Source: an uncultured Chloroflexia bacterium
GTDB lineage: Bacteria > Chloroflexota > Limnocylindria > Limnocylindrales > CSP1-4
Length of the DNA: 64,000 bases
NCBI GenBank assembly: GCA_963840375.1
Contig: CAWIYR010000003.1
Span: forward strand, 327,856 to 391,855
Direction of reading: 5' to 3'
In this document: piece by piece, positions 1 through 64,000 of the stretch
Numbering within the stretch: the stretch's first letter is position 1
Layout of the letters: every line of letters starts with the position of its first letter
Position numbers and translations under genes: made by a program
The notes under the pieces: generated by a model
Told to the model about the DNA's origin: nothing
Seen by the model: only the letters and a program-made list of their open reading frames with translations
Databases searched by the model: none

Positions 1-1047
1 GAAGTCGAGGTCGAGGAACCGGTACGCCTCCGCCTCGGTCGCGAACGTCCGCAGCTCAGGCGTGCCGACCGCGCCCAGGCCCTCCGGATCGGCCGGCCCC
101 TCGTCGGTCGGGTCGATCCGGAGGAACCCCTTCTCGGACAGGCTCCAGCCCCGGTCCCGGGCCAGGCCGCGGAGGTGGACGTTGTGATCCTTCGAGCCCG
201 TGAAGTGGATGAGGTACGTCCCGGCGGTCCCCGGCGGCATCGTCATGAGGTCGACCTGGGGGCCGTCGGCGATCCGGACCGCAGCCTTGTGGGGACCGCC
301 GGCGAGCACCCCCTCGACCGACGGCAGGGTCGTGAACCGCTCGACGAGCGCCGCCGGATCGGTCGTCTCGGCCAGCAGATCCAGGTCGCCGATCGTCTCG
401 CGGCGACGACGGAACGAGCCCGCCGGGGTGATCGAGACCACGCCCGGGACGTCGCGGAGCGCGCTCAGCAACGTCTCGACCAGCGCCTCGGCGGTCCCGA
501 GAAGCATCCGCGCCTCGCGCGCCGCCAAGGTCGCGATCCCCTCGGCGATCGAGCGCTCGGTCTTCTCGGAGAGGCCCTTCACCGTCCGGATCCGACCGGC
601 CTCGGCCGCCTGACGAAGGTCGTCGAGGCTCTCGATGGCCAGGGTCTCGTGGAGGATCCGGACCGTCTTCGGACCGACCCCGGGGACCCGGAGCAGCTCG
701 ACCAGGCCGGGGGGCACCTCGGCCGCCAATCGGTCGTAGAAGCGGAGGTGACCGGTGGTGGCGAGCTCGGCGATCTTGTCGCTGATCGCCTGGCCCACGC
801 CGGGGATCCGGGGCGGGTCGCCGGCCCGGTAGGCGGCGACGACCTCGACCGGGCAGTGGGCGATCGCATCGGCCGCCCGGTGGTAGGCGACGGTCTTGAA
901 GACGAGCTCGCCCTTCACCTCGAGCATGTCGCCGATCTCGTGGAAGATCCGGGCCAGCTCGTCGTTCGAGAGGAGGGGGATGGCGGTGGGGTCGGCCTGC
1001 CCGGCGGCAGCCGCCGCCCCGGTCGGGTCCGCTGGCTCGGTCGGCAT
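1..1047 (-). CDS. polX: DNA polymerase X family (PolX, probably PolX-PHP), runs off the left edge
   Basis: Manual translation (not in the ORF track): LSNDELARIFHEIGDMLEVKGE..AYHRAA, HhH region, AGSFRRRRETIGDLD, QVDL, HFTGSKDHN; ATG at 1047 lies 6 nt after TACCCT. Confidence 0.92.
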   Translation of the reverse strand, partial: MPTEPADPTGAAAAAGQADPTAIPLLSNDELARIFHEIGDMLEVKGELVFKTVAYHRAADAIAHCPVEVVAAYRAGDPPRIPGVGQAISDKIAELATTGHLRFYDRLAAEVPPGLVELLRVPGVGPKTVRILHETLAIESLDDLRQAAEAGRIRTVKGLSEKTERSIAEGIATLAAREARMLLGTAEALVETLLSALRDVPGVVSITPAGSFRRRRETIGDLDLLAETTDPAALVERFTTLPSVEGVLAGGPHKAAVRIADGPQVDLMTMPPGTAGTYLIHFTGSKDHNVHLRGLARDRGWSLSEKGFLRIDPTDEGPADPEGLGAVGTPELRTFATEAEAYRFLDLDF

Positions 1048-1125
1048 CGCCCGAGGGTACAGGAGCCCCGGGCCCTCGCGCCCGCGGACGGTCGGCCGGG
1101 TCGGACTACCCGATGCGGAGACCGG

Positions 1126-2298
1126 TCACGCGGCGACGACCCGGTCGCGCCCACCCCGCTTGGCCCGGTAGAGCGCCCGGTCCGCGTCGGCGACCACCTC
1201 GGCGATCGGCGCGTCGGGATCGTGCTCGATCGCGACCCCCACCGAGACGCTGACCGGCGGGACGCCCATCGTCCGGAGATCGAGCGATCCCACGGCGGCC
1301 CGGATCCGCTCACCGACCTCCATGGCGACCCGCTCCGAGGGGTTCCGGAGCAGGACGGCGAACTCCTCCCCGCCGAATCGGGCCGGCACGTCGCCGTCGC
1401 GCACGGCGCCACCGATCGCCATGGCCACCGCCCGGAGGACCTCGTCGCCGGCATCGTGGCCGTAGCGGTCGTTGACCCGCTTGAAGTGGTCGATATCGAC
1501 CATCAGGACGCCGACCGCGTCGTCGGCCCGTCGGCGATGGGCCAGAAGGGCGCAGAACTCGTCGAAGTAGCGTCGGTTCGGGAGGCCGGTCAGGGCGTCG
1601 GTGGAGGCGCGCGTCTCGGCATCCCGATGCGACGCGACGCGACCGAGCGCCGCCGCCGCCTCGATGGCCGCGGCCTGGAGGATCCGCCGCGAGGCCGCCG
1701 ACCACGGTTCGTCGATCCGCCGGGCGAGGACGATCGCCCCGATGAGCCCCTGCTCGCCTCGGAGCGGGGCGGCGATCGTGTTCGAGAGACCGAAGACGGT
1801 CCGCACCCGCGCCTCCAGGTCACCGTCGGGGTCGAGGTCGGAGAGGGGCAATCGGGTGATGCTCGTCGGGTCCTCCGGCCGCGCCCCGGCCAGCCGCGCC
1901 TCGAGCACGCCGTCGTCCGCCCGGAGTCGGACGACGACCGTGTGGTCGGCGCCGGTGCCGACGGCCAGGTCGCCGACGATCGCCTCGACGATCTCGTCCG
2001 GCGAGCCCGACCGGGACAGTCCCTGGAGGATCCGCGCGACGTGCTCCGCCTCGAGCCGTCGCTCCGCCTCACGACGCGAGACGGCGCGGTGATGACCGGT
2101 CGCCGCGGCGGCGGTCAGCCCGATGAGGACGAGGACGACGAGATCGAGGACCCGGACCGGTCCCACGGCCAGGGCCAGCGTCGCGGCGCCGGCCAGGAGG
2201 GCGAACGAGCCGACCAGGAGTCGCCAGGTCGTCCGAAGCCTGCGAGCGCTGGGTTCGGACCCGACCGGATCGTGGCTGGGGGGCACGGGCGACGCCAC
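1126..2298 (-). CDS. Membrane-anchored GAF-like + GGDEF diguanylate cyclase
   Basis: Two N-terminal TM segments; DALTGLPNRR, DIDHFKRVND, RDGD I-site, GGEEF. Confidence 0.92.
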   Translation of the reverse strand: MASPVPPSHDPVGSEPSARRLRTTWRLLVGSFALLAGAATLALAVGPVRVLDLVVLVLIGLTAAAATGHHRAVSRREAERRLEAEHVARILQGLSRSGSPDEIVEAIVGDLAVGTGADHTVVVRLRADDGVLEARLAGARPEDPTSITRLPLSDLDPDGDLEARVRTVFGLSNTIAAPLRGEQGLIGAIVLARRIDEPWSAASRRILQAAAIEAAAALGRVASHRDAETRASTDALTGLPNRRYFDEFCALLAHRRRADDAVGVLMVDIDHFKRVNDRYGHDAGDEVLRAVAMAIGGAVRDGDVPARFGGEEFAVLLRNPSERVAMEVGERIRAAVGSLDLRTMGVPPVSVSVGVAIEHDPDAPIAEVVADADRALYRAKRGGRDRVVAA

Positions 2299-2397
2299 GT
2301 CGTGAGGATGCGCGTGCGAACACCCGTTCGTCCAGCCCGCGGCGGTAGTACCTCCGTCGGTTCTCCCATGGTACGAAGGTACCGTCCGACGACCCGG

Positions 2398-4887
2398 TCA
2401 GTCCGCCGTGGCGCCGACCTGCTCCCGTCGCACCCGGCGGGTCCGGGCCGGCGGATCGACCGGCCGGACGGTCGCGTGGCCGGTCTCGACCTTGACCCGG
2501 TACATCTCGTCGTCGGCCACGGCGATGAGCTCGCTCCCGGTCCGGCCGTCGGCCGGGAACGCGGCGACGCCGATCGAGGCACCGACCGGGACCGTCCCCC
2601 GCTCCTCGCTCTCGAACCCGCGGGCGCGCAACGCGTCCACGATCCGGGCGGCGGCGCGGTCGGCGGCGGCACGGTCCGTGTCGGGCAGGATGACCGCGAA
2701 CTCGTCACCGCCGTAGCGGGCCGCGATGTCGCTCACCCGGAGGGTCGTCCGGATCTGCTCCGCGGTCCAGGCCAGGACGCGATCGCCGAAGAGGTGGCCG
2801 AACGTGTCGTTGACCAGCTTGAAGTCGTCGAGGTCGATCATCAGGATCGCCAGCGCCGAGCGGGCACGCTGGGCCCGGACGATCTCCTCGCCGAGGCGCT
2901 GGTGCAGATACCGGTGGTTGTAGAAGCCGGTCAGCTGGTCGCGGTCGGCGAGCTCGCGGGCGTCCTGGTAGAGGCGGGCGTTCTCGAGCGCCATCGCGGC
3001 TTCGTTGGCCATCGTCCGGGCCAGCTCCAGCGACGACTCGTCGAGGACCACCGGCGAGCGGCTCATCAGCTCGGCCAGGCCGATCGAGCGACCCTTGGCC
3101 ACGAGCGGGAGCATCGCCGAGACGGCGTCGCCCTGGGCCACGAGGTAGGCCACCTCGGCCGGGTCGGCCGTGGCGTCGTCGACCCGGATGATCGAGGCGG
3201 TCTGCTCCTCGAGGACCCGGGTCGTCTCGGGGAACCCCGCCAGGGCGAAGATCGGCTGGATCTCATCGGGTGGGACGGGCGGCCAGTAGCCGAGGGTCAG
3301 GAGGCGGTCGGCCGGTCGGTCCCACCAGCTGATCGCGCACTCGTCCACCCCGAGCGCGTCGACCATGTGCCGGGCGATGAGGTCGCCCACCTCGCGCGGG
3401 TCGAGGCTCTGGGCCAGCCCGCTGCTCATCTCGAGCAGTCGCCGGAGCTCGGCGGCGAGACGCTCGCTGCGGTCGAGCAGTCGGGCGGACTCGACCGCGG
3501 TCGCGGCCTGGTCGGCGAGGATCGACAGGAGCCGCAGGTCGTCCTCGTGGAACTGGTCCAGCCCGAGCTTCGAAAGGGTGATCACCCCGCTGACCCGCTC
3601 GTCGTAGCGCATCGGCACGCAGAGCATCGATTCGGGCACGTCGTCGGTGCCGGGGATCGTCGCGCCACGCGGGTCGGCGTTCGCGTCCGGGACGAGGAGC
3701 GCCTCGCCGCTGCCCGCGACCCAGCCGGTGAAGCCCTCGCCGACCTTCGTCCGGAGCAGGGCGAGGTCCACCTTCTCGTACTCCCCCACCCGTCCCTCGA
3801 AGGCGATCGGGACGACGTCATCGGGCTCCTCCAGGAGGTAGACCCGGCAGTTGTGGTAGTCGATGATCCGGCCGACCTCCTCGACGATCGCCCGGCCGAC
3901 CGATCCGACCGTGTTCTGCCGGCTCATCCGCGCCGAGGCGGCCTGGAGGACGGCGAGCTGCGCGGCCCAGCCCTCGGTCCGGGTGAAGAGGTCGGCATTG
4001 TGGATGGCCATCGCGGCGTGGGTCGCGACGGCCACGACGAACTCGACGTCGGCCGGCGGCCAGGCCCGGCGCTCGTGGGTGAAGACGGACAGGGCGCCGA
4101 TGACCCGGTCCTCGAGGAGGAGCGGCACCGAGATCGACGACGCGAGGTCGATGATCCCGTCGTACATCCCCGACCGGCGGGCGGCCCGACCCTCCGCCGC
4201 GGCCCCGCCGACGCCGTCCAGGTCGGCAACAGCGTCAGCTCCCGCGTCCGACCCGTCGTCGACGATCGGGCGCCGGCTCCGCATGAGGGCGCCGAACCAC
4301 GCGTCGTCGAGTCCGAGCACCGGGAGCCGCCGGGCGACCTCGTCGCCCGACCCGGCCCACGCCCTGAGGACCGCCCCGTCGCCCTCGACGATCCTGATCG
4401 TCGCTCCGTCGGTCCCGAGCACGCGGTTCACCTCGGTGACGATCGTCCGGAAGATCGCGTCGCGGTCGAGCGTGGTGGTCAGCGCCCGGGCGATCCCCAG
4501 GACGGCCTCGAGTCGCTGGCTGAGGAGCGTCTCAGTGGCCGCCTCCGCCGCGGACGACATCGCGGCCCGGAGCATCGCCGCCCGGAGCGCCAGCGAGGCG
4601 ACCACGAGGATGACGAGCTCGGCGAGGATCGCCGCGTCGAGGATGGTCCGGGGATCCGCGTCGGCGGCCATCGGCGCGATGGTGACCGCGATGGTCCCGA
4701 GCCCGATGGCGAGCGCGCGACGGCGCGGCAGGAAGACCGCCGAGAAGAAGAGCGGGACCGAGGCCAGCCCGATGCCGAGTGGCTGGTCGGCGCCCACGGT
4801 GACCCGGATCGCCGCGTAGCCGAGGAGGGCGAGCAGGGCGATGGCCCCGGTCGGAAGCGTGCTCGCGACCGGGGCGTCGACGGTCAT
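2398..4887 (-). CDS. Membrane-anchored multi-GAF + GGDEF diguanylate cyclase
   Basis: TM region, three GAF-like repeats, DQLTGFYNHR, RVSD I-site, GGDEF; start chosen at MTVDAP (uncertain). Confidence 0.9.
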   Translation of the reverse strand: MTVDAPVASTLPTGAIALLALLGYAAIRVTVGADQPLGIGLASVPLFFSAVFLPRRRALAIGLGTIAVTIAPMAADADPRTILDAAILAELVILVVASLALRAAMLRAAMSSAAEAATETLLSQRLEAVLGIARALTTTLDRDAIFRTIVTEVNRVLGTDGATIRIVEGDGAVLRAWAGSGDEVARRLPVLGLDDAWFGALMRSRRPIVDDGSDAGADAVADLDGVGGAAAEGRAARRSGMYDGIIDLASSISVPLLLEDRVIGALSVFTHERRAWPPADVEFVVAVATHAAMAIHNADLFTRTEGWAAQLAVLQAASARMSRQNTVGSVGRAIVEEVGRIIDYHNCRVYLLEEPDDVVPIAFEGRVGEYEKVDLALLRTKVGEGFTGWVAGSGEALLVPDANADPRGATIPGTDDVPESMLCVPMRYDERVSGVITLSKLGLDQFHEDDLRLLSILADQAATAVESARLLDRSERLAAELRRLLEMSSGLAQSLDPREVGDLIARHMVDALGVDECAISWWDRPADRLLTLGYWPPVPPDEIQPIFALAGFPETTRVLEEQTASIIRVDDATADPAEVAYLVAQGDAVSAMLPLVAKGRSIGLAELMSRSPVVLDESSLELARTMANEAAMALENARLYQDARELADRDQLTGFYNHRYLHQRLGEEIVRAQRARSALAILMIDLDDFKLVNDTFGHLFGDRVLAWTAEQIRTTLRVSDIAARYGGDEFAVILPDTDRAAADRAAARIVDALRARGFESEERGTVPVGASIGVAAFPADGRTGSELIAVADDEMYRVKVETGHATVRPVDPPARTRRVRREQVGATAD

Positions 4888-5172
4888 GCCGCCGGCCGGT
4901 GGCGCGGCCCTTGACCCGGACCCGGCAGGTCGACCGAGCACGCCCGGGCCAGTTCCCGCCGGATCGGCCGGCTGGAACGGAGGATCCGTTCGATGCGCGC
5001 TCGACGCCGCCCGGCCCGACCCCACGTTTCGGCGGACGGTCGGCAGGTGCATCGCCCCGCCATCGTGGCAGCGTCGCCGATCGTGAACGCCTCATCCTTG
5101 GTACCGGCGTCCAGGTCCCGTCGTACCACCCCACGACCGGCCGGATGAGCGCGGATGCGACCCTCCCGGCGG

Positions 5173-5202
5173 TTGACCGGCCGCTCACGGCGCGACTACA
5201 CT
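5173..5202 (+). promoter_or_regulatory. Sigma70-type promoter of the Mg2+ transport operon
   Basis: TTGACC-N18-TACACT about 220 nt upstream of the ATG at 5424. Confidence 0.65.
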
Positions 5203-5288
5203 CGGCCGGGACCCAGCCGGATACCCGCGTCGTCGTGCGCCCGTGTCCCGTGAGCCCCGTCCAAGCAGCACCGGAGGATGACTCCCTC

Positions 5289-5360
5289 GTGGAGCCAGGA
5301 CCCAGTCGTGGCGGCGCCCGGGGCGCCGCTGGAATGAACCCGGTCCGTCCGGCCCTCTGA
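5289..5360 (+). CDS. Putative MgtL-like leader peptide MEPGPSRGGARGAAGMNPVRPAL (23 aa)
   Basis: GGAGGA at 5273-5278, GTG 10 nt later, stop at 5358-5360; lies in the long leader of an Mg2+ transport operon. Confidence 0.5.
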   Translation: MEPGPSRGGARGAAGMNPVRPAL

Positions 5361-5423
5361 CGGCCTGCGCCCCCGCGGCGCGCGCCACCGGCGAGCGGGA
5401 CGGTTCCCGCCGCGAGGTGGCAG

Positions 5424-6680
5424 ATGCTCTACCTGAGCCAGGCGATCGGCCGGCCCGTGCGCGACCGGACCGGTGAGCCGATCGGCAAGGTGGCCGACCT
5501 CATCGTCGCCGTCGGCGACCGCTACCCGCCGGTGACCGGGCTGGTCGTCGAGACGGACCGGCGCCGGATCTTCCTGCCCTGGTCGTCGGTCGAATCGCTC
5601 GACGCGACCGGCGCCCGGCTGCGCACCGCCACGATCGACATCGAGAAGTTCCACCAGCGCCCGGACGAGATCCTCCTCAGGTCCGACCTCCTCGACAAGC
5701 AGATCGTGGACATCGACGGACGCAAGGTCGTCCGGGTCAACGACCTCCGCCTCGACGAGGTCGAGGGCGCCCTGCACCTCGTGGCGGTCGACGTCGGCGC
5801 CGCCGGGCTTCTTCGGCGCTTCGGGGTGGAGCGGGGCTATCGCGTGCTTGCGCGCAACCTCCGGCGGCCGGTCGCCGAGCGCTACATCGACTGGGAGGAC
5901 GTCGACCCGGTCGAGACCTCGATCGCCTCGATCAAGCTGCGGGTGCCGCACCGGGGACTGGCCGAGCTCCACCCGGCCGACCTCGCCTCGATCCTCGAGG
6001 AGCTCGCCCCGCGCGACCGGGCCGGCGTCCTCGCCTCCCTCGACGACGAGGCCGTCGCCGACGCGATCGAGGAGATGGAGCCGGATACCCAGGTCGAGGT
6101 CCTGGAGGACCTGGCGCCCGAGCGCGCGGCGGACATCCTCGAGGAGATGAGCCCGGACGACGCCGCCGACCTGGTGGCCGACCTGGACCAGGAGACCCGC
6201 GACGAGATCTTCGCCCACATGGAACGCGACGAGGTGGAGGAGGTCCAGGAGCTCCTGGGCTACCCGGAGGACTCGGCGGGCGGGATCATGACGACCGAGT
6301 ACATCGCCGTGGAGGAGCACCTGACCGCGGCCGAGGCGATCGACCGGCTGCGCGAGCTGGAACCCGACGCCGAGACGATCTACTACGTCTATGTCACCGA
6401 CGAGACGGACCGGCTGACCGGCGTCCTCTCGCTGCGCGACTTGATCGTGGCCAGGCCGGAGACGCGGATCAAGGACGTGATGATCCACGAGCCGGTGGCC
6501 GTGGCGGTCCTCGCCGACCAGGACGAGGTCGCCGAGGTGGTCGCCCACTACAACCTCCTCGCGGTCCCGGTCGTGGACGACGAGGGACGGCTGGTCGGGA
6601 TCGTGACGGTCGACGACGCGATCGACACGGTCATCCCGACCGCCTGGAAGAAGCGCCTCCCGCGCGTGTTCAGCCGGTAG
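5424..6680 (+). CDS. MgtE cytosolic-domain protein (PRC barrels + MgtE_N + CBS pair), no TM domain
   Basis: PRC-like N-terminus; LHPADLA, acidic helical repeats, YPEDSAGGIMTTE, YYVYV, LVGIVTVDDAID; ends without a hydrophobic domain. Confidence 0.9.
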   Translation: MLYLSQAIGRPVRDRTGEPIGKVADLIVAVGDRYPPVTGLVVETDRRRIFLPWSSVESLDATGARLRTATIDIEKFHQRPDEILLRSDLLDKQIVDIDGRKVVRVNDLRLDEVEGALHLVAVDVGAAGLLRRFGVERGYRVLARNLRRPVAERYIDWEDVDPVETSIASIKLRVPHRGLAELHPADLASILEELAPRDRAGVLASLDDEAVADAIEEMEPDTQVEVLEDLAPERAADILEEMSPDDAADLVADLDQETRDEIFAHMERDEVEEVQELLGYPEDSAGGIMTTEYIAVEEHLTAAEAIDRLRELEPDAETIYYVYVTDETDRLTGVLSLRDLIVARPETRIKDVMIHEPVAVAVLADQDEVAEVVAHYNLLAVPVVDDEGRLVGIVTVDDAIDTVIPTAWKKRLPRVFSR

Positions 6681-6689
6681 CCCGGGACG

Positions 6690-8087
6690 ATGCCCGGGAC
6701 CCGCAGGGAGCCGCCGTCGGTCGGTCCGGGCAAGCCGGCCCGCCCGAGCCCACGTACCCGGCTCGTGGTCGCGGCCGGGACCGTGACCGCCGTGGCCAAC
6801 GCCCGCCGCCGACGTCCACGCCCGCGATCGGTCTCGCCCCTCCCGCACCTGCCCATCTGGCGGGTCCGCCTGCTGGCGACGCTGGCCGTCCTCGGTCCCG
6901 GGCTGGTCAGCGGCTTCGCCGACAACGATGCCGGCGGGATCACCACCTACTCCCTCGTCGGGGCGAAGTTCGGCTACCAGCTGCTGTGGGTGATCCTGGC
7001 CAGCCAGATCGTCCTGTTCTTCACCCAGGAGGTGGGGGCACGCCTCGGTCTCGCGACCGGCAAGGGGCTGATGGGGCTCATCCGGGAGCGCTGGGGCGTC
7101 CGCTGGGGGGCCTTCGCGGCCTCGCTCATGCTCATCGCCAACCTGGGGTCCACGGTGGCCGAGTTCGCCGGCATCGGGTCGGCCCTGGGGATCTTCGGGA
7201 TCCCGCCCCAGATCAGCGCCGCCGTGGCCGCGGTCGTCGTGGTCGCGTTCATCGCCCTCGGCAGCTACAGCCGGGTCCAGTACCTCTTCGTGGGCATCGG
7301 CATCTTCGTGTCGCTCGCCTACGTCATCTCGGCGTTCCTGGCCGGCCCGGACTGGCAGGCGGCGTTCCACGCCATGTTCGTCCCCCAGCTGTCGTCGTCG
7401 CCGATCTACTGGCTGGCCGTGGTCGGCACGGTCGGGACGACGATCACCCCGTGGGGCCAGGCGTTCATCCAGTCGTACGTCGCCGACAAGGGCCTCCGCC
7501 CGGACGACCTCCCGGCGAGCCGGATCGACGTCTTCGCCGGGGCGCTGCTGACGAACGTCATCGCCGCGTTCATCGTCATCTGCTGCGCGGCCACGCTCTA
7601 CGCCACCGGCCAGACGACGATCACCAGCGCGTCCGAGGCGGCCCAGGCCCTGGCGCCCATCGCCGGTCAGGGCGCCAGCGTGCTGTTCGCGGTCGGCCTC
7701 CTCGGCGCGTCCTTCCTGGGCCTCGGCGTCGTGCCCCTGACCAGCGCGTACACCACCTGCGAGGCGTTCGGGTGGGAGACCGGGGTGGACTGGAACTGGC
7801 GCGAGGCGCCGGCCTTCTACGGCCTGCTGGCCTTCTTCATCGGCTTCGCCGCCATGTTCGTCATGATCCCGGGCCTGCCGCTCATCCAGGTGATGTTCCT
7901 GGCCCAGGTCCTCAACGCCCTGCTCCTGCCGTTCATCCTCGTCTTCGTCATGCGTCTCGCGACGGACCGCGACCTGATGGGTCCGCTCGCCAGCGGCCGG
8001 CTCCTCGGGACGATCGGCTGGCTCGCGACCGCCGTCCTCATCGGCCTTTCGCTCATCCTCGTGGCGACGAGCCTCAGCGGGACGTGA
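6690..8087 (+). CDS. NRAMP-related Mg2+ transporter (NRMT-type SLC11)
   Basis: GPGL..ADNDAGG (TM1) and GTTITPW (TM6) in place of DPGN/AxMPH; many TM segments; true start may be later (~6783). Confidence 0.85.
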   Translation: MPGTRREPPSVGPGKPARPSPRTRLVVAAGTVTAVANARRRRPRPRSVSPLPHLPIWRVRLLATLAVLGPGLVSGFADNDAGGITTYSLVGAKFGYQLLWVILASQIVLFFTQEVGARLGLATGKGLMGLIRERWGVRWGAFAASLMLIANLGSTVAEFAGIGSALGIFGIPPQISAAVAAVVVVAFIALGSYSRVQYLFVGIGIFVSLAYVISAFLAGPDWQAAFHAMFVPQLSSSPIYWLAVVGTVGTTITPWGQAFIQSYVADKGLRPDDLPASRIDVFAGALLTNVIAAFIVICCAATLYATGQTTITSASEAAQALAPIAGQGASVLFAVGLLGASFLGLGVVPLTSAYTTCEAFGWETGVDWNWREAPAFYGLLAFFIGFAAMFVMIPGLPLIQVMFLAQVLNALLLPFILVFVMRLATDRDLMGPLASGRLLGTIGWLATAVLIGLSLILVATSLSGT

Positions 8088-9489
8088 CGACCTCGCCGTA
8101 CTCGAGCGGATAGCCCTGGGCGGCCCAGGTCGCGACGCCGCCGGAGACCCAGGTCGCGTCCCGGAAGCCGGCAGCCCGGAGCAGCGACGCCGCGATGCTC
8201 GCCCGGTAGCCGCTGGCGCAGATCGTGGCGATCGGCCGGTCGCGGGGGAGGTCGTCGAGACGGCCCGGCAGCTCGCCGGCACCGATCGGCCACGCTCCGA
8301 ACAGGTGGCCGGACTCGAACTCGGCCGGCTGTCGGACGTCGATCACGAGCGGTGCGTCGGGGCCGCCGGCGGCGACCGCCCGGGCGAGCCCATGGACGTC
8401 GAGCTCGCCTCCGGCCTCGACCGGGAGACCCGTCTCCGCCCACGCGCCCACCCCACCCTGGAGATGGCCGACGAGGGTGTCGTCGAAGCCGATCCGACGC
8501 GCCTGGCGGACGGCGTCCTCCCAGTCCTCCGGACGCTCGATGACGAGGACGATCGGACGGTCGGGATCGGTCGCGACCCAGCCGAGCCACGTCCCGAAGG
8601 AGCTCCCGACCGGGATCGACAGGGAGCCCGGGAGGTGGGCGGCCACGTGCGCCTCGGGCGCCCGGGCATCGATCACCAGCGCACCGCGGGTCACCGCGTC
8701 GCGGACCGCCGAGGGCGACAGCGGCCGCAACGCCGGCAGCGGCCCGAGGACCCGTGGACCCGCCTGGTTGGTGGGGCGCATCCGGGCGAAGTAGTGCGGG
8801 AACGTCGGCTGGCCGACGAGCAGGGCCCGGGCGAAGGCGTCGGGATCCGCGATCCGCAGGAGCGGATCGTGCCGACGCTCGAAGCCGATGGTCGACTCGG
8901 GCATCGCCGAGATCCCGGTCGAGCAGAGCGAGCCCGCCCCGTGGGTCGGGTAGACGCCAACGAAATCCTCGTGGCGGAGGATCACCTCGTGGAGCGAGCG
9001 GTGCATCGCCCGGGCGTACTCCAGGGCGTGCTCCTGGCCGAGGAGGTCCGTCCGGCCGACAGCGCCGACGAGGATCGAGCCGCCGCTGAACATCACGATC
9101 GGCTCTTCGGCGCGGGTGGTGTCGGCCACCGCGTAGGCGACGTGCTCGGGCGTATGGCCCGGCGTCTCGAGGACGTCGAACCGGAGCGACCCGACCGCCA
9201 GCGCCTCGCCGTGACGGACCGCGCGGAACGGATGGCGGAGCTCGGCCCCGGCTCCGATCACCTGCTCGGCCCCGGTCGCCGCCGCGAGCTCCCGGCCACC
9301 GGAGACGTAGTCGTTGTGAAGGTGGGTCTCGAGGACGTGGCTGATCCGGACGTCGAGCTCGGCCGCGGCGGCCAGGTAGGCGTCGACGTCCCGACGCGGG
9401 TCGACGACGACCGCGAGCCCGGTCGCCTCGTCGGCCACGAGCGCGGAGAGGTGCCCGAGACCCTCGAGCGAGAACCGGCGGATGAGCAT
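8074..9489 (-). CDS. MBL-fold hydrolase/persulfide dioxygenase with two rhodanese domains
   Basis: THLHNDY, TPGHTPEH, HGAGSLC, C-terminal CASGYR rhodanese loop. Confidence 0.9.
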   Translation of the reverse strand: MLIRRFSLEGLGHLSALVADEATGLAVVVDPRRDVDAYLAAAAELDVRISHVLETHLHNDYVSGGRELAAATGAEQVIGAGAELRHPFRAVRHGEALAVGSLRFDVLETPGHTPEHVAYAVADTTRAEEPIVMFSGGSILVGAVGRTDLLGQEHALEYARAMHRSLHEVILRHEDFVGVYPTHGAGSLCSTGISAMPESTIGFERRHDPLLRIADPDAFARALLVGQPTFPHYFARMRPTNQAGPRVLGPLPALRPLSPSAVRDAVTRGALVIDARAPEAHVAAHLPGSLSIPVGSSFGTWLGWVATDPDRPIVLVIERPEDWEDAVRQARRIGFDDTLVGHLQGGVGAWAETGLPVEAGGELDVHGLARAVAAGGPDAPLVIDVRQPAEFESGHLFGAWPIGAGELPGRLDDLPRDRPIATICASGYRASIAASLLRAAGFRDATWVSGGVATWAAQGYPLEYGEVVTSR

Positions 9490-9534
9490 GGTCGGAGCCT
9501 AGCACCGGGCGGGCGTCCCCCGGTCGACGGCGTC

Positions 9535-9903
9535 TCAGCGGCCGGCGCGCGCCGCGGTCTCCGCGAGCCGGACCATGACGATCCTGGTCACCAGGTCGAG
9601 CGGGATGGGACGGTCCACCGGGAAGCGGATCGTCCCCTTCCCCGACAGCCAGGGCGTCAGCTCCTCGCCGAGCGCCTCGACGACCGCCCCGCTCGCCGGG
9701 AACAGGCTGGAGTGGCTCTTGAACGCAGCGTAGGACACGAGGAACCGGTCACCGTGGCTCCGGAACGCCGGCATCTGGTAGGCGATCGTCTCGGTCGCCT
9801 CGGGCGCGGCGGCCCGGATCGTCGCCCGCAGCTCCTCGAGGACGACGCGGCGGTCGTCCGGCAGGGCGGCCAGATACTCCTCGACCGTGGTCGGGCCGGC
9901 CAT
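9535..9903 (-). CDS. DUF1801/YdhG-like protein
   Basis: TVEEYLAAL..IRAAAPEATETIAYQMPAF..KGTIRFP. Confidence 0.85.
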   Translation of the reverse strand: MAGPTTVEEYLAALPDDRRVVLEELRATIRAAAPEATETIAYQMPAFRSHGDRFLVSYAAFKSHSSLFPASGAVVEALGEELTPWLSGKGTIRFPVDRPIPLDLVTRIVMVRLAETAARAGR

Positions 9904-9908
9904 CGGCG

Positions 9909-10658
9909 CTACATCATCACCAGGCCGCCGTCGACCGCCAGGACCTGGCCGGTGATGTAGCCGGCCTCGTCCGAGGCGAGGAACGCGACGGCATCGGCGA
10001 CCTCCGCGGTCGTCCCGAAACGGCCCAGTGGGGTGGCCGTCTTGATCTGCTCCTGGAGCGGCTCGGGGAGATCCTGGGTGAGCTCGGTCAGGACGAACCC
10101 TGGGGCGACGGCGTTGGCCGTGATCCCCCGGCTGGCCAGCTCGCGGGCGGTCGCCTTCGTCAGCCCGATGAGCCCGGCCTTGGCCGAGCTGTAGTTCGCC
10201 TGGCCGGTCTGGCCCGCCTGACCCGACACGCTGGTGATGTTGACGATCCGGCCGGCCTTCGCCTTGAGCATCGGCCGGCTGACCGCCTTGGTCATGTAGA
10301 ACGCCCCGAAGAGGTTCGTCTCCAGGACGTCGCGCCAGGCTTCGAGGCTCATCCGCATGATCAGGTCGTCGCGGGTGATCCCGGCGTTGTTCACGAGGAT
10401 GTCGACCTTGCCGAAGGCCTCGAGGGTCTGCTTCACGATGGCCTCGGCCGCATCCGGGTCCTTGACGTCCCCCTGGATCGCCAGGCAGCGCCGGCCGAGC
10501 GTCTCGACCTCGGATCGCGTCGCGGCGGCGGCGGCGGCGTTACCTCGATAGCTGAAGGCCACGTCGGCGCCCTGCGTGGCCAGACGCAGCACGATCGCCC
10601 GCCCGATCCCGCGGGCGCCGCCGGTCACCAGCGCGGCCTTGCCGCTCAGATCGATCAT
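9909..10658 (-). CDS. fabG: 3-oxoacyl-ACP reductase
   Basis: TGGARGIG, NNAGITRD, YSSAK, VAPGF, DGG; fab context. Confidence 0.93.
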   Translation of the reverse strand: MIDLSGKAALVTGGARGIGRAIVLRLATQGADVAFSYRGNAAAAAATRSEVETLGRRCLAIQGDVKDPDAAEAIVKQTLEAFGKVDILVNNAGITRDDLIMRMSLEAWRDVLETNLFGAFYMTKAVSRPMLKAKAGRIVNITSVSGQAGQTGQANYSSAKAGLIGLTKATARELASRGITANAVAPGFVLTELTQDLPEPLQEQIKTATPLGRFGTTAEVADAVAFLASDEAGYITGQVLAVDGGLVMM

Positions 10659-11863
10659 GCGTGGACCTCCGAGTGCTGGGGGGCGTGGTCGGGCTCGCCC
10701 GGGACGACATCCTCGAGGTCGAGCTCGACGCCGGGGACGACCGGTCGGGCCAGGACCTCCAGGAGCGCGGCGGGGATCGGGTCGACCGAGTCCCAGTCGA
10801 CGGGCAGGCGGATCGCCACGTCCTCCGGCCGGATGGCCTCGGATCGCGCGCCGAGGGCCGGGTCCGCGGTCCACTCGATGGCGACCGCCCCTGACGTGAA
10901 GCCGGCCCCGAAGGCGACGATCACGATCCGGTCGCCGACCTTCACCCGACCCGAGTCGACCGCCTCGGCGAGGGCCATCGGGATCGAGGCGGCCGAGGTG
11001 TTCCCGTACTTGTCGAGGTTCACGAACATCCGGTCCATCGGCAGGCCGAGGCCGTCCGCCACCGCCTTGATGATCCGGATGTTCGCCTGGTGGGGGATGA
11101 ACAGGTCGATGTCCGAGGGTTCGAGGCCGGCCTTGCGCACCGCGGCGAGAGCCGTGCTGGCGAGCGTCCTGGTCGCGAACCGGTAGGTCTCGCGGCCCTC
11201 CATCCGGATGTAGTGCTCGCCGCGCTCGACGGTCGCCGCGGAGGGCGGGCTCTTCGCGCCACCGGCGGGAAGCCAGATCATGTAGGCGCCCTGGGGCTCG
11301 GTCGTCAGCTCGATCCCGAGCCCGCCGCCCGACTCCTCGGCGGCCGACAGGACGACCGCCCCGGCCCCGTCGCCGAAGAGGATGCAGGTGTTCCGGTCGG
11401 AGTAGTCGAGGAACCGGGTGAGCAGCTCGGCGCCGATGACGAGGACGTTCCGGGCCATCCCGCTCGCGATGTAGGCCTGGCCTGCCGACCAGGCGTAGAC
11501 AAAGCCGGAGCAGGCGGCGGCCACGTCCATCGCGAACGCCCGGGTGTTGCCGATGGCCTCCTTGACGAGGGCGGCCGTCGACGGCATCCAGTAGTCCGGG
11601 GTGAGGGTGGCGAGCAGGATGACGTCGATGTCGTCGGCTGAGATCCCGGCCACGGCGATCGCCCGCAGGGCGGCGACCGCCGCCATCGAGGCCGTCGTCT
11701 CGTGAGCGGCTGCGACCCGTCGCTCGCGGATGCCCGTCCGGCTGACGATCCACTCGTCGCTCGTGTCGACCATCCGCTCCAGGTCGGCGTTGGTCAGGAC
11801 CCCAGAGGGGGCGTACCGCCCCCAGCCGGTCACGTGGGCGTAGCGCCCGGGCTCGGTGCTCAC
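10655..11863 (-). CDS. fabH: Beta-ketoacyl-ACP synthase III with C-terminal extension
   Basis: DTSDEWIVSRTGI, AACSGF, FGDGAGA, PHQANIRI, GNTSAAS, FGAG. Confidence 0.93.
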   Translation of the reverse strand: MSTEPGRYAHVTGWGRYAPSGVLTNADLERMVDTSDEWIVSRTGIRERRVAAAHETTASMAAVAALRAIAVAGISADDIDVILLATLTPDYWMPSTAALVKEAIGNTRAFAMDVAAACSGFVYAWSAGQAYIASGMARNVLVIGAELLTRFLDYSDRNTCILFGDGAGAVVLSAAEESGGGLGIELTTEPQGAYMIWLPAGGAKSPPSAATVERGEHYIRMEGRETYRFATRTLASTALAAVRKAGLEPSDIDLFIPHQANIRIIKAVADGLGLPMDRMFVNLDKYGNTSAASIPMALAEAVDSGRVKVGDRIVIVAFGAGFTSGAVAIEWTADPALGARSEAIRPEDVAIRLPVDWDSVDPIPAALLEVLARPVVPGVELDLEDVVPGEPDHAPQHSEVHA

Positions 11864-12387
11864 AGCGGTTCCACCTCGATGAGCGGCTGCTTCGCCTTCA
11901 CGAGCTGGCCGCTCTCCGCCACGACCCTGACGACGCGGCCGGCCAGATCGCTCTTGATCTCGTTGAACAGCTTCATCGCCTCGATCAGACCGATGACCTG
12001 GCCGACGGCGACCTCGCCTCCGACCTGGACGTAGGCGGCCGCACCCGGCCCCGGCGCGGTGTAGAAGATGCCCGTGAGCGGCGCCTTGACCGACGGGCGG
12101 CTCGGTGCGGCGCCACCGTCGGCGGCCCGCGCTGCCCCGGCAGCTGGCTCGGCCGGAGCCGCCGCGACGACCGTCGCGCCGGCGAGGGGTGCGATCGCCG
12201 ACGGCTTGCGCAGGACGAGCCCGGTGCCGCCGGCCGCCACCTCGAGCTCGGCCAGGTCGCTCCGCTCGATGAGCCCGGTGAGCCGGTCGAGGAGCGCCAG
12301 CAGCGAGGCGTCGGCCGACAGGTCGCCGGCGACGCCTCCGCCGGTCGGCGTGCCGGTCCCGGTCCGGACCTCGGCGTCGTCGGTCAT
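11860..12387 (-). CDS. accB: Acetyl-CoA carboxylase biotin carboxyl carrier protein (biotinylatable)
   Basis: APLTGIFY..PGP, EAMKLFNEI biotinylation motif. Confidence 0.92.
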   Translation of the reverse strand: MTDDAEVRTGTGTPTGGGVAGDLSADASLLALLDRLTGLIERSDLAELEVAAGGTGLVLRKPSAIAPLAGATVVAAAPAEPAAGAARAADGGAAPSRPSVKAPLTGIFYTAPGPGAAAYVQVGGEVAVGQVIGLIEAMKLFNEIKSDLAGRVVRVVAESGQLVKAKQPLIEVEPL

Positions 12388-13661
12388 CGCTCGTACCGGG
12401 CGAAGAGGAGCGCGGCATTCTGACCGCCGAAGCCGAACGCGTTCGTCAGTGCGGCCCGCACCTCGCGGCGGGTCGCGTGGCCGGCACTCAGGTCGAGCCC
12501 CGCCGCGGCCTCGTCCGGGTCGTCGAGGTTGATCGTGGGCGGGACGAGACCCGTCCGGATCGCCTGGATCGTCGAGACCGCGGCGATCGCGCCGGCCGCC
12601 CCGAGGGTATGGCCGATCATCGACTTGTTCGCCGAGATCGTGACCTTCGGAGCGTGGTCGCCGAAGATCGTCCGGACGGCCGCGAGCTCGGCCTTGTCGC
12701 CCTCCGGGGTCGAGGTCGCGTGGGCGTTCACGTGGTCGATCGCCTCCGGCGGCAGGCCGGCCTTGGCCAGGGCCCGGCGGGCCGCGCGCACGGCGCCGAT
12801 CCCGCCCGGCGCCGGCAGGGTGATGTGCGAGGCGTCCGCGGTGGCCCCGTAGCCGACGAGCTCGGCGAGCGGCGTGGCCCCCCGCGCGACGGCGTGGTCG
12901 AGTGCCTCGAGGACGAGCGCGGCGCCACCCTCGCCGATGACGAAGCCGTCGCGGCCGCGATCGAATGGCCGGGAGGCCGCGGGCGGGTCGTCGTTGCGGG
13001 TCGAGAGCGCCTTCATCGAGCTGAAGCCGCCGAGCGAGGCCTCGTGGATCGCGGCCTCGACGCCCCCGGCGATCATCACGTCGGCGTCACCCCGGCGGAT
13101 GGTCTCCCACGCCTCGCCGATGGCGTGACCGCCGGTGGCGCAGGCCGACACCGTCGCCATGTTCGGACCGGTCGGCCCGAACTGGATGGCCACCTGGCCG
13201 GCGCAGACGTTGAGGATCGACATCGGGATGAAGAACGGGCTGATCCGGTCCGGCCCCCGCTCACCCATCAGCAGGATGTTCGAGAACATCGTGTTCGTCC
13301 CGCCGAGGCCCGAGCCGATGAACACCCCGGTCCGCTCGGCGAGCTCGCCGTCGAGGTGGTCGGGCAGGCCGGCCTGGTCAAGCGCCTCGCGAGCGACGAC
13401 GAGCCCGAACTGGATGTAGCGGTCCGTCCGCCGCAGGTCCTTCCGGTCGAGGATGTGGCTGGCGTCGAAGCCCGGAACCTCACCGGCGATCCGGGAATCG
13501 ACCCGCGACGGATCGAAGGCCTCGATCGTCCGGATCCCCGAACGGCCGGCGGTCAGCCCGGCCCAGGTCGAGGCGACGTCGGTGCCGAGGGCGGTCACCG
13601 CGCCCATCCCGGTCACGACGACCCTCCGCGGCGTTGCCGGCCAGCTCCAGGCGTCGGTCAT
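12384..13661 (-). CDS. fabF: Beta-ketoacyl-ACP synthase II
   Basis: RRVVVTGMG, SACATG, HATST, KSMIGHTLGAAG, NAFGFGGQN. Confidence 0.94.
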   Translation of the reverse strand: MTDAWSWPATPRRVVVTGMGAVTALGTDVASTWAGLTAGRSGIRTIEAFDPSRVDSRIAGEVPGFDASHILDRKDLRRTDRYIQFGLVVAREALDQAGLPDHLDGELAERTGVFIGSGLGGTNTMFSNILLMGERGPDRISPFFIPMSILNVCAGQVAIQFGPTGPNMATVSACATGGHAIGEAWETIRRGDADVMIAGGVEAAIHEASLGGFSSMKALSTRNDDPPAASRPFDRGRDGFVIGEGGAALVLEALDHAVARGATPLAELVGYGATADASHITLPAPGGIGAVRAARRALAKAGLPPEAIDHVNAHATSTPEGDKAELAAVRTIFGDHAPKVTISANKSMIGHTLGAAGAIAAVSTIQAIRTGLVPPTINLDDPDEAAAGLDLSAGHATRREVRAALTNAFGFGGQNAALLFARYER

Positions 13662-14401
13662 CGAACGAGCTTCCCGGTCCGGACCGTCGCGGCCCGGTAG
13701 ACGTCGCCGGGCAGGCCCCGGGCGGAGATCGCGTTCGAGACGACCATCGCGTCGAACGAGGCCCGATGGATCTCGGCCCGGACCTCGTCGCCCTCGATCT
13801 CGATGAGCGCCCAGGAGGCGGTGGGGTCGCCGTCGAAGACGTACCCAGCGCTGCCCGAGTTGACGATGACCCGCCAGCCGAGGTCGCGCACCTCGGGCAG
13901 ATGGGTGTGCCCGCAGGCGATGATCCGGGCGTCGGTCCCCGAGGCCCGCTCGAGCGACACGTTCGCGTCGAGGGCCGGGTCGAACCCCTCGGTCTGCGAG
14001 CCGGGCGAGGCGTGGCAGACGAGGGTGAGCGTGTCGTCGAGCTGGATCCGGCGTTCCGCCGGGAGCCGCCGGAGCCAGTCGACCCGCTCCGGACCGATCG
14101 CCTCGTGGGCCCACTCGGCGGCCGCCCGGATCGAATCGGGGACGCCGTCGACCATCCAGGGGAACGCGGCGCCGTAGTCGAAGTCGGCGACCGCGATGTC
14201 GGTGTTGCCCTGGATGACGAGCGCGCCGTCCGCCTCCAGTTCGCGGGTCGCGTCGATGGCCGCAGCCGGCTCTGGGCCGTTGAGGACGTGGTCCCCGGCG
14301 ATCATCACCGCGTCGGGGCGGGCGGCCTTGAGCGCGAGCCGCACCGCCTCGAGCGCGAGGGCGTTGCCGTGGACGTCCCCGAACAGGGCGATCCGGGCCA
14401 T
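13658..14401 (-). CDS. Calcineurin-like metallophosphoesterase (YfcE-like)
   Basis: DVHGN, GD, GNTD, HASP, GHTH, NSGSAG motifs. Confidence 0.88.
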   Translation of the reverse strand: MARIALFGDVHGNALALEAVRLALKAARPDAVMIAGDHVLNGPEPAAAIDATRELEADGALVIQGNTDIAVADFDYGAAFPWMVDGVPDSIRAAAEWAHEAIGPERVDWLRRLPAERRIQLDDTLTLVCHASPGSQTEGFDPALDANVSLERASGTDARIIACGHTHLPEVRDLGWRVIVNSGSAGYVFDGDPTASWALIEIEGDEVRAEIHRASFDAMVVSNAISARGLPGDVYRAATVRTGKLVR

Positions 14402-14904
14402 CAGCGGAGCACCGACGCGTCCGGGATGATGAAGGTGAGGGTCGCCTCGCAGGCGACCTCGCCATCGACCGAGGCGACGCCCCGACCGCGCCCGAAGCGC
14501 CGGCCGAGCTTCTCCATCGTGACCTCGAGCCGGAGCGTGTCGCCGGGCGCGACCACCCGCTTGAAGCGGCACTCGTCGATCCCGCCGAAGAGGCCGATCC
14601 GGTCGCCGAAGCCGGGCTGCTTCGCGACGTAGACCGCCATCGTCTGGGCGAGCGCCTCCACCTGGATGACGCCGGGCATCACCGGGAGCCCCGGGAAATG
14701 GCCCTGGAAGAACCACTCGGTCGCCGTCACGCCCTTGATCCCGACGATCCGGCTCGCCGCCGGGTCGTACTCGACGATCCGGTCCACGAGGAGGAACGGC
14801 CAGCGATGCGGGATGAGCGCCTCGATCTCGCGGGTCGTGTGGACGACCCCGGGTCGCTCGGTCCCGGGGCCCGATGGGGCGGCGGGGACGACAGGTTCGG
14901 TCAC
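14401..14904 (-). CDS. fabZ: 3-hydroxyacyl-ACP dehydratase
   Basis: IPHRWPFLLVDRI, FQGHFPG.PVMPGV..EALAQ. Confidence 0.93.
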   Translation of the reverse strand: MTEPVVPAAPSGPGTERPGVVHTTREIEALIPHRWPFLLVDRIVEYDPAASRIVGIKGVTATEWFFQGHFPGLPVMPGVIQVEALAQTMAVYVAKQPGFGDRIGLFGGIDECRFKRVVAPGDTLRLEVTMEKLGRRFGRGRGVASVDGEVACEATLTFIIPDASVLR

Positions 14905-15028
14905 GGGCGACTCCAGCTGGGGGATCGGGGGTGGCGCCAAGTCTGACGGCTCGGCGGCCGGTCGTGCGAACGCTCGATGCAGGTCTGCATGGAGCCACGG
15001 TCGATGGCGAGGGGCGTCGGCGGGCGGC

Positions 15029-16399
15029 TCACCGGCGCTCGGCGGCCGCGAGGAACGCCGCACTGCCGACCCGGTCGAGGAGGTTCGTCGTCATCCGTCC
15101 CTCGAGGAAGAGCTCGTTGGCGAGGAGCGCCCGGTGGATCGGCACGTTCGTGACCAGGCCCTCGATGATGAGCTCGTCGAGGGCGGCCGCCGCCCGGCCG
15201 ATCGCGGCGTCGCGATCGCGACCCCAGACCACGAGCTTGCCGAGGAGCGAGTCGTAGAACGGGGGGACCTCGTAGCCGGCGAAGAGATGCGAGTCCATCC
15301 GGACGCCGGGCCCGCCTGGCGCCTGGTAGCGCTCGACGATCCCGGCACTGGGCCGGAAGTCGTGGTCGACGTCCTCGGCGTTGATCCGCAGCTCGATGGC
15401 GTGGCCGCGGATGTCGATGTCGGCCTGGGTCAGCCCGAGCGGTTCGCCGGCGGCGATCCGGATCTGGGTCGCGACGAGGTCGATCCCGGTCAGCATCTCG
15501 GTGACCGGGTGCTCCACCTGGATCCGGCAGTTGATCTCGATGAAGAACGCGTCGCCGTTGCCGTCGACGAGGAACTCGAGGGTTCCCAGGTTCTCGTAGC
15601 CGGCCGCGATCACGGCCCGGATCGCCCGGTCCGCCAGGCTCGCCCGGGCTGCCGGCGAGAGCGCCGGGGTGGGCGCTTCCTCGAGGATCTTCTGGTGCCG
15701 CCGCTGGACCGAGCAGTCCCGCTCGCCCATGTGGACGCCGCTGCCGAAGCGGTCCACCGCGACCTGGATCTCGACGTGACGAGTCTCCTCGAGCCATTTC
15801 TCCAGGTACAGCGAGTCGTCGCCGAAGGCCGCCTTCGCCTCGGATCGGCAGATCTTCAGGGCGCCCTCGAGCTCGCGGGCGGAGCGGACCATCCGCATCC
15901 CCTTGCCGCCGCCGCCGGCGCTCGGCTTGATGAGCACCGGGTAGCCGATCCGCTCGGCCTCCTCCAGCCCGTGGAGGTCGTCCCGGAGCATGCCGTTCGA
16001 GCCGGGGATCGTCGGCAGGCCGAAGCCGCCGAGCAGCCGCCGGGTCCCCTCCTTGCTGGCGAACCGCTCGAGGACCTGCGGTGGCGGACCGATGAACGTG
16101 AGGTCGTGGGCCCGGACGACCTCGGCGAAGTCGGCATCCTCGGACAGGAATCCGTAGCCCGGGTGGACGGCGTCGCAACCGGTCACGATGGCGGCGCTGA
16201 TGAGCGCCGGGGCCGACAGGTAGCTCCGCTTGGCGTCGGCCGGCCCGATGCAGATCGCCTCGTCGGCGAGGCGGACGGCGAGGCTGTCGACGTCGGCCTC
16301 GCTGTAGGCGACGACCGCCTCGACGCCGAGCGCCCGGCAGGCGCGCAGGATGCGCAGGGCGATCTCGCCGCGGTTGGCGATGAGGATCTTCTGGAACAT
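15029..16399 (-). CDS. accC: Acetyl-CoA carboxylase biotin carboxylase
   Basis: KILIANRGEIA, HPGYGFLSE, GGGGKGMR, RIQVEHPVTE, YDSLLGKL. Confidence 0.95.
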   Translation of the reverse strand: MFQKILIANRGEIALRILRACRALGVEAVVAYSEADVDSLAVRLADEAICIGPADAKRSYLSAPALISAAIVTGCDAVHPGYGFLSEDADFAEVVRAHDLTFIGPPPQVLERFASKEGTRRLLGGFGLPTIPGSNGMLRDDLHGLEEAERIGYPVLIKPSAGGGGKGMRMVRSARELEGALKICRSEAKAAFGDDSLYLEKWLEETRHVEIQVAVDRFGSGVHMGERDCSVQRRHQKILEEAPTPALSPAARASLADRAIRAVIAAGYENLGTLEFLVDGNGDAFFIEINCRIQVEHPVTEMLTGIDLVATQIRIAAGEPLGLTQADIDIRGHAIELRINAEDVDHDFRPSAGIVERYQAPGGPGVRMDSHLFAGYEVPPFYDSLLGKLVVWGRDRDAAIGRAAAALDELIIEGLVTNVPIHRALLANELFLEGRMTTNLLDRVGSAAFLAAAERR

Positions 16400-16416
16400 C
16401 AGGCCGCCTTCATCGC

Positions 16417-17069
16417 TCAGCTCTCGTCCGATGCGCCGTCGAGCGGCGCCGGCGTCGTCGACAGGAGCTCCACCCAGACCAGCTCCTGCCCGTACTCGAC
16501 GGCCTCACCCGGCTCCACCAGGCTCGCGCCGACGATGCCGTCGGCGGGGGCCAGCACCTCGGTCGGCACGCCGAGCACGTCGATCGAGCCGATGGGGTCG
16601 CCGGCCCGGACCCGGGAGCCGGCCACGGTCCCGGACCGCGGCTGAAAGAAGCCCACCGCCGGCGAGGTGGCCACCGACCGGTACGGGTCGCGACCTCGGG
16701 CCGGGCGCTCGGTGACGGCGGTGCCGGCCGGGGTCGGGTCGGACGCCTGGTGATCGTCGCTCGGGCCGGGTCCCACCGGGGTCAGCTCGGATCTCGACGG
16801 TGCCTCGGGGACGCCCGGTGAGCGCGGGCCGCCCCGTCCAGCGCGTCCCTCGACGCGACGACCGCCGACCGGCCCCGACCCCTCCGGTCGACGAAGGCGG
16901 ATCCGCCAGTCACCCTCGCGGACCTCGATCTCGCCGAGGCCGCTCGCGCCGAGCTTGGCGATGAGGGCGGGGATCAGCTCGTCGGCCAGGGCGTCGATGG
17001 CCCGGTGGTCGGCGAGCCGGTCGCCGGGCTCACGGGCCCGGTCGCCCGTCGCGTCGCCGCCTCGTCCGC

Positions 17070-17073
<4 letters not shown>
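16417..17073 (-). CDS. BCCP paralog lacking the biotin-acceptor lysine (BADC-like)
   Basis: BCCP N-terminal motif (SGLGEIEVREGDWRIRLRR) and lipoyl-type domain SPAVGFF..VRAGD..IDVLGV..VEYGQEL; no Lys in that domain. Confidence 0.8.
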
Positions 17074-18057
<984 letters not shown>

Positions 18058-18065
<8 letters not shown>

Positions 18066-19056
18066 GGGTCCGGCCCTCGGCAAGGTCGGCCGGCTGACCG
18101 GAGCCGTTCGAACCCGGCGCACCCGTGTCGCCCTCGGGGATGACCTTATCGGCCAGGGCGCTCAGGAACGAGAGTGGCCGGAACCCGGGCAGCGACCCGC
18201 CGTCGGCGGCCACGGCCTCCTCGACCCCGGCCGGCTGCAGGTAGCCCACGAGCGCCGCGACCTCGGTCCGCAGGTCGCTCCGGTGGACGACCCGGTCGAC
18301 GAAGCCGTGACGGAAGAGGAACTCGGCCCGCTGGAACCCGTCGGGCAGCTCGCCGCCGATCGTACCGGCGTTGACTCGGGCCCCGGCGAACCCGATGAGC
18401 GCGTTCGGCTCGGCCAGGTTGACGTCCCCGAGGGCAGCGAAGGAGGCGAAGACGCCACCGGTGGTCGGGTCGCTCATGATCGAGATGAACGGGATCCCGG
18501 CGGTGCGCAGGCGCTCGGTGGCCGCGACCGTCTTCGCGAGCTGCATGAGCGCGAGCGTGCCCTCCTGCATCCGGGCGCCGCCGGAGGCCGAGACGACGAC
18601 GAGCGGGAGCCTGGCCTCGAGGGCCGCCTCGGCCGCCCGGGTGACCTTCTCGCCGACGACCGCGCCCATCGAGCCGCCCATGAACCCGAAATCCATCACG
18701 CAGATCGCGACCCGGTGGCCGCCGATCGAGCCGAAGCCCCAGACGGCGGCGTCGCGCATCCCAGTGGCGACCTGGGCCGCGGCGACCCGGTCGGGATAGG
18801 CCTTCTGGTCGACGAAACCGAGCGGGTCGACCGACTGGAGCCCCGCGTCCTGCTCGTGGAAGGTGCCCTCGTCCATCAGCTGCCCCAGCCGGGCCGAGGC
18901 CGAGAGCCGGAAGTGGTGCCCGCAGGTCGGGCAGACCCGCATCGTCTTGTCGAGCTGTCGGTTGAACAGCTGCTCGCCGCACGACGGGCACTTCGTCCAG
19001 AGGTCGGCGGGGAAGGCGTCCTTGCGAGGCCGGAACGAGGGCAGCTTGATCGGCAT
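18058..19056 (-). CDS. accD: Acetyl-CoA carboxylase carboxyltransferase beta
   Basis: Zn ribbon CPSC..CPTC, FMGGSMG, SGGARMQEG, PTTGGV. Confidence 0.94.
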
Positions 19057-19592
19057 CAGGCCAGCCTCACGCGGTCGACGCGGTCATGGGCCCCGCGGAT
19101 CGCCCGGGCCGCCGGATGGGCTCCGGGCCGGCTGAGACGCCAGGCCACGATGGCGGCGCCGGCGATCGAGATCGCAGCCGAGGCGATCGTCCCGCCGATG
19201 ATGAGCGGCCGGCGGTCCTGGCTGGCCGTCGCCTCGGGTCGCGCGGGGTCGAGGAGGTCGAGCGGGTCGACCCGAGCGAGCGTGCGGGACGGGCGGCCCT
19301 CGGTGCCGGGCGGCGGGACGGCCCCGGCGGTCTCCCCGGCGACCCTGGCGAGCGACATCCGGGCAGCGACGTCGGCGAGCCGGCCGGCGAGCCGCTCCTC
19401 GAAGCGGAACGACGGATGGACCCGGGTCAGGTCGACGGCCAGGCGAAGGGCCGCGGCGCGGACGAGGGGATCGAGCTCGGCGGCGCTCGGCGTGTCGACC
19501 GCGCCGCGGTCCCCGGCCGACAGGAGCGCCTCCAGGTAGCGATCGGTGACGAGGGCCTCGACGTCCCGCCCGTCGCGGGGGACCAGGCTCAT
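19056..19592 (-). CDS. Single-TM protein, probable anti-sigma factor
   Basis: Coupled to the ECF sigma gene (ATGA overlap); HPSFRFEERL motif, one C-terminal TM. Confidence 0.6.
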   Translation of the reverse strand: MSLVPRDGRDVEALVTDRYLEALLSAGDRGAVDTPSAAELDPLVRAAALRLAVDLTRVHPSFRFEERLAGRLADVAARMSLARVAGETAGAVPPPGTEGRPSRTLARVDPLDLLDPARPEATASQDRRPLIIGGTIASAAISIAGAAIVAWRLSRPGAHPAARAIRGAHDRVDRVRLA

Positions 19593-20206
19593 GCCCGGTC
19601 GCCCAGGTCGCGGGCGACGGCCCGCAGGCCGCGATGGATGAGGACACGAACGGCGCCCTCGGAGCGACCGAGGACTCCGGCGATCTCGGCCGTCGACATC
19701 TCCTCGACGAAGCGCAGGACGAGCGCGCGCCGCCGGTCGTCGGGCAGACGGCCGACCGCGGCCCACGCCTCGACGGCCTCGTCGCGGCGGCTCATGCCCG
19801 CCTCCAGGTCGAGCGGAGCGGGGACGGTCGTCGCGGCGTCGAGCCCGGTCTCGGGGTGACGGCGGCGGGTCCGCCGGGCGTTGGCGACGACGTTCCGGGC
19901 GACCTGGAAGAGCCAGACGCGGAAGGTCGAGGCACCCTCACCGTCGGCCGGCCGGGCGCGCTCCTCGAACCGCGGCAGGGCGCCGAGGGCGAGCAGGAAC
20001 GTCCGCTCGGTGGCGTCCTCGGCGTCGTGGTGGTGGCCGAGCTCGTAGTACGCGTAGCTGTACACCTGGGCGAGGTACTTCCGATAGAGGGCGTCGAACC
20101 GGGCGGGGTCGCGCAGGGCGGCCTCGACGAGCGGTCGGTCGCGGTCGAGATGGACGATGCGGCGGTCCTCCCCCGCCGTCACCTTCCTGAACACCGCTCG
20201 GGCCAT
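19589..20206 (-). CDS. ECF RNA polymerase sigma factor
   Basis: FDALYRKY..DAEDATERTF..FRVWLFQVARN (region 2); LRFVEEMSTAEIA..SEGAVRVLIHRG (region 4). Confidence 0.92.
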   Translation of the reverse strand: MARAVFRKVTAGEDRRIVHLDRDRPLVEAALRDPARFDALYRKYLAQVYSYAYYELGHHHDAEDATERTFLLALGALPRFEERARPADGEGASTFRVWLFQVARNVVANARRTRRRHPETGLDAATTVPAPLDLEAGMSRRDEAVEAWAAVGRLPDDRRRALVLRFVEEMSTAEIAGVLGRSEGAVRVLIHRGLRAVARDLGDRA

Positions 20207-20210
20207 CGCG

Positions 20211-21038
20211 TTACACCCCGCTCACGGCGGGCGACGCCTCGACGGCCAGCCGGACCTGGACGACCTCGCCGCTGAGGATCGTCCGCTCACCGCGCTCGGT
20301 CGACGGGTCGTCCACCACCAGGCCGCCGCTGACGGCGTCGACGCCGAGCGCGCGGGCCGTCGTCGTCGTGCCGTCCGGAAGCGCCAGCCGGACCGTCCGG
20401 CCGGTCGTCAGCTGGCGGGCGGTCCAGTCGGCCACGTCGAACCGGCCGCCCCGCAGGGCGAGCGCGCGAGCCTCCAGCCGGGTCGTGAACGCGTCGAGCA
20501 GGCTCGCGTGGTCGATCGGCCGCCCGCCCGAGGCTTCGCGCAGGCTGGTCATCGAGCCGGCGAGCGCGGCCGGGAAGTCGGTCGCCGCCCAGTCCCCGTT
20601 GACCCCGATCCCGACGATCGCCCGGGGGTCGGCCGTCCCGAGACCGACCGTCTCGCCGAGCACCCCGGCGACCTTCCGGACCGATCCGTCACTGGACTCG
20701 ACCACGAGGTCGTTGGGCCACTTCAGGCGGATCGCCCGGTCGGACAGGCCGGCGACCTCCTCCGCGGCGTCGGCCATCGCCAGGGCCACGATCGCGGCCA
20801 GGCGCCAGGCGCCGTCGGATGCGAGCCAGGCCGGACGGAAGCCGAGCGAGCAGAGCAGGCCGGCGCCGGGTGGCGCGGTCCATGTCCGACCCTCCCGACC
20901 ACGACCGGCGGTCTGCTCGTCGGCGACGGCGAGGCAGACCTCAGGCGTCCCCTCGTCCAGCCAGGCCCGGACGACGTCGTTCGTCGAGCCGATCGCGGCG
21001 AAGTGCTCCTGGCGGGAGAGGATGGAGCCGTCGGTCAC
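20211..21038 (-). CDS. birA: Biotin protein ligase (no N-terminal HTH)
   Basis: STND, QTAGRGREGRTW, LKWPND, KVAGVL. Confidence 0.92.
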   Translation of the reverse strand: MTDGSILSRQEHFAAIGSTNDVVRAWLDEGTPEVCLAVADEQTAGRGREGRTWTAPPGAGLLCSLGFRPAWLASDGAWRLAAIVALAMADAAEEVAGLSDRAIRLKWPNDLVVESSDGSVRKVAGVLGETVGLGTADPRAIVGIGVNGDWAATDFPAALAGSMTSLREASGGRPIDHASLLDAFTTRLEARALALRGGRFDVADWTARQLTTGRTVRLALPDGTTTTARALGVDAVSGGLVVDDPSTERGERTILSGEVVQVRLAVEASPAVSGV

Positions 21039-21045
21039 GGCCGGC

Positions 21046-21603
21046 TCAGCTCGCCCCGACCACGGTCGGCGCCGGACCGCCGGTGCCGGTCGCGGACGAG
21101 ATCGACGCCCCGGCGAGGACCTCGGGTCGCTCCAGCTCGAAGGCGGCGTGGAGCTCCCGGACGGCCGTCTCGACCTGGTCCTCGGCGATGATGCAGGTGA
21201 TCCGGACCTCCGAGGTGGAGATCATCTCGATGTTCACCCCGGCCCCGGCCAGGGTGCCGAACATCCGGGCCGCGTAGCCCGGCGCGTTGTGGATGCCGGC
21301 CCCGATGATCGAGACCTTGGCGACCGACGCGTCGGTGGTCATCTCCCGGAAGCCGAGCGCCCGGACGATCGGCTCGAGGAGCCGCTTGGCCTTCGCCAGC
21401 TCGGCCCGGTCGACCGTGAAGCTCATGTCGGTGGCCCCGCCGTGGCCGACGTTCTGGACGATCATGTCGACGTTGATCCCGGCCTCGGCCAGCGGCTGGA
21501 AGATGTCGTGGGCGACGCCCGGCCGGTCGGGGACCTCGACCAGGGTGATCTTGGCCACGTTCCGGTCGTGGGCCAGGCCGCGGACCTTGTTGCGCTGCTC
21601 CAC
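21046..21603 (-). CDS. Aspartate kinase beta subunit (in-frame internal start, ACT domains)
   Basis: AAGGAGG at 21618-21612, 8 nt before GTG of VEQRNKVRG, as in alpha2beta2 aspartokinases. Confidence 0.65.
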
Positions 21604-22357
21604 GAGCGGGTCCTCCTTGATGAGCGTGCCCGGCGCGTCCTCGAACGAGCTCAGGACCTCGATGACGACGTCGTTGACCCAGCCCAGCTCCACCGCCCGG
21701 ACCTGCATGACCTGGGCGCCCTGATGGGCCAGCTCGAGCATCTCCTCGTAACCGATGACCTCGAGCTGGCGGGCATCGGGGACGATCCGGGGGTCGGCTG
21801 TGTAGATCCCCCGGACGTCGGTGAAGATCTGGCAGCGGTCGGCCCCGAGCCGGGCCGCCAGGGCGACCGCGGTGGTGTCGGAGCCGCCCCGGCCGAGGGT
21901 CGTCGTCTCCGCCTTCTCGGCGTCGGTCGACGCTCTGGCCCTGGAAGCCGGCCACGATGACGACCTTGCCGGCCGCCAGCTCCTCGCGGACCCGGGCCGG
22001 GTCGAGGGCGGCGATCCGGGCCTTGCCGTAGCGACCGTCGGTCTGGATCCCGGCCTGGGCGCCGGTCAGGCTGATCGCGGCGACCCCCAGCCCGTGGAGG
22101 GCCATCGACAGGAGGGTCGCGCTCTGGTGCTCGCCCGTCGCGAGGAGGACATCCAGCTCGCGCGAGTCCGGCTCGTCGGTGATCGCGGCGGCCAGGGCGA
22201 GGAGCTCGTCGGTGGTGTCGCCCATCGCGCTGACGACGACGACGAGGTCGGATCCGGCCGTCCGCTCGCGGGCGATCCGTCGGGCGACGCGCTTGATCCG
22301 GTCCGCCCCGGCGACCGACGAGCCGCCGAACTTCTGGACGACGAGGGGGGCTGGCAT
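21046..22357 (-). CDS. lysC: Aspartate kinase (alpha chain) interrupted by a +1 frameshift near 21925
   Basis: [20 protein letters not shown] in one frame; [14 protein letters not shown] domains in another; span 1312 nt = 3n+1. Confidence 0.9.
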
Positions 22358-22463
22358 CGGCGGGATTGTAGCAGCGGGGTCCCCGAACGCCGGTCGAGGG
22401 CAGGGGCGACCGGGCCCGAGGCTGCCGTATGCTCACGCCCCAACGCTCGCGAGGTGCCCCACG

Positions 22464-23226
22464 ATGTGCTTCGATCTCGACAGCCGACCACCGATCGAAC
22501 CGATCGTGGGCGGGTCGCTCGATCACGAGGAGCTCACCCTCACGGCAGCCGACGGCAACCGGTTCGCCGCGTTCCGGGCCCGGGCCGCCGAACCGACCGG
22601 CGCCGGGATCGTGGTCCTGCCCGACGTCCGAGGCCTCTACCGGTTCTACGAGGAGCTCGCGCTGCGCTTCGCCGAGTCGGGCGTCGACGCGATCGCGATC
22701 GACTACTTCGGTCGGACGGCCGGCGCGAGCAAGCGGGGTGGCGACTTCGAGTACATGCCCCACGTCGGAGAGACGCGGATCGAGGGCCTCCGGGCCGACG
22801 TGACCGCCGCCGCCGAGGCGCTCCGGGCCGACGGGCGGGTCCGGGCCGTCTTCGCGACGGGGTTCTGCTTCGGTGGACGACTGGCGTTCCTCGCCCCCAC
22901 CTTCGGTCTCGATCTCGCCGGGGCGATCGGCTTCTACGGCTGGCCGGTCGGGTCGCGGCCCACCTCGCCGGCACCGGCGGACCTGGCCGACCGGATGACG
23001 GCCCCGATCCTGGGCATCTTCGGTGGCGCCGACGACGGGATCGGGCCCGACGTCGTCGCGGCGTTCGAGGCGGCCCTGACCGCCGCGGGCGTGACCCACG
23101 AGCTGGTCACCTACCCGGGCGCCCCGCACTCGTTCTTCGACCGGAAGGCCGCCGACTTCGCCGAGGCGTCCGCGGATGCCTGGCATCGGACGCTCGACGT
23201 TCATCCGGGCGACCACCCCCGCCTGA
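22464..23226 (+). CDS. Dienelactone hydrolase family; +1 frameshift near 23195 creates an apparent fusion to the GNAT gene
   Basis: GFCFGG nucleophile motif, YPGAPHSF; the natural end ..FIRATTPA* is in the shifted frame and overlaps the next ATG (TGATG). Confidence 0.85.
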
Positions 23227-24212
23227 TGGACCCGGCCTACGGGTCGCGGGCCTGGCAGACGCCGGCCGACAGCCGGCTCATGCAGGCGCTCGTCTCGCGC
23301 TGCTGGGTCGCCGACTGGCCGGCGATGCACCTCCACGCCGGCGACGTCGACTGGTGGAGCGTCCACGCCCTCGGCCGGACGCCGGGTCTCGAGGAGCGGA
23401 TCCGCCTGTGGTACGCCGGCGAGCCGGATGACACCGAGCTCGTCGGGTTCGGCTGGTACGGGCCGCCTGGCGACGCGGACCTCGTCGTGGAGCCCGACCA
23501 TCGCTCCCTGGCGCTCCTCGGCCCGATGGTCGAGTGGGTGGACGAGCGCGCCGCCCGCTACGGCGCGACGGCCCCGAGCCGGCTCGGCGGTCTCGACGGG
23601 GATGCCACCGCTGGGCCGGCCGGCGCCGGTCCGGTCCGGGTCTGGGCGGTGGCGAGCGCCACACCGATCGTCGATGCCCTGACCGCGCTCGGCTGCGTCC
23701 GGGGTCCCGATCCGGGGTTCGTCCACTTCACGGCGACGATGGCCTCGCTCGACCTGGACGGCCCACCGGTCGCGACGGGCTACACACTCTCGACGATCCG
23801 GACCGACGCCGACGTCGCCGGGCGGGTGGCCGCCGGGCACGCCGCCTTCCCCGGGTCGACGATGACCGTCGAGAAGTACCGCTTCTGCCGGACGACCCCG
23901 CTCTACCGGCCGGCCCTCGACATCGTCGCACGGGCGCCCGACGGGGCGATCGTCGCGTTCGCCCTCGGCTGGCTCGACCCGCTCACGCTCGGCGTGGAGC
24001 TGGAGCCGGTGGGTGTCCATCCGGAGCACCAGCGCCGCGGACTCGGCGCCGCGGTGTCGCGGGCGGCGCTGCGATCCGCGCGCGGGATGGGCGCGACGAC
24101 GGTGCTGATCGCCGCCGAGGCCGCCAACCCGTCGGCGAACGCGCTCTACGGGTCCCTCGGCCTGCGGGTCCAGGCTCGGGTCGTCCCCTACCTGCGCCCC
24201 GGGCGGGGGTGA
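23226..24212 (+). CDS. GNAT-family acetyltransferase
   Basis: EPVGVHPEHQRRGLG, ANALYGSLG acetyl-CoA motifs. Confidence 0.82.
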   Translation: MDPAYGSRAWQTPADSRLMQALVSRCWVADWPAMHLHAGDVDWWSVHALGRTPGLEERIRLWYAGEPDDTELVGFGWYGPPGDADLVVEPDHRSLALLGPMVEWVDERAARYGATAPSRLGGLDGDATAGPAGAGPVRVWAVASATPIVDALTALGCVRGPDPGFVHFTATMASLDLDGPPVATGYTLSTIRTDADVAGRVAAGHAAFPGSTMTVEKYRFCRTTPLYRPALDIVARAPDGAIVAFALGWLDPLTLGVELEPVGVHPEHQRRGLGAAVSRAALRSARGMGATTVLIAAEAANPSANALYGSLGLRVQARVVPYLRPGRG

Positions 24213-24216
24213 GACC

Positions 24217-24405
24217 TCAGCGCCGGAAGGTGGCGAGTCCGACGAGTCCGGCGATCACGCACAGGACCACGAAGACCGGGATCCCGCCGGGGACCACGTG
24301 CCCGATCGTCGAAAGCATGCTCGACAGCGTGCTGCCGATCGCCGCGATGGCGTCGCCGAAGAGGTTCGAGATCGAGCCACCGAGCGTCTGGACGTATTCA
24401 CCCAT
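24217..24405 (-). CDS. Small (62 aa) membrane protein
   Basis: Fits the gap after thrB; amphipathic N-terminus, TM segment and basic tail. Confidence 0.6.
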   Translation of the reverse strand: MGEYVQTLGGSISNLFGDAIAAIGSTLSSMLSTIGHVVPGGIPVFVVLCVIAGLVGLATFRR

Positions 24406-24455
24406 GCCGGAAGTCTCCGCCCCCCGTCAAGCCGAACGCCGGGGAGGGATCGGCG

Positions 24456-25421
24456 TCACGGCCGGCTGACGACCCTGGCCCCGCCGTTCCGGGGCTTGAC
24501 CACGGCCACCCGGCCGGTCAGATCCGTGTCGGCGGCGGCGGCCGAGAACGCGGCCTCGATCAGGGCGATCCCGTCGAGCCGGTCGGTGAAGGCGATGACC
24601 GAGGAGCCCGCCCCGGACAGGCAGGCACCGAGCGCCCCGGCGCCCCGGGCCGCCTCGATGAGCTGCGGCAGCTGGGGATAGGGGATCGCCCGGTACGGCT
24701 CGTGGAGGCGGTCCACCGTCAGCAGGCCGAGGATGCCCGGCCGACGACCGGCGAAGCCGGCGACCCCCAGCGCCACCCGCCCGAGGTTGGCCACCGCATC
24801 GGCGAGCGGCACGGTCTCCGGCAGGGCGGCCCGCATGGCCTCGGTGGACAGCCGCAGGTCGGGGATGAACACGACGCATCGGAGGTCGCGCGGGACGTCG
24901 AACCGGGCGGACTCCACCGAGCCGTCGACGGCGGCGCTCACGACGAACCCGCCGAGCAGCGCGGCGGCGGCGTTGTCCGGGTGGCCCTCGATCTCGGTCG
25001 CCAGCTCGAGCATGCGGCGGGGCGGCAGGCCCTCGCCCGCGAGCACGTCGCCGGCCACGATCCCGGCCACGGTCGCGGCGGCCGACGAGCCGAGACCGCG
25101 GGCGAGCGGGATCCGGTTGCGCATCGCGATCCGCCAGCCGACGCCGTCGGGGAGCGGCCCGCGCAGGGCGACGAGGGCCGCCTCGAGACCTTGGACGAAC
25201 CGGTTCTCGCGGTCATCGTTCAGCTCGCCGGTCCCTTCGCCGTCGACCTCGAGCTCGATCCGCCCGCCGCTCCAGCTCCGGACCTCCACCTCCACCCGGT
25301 TCGTGAGGTCGAGGGCCATGCCCAGGCAGTCGTAGCCGGCCCCGAGGTTCGCCGTAGTGGCGGGGACCTCGACCGCCATCCGACGGCCGTCGAGTCCGGC
25401 CAACCAGTTACGGGCGGGCAT
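24456..25421 (-). CDS. thrB: Homoserine kinase
   Basis: VPATTANLGAGYD, IPLARGLGSSA, EGHPDN, LSGAGS. Confidence 0.94.
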   Translation of the reverse strand: MPARNWLAGLDGRRMAVEVPATTANLGAGYDCLGMALDLTNRVEVEVRSWSGGRIELEVDGEGTGELNDDRENRFVQGLEAALVALRGPLPDGVGWRIAMRNRIPLARGLGSSAAATVAGIVAGDVLAGEGLPPRRMLELATEIEGHPDNAAAALLGGFVVSAAVDGSVESARFDVPRDLRCVVFIPDLRLSTEAMRAALPETVPLADAVANLGRVALGVAGFAGRRPGILGLLTVDRLHEPYRAIPYPQLPQLIEAARGAGALGACLSGAGSSVIAFTDRLDGIALIEAAFSAAAADTDLTGRVAVVKPRNGGARVVSRP

Positions 25422-25425
25422 CGGC

Positions 25426-26511
25426 CTACCAGCCGAGGGCGGCCACGACCGCCCCGGTCGTCGCCGCCGCATCGATGAACCCGCCGACCTGGGCCTCGGC
25501 AGTCGCCGGGTCCTTGAGGCCGTTGCCGGTCAGGACGCAGACGATCGTGGCCTCGGTCGAGACCCCGAGACGGCCCTCGGCAGCCAGCCGCCGGAGACCG
25601 GCCAGCCCGGCCGCCGACGAGGGCTCGCAGAACACGCCCTCGTCCCGGGCGACGTCGCGATACGCCTCCAGGATCTCCTCGTCGCTGACGGCCTCGATCC
25701 GGCCGCCGGACTCATCGCGGGCGGCGATCGCCTTCGACCAGCTGGCGGGGTCGCCGATCCGGATGGCCGTGGCGATCGTCTCGGGCTCGGCGACCGGATG
25801 GCCGAGCACGATCGGCGCCGCGCCCGCCGCCTGGAAGCCGTACATCCGGGGCAGCCGGTCGATCGTGCCGGCCCGGTGGTAGTCGCGGAAGCCGGCCCAG
25901 TAGGCGCTGATGTTGCCGGCATTCCCCACGGGGATGGCCAGGACGTCGGGGGCCCGACCGAGGTCGTCGCAGACCTCGAAGGCGGCGGTCTTCTGGCCCT
26001 CGAGCCGGTGCGGGTTGACCGAGTTGACCAGGGTGACCGGATGGTCCGTCCGGTCGGCCAGCTCGCGGACGATCCGGAGGGCAGCGTCGAAGTTGCCGTC
26101 GATCGCCACCACCTTCGCGCCGGCCACGAGCGCCTGGAGGAGCTTGCCGGTCGCGATCCGGCCCCGGGGCAGGACGACGACGACCTCGAGCCCGGCGGCG
26201 GCGCCGTAGGCCGCCGCCGAGGCGCTCGTGTTCCCGGTCGAGGCGCACACGATCGAGCGGGCGCCCGCCTCGAGGGCCTTGCTCACGGCCACGACCATCC
26301 CCCGATCCTTGAAGCTGCCGGTCGGGTTCGCCCCCTCGACCTTGAGGTAGAGGTTCGCCAGTCCGTAGCGACGTCCGAGGTTCCGGGCGTGGACGAGCGG
26401 CGTGAAGCCCTCCCCCAGGCTGAGCGCGGGCGTCGCGTCGGTCAGGGGCAGGAAGCGCCGGTAGCGCTCGACGAGGACCGGCCGGGCCCCCGCTGCGGTC
26501 GACGCGCTCAC
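25426..26511 (-). CDS. thrC: Threonine synthase
   Basis: [33 protein letters not shown]. Confidence 0.95.
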
Positions 26512-27755
26512 CGGTCGTCGACCGCATAGAGCGTGGCGTCGATGCCGGCCGCCGTGAGCCCCGCCCGGAGCTCGTCGAGGGGTCGGGCCGCGGTGATGAA
26601 TCCGCCGCCCTTGGCCGCCTCGATCTCGACCTGGTCCCGGACGAGCTGCTCGGGGAGGGTCGACGCGAAGAAGCGACGGCCCGGCGCCCCGCCGAGCGGC
26701 CTCGCCGCGACCGTCGGTCCGGTCGCCGGCGGGAGGCCGGCCCAGGTGCTGCCCTCGTGGCGCGCGATCGCGATGAGATCGCCCAGGATGGCGCTGCTCG
26801 TGGCGCCACCCCCGGCGCCCGGTCCCGAGAAGGCCACCCGGCCGATCGGTTCGCCCTCGACCTCGATCCGGTTCAGGACGCCACCCGTCCGACCGAGCGC
26901 CCCGTCGGCGGGCACGGCGGTGGGGACCACGCCTGCGACGACCGCGCCGTCGGAGGCCCGCTCGGCCGTCGCGAGGAGCTTGATCGTGAGGCCGTGGACC
27001 GCAGCCGCGGCGATCTCGTCCGCGGTGACCCCGGTGATCCCCGGTCGGCCCATCCCGGCCACGGTCGGCGGGCGGCGCTCAATCGAGGCGGGATCGAGCC
27101 AGGCGCCGAAGGCGAGCCGGGCCAGGATGACGAGCTTGTTCACCGCGTCGTCGCCCTCGACGTCGCCCTGCGGGTCGGCCTCCGCGTAGCCGGCCGCCTG
27201 GGCCGAGACCAGCACGTCGGCGTAGGCTCGCCGCTCGCCGGCCATCGCCGTGAGGATGAAGTTCGTCGTCCCGTTGACGATGCCCCGGACCACGTCGATG
27301 CGATCCGCAGCGAGGTCCTCGGCGATCGGGCGCAGGACCGGGATCCCACCGCCGACCGCGGCCTCGAACCGGAACGGGACGCCGCTCCGCCGGGCGATCG
27401 TCTCGAGCTCCGGTCCGTGGTGGGCGACGATGTGCTTGTTCGCGGTCACCACCGGCTTGCCGGCCGCCAGCGCCGCGGCCACCAGGGTCCGGGCGGGCTC
27501 GTCACCGCCCATCAGCTCGACGACGACGTCGACGTCGGGCGAGGCGACGAGGTGCGCCGGCGCGTCGCTGAGGTGATCCGGGTCGACCAGCGGCTCGCGG
27601 GAGCGGCCCAGGTCGCGGACGGCCACCCCGACGAGGATGAGCGGCGCGCCGTCGGTCGGGGCGAGTCGCTCCGGGGTCTCGGCGAAGGCCCGGATCACCG
27701 CTCGACCGACGGTCCCGGCGCCGAGCACGGCCACCCGCAACGGGGCTCGGCTCAT
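26508..27755 (-). CDS. hom: Homoserine dehydrogenase
   Basis: [42 protein letters not shown]. Confidence 0.94.
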
Positions 27756-27883
27756 CGCGGGGTGGGGTCGTCGAGGGGCATGTCCGGATGGTAGCGGACC
27801 GGGCACCCGCCGGAGGCGATGGGCCAGTGTACGGTGCCGAGCCGAGCGGAGACGGGCAGGTGGGTCCGCTACACTCGGTGACC

Positions 27884-28903
27884 ATGACCGTCGACCTCGC
27901 TCCGGCACCAGATCCGATCGCCGCGCCGGCCGCTCGACCGCGGATCTTCAGCGGCATCCAGCCCTCGGGGATCGTCCACCTGGGCAACGACCTGGGTGCG
28001 ATCCGCAACTACGTGCGGCTCCAGCACGAGTACGAGGCGATCTACTGCATCGTCGACTACCACGCCCTCACGAGCACCCACGACCCGGACCTCCTCCGGG
28101 CACGGACCCGCGAGATGGCGGCCTCGCTCCTCGCCCTGGGCCTCGATCCCGAACGCTGCACCCTCTTCGTCCAGAGCCATCGCCCGGAGCACGCCGAGCT
28201 CGCCTGGCTGCTCTGCACGGTGACCCCGGTGAGCTGGCTCGAGCGGACCCCGACGTACAAGGAGAAGAAGCTCAACCAGCCCGACGACATCAACCACGGG
28301 CTGTTGACCTACCCGGTCCTCCAGGCGGCCGACATCGTCATCTACAAGGCCTCGCTCGTCCCGGTCGGGCGGGACCAGGCCGCCCACCTGGAGCTCTCGC
28401 GGGAGATCGTCCGGGCCTTCAACGCCCGCTACGGCGAGACGTTCCCCGAGCCCCAGGCGGTCTTCACCGAGGCGCCGGTCGTCCTCGGGACCGACGGCGT
28501 GAAGAAGATGAGCAAGTCGATCGGCAATACGATCGACATCTTCGCCCCACCGGAGGTCATCCGGAAGCAGGTCATGTCGATGGTCACCGACACGAAGCGG
28601 ATCCTGCGGACCGACCCCGGGCGACCCGAGGTCTGCAACGTCTGCCAGCTCCATCGCTCGTTCGGTGACGACTACGAGGAGATCTGGGAAGGCGAGCGGA
28701 CCGCCCGGACCGGCTGCGTCGACACGAAGAAGCTGCTCGCCGAGCGGATCGTCGCCCGTTACGCGGCGGCCCGCGAGCGGTACCGTGAGCTGATGGCGAG
28801 ACCGGACCGGGTCGACGAGATCCTGGCCGACGGCGCCGAGCGCCTCCGACCCCGGGCCGAGGCGACGATGGCCGAGGTGAGATCCCGGATGGGCCTCCGG
28901 TGA
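27884..28903 (+). CDS. trpS: Tryptophanyl-tRNA synthetase
   Basis: FSGIQPSG..HLGN, YPVLQAADI, VPVGRDQ, KMSKS. Confidence 0.95.
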   Translation: MTVDLAPAPDPIAAPAARPRIFSGIQPSGIVHLGNDLGAIRNYVRLQHEYEAIYCIVDYHALTSTHDPDLLRARTREMAASLLALGLDPERCTLFVQSHRPEHAELAWLLCTVTPVSWLERTPTYKEKKLNQPDDINHGLLTYPVLQAADIVIYKASLVPVGRDQAAHLELSREIVRAFNARYGETFPEPQAVFTEAPVVLGTDGVKKMSKSIGNTIDIFAPPEVIRKQVMSMVTDTKRILRTDPGRPEVCNVCQLHRSFGDDYEEIWEGERTARTGCVDTKKLLAERIVARYAAARERYRELMARPDRVDEILADGAERLRPRAEATMAEVRSRMGLR

Positions 28904-30135
28904 GCGAGCGGCCGGGCAGCGATCGCGACGACGGCGAGGTCGGCGGTCGCCCGGCCGCGATGCCGATCCTCTCCCGGCGCCAGGTCCAGCTCGTCGACCT
29001 CATCCTGATCCTGGGGACGATCGCCCTGGCGATCGTCGTGACCGGGATGCTGGGCAAGATCTTCTTCGACTTCGGCGACGTCATCCTGACGTTCTTCCTG
29101 GCCTGGCTCATCGCCTTCATCCTGAGCCCGCTCGTGCGCTGGATGATCCGGATCATCCCGGGGCTGCCCCGGGCGGTCGCGGCCGGCGTCGTATACGTGG
29201 TCCTGCTGGCGGTGGCGGTCGGGGCGATCGTCTTCATCGCCGGCACGCTGGCCCAGTCAGTCGCCGACTTCATCGCCTACGTCCCGCGGCTCATCGACAA
29301 CCTGCCGAGCATCCTCCAGCCCCTCGAGGATTGGCTCAAGACCCTCGGCTTCACCCAGGTCGACGTGGTCAACGCCGCCCAACAGGCCCTCGGGTTCCTG
29401 CGCGACTACGCGTCGGCGATCGTGGGCCCGCTCCAGTCGATCGCGGTGGCCAGCCTGAGTGCGATGGGGACCGTCCTCATCGTCGTCATCCTGTCCGTCT
29501 ACATCGTCATCGACCAGGACGGCATCCGGTCGTTCGTGAACCGCCTGGTCCCGCCCAGCCGACGCGAGGAGTTCAACCTCCTGGAGACGTCCGTCTCGAA
29601 GTCGTTCGGGGGGTTCCTCCGGGGACAGGCGGTGATCGGCCTCGCCTACGGGGTCGTGGCCTTCGCGACGAGCGCGATCCTGGGACTACCACTCATCGGG
29701 GTGACCACGGCCGCCGCGGGGATCCTCATGGCGATCCCCTTCTTCGGCCCGTTCGTGTCCTGGACGCCGCCGGTCATCGTCGCGGTCTTCACGAACCCCG
29801 GGCTCATCCTCCCCGCCCTCGCGATCATGTTCGTGGGCTGGTTCGTGGTCATGAACATCCTCCAGCCCAGGCTCATGGCCGGCGCCGTCGGACTCCATCC
29901 GATCGTCGTCCTCGCAGCCGTGATCGTCGGCTCGAAGGTCGCCGGCGTGGCCGGGGCGATCTTCGGCATCCCGATCGCCGCGGTCCTCTCCTCGATCTTC
30001 CTCCACTACCTCGAGATCTTCGGCAGCGACCGCGACGTGGCCAGTCGCGCGGCGAAACGGCTGGAGGATCGCGTGGGCCGGCCCGTCCGGGTCCCTCGCG
30101 AGCCGCAGCCGGGCGTCGACGCCGACGTGGAGTAG
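28900..30135 (+). CDS. AI-2E family transporter
   Basis: Multi-TM; IPFFGP, NILQPRLM..VGLHP, GIPIAA. Confidence 0.88.
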   Translation: MSERPGSDRDDGEVGGRPAAMPILSRRQVQLVDLILILGTIALAIVVTGMLGKIFFDFGDVILTFFLAWLIAFILSPLVRWMIRIIPGLPRAVAAGVVYVVLLAVAVGAIVFIAGTLAQSVADFIAYVPRLIDNLPSILQPLEDWLKTLGFTQVDVVNAAQQALGFLRDYASAIVGPLQSIAVASLSAMGTVLIVVILSVYIVIDQDGIRSFVNRLVPPSRREEFNLLETSVSKSFGGFLRGQAVIGLAYGVVAFATSAILGLPLIGVTTAAAGILMAIPFFGPFVSWTPPVIVAVFTNPGLILPALAIMFVGWFVVMNILQPRLMAGAVGLHPIVVLAAVIVGSKVAGVAGAIFGIPIAAVLSSIFLHYLEIFGSDRDVASRAAKRLEDRVGRPVRVPREPQPGVDADVE

Positions 30136-30163
30136 GCCCAGACCGACGAGACGGAGGTACCCG

Positions 30164-30400
30164 ATGGTCGAGCCCCTCGCCCTCGAGGACGACACCCCGG
30201 CCGAGCCCGGCGCCATCGAGCGCGTCCGACGGCGCTGGTCGTCGATCCCGCTGCCGCTCCGCCTCGTGCTCGTCGTCGGCGCGGTCGTCGGGCTGGGCGT
30301 GGTCGGGCAGCTGGTGGCCAGCGCCGTCCTCGACGCCTACACGCGCCGGCTGGAATCGACCGACCCCCTGGACGCCGCCTTCCCGGGCGTCGGTCGCTGA
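30164..30400 (+). CDS. Small single-TM hypothetical protein
   Basis: GGAGG SD, 78-aa ORF with one TM. Confidence 0.6.
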   Translation: MVEPLALEDDTPAEPGAIERVRRRWSSIPLPLRLVLVVGAVVGLGVVGQLVASAVLDAYTRRLESTDPLDAAFPGVGR

Positions 30401-30413
30401 GTCGCGCGAACCG

Positions 30414-30866
30414 TCAGCCGCCGAGGCCCTTGAGCAGCCCGCCGAGGGCGTCCGTCGGGTCCTCGCCAGCCTTGGGCAGCTGGCCGTTCGGCGTGAGCGC
30501 GTTGATGATCTGGGGCAGAAAGGTCGCCAGCAGCGGCAGGAGCTGGGCCGCGTCCAGCCCGGTCGAACCGGACAGCTGCTGGACCTTGTCCGGGCCGAGT
30601 GCGGTCGAGATCTGATCGGGTGTCACGGGCTGGTTCGGACCCGTGCCGATCCAGGACTTGACCTGGTCGTCGAGCCCAGCCTGCTGGAAGCCCTTGACGA
30701 GGTCGTCGAGACCGGCCGTCCCGCCGGCGCCGCCGCCGAGCAGACCGCCGATCGCGTCGCCGAGCCCGGGCGGCAGGCCACCCGCGCCGCTCGCGTCCGC
30801 ACCACCGCCACCGGCCAGCCCGCCGAGGAGGTCGCCGAGGCCGGCCAGGGGGTCGTTCGTCGTCAT
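30414..30866 (-). CDS. YidB/DUF937 family protein
   Basis: FQQAGL..QVKSWIGTGPN..LP.IINALTPNG. Confidence 0.85.
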   Translation of the reverse strand: MTTNDPLAGLGDLLGGLAGGGGADASGAGGLPPGLGDAIGGLLGGGAGGTAGLDDLVKGFQQAGLDDQVKSWIGTGPNQPVTPDQISTALGPDKVQQLSGSTGLDAAQLLPLLATFLPQIINALTPNGQLPKAGEDPTDALGGLLKGLGG

Positions 30867-30939
30867 CGTGTGTCCTCCGCCGAAGCGGCGTGGAATGCGT
30901 CAGAGCCTGGGGTAACGGGCGCCGCGGCCCGAATCTAGC

Positions 30940-32559
30940 CTACCGGCGCCAGTGCTTCCGGTCCGCCAGGATCTCGCGGGCCGCGTTCTGACCGGGCTGG
31001 CCGGTGATCCCGCCACCGGGATGCGCCCCCGAGCCGGCGAGATAGAGCCCTTCCACGGGCAGGCGGTAGCGAGCGTGCCCGAACAGCGGTCGCCACACGA
31101 AGAAGCTGTCGAGCGACGGCTCGGCATGGTAGGGATGTCCGCCGGACAGGCCGTAGTCGCGCTCGAGGTCGAGCGGGGTCAGCACCTGCCGGGCCGTGAC
31201 CAGGTCGCCCAGGCCGGGCGCATAGGCTTCCAGCGTTCGCACGGCCAGGTCGCCGAGCTCGTCGCGTCGCTCGTCCCACGTCCCCTCACGGAGCGCGTAC
31301 GGCGCCCACTGGACGTGGATGCTCATGACCTGCGTGCCCTCGGGGGCGCCCGTCACCAGGCTCGGGTCCACGAGCGACGGGATCGTCGCCTCGAGGTACG
31401 GCGACTCGCTGATCCGGCCGTACTTCGACGCGTCGAAGGCGCGCTCGACGTGGTCGATCCCGGGGGCGACGACGATCCGGCCACGGAGCCGCCCGGCGGC
31501 CTCGGCGCCGTCACCGGCAGCCGGGAACCGGGGCGTCCCGCGCAGGGCGAGGTTGACCTTGGCGACCGTCCCCGGCGTCCGGATGTTGCCCGCCCGCCAG
31601 CGCATCCCGGGTCCGACGACGACCGGGTCGAGGAGGGAGGTCAGGACCCGCTTCGGGTCGGCGCCGGCCACGACGATCCGCGAGCCGATCTCCTCGCCGC
31701 CGGCCAGGACCACGCCGGTCGCCCGTCCGTCCGCGGTGCTGATGGCGACGACTTCGGCGTCCGTCCGGATCTCCCCGCCGGCGGCCCGGACGGCCGCTGC
31801 GAGCGCCGCGGAGAGCGCGCCGGGTCCGCCCTTCGCATAGACCGTCTGGCCGGCCGCCCCGCCGTCGGTGCCGGCCGAATCGGCCAGGAAGACGTTCGTC
31901 GTGCCGGCGGACCACGGCCCCATCGCGGTGTGCTGAAAGCCCCGCGTCGCGATCGCCGCCCTGAGGGGGTCGGTCTCGAAGGCCTCGGCCACGAAGTCCG
32001 CGATCGCCATCGGCAGGACCCGCAGGATCGAGCGCGAGTCGCCCTTGCCCAGCCCGCGGAAGGCGCGCCCGAGCCGGAGCCCGGCGAGCGCGTCGCCGAC
32101 CCCGGGGGTCTTCACGTCCGGTGGCGTCTGGGCGGCGAGCTCCGCGATGAACCGCCCCAGCGAGCGGACGAGCCGGTCGAACCCGGCGTAGCCCTCGGCG
32201 TCGCGCTCCGACCAGGCCCGCAGCCCGTGGGCCGTCCGGGCCGGATCGACATAGAGGGTGACCGCCCGGCCGTCGGGTTGGGGCGCGAAGACCCGGACGT
32301 CCGGCGCCACGAGCGACAGCCCGTGCGCCCGGAGCCCCAGATCGCGGACGACCGACGGGCGGAGCCGGCCGACCGTGTGGAGGACCGCCGGGGCCTTCAC
32401 CCCCGGGGCGATCTCCATCGTGTCGGCGATCCCGCCGACCCGGTCGCGCCGGTCGAGGACGAGGACGCTGACGCCGGCCCTCGCCAGGTAGGCCGCGACG
32501 ACGAGGCCGTTGTGGCCGGCGCCGACGACGATCGCGTCGTAGGTGGTCTTCGGGGTCAT
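30940..32559 (-). CDS. Phytoene desaturase family FAD oxidoreductase (PYROXD2-like), paralog 2
   Basis: GAGHNGL..AYLA, TPLDLE, GSGAHPGGG. Confidence 0.88.
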   Translation of the reverse strand: MTPKTTYDAIVVGAGHNGLVVAAYLARAGVSVLVLDRRDRVGGIADTMEIAPGVKAPAVLHTVGRLRPSVVRDLGLRAHGLSLVAPDVRVFAPQPDGRAVTLYVDPARTAHGLRAWSERDAEGYAGFDRLVRSLGRFIAELAAQTPPDVKTPGVGDALAGLRLGRAFRGLGKGDSRSILRVLPMAIADFVAEAFETDPLRAAIATRGFQHTAMGPWSAGTTNVFLADSAGTDGGAAGQTVYAKGGPGALSAALAAAVRAAGGEIRTDAEVVAISTADGRATGVVLAGGEEIGSRIVVAGADPKRVLTSLLDPVVVGPGMRWRAGNIRTPGTVAKVNLALRGTPRFPAAGDGAEAAGRLRGRIVVAPGIDHVERAFDASKYGRISESPYLEATIPSLVDPSLVTGAPEGTQVMSIHVQWAPYALREGTWDERRDELGDLAVRTLEAYAPGLGDLVTARQVLTPLDLERDYGLSGGHPYHAEPSLDSFFVWRPLFGHARYRLPVEGLYLAGSGAHPGGGITGQPGQNAAREILADRKHWRR

Positions 32560-32561
32560 CG

Positions 32562-34157
32562 TCAGGCCGCCTTCCGCCCGAAGGCCTTGAGGACCTCCAT
32601 CGCCGCGATCCGGCCGTTGGCGCCCATGATCCCGCCGCCGGGATGGGTGGCCGACCCGCACAGCCACAGGTCGCGGACCGGGGTCCTGAACCGCGCGTAG
32701 CCGGGGACCGGGCGATTGAAGAAGAGCTGCTCCAGGCTGAGCTCGCCCTGGAAGATGTTGCCCTCGGTCAGCCCGAACCGGCGCTCGATATCGAGCGGGG
32801 TCAGGACCTGGCGGTGGAGGATGATGTCCCGGATGTTCGGGGCCACCTCGGCGATCCGGTCGATGACCGCATCGCCGAACGCCTCGCGGTTGTCGTCCCA
32901 GGTCCCGAGGCTCGGGTCCAGCCGGTACGGGGCGTACTGGACGAAGCAGCTGATGACGTGCTTGCCCGGGGGCGCCATCGTCGGGTCGACAAGGGTCGGG
33001 ATGATCATGTCCATGTACGGCCGGCGCGACCAGTGGCCGTACTTGGCGTCGTCGTAGGCGCGCTCCATGTCGTCGACGCTGGCGCTGAAGCTGATCGCCC
33101 CGCGGAGGTGGTCGCCCTCGCCGGGCAGGCAGGTGAACTCCGGCAGGCGATCGACCGCCAGGTTGACCTTGCCCGAGGAGCCCCGGAACTTGAACCGCCC
33201 GACCTCCTTCTCGAACTCGGGGTCGAGGGTGCCCGGCTCGATGAGGCCGAGGAAGGTGAGCCTCGAGTCGACCGAGCTGAGGACCGCCTTCGCCCGGATC
33301 TCCTCACCGGACTCGAGGGCCACGCCGACCGCCCGACCGTCCCTGACGATGATGTTCGCGACCGGGGCCTCCATCCGGATCTCCGCCCCGAGCGCCCGGG
33401 CGGAGCTGCCGATCGCGTTCGAGACGCCGCCGGTCCCGCCGCGGGGGATGCCCCAGGCGCGGAAGGCGCCGTCGATCTCGCCCATGTAGTGGTGGAGGAG
33501 GACGTAGGCGGTGCCCGGGCTCTGGACGCCCTGGTAGGTCCCGATGATCCCGGAGGCCGACATCGTGGCGATGAGCGGGTCGGTCTCGAACCACTGGCGG
33601 AGGAAGTCCGTCGCGCTCATCGTCATCAGCTGGACGAAGACCGCCTGCTGCTTCTCGGGCAGCTGCTGGAAGGCCCGGAGGAGCCCGGTCAGGGGACTGA
33701 AGTGGCGCGGGTCGAGCCCGCTCATGTCGGGTGGGACGAGACTCAGGATCGGCTTGATGAACTTGGCCATCTCGACCATGAGCTGGCCGTACTCCTCGTA
33801 GGCCTCGGCGTCGCTGAGGCTCCAGCGGCGGAGCTCACGGATCGTCCGGCCGTGGTCGTTGACCCGCCAGAGGTAGTCGTCCTGGAGCGGGGTGAACGTG
33901 CCGTCGAGGGGCAGGATGTCGAGACCGTGCTTGGGCAGCTCCAGCTCCCGGATGATCTCCGGGCGGAGCAGGCTGACGACGTAGCTGGCGACCGAGAACC
34001 GGAAGCCCGGGAAGATCTCCTCGGTGACCGCCGCCCCGCCGAGGACGTCGCGCTTCTCGAGGACCACGGTCTTCAGCCCGGCCCGGGCGAGGTAGGCCGC
34101 GCTGACAAGGCCGTTGTGGCCGCCGCCGATGATGACCGCGTCGTACGTCTCGGCCAC
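32562..34157 (-). CDS. Phytoene desaturase family FAD oxidoreductase (PYROXD2-like), paralog 1
   Basis: GGGHNGL, GGAAVTEEIFPGFRFS..SY, GLTEGNIFQG, GSATHPGGG. Confidence 0.9.
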   Translation of the reverse strand: MAETYDAVIIGGGHNGLVSAAYLARAGLKTVVLEKRDVLGGAAVTEEIFPGFRFSVASYVVSLLRPEIIRELELPKHGLDILPLDGTFTPLQDDYLWRVNDHGRTIRELRRWSLSDAEAYEEYGQLMVEMAKFIKPILSLVPPDMSGLDPRHFSPLTGLLRAFQQLPEKQQAVFVQLMTMSATDFLRQWFETDPLIATMSASGIIGTYQGVQSPGTAYVLLHHYMGEIDGAFRAWGIPRGGTGGVSNAIGSSARALGAEIRMEAPVANIIVRDGRAVGVALESGEEIRAKAVLSSVDSRLTFLGLIEPGTLDPEFEKEVGRFKFRGSSGKVNLAVDRLPEFTCLPGEGDHLRGAISFSASVDDMERAYDDAKYGHWSRRPYMDMIIPTLVDPTMAPPGKHVISCFVQYAPYRLDPSLGTWDDNREAFGDAVIDRIAEVAPNIRDIILHRQVLTPLDIERRFGLTEGNIFQGELSLEQLFFNRPVPGYARFRTPVRDLWLCGSATHPGGGIMGANGRIAAMEVLKAFGRKAA

Positions 34158-34474
34158 GGGGTCCTCCGTCGGGTCCTGCGTCGGGTCAGGGCGTCAGCCG
34201 GCGGCGCGGGACGGTCGCCCTCATGCAGGCTGCATAGGTTTCATGCACAACTCTACCCGAGGGCCCGGGTTCGCCGCTGGCCGTTCGGGCCCCGGGATGG
34301 GGCGGGGACCCGGTCGGCGGGCACGCGGGCTACCGGTGAGCGGATGCCCGGGCCGCGGAGGGTCGCGGCCCGTGCGGCGAGCTTCATCCAACCTGCATAC
34401 AATTCCTGCATACTGGCCGTGACGCGGCGCCGGCCGCGCACACGGGACGCGCCGTCCCAGTGGAGGAGCAGACC

Positions 34475-35671
34475 TTGAGCGTCGGGACCGCGTTCCACCC
34501 CCGGACCGAAGCGCACAACCGGAAGATGCAGTGGCGCGAGTGGTCGGGCTACTTCGCGGCCAGCGTGTACGCCGACTTCCACGACATCGAGTACAACGCG
34601 ATCCGCGAGCAGGCCGCCCTCATCGACGTGAGCCCGCTCTACAAGTACGAGGTCCACGGCCGGGACGCCCAGCGGCTGGTCGACCGGGTCATCACCCGGG
34701 ATGCGACGAAGCTCAAGGTCGGCGGCGTCTTCTACACCCCGTGGTGCGACGAGGACGGCAAGGTCGTCGACGACGGGACCGTCCACCGTCTGGCCGACGA
34801 CCGTTACCGCTGGACGGCGGCCGACCCGCAGTACCGCTGGCTCACGATGAACGCGAGCGGACTCGAGGTCCAGGTCGAGGACGTCAGCGAGTCGCTCGCG
34901 GCGATCGCCCTCCAGGGGCCATGGAGCCGGGCGGTCCTCGAGGCCGCGACCGGCGAGTCGTTCGACGACCTGCGCTACTTCCGGCGACGCGAGGCGAGCC
35001 TGGCCGGGGCGGCGATCGACGTGAGCCGGACGGGCTACACCGGGGACCTCGGCTACGAGCTCTGGATCCCAGCCGAACACGCGGTCGATGTCTTCGACGC
35101 GCTGCTCGCGGCCGGCAAGCCGTACGGCATCCGGCCGGCTGGGATGATCGCCCTCGACGTCGTCCGCCTCGAGGCCGGGCTCATCCTCCTCGAGGTCGAC
35201 TACACGAGCGCCCGTCACGCGATGAACTCGGACCAGGCCTACTCGCCGTTCGAGATCGGGCTGGGCCGACTGGTCGACCTCACGAAGGCCGACTTCGTCG
35301 GCAAGCGCGCCCTCGCCGCCGAGCAGGTCGCCGGTGGGCCGCCCCGCCGGCTCGTGGGGCTCGAGCTCTTCTGGGACGACATCGTCGCCCTGTATGACGC
35401 CCGGGGCCTCCCGCCGACCGCGCCGGCGGTCGTCTCGCGTTCGCACGTGCCGCTCTTCGACGCGGCCGGTGCGAAGCAGATCGGGCGGGTCACGAGCCTG
35501 GGCTGGAGCCCGATCCTCAAGAAGCCGATCGCCCTGGCCTCGGTCCCGCCGACCCACGAGCTGGTCGGCTCGAAGGTGACGGTGGAGTGGACCGTCGAGG
35601 CCCGGCGTGGCCGGGTCGGCGCGACGGTCGTCGAGCTGCCCTTCCTCGACCTGCCGCGCAAGCGCGGGTAG
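34475..35671 (+). CDS. GcvT-family aminomethyltransferase/demethylase
   Basis: IDVSPL, DDGTV, ALQGP, SRTGYTGDLGYE, RLEAG; GGAGGAG SD before TTG. Confidence 0.9.
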   Translation: MSVGTAFHPRTEAHNRKMQWREWSGYFAASVYADFHDIEYNAIREQAALIDVSPLYKYEVHGRDAQRLVDRVITRDATKLKVGGVFYTPWCDEDGKVVDDGTVHRLADDRYRWTAADPQYRWLTMNASGLEVQVEDVSESLAAIALQGPWSRAVLEAATGESFDDLRYFRRREASLAGAAIDVSRTGYTGDLGYELWIPAEHAVDVFDALLAAGKPYGIRPAGMIALDVVRLEAGLILLEVDYTSARHAMNSDQAYSPFEIGLGRLVDLTKADFVGKRALAAEQVAGGPPRRLVGLELFWDDIVALYDARGLPPTAPAVVSRSHVPLFDAAGAKQIGRVTSLGWSPILKKPIALASVPPTHELVGSKVTVEWTVEARRGRVGATVVELPFLDLPRKRG

Positions 35672-35725
35672 CGCGCCCCGGGTCCGCGCCGGGGGCTCGG
35701 GGGATCCGGGGCGTATCCTCGCAAC

Positions 35726-37091
35726 GTGAGTCGCCTCGTGGGCATGCCGAGATCCCGGATGCTGGCGATCGCTGCCGTCGCCGCCCTGCTCGTCGGAGTG
35801 GTTCCCGGTGCCGACCCCGGACGGGCGGTCGCGCGGGCCGCCGGGACGGCCGGAGCGATCGTGCCGGGTTCGGTCGATCGGACGAGCCTCCACCTCGAGG
35901 CGACCTACGACGTGCGCCTCAGGCTGTCGTACGGCGCTCGCTCGATCTCGGCGGTCTCGCAGATGGACGATCCGCAACGTGTCGGGTGGGCCGATCGACC
36001 GGATCGAGCTGAACACCGTCGCCGCCCGCCTTGGAGGGCTCCGGATCGGGGAGCTCACCGTGGACGGGCGGACCGCCAGGCCGACCATCAGGGACCAGAC
36101 CATCGTCGTCCCCCTCGGTGGCACTCTGCCCGACGGCGCGACGACGACCGTCCGGGTCGCCTTCTCGGCGACCGCCCGACGAACGACCGCCGGGTCGGAT
36201 TGGCTGTTCACCCGGGCGAACGGCGTCATCCAGCTCTATCGCTGGCTCCCGTGGATCAGCCGGGCCACGCCGTTCGGTCGGCCGAACCAGGGCGACCCGT
36301 TCGTCACCCCGTCCAGTCCGTCCGTCCGGGTCCGGATCACCACCGATCGCGCGATGCGCCTTGCGACGAGCGGCCGCCGGATCTCGACGAGCGGCCTGAC
36401 GTCGACCTGGCTGGCGCACGACGTCCGGGACTTCAACATCGCCGCCAGCCCGTCCTGGACCGCCCGGACCGCGAAGCTCGGATCCATCGTGGTCCGGGTC
36501 TATGCGTTCCGGTCCGGCAACGGTCCGCGCCTGATGACGCTCGCCCTCCGGGCCCTGCGTCGATACCAGGCCCTGATGGGGCCCTACCCGTACCCGACCT
36601 TCGTCGTCGCGGAGAGTGGCGGTGGCTACGGCGTCGAGTCGCCCGGGCTCATCTGGATCCCGCGCGGCCTCGCCGCCGGTCGACTCCCCTGGCTGGTCAG
36701 CCACGAGGTGGCGCACCAGTGGTTCTACGCCCTCGTCGGCAACGATCAGGCCCGGGAGCCGTTCGCGGATGAGGCGATGGCCGACTTCCTCGCCCGCTCC
36801 ATCACCGGGACCCAGCGGAGCAGCCGGTGCGCGACCGACACCCTCGACCGCTCGATCTACCGCTACTCGGCACGCTGCTACTTCGAGGTGGTCTACGTGC
36901 AGGGCGGCCGTCTCCTCGACGGTCTCCGCCGGCGGATGGGCTCGACGGCCTTCTGGGCCGGGATCCGCGACTACCTGGCCGCGGATCGGTTCGGGATCGG
37001 CGGCACGAAGCTCCTGCTCGAGACGCTCGATGCCCACAGCCCGCTCGACCTGCTCGGACCCCTCCGCTCGAGGTTCCCGAGGATCCTGTAG
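35726..37091 (+). CDS. Secreted M1-like zinc metallopeptidase with +1 frameshift near 35965
   Basis: Signal peptide in one frame; GYGVESP, HEVAHQWF..DEAMA in another; span 3n+1. Confidence 0.8.
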
Positions 37092-37179
37092 CGGCGCGGC
37101 GGATCAGCCGATCCGGGCCGTCATCCGCCCGAGTCTCCGGGTATCCTCGCCGGGCCGACCACGTGGATGGAGCCGTCAG

Positions 37180-38553
37180 ATGACCGACTACGCCGCCCTC
37201 GACCGATACATCGATGACCGGATGCCGGACTGGACCGCCGAGTTGGCGGAGTTCTGCCGGTTCCGATCCGAGCAGGGCGACCGGGAGGGACTCCGCGACG
37301 CGGCCGACTGGATCGCGGCACGACTGCGCCGCCTCGGCGCCACCGTCGACGTGGTGGAGCTGCCCGGTCAGCCCGACGTTCCGCCGCTCGTCGTGGGGGA
37401 GATCGGCGAGGGGCCCCGCACGCTGAACGCGGTCCAGCACTACGACGTCCAGCCGGCCGTCCCCCTCGAGCTCTGGACGACGCCGCCGTACGAGCCGGCG
37501 GTCCGCGAGGGCCGGCTCTACGCCCGTGGCGCGACCGACAACAAGGGCGAGCTCATGCCCCGGATCTGGGCGGTGGAGGCGTACCTCGCGACGGTCGGGC
37601 CGCTCCCCTGCCGGATCCGATTCCTGGTCGAGGGCGAGGAGGAGTACGGCAGCGAGCACCTCGATGCGCTCCTCGACCAGCGGCCGGGGATCCGCGAGGT
37701 CGATGGCGCCCTGATCGAGGGCGGCGGGGTGGACCAGGCCGGACGGCCGGAGATCACCGGCGGCGTCCGCGGGATGGCGGTCGTGGAGCTGATCTGCCGG
37801 ACGATCGCCTACGACGCCCACTCGAGCGCGGCGACGGTCCTGCCGAGCGCGCCGGTCCGGCTGGCCCAGGCCCTCGCGAGCCTGTACGACCGCGACGGCT
37901 TCCCGGCCCTCCCGGGGATCGAGGCCGGGATCGTCCCGCCGACGGCCGCCCAGCTCGAGGTCGTCGATTCGGCGCCGCTGGACGTGGTCGAGGAGACCCG
38001 CCGCGAGTACGGGGTCGAGCGACTCCTCGGCGGCCTCGACGGGGTCGCCGCGCTCCGGGCGATGACCTTCGCCCCGACCCTGAACATCCAGGGCCTCTGG
38101 TCGGGCTTCATCGGGCCGGGCGACAAGACGATCACGCCGGCCGAGGCCCACGCCCGGCTGGACATCCGGATCGTCCCGGACCAGGAGCCCGAGGGGATCG
38201 TGGCGGCGCTCCGGGCGCACCTGGCCGCCCAGGGGTTCACCGACATCGAGGTCGTCGGCGAGCAGGGCGAGCGGGCCTACTGGACCCGGTCCGACGACCC
38301 GATCCTCGACGCGGCGGCGGTCGTCTCCGAGGCGATCTTCGGCCAGCCGGCGACCCGCTACGTCTCGATGCCCGGAACGGCCCCGATGTGGCAGGTCTGC
38401 GGCCGCCACGGGGTGCCTGCGACCACCCTCGGCGGCGGGACATGGGACTGCCACGCCCACGCCCCCGACGAGAACGTCCGGCTCGACTATGCCGCCCACG
38501 CGGCCCGGATCACCGCCCGCTTCCTCGACGCCTTCGCCGCCATCGAGGCCTGA
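37180..38553 (+). CDS. M20/M25/M40 family metallohydrolase
   Basis: HYDVQP, RGATDNKG, EGEEEYGS, HAPDEN. Confidence 0.9.
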   Translation: MTDYAALDRYIDDRMPDWTAELAEFCRFRSEQGDREGLRDAADWIAARLRRLGATVDVVELPGQPDVPPLVVGEIGEGPRTLNAVQHYDVQPAVPLELWTTPPYEPAVREGRLYARGATDNKGELMPRIWAVEAYLATVGPLPCRIRFLVEGEEEYGSEHLDALLDQRPGIREVDGALIEGGGVDQAGRPEITGGVRGMAVVELICRTIAYDAHSSAATVLPSAPVRLAQALASLYDRDGFPALPGIEAGIVPPTAAQLEVVDSAPLDVVEETRREYGVERLLGGLDGVAALRAMTFAPTLNIQGLWSGFIGPGDKTITPAEAHARLDIRIVPDQEPEGIVAALRAHLAAQGFTDIEVVGEQGERAYWTRSDDPILDAAAVVSEAIFGQPATRYVSMPGTAPMWQVCGRHGVPATTLGGGTWDCHAHAPDENVRLDYAAHAARITARFLDAFAAIEA

Positions 38554-38570
38554 GCCGGCGAGGTCGGTCG

Positions 38571-39710
38571 CTAGGCGCCGGCCCCGGGCGGCTGCATCCG
38601 GTCCAGGTACGCCTCGAGCCGGGCGACCGCCTCGGGCAGGTCGGTCCGTCCCAGCCCGATCCGGACGTGGTCGCCGGGGAACCCGAACCGGCTCCCGGGC
38701 AGGAGGAGGACCCCCTCCGCCTCGACCAGCCCGGCTGCGAAGTCGTCGGCGCTCAGTCCGGGGATGGTGAGCCGCGGGAACGCCACCGACCCGGCCCGGG
38801 GGCGGACCCAGCGGAACGTGTCGGGACGCTCGGCGACGAGGCGGTCGAGGATCGGCAGGTTCGCCTGGACGATCCCGCGCGAGCGGCGGAGCACCGTCGC
38901 ACGAGCCCGCAGGGCCACGATCGCGAGGATCTCGGCCGGGGCCGATGCGCAGATCGTGGTGTAGTCCTTGAAGGCGGCCGCCCGGGCGAGGAGATCCCGG
39001 TCGCGGGTGGCCAGCCAGCCGATCCGCAGCCCGGCCATCGCGAACGACTTCGACATCACCCCGAGGCTGATCCCCAGCTCGAGGGCGTCGGCCCCGGCCG
39101 GCAGCCGGTCCGCCTCGTCGAACTCGAGGAAGCGGTAGACCTCGTCGGCGAAGAGGTGGACCCCGGACTCGGCGCAGAGGTCCACGAGCGCTCCCCACTC
39201 CGCCCGGGTCGGCAGCATCCCGGTCGGGTTGTGCGGCGCATTCACCACGACGAGGCGGGTCGTCGGGCGCAGGCTCGCCGCGAGCCGGGGCACGTCGAGG
39301 GCCCAGCCGTCGGCCTCGCGCAGGTCGTGAAGGGTGACGTCGGCGCCGGCCGACCGGGCCACCTCGTACAGGCTCTGGTAGCCCGGCCAGGTCACCACCG
39401 CGTGGTCGCCCGGTCCGAGGGCCACGTTGGCCAGGCAGAAGATGGCCTCCTCGGCGCCGGCGAAGACGAGGACGTCGTCCGGGGCGATCCGCTCGTAGAG
39501 CCCGGCGATCTCCGCCTTCAGGAGGGGATGGCCGGTCGACTCCGTGTATCCAAGGTGAAGTCCGTCCCAGAGCGCCCGCGTCTCGTCGTCGGCGAGGGCG
39601 AGGAGGTCGGCCATCGGGTAGCCCTCGACATCCGACGCGGCGAGGACATGGCGGACGGCGAACTCCCACCGGGCGAAGTAGCGCTCGAGCTCGAAGTCGG
39701 GGATCCGCAT
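38571..39710 (-). CDS. PLP-dependent aminotransferase class I/II
   Basis: PHNPTG, DEVY, SKSFAMAGLRIGW. Confidence 0.9.
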   Translation of the reverse strand: MRIPDFELERYFARWEFAVRHVLAASDVEGYPMADLLALADDETRALWDGLHLGYTESTGHPLLKAEIAGLYERIAPDDVLVFAGAEEAIFCLANVALGPGDHAVVTWPGYQSLYEVARSAGADVTLHDLREADGWALDVPRLAASLRPTTRLVVVNAPHNPTGMLPTRAEWGALVDLCAESGVHLFADEVYRFLEFDEADRLPAGADALELGISLGVMSKSFAMAGLRIGWLATRDRDLLARAAAFKDYTTICASAPAEILAIVALRARATVLRRSRGIVQANLPILDRLVAERPDTFRWVRPRAGSVAFPRLTIPGLSADDFAAGLVEAEGVLLLPGSRFGFPGDHVRIGLGRTDLPEAVARLEAYLDRMQPPGAGA

Positions 39711-39772
39711 CGGCCCATCATGCCGTCTCGGGTGGCGGTCCGCGCCGCGGCCGCGCGCCGTATCCTCGGCGG

Positions 39773-40705
39773 ATGAAGGACACGATCGTCATCGTCGGCT
39801 CGCCGACCGCGCTGGGCGGCCACTTCGGCGGGATGGAGCGGACACCGGCCGAGCTGCGACGCCTCGGGATCGTCGACCGCCTGGTGACGCGACCCGGTCT
39901 GGCCCAGACCCGGATCCGCGACGCGGGCGACGTCGCGAACGAGCCGGGCTGGGCCCCGGACGACGACCCAAGGGCGAAGAACCGGGCGCGGATCGTCGAG
40001 TACCTGCCCCGACTCGCGGATCACGTCGAGCGCGCCCTGCGCGATGGGGACGACGCGGCCGGCGAGGCGACCGCCGACAGGGTCCTCCTGCTCGGCGGCG
40101 ACTGCACGAGCCAGGCGGGAGCGCTGGCCGGCCTGCGGCGCGCCCGGCCCGCTGCGCGGCTCGCGCTCGCCTGGTTCGACGCCCACGGCGACTTCAACAC
40201 GCCGGACACCACGCCCTCGGGGAACGTCTGGGGGATGCCCTTCGCGATGGCCCTCGGGCGAGGCGACCCGGACCTCGTGGCAGCCTGCGACGGCCCGACG
40301 GTCCGGGAGGACGAGGCGGCGCTCCTGGGCGGACAGGTCCTCGACGAGGCCGAGTCACGGATGCTCGCCGCGTCGCGGGTGGCCCATTTCGGGGCCGGGA
40401 TGCTCGGCACGCCGGCCGGTCTCGCCGCGCTCGGCGCCTGGGCGACGACGGTCGCCGCCGGGGTGGACGCGTTCTACGTGGCGTTCGACCTCGACGCCCT
40501 CGACGCCTCCGGCGGGTGGGCCCTGGCGATGCCCGAGCCCGGCGGAATGAGCCTCGAGACCGCCGTCGCGGCGATCGGGGCCATCCGGGGAGCCGGTCCG
40601 ATCGCGGGGTTCGGGGCGACCGCGGTCCTGTTCGGGCGGGGCGGCGATGCCGAGCGGACCGTCGACGCCGTCGTCACCCTGGTCGACGCGGCGCTCGGCG
40701 ACTGA
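39773..40705 (+). CDS. Arginase/ureohydrolase family protein
   Basis: GGDCT, DAHGDFNTP, SGN..GMP, DLDALD. Confidence 0.88.
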   Translation: MKDTIVIVGSPTALGGHFGGMERTPAELRRLGIVDRLVTRPGLAQTRIRDAGDVANEPGWAPDDDPRAKNRARIVEYLPRLADHVERALRDGDDAAGEATADRVLLLGGDCTSQAGALAGLRRARPAARLALAWFDAHGDFNTPDTTPSGNVWGMPFAMALGRGDPDLVAACDGPTVREDEAALLGGQVLDEAESRMLAASRVAHFGAGMLGTPAGLAALGAWATTVAAGVDAFYVAFDLDALDASGGWALAMPEPGGMSLETAVAAIGAIRGAGPIAGFGATAVLFGRGGDAERTVDAVVTLVDAALGD

Positions 40706-40744
40706 CCCGGCACCGACTCCCCCGCGGGCGGCACAGGACGATGC

Positions 40745-41497
40745 CTACTGGTCGATCAGGGCGACCTTGGCGGCGATCGCGGTGAAGGCTGCCCGGTCGA
40801 TGCCCGTGCCGGTGAGGACCCAGGCCGGGTTCGCCGTCTGGTCCACGACAGCCACCAACCCGGCGGTGCCGGCGTCGACGAGGGCGGCCTGCCGGTCGCC
40901 GAAGGCGACCTGGCCGAGGCTCGTGCCGGCGGGCACGCAGGGGGTCGTCTCCTGGCAGACCGCGCCCTCGTCCAGGACGATGCGCGCGCCGTCCGCCCGC
41001 CGTCGGTAGCTGATCGTCAACCGACCGCCGTTCTTGAGCCGGTAGGTGCCCTTCTCGACGGACCAGCCGCCCGGGAGGACGGCACAGTAGGCCGGCCAGG
41101 GGACCTCCTGGGCGAACGAGCTGAAGAAGTCCTTCGTGTCGCTCGAGCCGAAGCACCGGGCGGCCGCCCCGGCGGATGCGCTGCTCGACGGCCCGGCGGT
41201 CTCGCTGGGAGTCGGCTCCGGGCTGGGCGTCGGGGAGGGAGTGGGCTCCTCGGTGGGCTCGACGCTCGGCTCCTCGCTCGCCGGCGCCGTGAGGTCCGGA
41301 GAGGCGCCGGCACTCGGCCCGGAGCTCGCGGCACTCGGGCCGGTCGGGGCACCCGAGTCGGTCGGTCCGGGACCGGCGGGCGAGCAGGCCACCACGCTCA
41401 GGACCAGGAGGATGAGGACCGATCGACGATGGACGGATCCGGCCCGTGCGCGGCCTCGGCCGGCGATCGCAGGGGTCCCGGCGCGGGCTCGCATCAC
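40745..41497 (-). CDS. Hypothetical lipoprotein with S/P/T/E linker and Cys-containing C-terminal domain
   Basis: VVAC lipobox, low-complexity linker. Confidence 0.7.
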   Translation of the reverse strand: MMRARAGTPAIAGRGRARAGSVHRRSVLILLVLSVVACSPAGPGPTDSGAPTGPSAASSGPSAGASPDLTAPASEEPSVEPTEEPTPSPTPSPEPTPSETAGPSSSASAGAAARCFGSSDTKDFFSSFAQEVPWPAYCAVLPGGWSVEKGTYRLKNGGRLTISYRRRADGARIVLDEGAVCQETTPCVPAGTSLGQVAFGDRQAALVDAGTAGLVAVVDQTANPAWVLTGTGIDRAAFTAIAAKVALIDQ

Positions 41498-41529
41498 CCG
41501 ACCAGACTAGTCGCGGGAGGTGCGCCCGG

Positions 41530-42324
41530 TCAACGCGCCACGGCGACGGCCCGCCGGACGAAGCCGGGATCGACCCCGAAGACCGCGCGGATGCGGTCGT
41601 CCGCCAGCACCCGGCCGGGCGGACCGTCGGCCACGATCCGCCCACCGTCGATGAGGACCAGGCGGGGGAAGAAATGACTGGCCAGGCCCAGGTCGTGGAG
41701 GACGGCGAGGATCGTCGCCCCGTCGCGTTCGTTGAGGTCGACGAGGAGCTGCATCGCCTCGACCTGGTGCCGGAGGTCGAGGTGGACCGTCGGCTCGTCG
41801 AGGATGAGGATCGGCGCAGCCTGGGCCACGGCGAGGGCGAGCAGGACCAGCTGGCGCTCGCCGAGCGAGAGCTCACGGACGTCCCGGCCGAGCAGTCCGC
41901 CGATGCCGACCCGGTCGATCGCTGCGGCGACGGCCGCCCGGTCCGCCGGCCGATGTCCCCGGAACGGGTCCTCGTGGGGGAGCCGTCCCAGACCCACGAC
42001 CTCCTCGACCCGGGCCGAGAACGGCAGACTCGCGGCCTGGGGCACGACCGCGAGACGCCGGGCGATCGCCTGGCGGTCGAGCCGCTCGATCGGGTCGCCG
42101 GCCAGGACGACCCGGCCGGAGGTGGGCCGGAGCGTGCCGCCGACGACCCGCAGCAGGCTCGACTTCCCCGCCCCGTTCGGGCCCACGATCGCGACCCGCT
42201 CGCCCCGCTCGATCGTCAGGTCGATCCCGCGCAGGACGGGTCGCTCCCGGTAGGCGGCCGTGACGCCGCTGAGCTCGAGGATGGCTTCGCGGGCAGGGGC
42301 CGGTACGCCCCACGACTCGATCAC
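41530..42324 (-). CDS. Cobalamin/iron-chelate ABC transporter ATPase (BtuD-like)
   Basis: GPNGAGKS, LSLGERQ, LDEPT, HDL. Confidence 0.9.
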   Translation of the reverse strand: MIESWGVPAPAREAILELSGVTAAYRERPVLRGIDLTIERGERVAIVGPNGAGKSSLLRVVGGTLRPTSGRVVLAGDPIERLDRQAIARRLAVVPQAASLPFSARVEEVVGLGRLPHEDPFRGHRPADRAAVAAAIDRVGIGGLLGRDVRELSLGERQLVLLALAVAQAAPILILDEPTVHLDLRHQVEAMQLLVDLNERDGATILAVLHDLGLASHFFPRLVLIDGGRIVADGPPGRVLADDRIRAVFGVDPGFVRRAVAVAR

Positions 42325-43403
42325 AGCTCGTAGCCCGCCCGGGCGCGACGGAGCAGGAGGAGGAAGAACGGCGCCCCGATCACCGCGGTGACCACGCCGA
42401 CCGGGATGTTCCCGACCAGCCGCGCGACGAGGTCCGCGGAGGCGAGGAGACAGGCGCCGATCAGCGCCGAGAGCGGCAGGACCAGGCGGGCGTTCGGGCC
42501 CACGACGAGCCGGACGACGTGGGGCACGACGAGACCGACGAACCCGATGAGCCCGGCGACCGAGACCGCGGCGGCCGTGATGAGGCTGGCCAGTCCGAGC
42601 AGGATGGCTCGCTCCCGGCGGACGTCGACCCCGAGGTGGGCGGCAGACTCCTCGCCCAGCAGGAACCCGTTCAACGAGCGAGCCCGGGCGAGGATGGCGA
42701 TCGTGGCCAGGAGGACGATCGGCGTCGTCAGGGCGAGCTGGAGCCACGAAGCGCCCTCGAAGCCGCCCAGCAGGAAGAAGAAGATCTGGCGCAGGTTCGT
42801 CCCCGACAGGTACATCGTCATCGCCAGCCCGGCAGCGAGGAGCGAGCCGACGGCGTAGCCGGTGAGGAGCAGGCTGGTCAGCGGGGCGAGCGGCCCGGTC
42901 CGGCTGAAGCGGTAGACCGCGACGACCGCGATCAGCGCACCCACGAACGCGAAGAGCTGGACGAGTCCGAACTCGAAGACGACGATCCGGATCGGGATGA
43001 GGACCGCGATCGCCGCGCCGAGGGCGGCTCCGGAGGCGGTCCCCAGGACGTACGGGTCCGCGAGCGGGTTGCGGAGGATCCCCTGGAAGGTCACGCCGGC
43101 CACCGCCAGCCCCAGCCCGACGACCATCGCCGAGAGGACCCGGGGCAGGCGGAGGTCCATGACGATCGTCTCCGTCGCCGGCGTCCAGGCACCGCCGAGC
43201 TCGATCCCGAGGAGCCGGTGAGCGAGGATCGCGACCGTCTCGGATGGTGCGACCGGGACGGTCCCCAGGCCGACGCCCAGGATCAGCACGACGACGAGGG
43301 CGATCACGCTCGCGCCGAGGAGCAGCCACGGTCGGGTCCGGGCGCGCTCGAGCCGGCCAGGACCCACGAGGGGCACGCCAAGGACCTCGCCGCGGGTGGC
43401 CAC
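42321..43403 (-). CDS. Cobalamin/iron-chelate ABC permease (BtuC/FecCD)
   Basis: LRLPR, RNPLADP, IGFVGLVVPH. Confidence 0.9.
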   Translation of the reverse strand: MATRGEVLGVPLVGPGRLERARTRPWLLLGASVIALVVVLILGVGLGTVPVAPSETVAILAHRLLGIELGGAWTPATETIVMDLRLPRVLSAMVVGLGLAVAGVTFQGILRNPLADPYVLGTASGAALGAAIAVLIPIRIVVFEFGLVQLFAFVGALIAVVAVYRFSRTGPLAPLTSLLLTGYAVGSLLAAGLAMTMYLSGTNLRQIFFFLLGGFEGASWLQLALTTPIVLLATIAILARARSLNGFLLGEESAAHLGVDVRRERAILLGLASLITAAAVSVAGLIGFVGLVVPHVVRLVVGPNARLVLPLSALIGACLLASADLVARLVGNIPVGVVTAVIGAPFFLLLLRRARAGYEL

Positions 43404-43405
43404 GG

Positions 43406-44560
43406 TCAGGGCGTCGCCGAGCCGGACGGCGCGGCCGTGGCGTCGCCAGACGGACCGGGCGACGCCGCCGGGAGGACCGTGGCGAGCTCGGGGTGGATGG
43501 CGATGGCCAGGTCGCGCAGCCCGTCCACCAGCCGTGGTCCCGGCCGGGTGACGAGGGTGTCGTTCGCGGGCCGGATCGCGCCGCTCCGGACCGCGGTCAT
43601 CGTCTCCCAGCCGGGTCGGGCCCTGACGATCTCGGCGGTCGTGCCGTACGCGCCGTCACCGAGGACGACGACCTCCGGATCGGAGGCGATGAGTGTCTCG
43701 AGCGGGATGCTGAAGACGTTCGGGTCGCCGGTCGTGATCGGCGTGCCGCCGGCCAGTTGGATCATCTGGGCCACGAACGAGTCCTTGGCCGGTCCGTAGA
43801 TCTCCTTCGTCGCGTCGAGCTCGTAGAAGGTCCGCGGCCGGGCAAGGTCCTTCGTCGCCGCAACCACCCCGTCGAAGCCGGCCCGCATCGAGGCGGTGAG
43901 GGCGCGGGCCGCGGGACCGGCGCCCACGGCGTCACCGGTCAGCTCGATGTCGTGGAGGACGCCATCGACGTCCTTGGCGTAGACGACGAGGACCGGGATC
44001 CCGGCCCGACGGAGCTGGGCGATCGCATCCGGCGAGTTGAACCTGTTCCCGCCCGCGACCACGAGGTCCGGCGCCAGCGCGACGATCTTCTCGACGTCGA
44101 CCCCCTGGTAGGTCGCGACGTGGGGCAGCTTCGTGACCTCGGGCGGGTAGTCGTCGAAGTCGGTCGTCGCCACGACCCGCGGGCCGGCGCCGAGTGCGAA
44201 GAGCGTCTCGGTCGTGGCCGGGGTGAGCGAGACGATCTTCGCCGGGGCGGCCTTGAGGACGACGGCGCCCCCCTCGTCGTCGACGAGGGTGAGCGGGAAG
44301 CTGGCGGCGGCGGCCGGCGAGGCGCTCGGCGAACCCGCGGGCCCGGAGGCGCTCGCGGCCGGCGCCACGGCGCCGCTCGCGTCGGGCGGGATCGAGACCG
44401 GGGTCGCGGCAGCCGGCGACGAGCACGCGCCGACGACGAGGGCGATCGCGGCCAGGCCGGCCAGGACGGGCCCACGTCCCCGGAGAGCGCGCGTCGGCCG
44501 ACGCCCGGGTACGGCGAACCCCTCGCCGTGGTCCGGTCGAGGGGCGGAAGTCGGGTCCAC
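43406..44560 (-). CDS. Cobalamin-binding lipoprotein (BtuF-like)
   Basis: VGAC lipobox, IVSLTP..TE.LFALG, RPGPRL; downstream of a cobalamin riboswitch. Confidence 0.88.
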   Translation of the reverse strand: MDPTSAPRPDHGEGFAVPGRRPTRALRGRGPVLAGLAAIALVVGACSSPAAATPVSIPPDASGAVAPAASASGPAGSPSASPAAAASFPLTLVDDEGGAVVLKAAPAKIVSLTPATTETLFALGAGPRVVATTDFDDYPPEVTKLPHVATYQGVDVEKIVALAPDLVVAGGNRFNSPDAIAQLRRAGIPVLVVYAKDVDGVLHDIELTGDAVGAGPAARALTASMRAGFDGVVAATKDLARPRTFYELDATKEIYGPAKDSFVAQMIQLAGGTPITTGDPNVFSIPLETLIASDPEVVVLGDGAYGTTAEIVRARPGWETMTAVRSGAIRPANDTLVTRPGPRLVDGLRDLAIAIHPELATVLPAASPGPSGDATAAPSGSATP

Positions 44561-44594
44561 GGATGCCTACCCTTTCTCACGAAGGTTCGAGCAT

Positions 44595-44720
44595 GACCGA
44601 GGGGCCGGCGACCGGACTCGCGCGATCGTTCCGGGCCCATGGACCCGGGACACCGCGACCACCGTAGCGGGACTGTGCCGGGATCTCACCGGCTTCGCGA
44701 CCCAGCGGTCTGACGTATGC
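44595..44720 (-). ncRNA. Cobalamin riboswitch
   Basis: Minus strand GAAGCCGGTGAGATCCCGGCACAGTCCCGCTACGGTG...GAGTCCGGTCGCC upstream of btuF; TGGTACCCT extended -10 near 44734-44742. Confidence 0.85.
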
Positions 44721-44899
44721 GATTGACTCCCGGAGGGTACCACGCGACCCCGGTCCGGGGCGCGACCGAGAGGGGTCCGCACGGCTGAGCATCGACCTCC
44801 CGGGCCTGGGTGAGTCGCCGGTGAGCGGCCTCGGGCAGACTCCCCGCCTCGCCCTCCTCCCGCCTCCCCTCAGCTCCGATCCCGCCGGAGGAGGTCATC

Positions 44900-45679
44900 G
44901 TGGACATCCGGATCCGTGCCCGTCGATGGCGGTCGCTCGGACCGCCGATCCTCGCCATCGTCGCGGTCGTGACGTCGTCGGTCGGACCCACCACCAGGCC
45001 GGCCGCAGCCGCCTATCAGGCCACCGCGGATTCGAACGAATCCGCGTTCGAGCCACCCTGCATCGGCTGGGACGACCCCCATCCGGAGCGGATGCTCAGC
45101 CTCGCCGTCAGCGGGTTGACCGCGCTCGGCTACAGCGTGGGCGGATACAAGGGCGCGGCCTTCACGAAGGCCCACACCCTGAACCGGACGACCGGGGACT
45201 GGTCCTACTATGTCCATTCCCACGGCGACTACTACTGGTACACGCCGGAGCAGCGCCGGTACTCGGGGTTCCGGGAGGACTCCGGGGACTGCAACCAGGC
45301 GATCGTCTTCTCCAAGGAGATCCGGGACAGGCGGGCCGGTCGGGTCTCGAACCTGGTCGTCATCTCGACCTGCTACAACGGCGACTCCTATACCACCCTG
45401 CCGGGCGCGTTCGGGATCGGCAAGACGAAGGCCGGCGAGCTCCACTGGAACGGGCCCGAGTTCTACCTGGGCTATCTCGGCGAGGCCTACGACAACGACG
45501 AGGAGACCTTCGAGGTCGCCTTCTGGGACGCCCTGAAGAAGGGCAAGGGCGTGGGGCCCGCCTTCGACCTGGCGATGCTCGGGCGCTTCACCCACGCGGA
45601 CTTCGACGCGGACTGGTGGGGCAGCTATGTCTGGTCGGGCCGGGCTGGCCCGGGCGGCACGTGCCCATCGTGTCAGTAG
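44900..45679 (+). CDS. Secreted protein with caspase/gingipain-like (clan CD) His-Cys motifs
   Basis: GGAGGAGG SD, signal peptide, YYVHSHG, LVVISTC, FYLGY..FW.AL; C-terminal CPSC. Confidence 0.7.
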   Translation: MDIRIRARRWRSLGPPILAIVAVVTSSVGPTTRPAAAAYQATADSNESAFEPPCIGWDDPHPERMLSLAVSGLTALGYSVGGYKGAAFTKAHTLNRTTGDWSYYVHSHGDYYWYTPEQRRYSGFREDSGDCNQAIVFSKEIRDRRAGRVSNLVVISTCYNGDSYTTLPGAFGIGKTKAGELHWNGPEFYLGYLGEAYDNDEETFEVAFWDALKKGKGVGPAFDLAMLGRFTHADFDADWWGSYVWSGRAGPGGTCPSCQ

Positions 45680-45689
45680 GAGTCGTGCC

Positions 45690-46628
45690 ATGCAGCGTTC
45701 CCTTCGACCGGTCATCCGACCGGATCTCCGTCCGGCGCGGTGGCTCGGCGCCATCGCCGTCGCCCTCGGCCTGGTGGCCCTGCTCGTGAGCGGACCGTCC
45801 CGACCCGTCACCGGGGCCGATCCGTATGTCACCGGCGGCGACCTGACCCGGGTCAGCGCGATCCAGGGGACCCAGGCTGCCGCCGTCGCGGTGCGGGCCG
45901 CCGGCCACGAACGTGTCCTCAGCCTGGCCACCCCGGCCCACCGGACCATGCAGCTGGTCGCCGACCGGCGCGAGGGGCGGGCGTACGTCGAGGTGACCGA
46001 CCTCGACGGGCGAGGCCGACCGCTCGCCGTCCTCCGCTACGGGACGAACGGACGGCTCACGGCCGCGGTCCGACTCGGCTGGAGCCCGGGCGGCGGCCGG
46101 GCGCTCGGGACCGCGACGGAGGCCGCCGGCGCCGGTCTCCGACTCGCCCGGTCCGTCGGCGCGGAGCCGACCGGAACCGTCCGCGCCACGCGCCGGACCG
46201 GCGGCGGCTGGACCGTCGCCTGGCCGCGGGTCGTCGGCGGCGTGCCCGTCCCGGGCGACGGCCTCCGGGTCCAGCTCTGGGCGGATGGCTCGTTCCACGC
46301 CCTCGCGTCCTCCGAGCGGACCCTCGCGACACGGCCATCGGCGATGCGTGAACGAGCCGAGGCCGAGGCGATCGTCGGAGGCTGGCTCGACCGCTGGTTC
46401 CCCGGCCGGTCACGAGCCGAGGCCCGGATCGTCGACGCGGCACTGGCCTGGGTCGCCCCGAACGACACGTTCGACGCGGCCCGACCGGACGCCCCGGGCG
46501 ACGTCCTCCGGCTGGCCTGGGTCGTCCGGGTCCGCTCCGTCGGGCCGCTTGCCGAGTCCCTCCGTGGTCTCGAGGTGGCGGTCGACGCCGGAGACGGCTC
46601 CCTCCTCGGTGGCGACGTCCTCCGATGA
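45690..46628 (+). CDS. Exported protein with FTP/PepSY-like (propeptide-type) domains
   Basis: N-terminal TM/signal; WPRVVGGVPVPGDGLRVQL..DG, LAWVVRV..VAVDAGDGSLLG. Confidence 0.6.
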   Translation: MQRSLRPVIRPDLRPARWLGAIAVALGLVALLVSGPSRPVTGADPYVTGGDLTRVSAIQGTQAAAVAVRAAGHERVLSLATPAHRTMQLVADRREGRAYVEVTDLDGRGRPLAVLRYGTNGRLTAAVRLGWSPGGGRALGTATEAAGAGLRLARSVGAEPTGTVRATRRTGGGWTVAWPRVVGGVPVPGDGLRVQLWADGSFHALASSERTLATRPSAMRERAEAEAIVGGWLDRWFPGRSRAEARIVDAALAWVAPNDTFDAARPDAPGDVLRLAWVVRVRSVGPLAESLRGLEVAVDAGDGSLLGGDVLR

Positions 46629-47737
46629 CCGCCGGCCGACGCCCGCCGTCGATGACGGGCACGGGCCGAAAGGCCCGGCTCGTCGTCGCGGCGGCCGGCC
46701 GCGCCCTCGCACTCGTCGTCGCGCTCGGGATCCCGTCCGGTTGCCTCGACCGGGCGCCGTCCCCATCCCCGACCAGCGCGTCGCCCACGGCCGCGCCCGG
46801 CGAGTCCACGCCGACAGCGACGCCGGAGTCGGCGCCGCCCGCGACGGACCCACGGTCGGGGCTGCTCGTGCTGGCCGGGCGGGTCGGCGCCATGGCCCTC
46901 GCCCGATACGGGCCGGACGGGCGGCCGGCCCCGATCCCGCTCCCCGAGCCCGGCGTCGCCTGGATCTCCGCCGGTCCGGATGGGCGGCTCCTCGCGACGA
47001 CCCTCGACGGCCGGGCCTTCCTTGGGACCGCGGTCCCCCCGGACGGGCGGCCGGCCTGGCGCGTCCTGGGCTCCACGGCCCCGGCCGGGACACCGCCGCT
47101 CCGGCTCTCCTTCGGCACGCTCTCCCCCGACGGATCCCTCGCGGCCTTCCTCGCGACCGGCGGCGACGCGCCCGGGGCATCGCTCGTGCGCATCGACGTC
47201 GCGACCGGTCGGACGAGCGCGCTCCCCCTCGGCGGCGAGGCGACGGGCTGGCCACCGGCCTGGCTCGGCGCGCGCCTGATGGTGGCCCGACGGGTCGCCG
47301 CCGATCGCGTCGAGCTGGCGGTCGCGGGCGCCGACCGCCTCGTGCCGTGGTCCGGACCACCCGTCGATCCGAGCGCTGGGGGCGCCGGATCGGACGGGGT
47401 CGGCGGGATCGGCGGGTCCGCCGACGGTCGGGTCGTGGCTGTCCTCGAGCCCGGCTACGACACCGTCGCCATCGTCGCGGCGACCGTGGCGAACGACCCG
47501 ATCGGGTCCGGGGCACCCTGGGCCCGCCTCCGCCTCGAGCCGCTGGCCGACGGATCGGCCCTGGCGGCCTGGATCGCCCTGTCGCCCGACGCGACTCGCC
47601 TCGCCGTCGTCCGGGTCGATGCTCCCGGCGACGCCGTCGGGGTCGAGATCCGTACCGCTGCCGCCGGCTGGCGCCGGGTCGCCGGGCTCGACCTGCCGGT
47701 CGGGGCCGATCGAGCGGTCGTGAGCTGGATGCCCTGA
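46625..47737 (+). CDS. Hypothetical lipoprotein, possible beta-propeller
   Basis: PSGC lipobox-like site, S/P/T linker, repeated SPDG-type turns. Confidence 0.55.
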   Translation: MTAGRRPPSMTGTGRKARLVVAAAGRALALVVALGIPSGCLDRAPSPSPTSASPTAAPGESTPTATPESAPPATDPRSGLLVLAGRVGAMALARYGPDGRPAPIPLPEPGVAWISAGPDGRLLATTLDGRAFLGTAVPPDGRPAWRVLGSTAPAGTPPLRLSFGTLSPDGSLAAFLATGGDAPGASLVRIDVATGRTSALPLGGEATGWPPAWLGARLMVARRVAADRVELAVAGADRLVPWSGPPVDPSAGGAGSDGVGGIGGSADGRVVAVLEPGYDTVAIVAATVANDPIGSGAPWARLRLEPLADGSALAAWIALSPDATRLAVVRVDAPGDAVGVEIRTAAAGWRRVAGLDLPVGADRAVVSWMP

Positions 47738-47741
47738 ACCC

Positions 47742-47791
47742 GCCTCGTGGCGTCGGACGACCCGACCGTCCGCTCCCGGACGCCACGAGGC
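47742..47791. terminator. 13-bp inverted repeat between convergent genes (putative terminator)
   Basis: GCCTCGTGGCGTC / GACGCCACGAGGC; no U-tract. Confidence 0.55.
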
Positions 47792-47846
47792 CCGGCTCGA
47801 TGGCCGGGCCTCGGATGCTCGTGGGCGGCCCCGCGGGCCGCGCCGG

Positions 47847-48134
47847 TCAGGCGGTGACGGCCTCGGCGGGAACCTCCGGGGCGCTGAAGATCGAGACCTG
47901 GGCCTCCTCGGGGAGCATGACCCCGAAGATCTTCTGGAGAGCGAGCAGGTGGACGCAGGAGTTCCAGCTCTCGAAGTAGTGGCAGGTGCAGTGCCAACTA
48001 CCGGCGTCGAGGCTCACGTGATGGGTGTCGTTGTCACCGTGGAACGTGAGGCTGAGGCGATCGATCGTGATCCGATCGAGCTCGCGTGCGTAGCGGTTCG
48101 CCTTCTCGACCTTGCCGATGAGAGAGCTGTGCAT
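47847..48134 (-). CDS. Small SWIM-type zinc-finger protein
   Basis: WHCTCHYF....SCVH (CxCx8CxH); GGAGG SD. Confidence 0.8.
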   Translation of the reverse strand: MHSSLIGKVEKANRYARELDRITIDRLSLTFHGDNDTHHVSLDAGSWHCTCHYFESWNSCVHLLALQKIFGVMLPEEAQVSIFSAPEVPAEAVTA

Positions 48135-48325
48135 CGTCGAGGATCCTCCGTCGCCCAGGGGCGCTCATGAGGCCGCCGTCCGGTCACTGCACCGTCGACC
48201 GGTGGTAGCGGTCGCTGGCCAAACCATACACCCGGTCCTGCGCCGACGGGAGACCCGAATCGGCAGCCCGTCAGGTCCCGCTCGTACCCGACGCTCGAGA
48301 CGGGCCGAGCGCCCCGCCGCGACGC

Positions 48326-49807
48326 TCAGGCGTCCCGGACCAGCCGCTCCCCGGCCGCGACCATCGCCTCGCGGACGTCGGCCGTGGTGGCCTCCGTGTA
48401 GACCCGGACGAGCGGTTCGGTCCCGCTGAAGCGGACCAGCAGCCACGAGCCGTCGGTCACGAAGAACTTGAAGCCGTCGTTCGTCGCCAGGGTGTCCGTC
48501 CGGACGACCGGCTCGCCGGCGAGCTCGGCCGGGGCGTGCGTCCGGAGGTCGACGAGGAGTCGGTCCTTGAGCGCAGGGTAGGCGGCCCGATCGACGTGGA
48601 CGTCCACCCGGCGGTAGAACGACGGTCCGGCAAGCTCGTGGAAGGCCGCGATCGCCTTCGACACGGGCCAGCGCCCGGCCGCCCGCTCGCGGAGGAACAG
48701 GTCGAGCAGGAGGAGGTCGGCATAGACCCCGTCGCGCTCCGGCAGGTGCATCCCGAACCCGAACCCGCCCGACTCCTCGGCGCCCATCATCGCGCCGGTC
48801 TCGATCATCTTCGGGCCGATGTACTTGAAGCCGACCGAGGTCTCGTGGACCTCGATCCCGTAGTGCCGGCCGAGCCGTTCGGCCATCGCCGTGTTGTTCA
48901 CGCTGATGACCACCGGGTCGCGCCAGCCGCGGTACTCGGCCAGGTAGTACATCAGGAGGCCGGTCACCTGGAGCTGGTGGATGAACGTGCCCTGCTCGTC
49001 GGCCGCGCCGGCCCGGTCGGCGTCGCCGTCGAGGAGGAGTCCCAGGTCGTAGCCACCGGCGGCGATGATCCCGAGGGCCTCGTCGACGTTCGGCCGGATC
49101 GGCTCCGGGTTCACCCCGCCGAAGTACGGGTTGCGCTCCTGGTGGATCTCGTTGACCCGGATCCGGCCGCCGGCCAGGAGCCGGGAGATCCAGCCCGCAC
49201 CCGCACCCCACATCGGCTCCACGAGGATCGACGCGTCGGCCGCCCGGAGGGCGTCGACGTCCACGGTCCGGCGGACGAAGCGCTCGTAGCCCTCGAACGG
49301 GTCGAACCACTCGACGAGGCCGGCGGCTTCCGCGTCGGCGAACGGCCGGCGCTCGATCGCGGTCCCGCCGTTGCGGGCGATCTCGGCCTCGATGACGCCG
49401 AGGATGTCGGCCCCTGCCGCAGAGCCGGTCGGCGCCTTGACCTTGAACCCGTTGTCGGTCCACGGGTTGTGGCTGGCGGTGATGACCACCCCGGCGGCGG
49501 ACCCGCGCTCGACGACCTCGTAGCTCGACATCTGGGTGGGCACCGCCCCGCGGGCGAACGCGACCGGGATGTCGTGGGCAAGGAGGACCTCCGCGGCGGC
49601 GGCGGCGAAGTGCTCGCTGGCGAACCGCCGGTCGTAGGCGACGACGACGCCGCGCGCCTGCTCGCCGCGATCGACCACGTATCGGGCGACGCCGGCCGCG
49701 CACCGGCGGACGTTCTCGAACGTGTACTCGTCGGCGACCTTCGCCCGCCAGCCATCGGTCCCGAAGACGATCCTCGTCGGCGCGGGGACCTCGGCGATGT
49801 TCGTCAC
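48326..49807 (-). CDS. Phosphoglucomutase/phosphomannomutase
   Basis: FGTDGWR, TASHNP, DGDADR, EESGG, RFSGTEP. Confidence 0.92.
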   Translation of the reverse strand: MTNIAEVPAPTRIVFGTDGWRAKVADEYTFENVRRCAAGVARYVVDRGEQARGVVVAYDRRFASEHFAAAAAEVLLAHDIPVAFARGAVPTQMSSYEVVERGSAAGVVITASHNPWTDNGFKVKAPTGSAAGADILGVIEAEIARNGGTAIERRPFADAEAAGLVEWFDPFEGYERFVRRTVDVDALRAADASILVEPMWGAGAGWISRLLAGGRIRVNEIHQERNPYFGGVNPEPIRPNVDEALGIIAAGGYDLGLLLDGDADRAGAADEQGTFIHQLQVTGLLMYYLAEYRGWRDPVVISVNNTAMAERLGRHYGIEVHETSVGFKYIGPKMIETGAMMGAEESGGFGFGMHLPERDGVYADLLLLDLFLRERAAGRWPVSKAIAAFHELAGPSFYRRVDVHVDRAAYPALKDRLLVDLRTHAPAELAGEPVVRTDTLATNDGFKFFVTDGSWLLVRFSGTEPLVRVYTEATTADVREAMVAAGERLVRDA

Positions 49808-50886
49808 GGTCTCGTCTCCTGTCGATCGACTCGATCGAGGAGGGCCTCGATCCGGTCTCGGCTCGCGCGGGCCCGCTCGAGCAGTGCGCTCGGCGTGGGA
49901 CCGAGGATAGCGCGTGGCCCGTCGAGGAGGACGAGCCGACCGCCTTCGCCCCCCTCGCGCTCGACCACGAGATCGTCCGGCCCGGCGGTCGCCGGCTCGC
50001 CGGCCTGGATCACCCGGCCGGTGCCGACGGCGCCGATCGCCCCGAGCAGCGCGGTCCAGCTCCCGAGGTCGCTCCAGCCGACGTCCATCGAGCCCATCGC
50101 GACGAGACCGGCCCGGGCGGCCGGCTCCATGACCGCGTAGTCGATCGAGGTCGCCCGGACCGCGTCGTACGCCTCGCCGAGGCGACCGCCCACGAGACCG
50201 GCCTCGACCGTCACGAGGATGTCCGGCGCGAACCGCTCGAGCGCGTCGCGGATCGCCCGGCGCTGCCAGACGAACATCCCGGCGTTCCAGGCGACACCCG
50301 GGGCAGCGCGGAGGACCTCCGCCCGATCCCGATCCGGCTTCTCCTCGAACCGCTCGAGGGGGTAGGCGCGCAGCCCGTGGACCGTCGCTCCCCGGGCGAC
50401 GTCGGGGATGAGGTAGCCGAACTCGGTGGCCGCCCGATCGACCCGGACGCCGAGCGTCACGAGGGGGGGAACGGTCATCTCGAACGCCCCGCGCGCGAGA
50501 CCCGCCTCCGCGTCGCCGATCACGCCGCGGAAGGCCGCCTCGTCCTCGATCAGCTGATCGGCCGGCAGGACGACCATCACCTCGTCCTCGGGCCGCTCGA
50601 TGGCCAGCGTCGCCAGGGCGATCGCCGCCGCGGTGTTGCGGCCCTCGGGTTCCTCGAGGATGGTCACCCCGGGCGCCTGGTCGCGGGCAAGGGCGGCATA
50701 GCGGCCCGCGGCGACCACCGTCACGTCGGCCTGGGTCAGGCCCAGCTCCGGTCCCACGACCCGCCCGACGGAGCGCTCGAAGAGGGTGCCCTCCTCGAAC
50801 AGGCGGAGGAACGGCTTCGGTCGTTCCGGGCTGGACAGGGGCCACAGTCGGGTCCCGCCCCCGCCGGCCATGATCACGATGTACAT
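49804..50886 (-). CDS. manC: Mannose-1-phosphate guanylyltransferase
   Basis: IMAGGGGTRLWPLS..PKPF, EPEGRNTA, FEEKP, WNAGMF, SIDYAVME, WSDLGSW. Confidence 0.9.
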   Translation of the reverse strand: MYIVIMAGGGGTRLWPLSSPERPKPFLRLFEEGTLFERSVGRVVGPELGLTQADVTVVAAGRYAALARDQAPGVTILEEPEGRNTAAAIALATLAIERPEDEVMVVLPADQLIEDEAAFRGVIGDAEAGLARGAFEMTVPPLVTLGVRVDRAATEFGYLIPDVARGATVHGLRAYPLERFEEKPDRDRAEVLRAAPGVAWNAGMFVWQRRAIRDALERFAPDILVTVEAGLVGGRLGEAYDAVRATSIDYAVMEPAARAGLVAMGSMDVGWSDLGSWTALLGAIGAVGTGRVIQAGEPATAGPDDLVVEREGGEGGRLVLLDGPRAILGPTPSALLERARASRDRIEALLDRVDRQETRP

Positions 50887-51022
50887 CGCCGGCATTGTCC
50901 CATTCCGGAACGGGCTTTGACGTCGTCGATGCTTGCCCGTACGATGCGCGGCACCTGCCGTCGTCCGTGGGGGGAGAGGCAGGGACCGGACGCGCCACAA
51001 CGCCTAGCCCCTGAGGTCGCCG

Positions 51023-52249
51023 TTGACCGCCCCCGTGCCCGGCCACGACTCGCTCGCCCGACCCGTAGTGCCCGGTACGCCCGCAACTGCCGGAGCACCC
51101 CTCGAGGGGATGGCGACCTCGGTCGCCGGACTGACCCCGGACGTCGAGATCCTCGAGGTCACCAAGCGCTTCGGCGACGTCGTCGCGGTCGACCGGATGA
51201 CCCTGCGCATCGCGCGTGGTGAGTTCTACAGCTTCCTCGGGCCATCGGGTTGCGGCAAGACCACCACCCTTCGGATGATCGCCGGGTTCGAGCAGCCGAC
51301 CTCCGGGGAGATCCTCCTCGAGGGGCAGCCGATCGCCGGCGTGCCCCCGTACCGGCGCAACGTCAACACGGTCTTCCAGCACTACGCCCTCTTCCCGCAC
51401 ATGGACGTCGCCCAGAACGTCGGCTACGGCCTCCGCCAGACGAAGGTGAAGCGCGACGAGGAGAAGCGGCGGGTGACCGAGGCCCTCGGCCTCGTCCGCC
51501 TGGCCGGCTACGAGAACCGCCGGACGTGGGAGATGTCGGGCGGCCAGCAGCAGCGCGTCGCCCTCGCCCGGGCGCTCGTCAACCATCCCACGGTGCTCCT
51601 CCTCGACGAACCGCTCGGCGCCCTCGACCTGAAGCTCCGCAAGGAGATGCAGCTCGAGCTCAAGGCCCTCCAGCGGGAGGTGGGGGTCACCTTCGTCTAC
51701 GTCACCCACGACCAGGAAGAGGCCCTGACGATGAGCGACGTGATCGTCGTCATGAGGGACGGGCGGATCCAGCAGCAGGGTGGACCCGTCGAGCTGTACG
51801 AGCGGCCGGTCAACCGGTTCGTCGCCGATTTCATCGGCATCTCCAATCCGATCGAAGGCGTCCTGGAGTCTTCCGACCCGACGACACGCCACGCGGTCGT
51901 CAACGCCGAGAGCGGTCTGCGGCTCGTCGGGTCGATCACCGACCCGGCCGCCTCCCCCGCCCCGGGCGACCGGGTGACGATCGCCATCCGCCCGGAGCGC
52001 TTCCAGATGGTCGCGTCCGACGGTGGCGAGCCGGAACCGGGACCCGGCCGGACGGCCATCAGGGGGCGCATCCGCCAGGGGACGTACCTCGGCGACCAGA
52101 CGGAGTTCCGCGTCGACACCGACGCCGCCGGCGAGGTGGTCGTCCGGCGCCAGAACGCACTCGGAGCGGCGGCCGGCCAGGGCGTGGGGCCCGGCGACCC
52201 GGTCGTCCTGTCGTGGCATGAGGAGGCGAACCTCGTCCTCGTTGGATGA
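51023..52249 (+). CDS. Polyamine ABC transporter ATPase (PotA-like)
   Basis: GPSGCGKTT, YALFPHM, SGGQQQR, TOBE domain; start may be 51110. Confidence 0.92.
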   Translation: MTAPVPGHDSLARPVVPGTPATAGAPLEGMATSVAGLTPDVEILEVTKRFGDVVAVDRMTLRIARGEFYSFLGPSGCGKTTTLRMIAGFEQPTSGEILLEGQPIAGVPPYRRNVNTVFQHYALFPHMDVAQNVGYGLRQTKVKRDEEKRRVTEALGLVRLAGYENRRTWEMSGGQQQRVALARALVNHPTVLLLDEPLGALDLKLRKEMQLELKALQREVGVTFVYVTHDQEEALTMSDVIVVMRDGRIQQQGGPVELYERPVNRFVADFIGISNPIEGVLESSDPTTRHAVVNAESGLRLVGSITDPAASPAPGDRVTIAIRPERFQMVASDGGEPEPGPGRTAIRGRIRQGTYLGDQTEFRVDTDAAGEVVVRRQNALGAAAGQGVGPGDPVVLSWHEEANLVLVG

Positions 52250-52293
52250 GGTCCGAAGGAGATCCGGCGATGGGCCGGAGGAGGAGCACCCAG

Positions 52294-53535
52294 ATGGCAG
52301 ACCAGGATCTCGACGCCCTCCTGAACAGGATCGCTCAGACCAAGGTCAATCGGCGTGGATTCCTGGCGGCGACCGGGCTCACCGCCTCAGCCGCCTTCCT
52401 GGCGGCCTGCGCGAGCGGCGGCGCTTCGGCGACCCCGTCCGCAGCCTCGGCGGCTCCGAGCGCCGCCCCGAGCGACGCCGCATCCGCGGCGCCGTCGGCT
52501 GCGCCATCGGCCGAGGCGGTCTCGCCCTCGCCGGCCGCGGCCGTCGAGAAAGAGCTGTTCATGTACAACTGGAGCGACTACGTCGCCCCGGAGAACATCG
52601 AAGCGTTCAAGAAGGCGTTCGCGGTGGACAAGTTCACCTACGACACGTTCGCCTCGAACGAGGAGATGATGACCAAGCTCCAGGGTGGAGCGAAGGGCCA
52701 GTGGGACATCGCCGCGCCGACCGCGGAGTTCGTCCCGGCGATGCGTGATCAGGGCTTCCTGGCGAAGCTCGAGAAGTCCTGGATCCCGAACCTCCAGTAC
52801 ATCGACCAGGCCTTCAAGGGCCTGTGGTGGGACCCGACCGACGAGTACCAGGTGCCGAAGGACTGGGGCACCACCGGGATCACGGTCCGCACGAAGTACG
52901 TCAAGGAGCCGGTCAAGACCTGGAAGCAGTTCTTCGACGTCGCTCCGAACTACTCGGGCAAGATCGTCGTCGTCGACTCCCCCGGTGACGTGTTCGTGGC
53001 GCCGCTCAAGGCCCTCGGCTACAGCCTGAACTCGGTCGACCCGGCCGAGCTGGAGCAGGCCCGCCAGCTGCTGCTCGGGCTGGCCCCGCACGTCCTGGCC
53101 CTCGACTCGGACCAGTACCAGGAGAAGATCCGGACCGCGGAGGCCGTCCTCGGACTGACCTGGACCGGCGGCGTCCTGGATCTGCGCGACAAGCCGGAGA
53201 CGGCCGACGTCGTCTACCAGATCCCCGAGGACGGAACGCTGTTCTGGATGGACACCTGGGTCATCCTGGCCGATCCGCCGCACCCCAATGCCGCCTATGC
53301 CTGGCTGAACTTCATCCAGGATCCCCAGGTCGCGGCCAAGGAGACCGCGGCGAACGCCTACGCCTCGGCGAACGACGCCTCCAAGCAGTACACCGACGCG
53401 AAATTCCTGAACGATCCGGCGCTCTACCCGCCGGCGGACGTGATGACCAAGCTCGAGGGCGCGAAGGACGTTTCGACGAACCCGCTCCGGACCCAGATCT
53501 GGGAGGAGTTCAAGTCGAAGATCGGCCAGAGCTGA
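52294..53535 (+). CDS. Polyamine ABC substrate-binding Tat lipoprotein (PotD/PotF-like)
   Basis: NRRGFL Tat motif, LAAC lipobox, YNWSDY, SNEEM, PEDG..WMD. Confidence 0.9.
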   Translation: MADQDLDALLNRIAQTKVNRRGFLAATGLTASAAFLAACASGGASATPSAASAAPSAAPSDAASAAPSAAPSAEAVSPSPAAAVEKELFMYNWSDYVAPENIEAFKKAFAVDKFTYDTFASNEEMMTKLQGGAKGQWDIAAPTAEFVPAMRDQGFLAKLEKSWIPNLQYIDQAFKGLWWDPTDEYQVPKDWGTTGITVRTKYVKEPVKTWKQFFDVAPNYSGKIVVVDSPGDVFVAPLKALGYSLNSVDPAELEQARQLLLGLAPHVLALDSDQYQEKIRTAEAVLGLTWTGGVLDLRDKPETADVVYQIPEDGTLFWMDTWVILADPPHPNAAYAWLNFIQDPQVAAKETAANAYASANDASKQYTDAKFLNDPALYPPADVMTKLEGAKDVSTNPLRTQIWEEFKSKIGQS

Positions 53536-53560
53536 CCGGGGCCGGGGCAGGCACCGTCCG

Positions 53561-54466
53561 GTGTCGGTGAGCGCCGCAGCCGCCCACGCCTCGTCCGGGC
53601 GGCTGCGCGCTGCCCGGATCCGGTCGTCCCTCCTGACCACCGTCCTGCTGCTCCCGGCCGGGTTGTGGTACCTGATCCTGCTGGTCCTGCCCCTGGTCAT
53701 CGTCGTCGTCTTCAGCTTCGGCCAGAAGGGCGTCAACGGGGGCTACCAGCCCGGGCTCAGCCTCGACAACTACGGCAAGGCCCTGGGCAATGCCACGCCG
53801 TTCACGACGAGCCTGACCCTCGCCTTCGCCGGCACGATCCTGTGTCTGCTGGCCGCCCTGCCGCTGGCCTATTTCGTCGCCACCCGCGGCGGGCAGCGCA
53901 AGGCCCTGTTCGTCGTGCTGCTCGTCATCCCCTTCTGGACGAGCTTCCTGATCCGGACCTACGCCTGGCTCACGATCCTCGGCCCTGAAGGGCTCGCCGG
54001 GTTCATCGGCGACACCCTGGGGATCCCCGGGTTCCGCATCCTCGGGACACCCGTGGCCGTGCTCATCGGAATCGTCTACGGCTACCTGCCCCTGATGATC
54101 TTCCCGATCTACGTGACGATGGAACGGATGGACCGGACGCTCGTCGAGGCGTCCAAGGACCTCGGGGCCGGCCGCTGGGCCACCTTCCGCCAGATCACCC
54201 TGCCGATCACCCTGCCCGGGCTGGTGACCGGCAGCATCCTCGTCTTCATCCCGCTCATGGGTGAGTACGTCATCCCGGCGATCCTCGGCTATGGCCGCGT
54301 GTTCCTGATCGGGAACCAGCTGGTCCTGCAGTTCCTGGAATCGCGCGACTGGCCGCAGGGCTCGGCGCGGGCGGTCCTGCTCATCCTGATCATGATCGTG
54401 ACGATCACGTTCTACCTGTGGTTCTCCGGCCGCGGTCGGCGGACCCGCGAGGAGAGCCTCCTGTGA
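53561..54466 (+). CDS. Polyamine ABC permease (PotB-like)
   Basis: PFWTSFLIRTYAW, EASKDLGA. Confidence 0.9.
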   Translation: MSVSAAAAHASSGRLRAARIRSSLLTTVLLLPAGLWYLILLVLPLVIVVVFSFGQKGVNGGYQPGLSLDNYGKALGNATPFTTSLTLAFAGTILCLLAALPLAYFVATRGGQRKALFVVLLVIPFWTSFLIRTYAWLTILGPEGLAGFIGDTLGIPGFRILGTPVAVLIGIVYGYLPLMIFPIYVTMERMDRTLVEASKDLGAGRWATFRQITLPITLPGLVTGSILVFIPLMGEYVIPAILGYGRVFLIGNQLVLQFLESRDWPQGSARAVLLILIMIVTITFYLWFSGRGRRTREESLL

Positions 54467-55392
54467 CCGCCCTCGCCGATCGGTCGGTGGCGACGGCGAC
54501 GGCCCGGCCGCGCAAGCCCCCGGCGAAGGACCGGGGCGGCCGGCTGGTCGAGATCTGGTTGCGCGGCCAGACCCTCCTGATCTACCTCTTCCTCTACTTC
54601 CCGATCATCGTCGTGGTCCTGTTCAGCTTCAATGGGACCAACCAGCGGGTTACCGACTGGCAGGGCTTCAGTCTGAAGTGGTACGCCCACGTCCTGGGTG
54701 ACACGGTGATCCTGGGCGCCCTTCAGAACAGCTTCATCGTGGCGATCTCCACCGCCGTGATCGCGACGATCTCGGGCACGATGGCGGCCCTCGGGCTGCA
54801 GCGCGCGCCCCGCTGGTTCCGGGCGCCCTTCGGCGCGCTGACCTACGTCAGCATCATCGTCCCGGAGATCGTCATCGCCCTGGCCACGCTGATCTTCTTC
54901 GCGTCGTCGTTCGACATCCTGAACCCGCTCTTCGGGCTCAAGCTCCGGCTCGGGTTCCCGACGATCATCATGGCCCAGGCCCTGTTCAACATCAGCCTCG
55001 TGATCCTCCTCGTCCAGGCGCGGCTGAACGGGATGGACCGGACCCACGTGGAGGCGAGCTTCGACCTGTACGGGACGCCCTGGCGGACGTTCTGGCAGAT
55101 CACCTTCCCGCAGCTCCTACCCGCCATCGTGGCCGGCTTCCTGCTGTCGTTCACGTTCAGCTTCGACGACTACGTGATCACCACGTTCGTCTCCGGCGCC
55201 GGGACCACGACCCTGCCCCTGTACGTCTTCTCGTCGATCCGGAAGGGGGTCACCCCGGCCACGAACGCGGTGGCGGCCGTCATGCTCCTGATCACCCTTT
55301 CGGTCCTGCTCATCGGGCAGTGGATGGTGAGCCGGAACTCGAAGCGGCGCGGGTCGGGGGTCTCCGTCGCCTCGATGATCACCGAGACATAG
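54463..55392 (+). CDS. Polyamine ABC permease (PotC-like)
   Basis: FLYFP..SFN, FSLKWY, SFDDY, TTLP. Confidence 0.9.
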   Translation: MTALADRSVATATARPRKPPAKDRGGRLVEIWLRGQTLLIYLFLYFPIIVVVLFSFNGTNQRVTDWQGFSLKWYAHVLGDTVILGALQNSFIVAISTAVIATISGTMAALGLQRAPRWFRAPFGALTYVSIIVPEIVIALATLIFFASSFDILNPLFGLKLRLGFPTIIMAQALFNISLVILLVQARLNGMDRTHVEASFDLYGTPWRTFWQITFPQLLPAIVAGFLLSFTFSFDDYVITTFVSGAGTTTLPLYVFSSIRKGVTPATNAVAAVMLLITLSVLLIGQWMVSRNSKRRGSGVSVASMITET

Positions 55393-55405
55393 CCGCCCGG
55401 CGGCC

Positions 55406-56236
55406 TCAGCGGATGCAGGCGATGAGGATGCCTGGAAGACCCGTCCGGGTCGCCAGCTCGAACCGGTAGACGCCGTTCGGCCAGCGCACGCCGCCGGCCA
55501 GCCCGTAGAGCCGGACCGGGTCCGCGCCGGTGGTCGCCGGGGAGCCCCCCTCGACCGGTCCGCCGGCCGCGACGCCTGGACCGGTCGACCCGACTCCGGT
55601 CGACGGGTCCGTCGCGGGTGCCGGGAGCAGCGCGCCGACGCCGGGCACGGCGCCGAGATCCACCGGGACCGCGCGCAGGTCGTCGGGCAGGCCCACGATC
55701 CGGGTCACGACCGCGTCGCGGCCGGCGGGGAAGGCCACGCCGAGCAACCGCACCTCGTCTCCGGGCAGGTCCGCCCCGCCGTCCCGTCCCGGTACCGGAC
55801 GCGCGGCACAGTCGGCCGGACCGCCGGCCGCGGATGTCCCGACCCCGGGTACCGGCCAGACCGCGACCGGCTCCTGGACCAGGACCAGGGGCTCGCGCGA
55901 GACCGGCTCGGCACGGAGGAATGCCACGATGCTCCAGGTCGGCGCGATCCGGGTGGACCACGGGCCAGTCGTCGGGCCGGGCGTCGCCGCGGGCATCGTC
56001 GGCGCGGGCGTGGTTGCCGCGGGGCTCCCATTCGCGACCGCGCCCGCAGGCGCGGAAGGACGTTCCCGGGCGCCCGCCCAGGGCTGCCATGCCAGCACAC
56101 CGAGGAGGGTGGCCAGCGCGACCGTCGCGAGGACCGCGCGTCGGCCGCTCTCCGGCCCGATCGACTGGAGGGGCGTGACGAGGCCCGGGCCACCGGCCGG
56201 TCGCCCTGATCGGTCCGGGGGGTCCGGGTCGCTCAT
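55406..56236 (-). CDS. Hypothetical membrane-anchored Pro-rich protein
   Basis: Fills the gap after ribY; single TM ending WQPW. Confidence 0.55.
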   Translation of the reverse strand: MSDPDPPDRSGRPAGGPGLVTPLQSIGPESGRRAVLATVALATLLGVLAWQPWAGARERPSAPAGAVANGSPAATTPAPTMPAATPGPTTGPWSTRIAPTWSIVAFLRAEPVSREPLVLVQEPVAVWPVPGVGTSAAGGPADCAARPVPGRDGGADLPGDEVRLLGVAFPAGRDAVVTRIVGLPDDLRAVPVDLGAVPGVGALLPAPATDPSTGVGSTGPGVAAGGPVEGGSPATTGADPVRLYGLAGGVRWPNGVYRFELATRTGLPGILIACIR

Positions 56237-56258
56237 CGGGCAGCCACCGGCCGGCCGG

Positions 56259-57365
56259 TCAGCGCACCGGCAGGAGTGAGTCGTCGACGATCTGGTCGGC
56301 GGTCACCGGGTTCGGCACGAGCCCGCCGGGGAGCTTCGAGAGGAAGTCGATCGACGACGTCCAGCCGGCCTTGTCGATCGCCCCGAGCCCCTGCTTGTCG
56401 GTCAGGGCGTTGTGCCAGCCGTCGATCGTGGCCTGGAGGACGGCCAGCTGGGTGTCGCGGTCGGAGGCCAGCTCGGGGACGGCCACGATCGCCGCGTCGA
56501 GGCCCTTCTGGGGGTCGGCGATGATCTCGTCCATCGCCCGGAGGGTGGCCGAGATGAAGAGGGCCACCGCGTCGCGCTTCGTCTCGAGCGTCTTCGTCCC
56601 GGTGATGAGCCCGTTGCCCGGCAGCGGCACGAAGTCGTCGACGTGGAGGACGACCGGATCGAGGCCGGTCGCCTTCTTTAGCTGGATCGGCTCGTTGTTG
56701 GCGAAGCCGGTCGCGGCGTCGACCTGGCCCTGCTCCACGCCGGCCAGCTGGCCGTAGGTCGGGTAGGTCGTCACCTTGATGTCGCTCGTCGTCAGGCCGG
56801 CCGAGCCGAGGAGGGCCTGGAGCATGATCCAGCCCGAGCCGTACTGGCCGGGCGTCCCGATCTTCTTGCCCTTGAGGTCGGCCGCGGTCGTGATCCCGAC
56901 GGTCGGCTTGGCGAAGACGATGTTCGGGAACTTCTCGTAGATCGTCGCCACGTACTTGACGGTGATCCCCTGGCTGACCGCCGGGATGAGGCTCGTCCCG
57001 TCGGCGATGGCCACGTCCACCGCGCCCTGCCCGACAAGGGTGATGAGCTCGGGGTCGATCTTGTTCTCGAAGGTCACGTCCAGCCCGGCGTCGCGGTAGT
57101 AGCCGGCCTGCTGGGCGAGGTAGAACGGGGCGAACTGGACGCTCGGGATGTAGCCCAGCCCCACCGTGAGCTTCGTCAGCACCGCGCTCGCCGACGGAGC
57201 CGCCGATGATCCGGCCGATGCGATGGTCGACGCCGCCGCGGTCGGGGCGGTGGCCCCGGCCGAGATCGAGCCGGACGAGCCCGCCGCACAGGCCGCGAGG
57301 AGGGCGGCCGCGACCAGCAGCAGGGCGAGGGGGAGGGAGCGAGCGAAGCGCGGGGACGAGTCCAC
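56259..57365 (-). CDS. NMT1/THI5-family ABC substrate-binding lipoprotein, riboflavin uptake (RibY-like)
   Basis: LAAC lipobox, GLGYIPSVQFAPFY; directly downstream of an FMN riboswitch. Confidence 0.88.
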   Translation of the reverse strand: MDSSPRFARSLPLALLLVAAALLAACAAGSSGSISAGATAPTAAASTIASAGSSAAPSASAVLTKLTVGLGYIPSVQFAPFYLAQQAGYYRDAGLDVTFENKIDPELITLVGQGAVDVAIADGTSLIPAVSQGITVKYVATIYEKFPNIVFAKPTVGITTAADLKGKKIGTPGQYGSGWIMLQALLGSAGLTTSDIKVTTYPTYGQLAGVEQGQVDAATGFANNEPIQLKKATGLDPVVLHVDDFVPLPGNGLITGTKTLETKRDAVALFISATLRAMDEIIADPQKGLDAAIVAVPELASDRDTQLAVLQATIDGWHNALTDKQGLGAIDKAGWTSSIDFLSKLPGGLVPNPVTADQIVDDSLLPVR

Positions 57366-57452
57366 GAGAGCCTCCAGACGAGCCGATGACCGTGTCGCGG
57401 CCAGCGGGGCGTCGGGAAGTCAGGCCGTCGAGCGCGGACGCCCGTCGACCCG

Positions 57453-57632
57453 GTCTCCTTCCATCCGGACTGTCACCGTCGGCTCCGGCCCGGCCGCGCT
57501 CATCGCGCGTCCGTCGGATCTGCTGACACCCGGCGGACGTCACCTCTGCCGGGCCGCTCGTGGGCTCGCCCGCGGACTCTCGCCCGTCGGGCCCTACCAC
57601 CGGTCGGGTATCGCACCCTGCCCCGAAGACCA
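57453..57632 (-). ncRNA. FMN riboswitch (RFN element) with expanded P3 and P5
   Basis: TCTTCGGGGCAGGGTGCGATACCCGACCGGTGGT...AGCCCACGA...GCCGACGGTGACAGTCCGGATGGAAGGAGA; TGCTACGAT extended -10 just upstream. Confidence 0.9.
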
Positions 57633-57741
57633 GCCCCGATCGTAGCACGGCTCGTGCGCTCGACCCCCCGAAGCGCGACGTCACCGAGCGCGACGATGGC
57701 GCCGCCGGGCGTCCCCGATCTCGACCCCGGCGCTGAACGCC

Positions 57742-58401
57742 TTACGGCAGGACGGCGATGATCTTGCCGGCCTCCGACTCGCTCGGCGCGCCCACGAAGA
57801 TGACGGCGTCGCCCTTGAAATACGCGTACTGGAGCGAATCCGAGGTCGGGTCGACGTAGACGTCCTTGCCACCGAGCGACTTGACCTCGTACTTGGTGCC
57901 CTGCTTGGCGGCCTCGGCCAGGAAAGCGGCCTTGAGGGCGCCGCCGTCGGCCCCCTTGATCCGGAAGATGCCGGCCGTGCAGTCGCCGGCCGCGGTGAGC
58001 GGGGCGGCGATCGCGAAGGAGACGTCCGAGGGCGTCTTGCCGAGAGACTGGAGGACCGCCACGAACTCGGGATCGGCTCCGGTCGCGAACGTCTCGCCGC
58101 CCATGCTCAGCTTCTGGACCTTCTTGCCGCAGATGGTGTCCGGGAGGAGCGCCTCGAGGGCCTTGTCGGTGCTCGGGAAGGCGAAGCTGGGGATGGGGAT
58201 GCTCGACGGGGCCTCGCTGGCGGGCGCCTCGCTCGGAGCGGCCGCGCTGGCGGCCGGGGTGACGGAGCTCGTCGGTGCCTCGGAGACCGCGGCAGCGGTC
58301 GAGGCGCCGGCGCTCGCGGTCGCTCCGCTGGAGCCACTACAACCTGCGAGCGCGAGCACTGCGATGGCCAGCGCCGCTGGCCCGCTGATCCGGTATCGCA
58401 T
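57742..58401 (-). CDS. Hypothetical lipoprotein with Ala/Ser linker
   Basis: LAGC lipobox, SD GGAGG. Confidence 0.75.
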   Translation of the reverse strand: MRYRISGPAALAIAVLALAGCSGSSGATASAGASTAAAVSEAPTSSVTPAASAAAPSEAPASEAPSSIPIPSFAFPSTDKALEALLPDTICGKKVQKLSMGGETFATGADPEFVAVLQSLGKTPSDVSFAIAAPLTAAGDCTAGIFRIKGADGGALKAAFLAEAAKQGTKYEVKSLGGKDVYVDPTSDSLQYAYFKGDAVIFVGAPSESEAGKIIAVLP

Positions 58402-58509
58402 CGGGATCCCTCCACTCCTGTACGGCCGGCGATGCCTGGCCGAGGCACGCAGGATAGCCCCATCGTGTCGTTCGATCTGCGGCCGATCACCAGCGGCCGG
58501 ATCCGCCCG

Positions 58510-59358
58510 TCAGCCGCGGTCGCCCACGAGGCGTCGCTCGATGAGGACGGTCAGGCCGTAGAAGGCGACGCCGAGCAGGGCCGTGGTCAGCAGCGTCGCG
58601 AACATGAGCGGGATGTCGAACAGGCTGCCCCGCGAGAGGTTGATGAGATAGCCGAGCCCGCGGTCCGCGCCGGCCCACTCGCCGATGATCGCCCCGACCG
58701 TGGCCAGGGTCACCCCCACCCGGATCCCGCCCATGATCGACGGCAGGGCGGCGGGCACCTCGAGGGTGACGAGGACCTGGCGCCTTGTCGCCCGCAGGCT
58801 GCGGGCCAGCTCCATCAGCCCGGCGTCCACGTTGCGCAAGCCGACCATGGTCGAGACCGCGACCGGGAAGAAGACGATCAGGGCGCAGATGATGACGACC
58901 GTCAGGAGCCCGCTCCCGAACCACAGGGCGAAGAGCGGGGCGAGGGCGAGGATCGGCGTGGACTGGGCGGCCACGAGATAGGGAGAAAGCACGAGGTTCG
59001 CCACCCGCGAACGCGCCAGGACATAGCCGGCGACGAGCCCGCCGGCGACCCCGACCACGAAGCCGAGGACGATCTCCTGGAGCGTCGCCAGGACGTGCGG
59101 CCCCATCGTCCCCTCGGTCCAGGCCTTGACGAAGCGGCTGAAGACGGTCGGCGGATCGGGCAGGATGAACGGCTTGTAGCCGCCGATCAGGACCACCAGC
59201 TCCCAGGCGAGGAGGAAGAGGATCCCGCCGGCGAGGATGGCGAGGATCCTGCCGAGCCGACCGGGACGACTGGAACGACGACCGCCCTCCGGCGGTGACG
59301 GCGGCGTCGGTGCGGGAGCCGACGCCGCGCTCGGTGCCGGGTTCGTCGGCCCGGTCAT
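58510..59358 (-). CDS. NitT/TauT-family ABC permease (RibX-like)
   Basis: LPDP..V, FFPV, VPAALP, GEW.GADRGLG. Confidence 0.88.
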   Translation of the reverse strand: MTGPTNPAPSAASAPAPTPPSPPEGGRRSSRPGRLGRILAILAGGILFLLAWELVVLIGGYKPFILPDPPTVFSRFVKAWTEGTMGPHVLATLQEIVLGFVVGVAGGLVAGYVLARSRVANLVLSPYLVAAQSTPILALAPLFALWFGSGLLTVVIICALIVFFPVAVSTMVGLRNVDAGLMELARSLRATRRQVLVTLEVPAALPSIMGGIRVGVTLATVGAIIGEWAGADRGLGYLINLSRGSLFDIPLMFATLLTTALLGVAFYGLTVLIERRLVGDRG

Positions 59359-60167
59359 CGGCGCGGACCCGCCATGACCGCGGCCGGATCCGGGTCCGGG
59401 TCGCCCAGCTGACCGAGGGCCGAGCGGATCTTCGCGGCGGCCGCGGCCAGGGCCGGCGAGCCGAGGTCCTCGAGCCGGCGCGGTCGCCCCAGCGGCGACG
59501 GGACGACGGTCACGATCCGGCCCGGTCGGCGCGACAGGACGACGGTCCGATCCGAGAGGAGGACCGCCTCGGGGATGCTGTGGGTGACGATGACAACGGT
59601 CGTCTCGGTCCGCTCCCAGAGCCGGAGCAGCTCGATGTCGAAGCGCTCCCGGGTCAGGGCGTCGAGGGCGCTGAACGGCTCGTCGAGGAGGAGGACTGAC
59701 GGGTCGAGCGCCAGCGCCCGGGCGAGTGCCACCCGCTGGCGCATCCCACCCGAAAGGTGATGCGGCCGAGCCCCGGCGAACCCGTCGAGACCCACCAGCT
59801 TGAGCAGCTCGTGGCCGCGCGTCTCGCGCGCCTCGCGGGCCCGTCCGGCGAGCTCCATCGGGTAGGCCACGTTGTCGAGGCTGTCCCGCCAGGGCAGCAG
59901 CCGTGGCTCCTGGAAGACGAAGCCGACGGCGGGGTCCGGGCCGGCCACCGGGCGGCCCTCGACCTCGACGGTTCCGGCGTCGGCACCGAGCAGCCCGCCG
60001 ACGATCCGCAGGAGCGTGCTCTTGCCGCTGCCGTTCGGGCCGATGACCGCGACGACCTCGCGCCGGCCGACCTCGAGGTCGAGGCCGTCGAGCACGACGA
60101 GGGGCTCGCCGCCGGCCGTGGCGAACGTCCGGCGGACGCCGGACAGACGGATCGCCGGCGACGTCAC
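59355..60167 (-). CDS. NitT/TauT-family ABC ATPase
   Basis: GPNGSGKST, LSGGMRQR, DEPFSALD, THS. Confidence 0.9.
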   Translation of the reverse strand: MTSPAIRLSGVRRTFATAGGEPLVVLDGLDLEVGRREVVAVIGPNGSGKSTLLRIVGGLLGADAGTVEVEGRPVAGPDPAVGFVFQEPRLLPWRDSLDNVAYPMELAGRAREARETRGHELLKLVGLDGFAGARPHHLSGGMRQRVALARALALDPSVLLLDEPFSALDALTRERFDIELLRLWERTETTVVIVTHSIPEAVLLSDRTVVLSRRPGRIVTVVPSPLGRPRRLEDLGSPALAAAAAKIRSALGQLGDPDPDPAAVMAGPRR

Positions 60168-60201
60168 CGGACGACGCTGGAGTCGGCCGACCGGACCTCG
60201 G

Positions 60202-61428
60202 TCAACTCGCGGCGGCGACCGGCTCGGGCGCCGGGAGCCCGGCCTCTGATGCGAGCATGGCGGCCTTGTCGGTCCGCTCCCAGGGAAGGTCGAGGTCGGG
60301 TCGGCCGAAGTGACCGTACGACGCGGTCTGCCGGTAGATCGGTCGACGCAGGTCGAGGGCCGAGATGATGCTCGCCGGGCGGAGGTCGAAGTGGCGCTCG
60401 ATGAGCGCCTGGATCGCCTCGTCGGGGATCCGACCGGTCCCGAACGACTCGACCGTCAGGCTGATCGGGTGGGCGATCCCGATGCCGTAGGCGACCTCCA
60501 CCTCGAACCGGTCGGCAAGACCGGCGGCCACCACGTTCTTGGCCACCCAGCGCGCGGCGTAGGCCGCCGAGCGGTCGACCTTCGTCGGATCCTTGCCGCT
60601 GAACGCGCCGCCGCCGTGACGGGCCATCCCGCCGTAGCTGTCGACGATGATCTTCCGGCCGGTGAGGCCGGCGTCGCCCATCGGCCCGCCGGTCACGAAG
60701 CGGCCCGTCGGGTTGACGTGCATGATCGGATCGATCGCTCGCAGCTCGTGGGGGATCGAGGGCAGGATGACTGTCTCGGCGATGTCGGCCCGGATCCGCT
60801 CGGTGCGGACATCCGGATCGTGCTGGGTCGAGACGACGACCGTCCGGACGCGCTTCGGGACACCGGACTCATACTCGACGGTCACCTGGGTCTTGCCATC
60901 CGGCCGGAGGTAGGGCAGCTGGCCGTTCTTGCGGACCTCGGCCAGGCGGCGGGCCATCCGGTGGGCGAGGGCGATCGGCAGCGGCATGAGCTCGGGCGTC
61001 TCGCGGCAGGCGAACCCGAACATCATCCCCTGGTCGCCGGCCCCGAGCTCGTGGACGGGCGCCGCGTCATCGCGGACCTCGAGCGCCTCGTCGACGCCCA
61101 TCGCGATGTCCGGCGACTGCTCCTTGACGCTCACCAGCGTCCCGCAGGTCAGGTAGTCGAAACCGTAGTCGGCCTTCGTGTAGCCGATCTCACGGACGGT
61201 GTCGCGGACGACCGCCTGGAAGTCGATGTACGTGCTCGTCGTGATCTCGCCGAGGACCATGACCAGGCCGGTGGTGGTGGCGGTCTCGCAGGCGACCCGC
61301 GCGTCGGGATCGTCGGTGATGATCGCGTCCAGGATCGCGTCGCTGATCTGGTCGCACATCTTGTCCGGGTGACCCTCGGTCACCGACTCCGACGTGAACA
61401 GGTAGTGGGCCGCGTCGACGATGCTCAT
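60202..61428 (-). CDS. metK: S-adenosylmethionine synthetase
   Basis: [28 protein letters not shown]. Confidence 0.96.
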
Positions 61429-61523
61429 CGGTACCTCAATGCGAACCGACGGAGCGTACCACCGGGCCGCCGGGACCCGCCATCGAGCGGTCGCGAGGAC
61501 GGTCGCGAGCGGCCGCGCATGCC

Positions 61524-62153
61524 CTAGGTGGCGGCCGCGGCGCCGTCCCTCGACGCCGTCCCGGACCAGCCGAAGAGCGCCCGTGGCGTACCGGGCCGGG
61601 GGTGGAGGACGGTGGCCACGAGGATCGCCCCGACGACCGCGCCGGTCAGGGACATCGCGAGGTCCTGGATCGTGTTCTCGTAGGTCAGCTGGAGGCCCGA
61701 CGCGCCGGAACGCTGGAGGAGGTACTCGCCGATCTCCCACAGGATGTCGACGACCGCCCCGAAGCCGACCGCGAGCCCGAACGTCACCCAGCGCGACTGG
61801 ACGATCGGGGCGACCGCCAACCCGAACGCGATCGTGAGGCTCGCCCAGCCGATCGCGTGGGGCAGCGCGTCGAACCCCTTGAACGCGAACAGCCCGAGGA
61901 CGTTCGCCCCGGCGTCGAGGACGAAGGGCAGGACCAGGGCGATGTCGGCCACGTACGGGTACGGCCGCGGGCGTCCGCGGGCCAGCCAGGCGAGCGGGAT
62001 GACGACCGTCGAGATCGGGTAGATGAGGGCCCGGACGCCCATCGCCTTGCCCTGGAAGTGGGACGACCCCGGGTCGAGCAGCGGGTAGATCGCCAGGCCG
62101 ACCGCCAGGACCTTGATCGCGAGATCGAGGACGCCGATCGGCCGGATGCGCAT
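61524..62153 (-). CDS. Hypothetical multi-TM membrane protein
   Basis: About 5 TM; D..PH, WEIGEY, TIQDL conserved-looking residues. Confidence 0.7.
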
Positions 62154-62168
62154 GGTCCGTCCCTTCGA

Positions 62169-63446
62169 TCAGGTCCCGTGCTGCCAGGACGAGACGTAGG
62201 CGACCTGCTCGGGGGTCATCGGCTCGAGCTCGATGCCCATGGCCGCCAGCTTGAGCCGGGCGACCTCCGCGTCGATCGCCTCGGGGACGACGTAGACGCG
62301 TGGCTCCAACTCGGCATGATGCGCCGCGACGTACTCGGCCGAGAGGGCCTGGTTGGCGAAGCTCATGTCCATGACCGCGGCCGGGTGGCCCTCGGCGGCC
62401 CCAAGGTTCACCAGACGGCCCTCGGCGATGAGGTTGAGCCGCTTGCCGCCGAGGTCGTACTCCTCGACGTTCTCGCGGACCTCGCGGACGTGGCCCTCGG
62501 CCATCTCGCGCAGGGCGGCCAGGTCCAGCTCGGCGTCGAAGTGGCCGCTGTTGGCCATGATCGCCCCATCGCGCATCGCGGCGAAGTGCTCGCGCCGGAA
62601 GACGTTGAGGTTGCCGGTGGCGGTGACGAACAGCTCACCCCAGGCCGCCGCCTCGGTGTGGGTCATCACGAGGAACCCGTCCATGAGCGCCTCGAGTGCC
62701 CGGACCGGGTCCACCTCGACCACCGCCACGTGGGCGCCGTGCCCGGCCATCCGCGAGGCGATCCCCTTGCCCACCCAGCCGTAGCCGGCGACCACGACGT
62801 TGCGGCCCGCGATGAGGATGTTCGTCGCCCGCAGGATCCCGTCGAGGGTCGACTGGCCGGTCCCGTACCGGTTGTCGAAGAGGTGCTTCGTCTGGGCCTC
62901 GTTGACCGCGACGACCGGGAAGCGAAGCGCCCCGTCGGCGGCCATCGCCTTGAGCCGGATGACCCCGGTCGTCGTCTCTTCCGTCCCGGCCAGGACCTCG
63001 GCCACCTGGCCGGGACGCTCGGCGTGGAGGAGCGAGACGAGATCGCAGCCGTCGTCCATCGTCAGCTGGGGATGGGTGTCGGCGACCGCGTTCAGGTGGG
63101 CGTAGTAGGTGTCCCGGTCCTCGCCCCGCCGGGCGAAGCAGGCGATCCCGTAGCTGGCCACGAGCGCGGCCGCCACGTCGTCCTTCGTCGAGAGCGGGTT
63201 CGAGGCCGCCAGGACGACCTGCGCGCCGCCGGCCTTGAGGGTCCGCATCAGGTTCGCCGTCTCGGTGGTCACGTGGAGACAGGCGCCGATGCGCAGCCCC
63301 TCGAGCGGGCGCTCGCGCTCGAACCGCTCGCGGATGAGCCGGAGCACGGGCATCTCCCGCTCGGCCCACTCGATGCGACGCACGCCCTCGGCAGCGAGCC
63401 CGAGGTCGGTGACGTCGTGGGCGGGGAGGTCGGCGATCGCGGTCAT
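62169..63446 (-). CDS. ahcY: Adenosylhomocysteinase
   Basis: [42 protein letters not shown]. Confidence 0.96.
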
Positions 63447-64000
63447 CGTGAGGGGTTCTCCTTGGTCAGCGAGATGAGGCGCCGGAGCGGTCCGGGCAGG
63501 GCGGGCCAGGGCGACCCGAGGCGATGGATGAGCCGCTCCTCGAAGCGGACGTGCTCGCGGTAGCCCAGCCGCCGATAGGCCTGGAGGGCCGGCGGGTTGT
63601 CCGATCGGACGTTGAGGACCACCTGGTCGCAGGTCCGCAGGAGCTCGGCCGTCACGGCCCCCGTGGTGGCGGTGGCGAACCCACGGCCGCGATAGTCGGC
63701 ATGGGTCAGGACGTTGCCGACGACGGCCAGCCGGGCCTCCTGGCTGATGACGTGGGTCCCGGCGGCCGCCACGAGCCGGCCGCCCACCCGGATGCCGTAG
63801 TAGACGCCATCGGCGATCGCCGACGACGGCAGCCACGACGCGAAGCCGAGCTGGTAGAGCCGGTTGAGGTCGCCGATCTCCACCGGGAGCAGGCGCCGGC
63901 TGTCGAACGGGTAGGGCCGGAAGGTGGAACGGTCCACCCACATCCGGACCATCTGCGGGCCCGGGTCCACCCGGTACGACGCCTCGACCGCGGGCAGGGT
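63443..64000 (-). CDS. GNAT acetyltransferase (FR47-like), 5' end off the right edge
   Basis: [26 protein letters not shown]. Confidence 0.85.

Follow-up and report, generated by a model that had tools for sequence, protein, structure and literature searches.

A lysine-less BCCP paralog in the acc operon of Limnocylindria is probably a non-catalytic, BADC-like subunit of acetyl-CoA carboxylase

The gene between accA and accC in the acc operon of an uncultured Chloroflexota bacterium encodes a protein, here called K-less, which on sequence evidence is a functional and ancient lysine-less paralog of BCCP (biotin carboxyl carrier protein, AccB) and one branch of a family of Chloroflexota and Armatimonadota. 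Judged from alignments and structural models, K-less keeps the layout of a BCCP, with its N-terminal motif, linker and biotinyl fold. Three features of a working BCCP, namely the lysine, the thumb and a score at the curated level, are missing from its sequence, and a protein of this sequence should be unable to carry biotin. Its position in the operon and a complex prediction fit a subunit of the BADC type, and K-less is probably a non-catalytic component of acetyl-CoA carboxylase (ACCase).

The window, that is, the whole stretch of 64,000 nucleotides that was analysed, contains K-less as an open reading frame of 218 amino acids with a GTG start (16417..17073), on the minus strand like all the genes described here. 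It is preceded by accD, encoding the carboxyltransferase beta subunit with its zinc ribbon (18058..19056; PF01039 and PF17848), and accA, encoding the alpha subunit (17070..18122, start uncertain; PF03255, E 5e-114), and is followed by accC, encoding biotin carboxylase (15029..16399; PF00289, PF02786 and PF02785). The GTG start of K-less overlapped the stop codon of accA (GTGA) with a GGAGG 8 nt upstream, and the ATG of accC was located 17 nt past the K-less stop codon. Further downstream are fabZ (14401..15063, start uncertain; PF07977), a metallophosphoesterase gene (about 13658-14398) between fabZ and fabF, fabF itself (12384..13664, start estimated from the Pfam match within a longer open reading frame; PF00109 and PF02801), the canonical accB (11860..12387), whose ATG overlapped the fabF stop, and fabH (10655..11810, start estimated; PF08545 and PF08541). 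The canonical accB lies 4030 nt downstream of K-less, flanked by fabF and fabH, and encodes a BCCP with EAMKLFNEIKSD and the thumb (PF00364 52.8 bits, TIGR00531 103.9 bits). Upstream of the acc genes, the minus-strand gene run also includes an ECF sigma factor gene (19589-20206), and a birA-like gene for a biotin protein ligase lies beyond it (20211..21038; PF03099). The earlier note had placed a BCCP-like gene between accA and accC and the true accB some 4 kb further downstream, with fabF and fabH on either side, and both placements held. No promoter-like sites were found in positions 10000-21500 of the window, and the two terminator-like matches in the same region, against 1.1 expected by chance, were both intragenic, within coding sequence, and do not exceed what chance would give. 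For positions 15029-18122 no RNA entry was listed, which counts neither for nor against expression. In the same genome, five Biotin_lipoyl domains scored above the cut-off, one of them belonging to the accB of the window, in addition to the sub-threshold K-less.

The structure of K-less was predicted by AlphaFold2 from an alignment of 62 diverse family members (A1), which also served as the family profile. The N-terminal part, residues 16-61 (16891..17028), corresponded to the alpha/beta/beta oligomerisation motif of BCCPs and consisted of a helix (residues 16-44) and a β-hairpin of two strands (48-53 and 56-61) with a pLDDT of about 91. It was connected by an Arg/Gly/Pro-rich disordered linker, residues 62-130 (16684..16890; pLDDT 47-56), to a biotinyl/lipoyl-type β-barrel, residues 131-205 (16459..16683; pLDDT 97) that lacks both lysine and the thumb of BCCPs. 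The linker varied in both length and sequence in A1 and was rich in Arg, of which the whole protein contained 23. The best Foldseek matches of the barrel were the BCCP biotinyl domains 5gua, 1bdo and 4hr7 (TM 0.80-0.87 on the target; 0.80-0.83 for 1bdo and 4hr7), and no DNA-binding fold was seen in K-less in the AlphaFold2 model or by Foldseek. The Foldseek matches to structure entries of MSMEG_0435-0436 were AccA3 BCCP domains; MSMEG_0435-0436 themselves, regulators of the mycobacterial carboxylase, were rejected as an analogue, being described as a different kind of protein. A small stand-alone barrel-sandwich protein, BLAP of Bacillus subtilis (1z6h), matched the profile weakly (E 0.00065). 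BLAP retains a modifiable lysine and has neither the BCCP N-terminal motif nor the linker.

The A1 profile aligned with full-length E. coli BCCP (4hr7_B) over both domains, starting at the N-terminal motif and reaching the C-terminus (E 4.9e-17), and the family sequence hVDvLGV stood opposite iVEAMKM of E. coli. In K-less this hairpin reads I164-D-V-L-G-V169 (16567..16584), and G168 occupies the position of the biotinyl-lysine when the hairpin is aligned to E. coli VEAMKM. The thumb was represented by a gap of six residues relative to both E. coli BCCP and the accB product of the window. The only lysine of K-less was K40 in the N-terminal helix; the barrel contained none, and there was no cysteine anywhere in the protein. 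K-less is therefore predicted to be unbiotinylated, and since the thumb is gone and the hairpin changed, the surfaces with which a true BCCP engages the active sites appear to be altered. Compared with canonical AccB (E. coli 4HR7_B, 1BDO), K-less thus has the same three-part architecture, the same fold and a VEYGQ-type motif, but differs in the glycine at the hairpin tip and the lack of the thumb. These results bear out what had been noticed from the letters alone, namely a BCCP N-terminal motif, a flexible linker, an intact lipoyl-type domain devoid of lysine, and IDVLGV in place of EAMKL. The scores of K-less fell under the cut-offs for PF00364 (19.3 bits; cut-off 22.1) and TIGR00531 (36.8 bits; cut-off 115.2, with 103.9 for the accB product of the window). 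A direct BLASTP comparison of K-less with that AccB aligned no more than 31 residues at the N-terminus (E 0.001), and the homology of the two proteins became apparent only through profile and fold comparison.

The loss of the lysine is, by the sequences compared, a fixed trait of the family. Among the best 120 of 3654 K-less homologs, MK did not occur within the C-terminal 85 residues of any, a stretch wholly free of lysine in 81 of them; one of the 120, P0069, was aberrant, frame-shifted or fused. When 1.84 billion cluster representatives were searched exhaustively, 970 proteins were recovered at E <=0.001, 278 of them at E <=1e-10. The hairpin was read in 151 rows, made up of the query and its best 150 representatives (50% identity): x[DEN]xLGx stood in 144 and INVIGV in one, the remaining six were fragments or misaligned, and no row had a lysine at the tip. 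Residues L167, G168, V192, E193 and G195 were invariant across the 62 members of A1. Pairwise comparison of 12 genus-level orthologs by the Nei-Gojobori method (66 pairs) gave median dN/dS values of 0.11 for the N-terminal motif, 0.11 for the barrel and 0.53 for the linker, which places both folded domains under purifying selection. The earlier note had named retention of the MK motif by orthologs as the sign of purely local decay, and had called for a dN/dS test. With MK absent from all 120 homologs, xLGx conserved and dN/dS low, the reading of K-less as a pseudogene or a case of local decay was rejected. For the same reasons it is very improbable that the family as a whole is a decaying or neutral, functionless relic of a duplicated accB: such a relic would agree with the lost catalytic lysine and thumb and with the scores under curated cut-offs, but not with equally low dN/dS in both domains, with residues invariant over 62 diverse members, with a barrel modelled at high confidence, or with an open reading frame in every one of the 46 genomes sampled from the class.

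The source names attached to homologs and loci indicated Chloroflexota, class Limnocylindria. The 46 sampled Limnocylindria genomes were at least 80% complete, and all of them matched when the profile was used as the query (f1 23/23, f2 4/4, f3 17/17, f4 2/2). The single K-less protein used as the query found a match in 37 of 41 related genomes, and the four misses were 66-92% complete. Among GTDB representatives, 52 Limnocylindria-type loci were collected, and the hairpin was lysine-less in each of them. The order accD-accA-X-accC, where X is K-less, was also found in all 52; fabD (PF00698) lay between X and accC in three Limnocylindria families. The order kept across the class was birA ... 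accD-accA-X-accC-fabZ-x-fabF-accB-fabH, and most related loci carried birA on the upstream side of accD. A true accB (EAMKL[FY]NEIKS) was located 4.2-5.0 kb downstream in 43 loci, and the other nine stop less than 3.9 kb past the hairpin, short of the accB position. The two paralogs also differed near the C-terminus, where VEYGQ was present in 52/52 K-less copies versus 0/43 true AccB copies; at this position, 42 of the 43 AccB copies contained [VI][KR]x[KRQH][QG] (V-K-A-K-Q or similar). Motifs of the VEYGQ type are common at the C-terminus of BCCPs in other phyla. Rate covariation between K-less and eight operon proteins, expressed as partial correlations (accA 0.44, fabF 0.34, accC 0.31, accB 0.22), was uninformative, as only seven loci met the coverage filters.

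The family extended beyond Limnocylindria. In the Chloroflexota sample, 189 of 401 genomes matched the K-less profile at E <=1e-12. The hairpin tip was lysine-less in all of the 30 best Chloroflexota loci, one of which (L127) has a K two residues later. Of forty further best matches chosen across Chloroflexota families, 10 were true BCCPs and 30 were lysine-less, the tip residue being G, N, R, M or A. The gene order outside Limnocylindria and Armatimonadota was mostly pepP-efp-X-xseA, without accC; of 11 lysine-less loci outside Limnocylindria, efp was adjacent in nine, xseA in seven and accC in none. One f4 locus, from Limnocylindria, was examined alongside and had the acc operon form. In Ktedonobacteria, the paralog was present in cultured organisms, namely Dictyobacter species, Ktedonosporobacter rubrisoli and Tengunoibacter tsumagoiensis; among 120 homologs of the Dictyobacter paralog none contained xMKx, and at least 84 carried a [Q/E/S]SLN tip, the other 36 falling outside the anchor pattern. 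The Armatimonadota sample gave matches in 107 of 151 genomes at E <=1e-6, and the 30 best loci contained 25 lysine-less and five lysine-bearing hairpins. Nearly all of the Armatimonadota loci adjoined accC, with a small Cys-rich gene in between and often efp upstream, and in some Armatimonadota the efp-linked slot held a lysine-bearing BCCP followed by accC. A true BCCP was also encoded in each of three genomes checked (one from Armatimonadota, Dictyobacter aurantiacus and one from another Chloroflexota), and a stand-alone accC in five of five, including the Armatimonadota genome and Dictyobacter aurantiacus. Forms from Limnocylindria, f4, f33 and Armatimonadota lacked the thumb, and its length was kept in the other lysine-less lineages.

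Phylogenetic analysis separated K-less from AccB. A full-length tree by a quick method (65 rows, 159 columns), which included 17 of the 33 two-gene Limnocylindria loci and from which rows without either domain were dropped, united the Limnocylindria K-less proteins in one clade with a long stem (SH-aLRT 95), apart from the true AccB proteins of the same class. The inner branching of the K-less and AccB clades was similar, as expected for an old, vertically inherited duplication. A tree of the barrel only (96 rows, 80 columns) was built without eight lysine-bearing rows, owing to the domain-cutting pattern, and without the mis-cut accB of L060; it placed all 43 lysine-bearing BCCPs on one side of a branch with a support of 100. 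After removal of the seven hairpin columns (73 columns), one Armatimonadota row crossed over. On these 73 columns, a tree uniting all 53 lysine-less rows was 27.9 log-likelihood units above the free quick tree and was not rejected by the AU test (p 0.892). A single origin of the lysine-less rows is thus the better-fitting, though still tentative, reading on this short alignment.

The closest known parallel is BADC of plants. In passages of five sources (PMC11926652, PMC12706156, PMC13585458, PMC11889953, 10.64898/2025.12.30.697075), BADC is described as an inactive, lysine-less BCCP homolog that binds biotin carboxylase (BC), with one reading that makes it an inhibitor and another that makes it the glue of the BC-BCCP subcomplex; a role as mediator of the BC-BCCP interaction is mentioned in parts of two of them (PMC11926652, PMC11889953). 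BADC subunits are called "unique to the plant htACCase" in a passage of PMC11926652. Like the BADC proteins (Arabidopsis BADC1-3 and the Chlamydomonas BADC-like protein), K-less is a BCCP homolog without the biotinyl-lysine, present together with a true BCCP and a stand-alone biotin carboxylase, and it agrees with the definition of BADC at the sequence level, that is, no biotinylation motif and no lysine. Non-catalytic binding to BC and BCCP has been proposed for BADC, and for K-less binding is a model prediction with the reservations given below. Unlike BADC, K-less is bacterial, is encoded within an acc operon in translational coupling with accA, and has lost the thumb in the Limnocylindria branch. 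A description of a bacterial lysine-less BCCP paralog was not found in a full-text search of a limited collection of papers; the earlier note, too, was aware of no characterised bacterial counterpart. Work on BADC evolution, which may bear on this result, is said to treat such subunits as absent from prokaryotes.

A three-chain prediction of AccC, AccB and K-less (alignments A2, A3 and A1, respectively), with K-less as the scored partner, gave a score of 0.69 versus 0.14 for the best of three controls, a result that supports binding without establishing it and that may reflect likeness to BC-BCCP complexes already solved (4HR7 and 8UXZ-type entries). The score passed the mark used for such predictions, which 116 of 157 solved complexes and two of 215 mismatched pairs also attained, counts that hold only roughly here because our own alignments and the use of three chains differ from the calibration. 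Across the runs, the contact agreement was at least 58% and the partner pLDDT at least 63. Residues 139-142 (AVGF), the hairpin residues 166-167 and 169, and residues 191-196 (AVEYGQ) of K-less were predicted to contact residues 34-98 of AccC, which lie within Biotin_carb_N (PF00289, residues 1-110) and outside the ATP-grasp region (119-322). Residues 14-42 and 55-64 of K-less were predicted to contact residues 21-57 of AccB, which belong to the same N-terminal motif. When AccC was swapped for an unrelated protein the score was 0.14, so that the contact with AccB by itself is without confident support.

Two carboxylases from other bacteria indicate what such contacts could mean. In the active ACC filaments of E. 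coli, as described in part of PMC11160672, BCCP is fixed at a non-catalytic site of BC, and an alpha/beta/beta element made of its first 30 residues was modelled as a β-barrel that retains the carriers. BC1 of Chloroflexus aurantiacus is a BC-BCCP fusion in which a barrel formed by the hairpin ahead of the BCCP core links BC dimers and is required for full activity, according to a passage of PMC11077971. The oligomerisation hairpin of these proteins is kept in K-less under strong constraint; unlike BC1 and E. coli BCCP, which are biotinylated carriers, K-less joins it to a carrier domain that, by its sequence, cannot be loaded. Small non-catalytic subunits, as proposed for K-less, also occur in the acyl-CoA carboxylases of actinobacteria, where the epsilon subunits AccE and PccE are called "glue" for holoenzyme assembly in a passage of PMC11926652, and tethering by AccE is described in part of 10.1101/2025.10.28.685139. 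Unlike K-less, AccE and PccE have no sequence or fold kinship to BCCP, and they belong to a different carboxylase architecture.

Taken with the predicted contacts, the findings on the E. coli filament and the Chloroflexus barrel favour a division of labour between the two paralogs, and there is about an even chance that K-less acts as a fixed anchor in a four-subunit ACCase, in line with the glue reading of BADC. K-less would be made together with AccD, AccA and AccC, and its lipoyl-type domain would dock on the N-terminal domain of biotin carboxylase via the invariant SPAVG, DxLG and VEYGQ, where it would be neither biotinylated nor carboxylated. The helix-hairpin of K-less and the same motif of biotinylated AccB might then form a mixed oligomer, by which K-less would anchor the mobile carrier near the enzyme. 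The two jobs of E. coli BCCP, parking at the non-catalytic BC site and carriage of biotin, would thereby be split between two paralogs, with the fabF-linked AccB, which has lost VEYGQ, as the mobile carrier and K-less as the anchor. Points against this reading are the lost thumb and changed hairpin, the scores under the Pfam and NCBIfam cut-offs, the uninformative rate covariation, the reservations on the complex prediction, and the loci of other Chloroflexota families in which accC does not adjoin the gene.

It is unlikely, in our estimate, that K-less is instead a decoy, which would occupy the docking or active site for BCCP on biotin carboxylase, block holo-AccB and lower the flux when in excess. 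The sequence evidence is the same as for the anchor, docking on AccC is predicted in either case, and part of the plant literature, in which this was the role initially suggested for BADC, is on this side too: a passage of PMC13585458 presents BADC as an inactive homolog of BCCP whose binding to BC bars the access of BCCP, and an inhibitor model is given in part of PMC11926652. However, co-transcription and translational coupling with the catalytic subunits suit a stoichiometric component better, the contact was predicted on the N-terminal domain of BC (34-98) rather than on the ATP-grasp region, and a simple decoy would need no conserved N-terminal oligomerisation motif.

A role apart from ACCase catalysis is less probable still; it would consist either in autoregulation of fatty acid operon transcription by way of the N-terminal domain, as is reported for E. 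coli AccB, or in partnership with another machine encoded near efp and xseA. It is raised by the loci of other Chloroflexota, where the gene stands in pepP-efp-X-xseA without accC (accC next to 0/11, efp to 9/11 and xseA to 7/11). The Arg-rich linker is also on its side, as is part of PMC11160672, where the N-terminus of E. coli AccB is discussed as regulating expression. On the other hand, because the efp slot of some Armatimonadota contains a lysine-bearing BCCP and then accC, the linkage to efp may be a relic. Such a role is further disfavoured by a barrel constrained as strongly as the N-terminus, with motifs predicted to touch AccC, and by the absence of a DNA-binding fold from the model. 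The proposal of the earlier note, a fifth ACCase subunit or regulator in bacteria analogous or related to BADC, is sustained in part: the loss of the lysine and the position in the acc operon support it and binding is predicted. The picture also widens, the gene being mostly found beside efp and xseA outside Limnocylindria and Armatimonadota.

The anchor reading has a broader form, which we regard as tentative and somewhat doubtful. BCCP would have split, about when Chloroflexota and Armatimonadota diverged or earlier, into a biotin-free anchor, located permanently at the non-catalytic BC site and nucleating the N-terminal barrel, and a mobile carrier in which VEYGQ became VKAKQ. Both would be obligatory parts of a five-subunit terrabacterial ACCase, independent of plant BADC. 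If so, the "parked" BCCP of the E. coli structures would represent a functional state. The plant literature treats lysine-less BCCP homologs as a peculiarity of the plastid ACCase; if K-less is a BADC-like subunit, the same solution would have arisen in bacteria also, probably independently. It would then offer a simple, operon-encoded system for the question of glue versus inhibitor, with the paralog present in the cultured Dictyobacter, Ktedonosporobacter and Tengunoibacter, and the function of non-catalytic BCCP docking on biotin carboxylase in E. coli would become testable.

Our results also have a bearing on annotation. K-less proteins are labelled "acetyl-CoA carboxylase biotin carboxyl carrier protein" although their sequences predict no carriage of biotin, and the nearest clusters in the ESM Atlas were Chloroflexota proteins named "hypothetical protein", with PF00364 assigned in 31-60% of their members.

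The lysine-less paralog and the true AccB of Limnocylindria differed in the motif V-E-Y-G-Q, which is found in many BCCPs. The motif was present in all 52 lysine-less paralogs of the class, whereas none of the 43 true AccB proteins contained it, and V-K-A-K-Q or a similar sequence was read in its place in the true AccB of the window (11860-12387) and in those of L013-L063, loci from related genomes. The true AccB of Dictyobacter, whose gene also comes after fabF, likewise lacked V-E-Y-G-Q, and the motif was absent from the true AccB of Armatimonadota too.

Lysine-less BCCP paralogs were also carried by many Chloroflexota families beyond Limnocylindria (loci L143-L194 from genomes G048-G435), as exemplified by the genes at L187:4720-5169 and L186:3665-3889. 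Among 40 further best matches in Chloroflexota whose hairpin was read, 30 were lysine-less, and the tip residue in the paralogs outside Limnocylindria was G, N, R, M or A. These non-Limnocylindria genes usually lay in the order pepP-efp-paralog-xseA, without accC, and efp adjoined the paralog in 9 of 11 loci. In Armatimonadota (L064:5830-8063 and L195-L224), the BCCP-like gene preceding accC was mostly lysine-less by reading (25 of the 30 best loci) and lysine-bearing in the other five. It was separated from accC by a small gene encoding about 150 aa, the product of which had a hydrophobic stretch past the N-terminus and a Cys/His motif at the C-terminus, with no Pfam match.

In three families of the class Limnocylindria, the lysine-less gene and accC were separated by an inserted fabD (PF00698; L054:6438-7403, L057, and L191:8110-9033), so that the paralog lies within a larger operon for fatty acid synthesis. 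Within the operon of the window, a calcineurin-like metallophosphoesterase (PF12850; 13658-14398, minus strand) was flanked by fabZ and fabF, and most related loci showed a fabZ-fabF gap of similar size. Between birA and accD, an ECF-type sigma factor (19589-20206, minus strand) was overlapped by an ORF (19056-19766, minus strand) that had no Pfam match and is possibly an anti-sigma factor.

The typical Limnocylindria-type accA-paralog-accC arrangement was also seen on two short contigs (L024 and L055) that carry the labels Methylomirabilota and Solirubrobacterales, which suggests that these contigs were mis-binned in the MAGs so labelled. The lysine-less proteins lack the attachment lysine, yet in public sources they go by the names "acetyl-CoA carboxylase biotin carboxyl carrier protein" or "biotin/lipoyl-containing protein".
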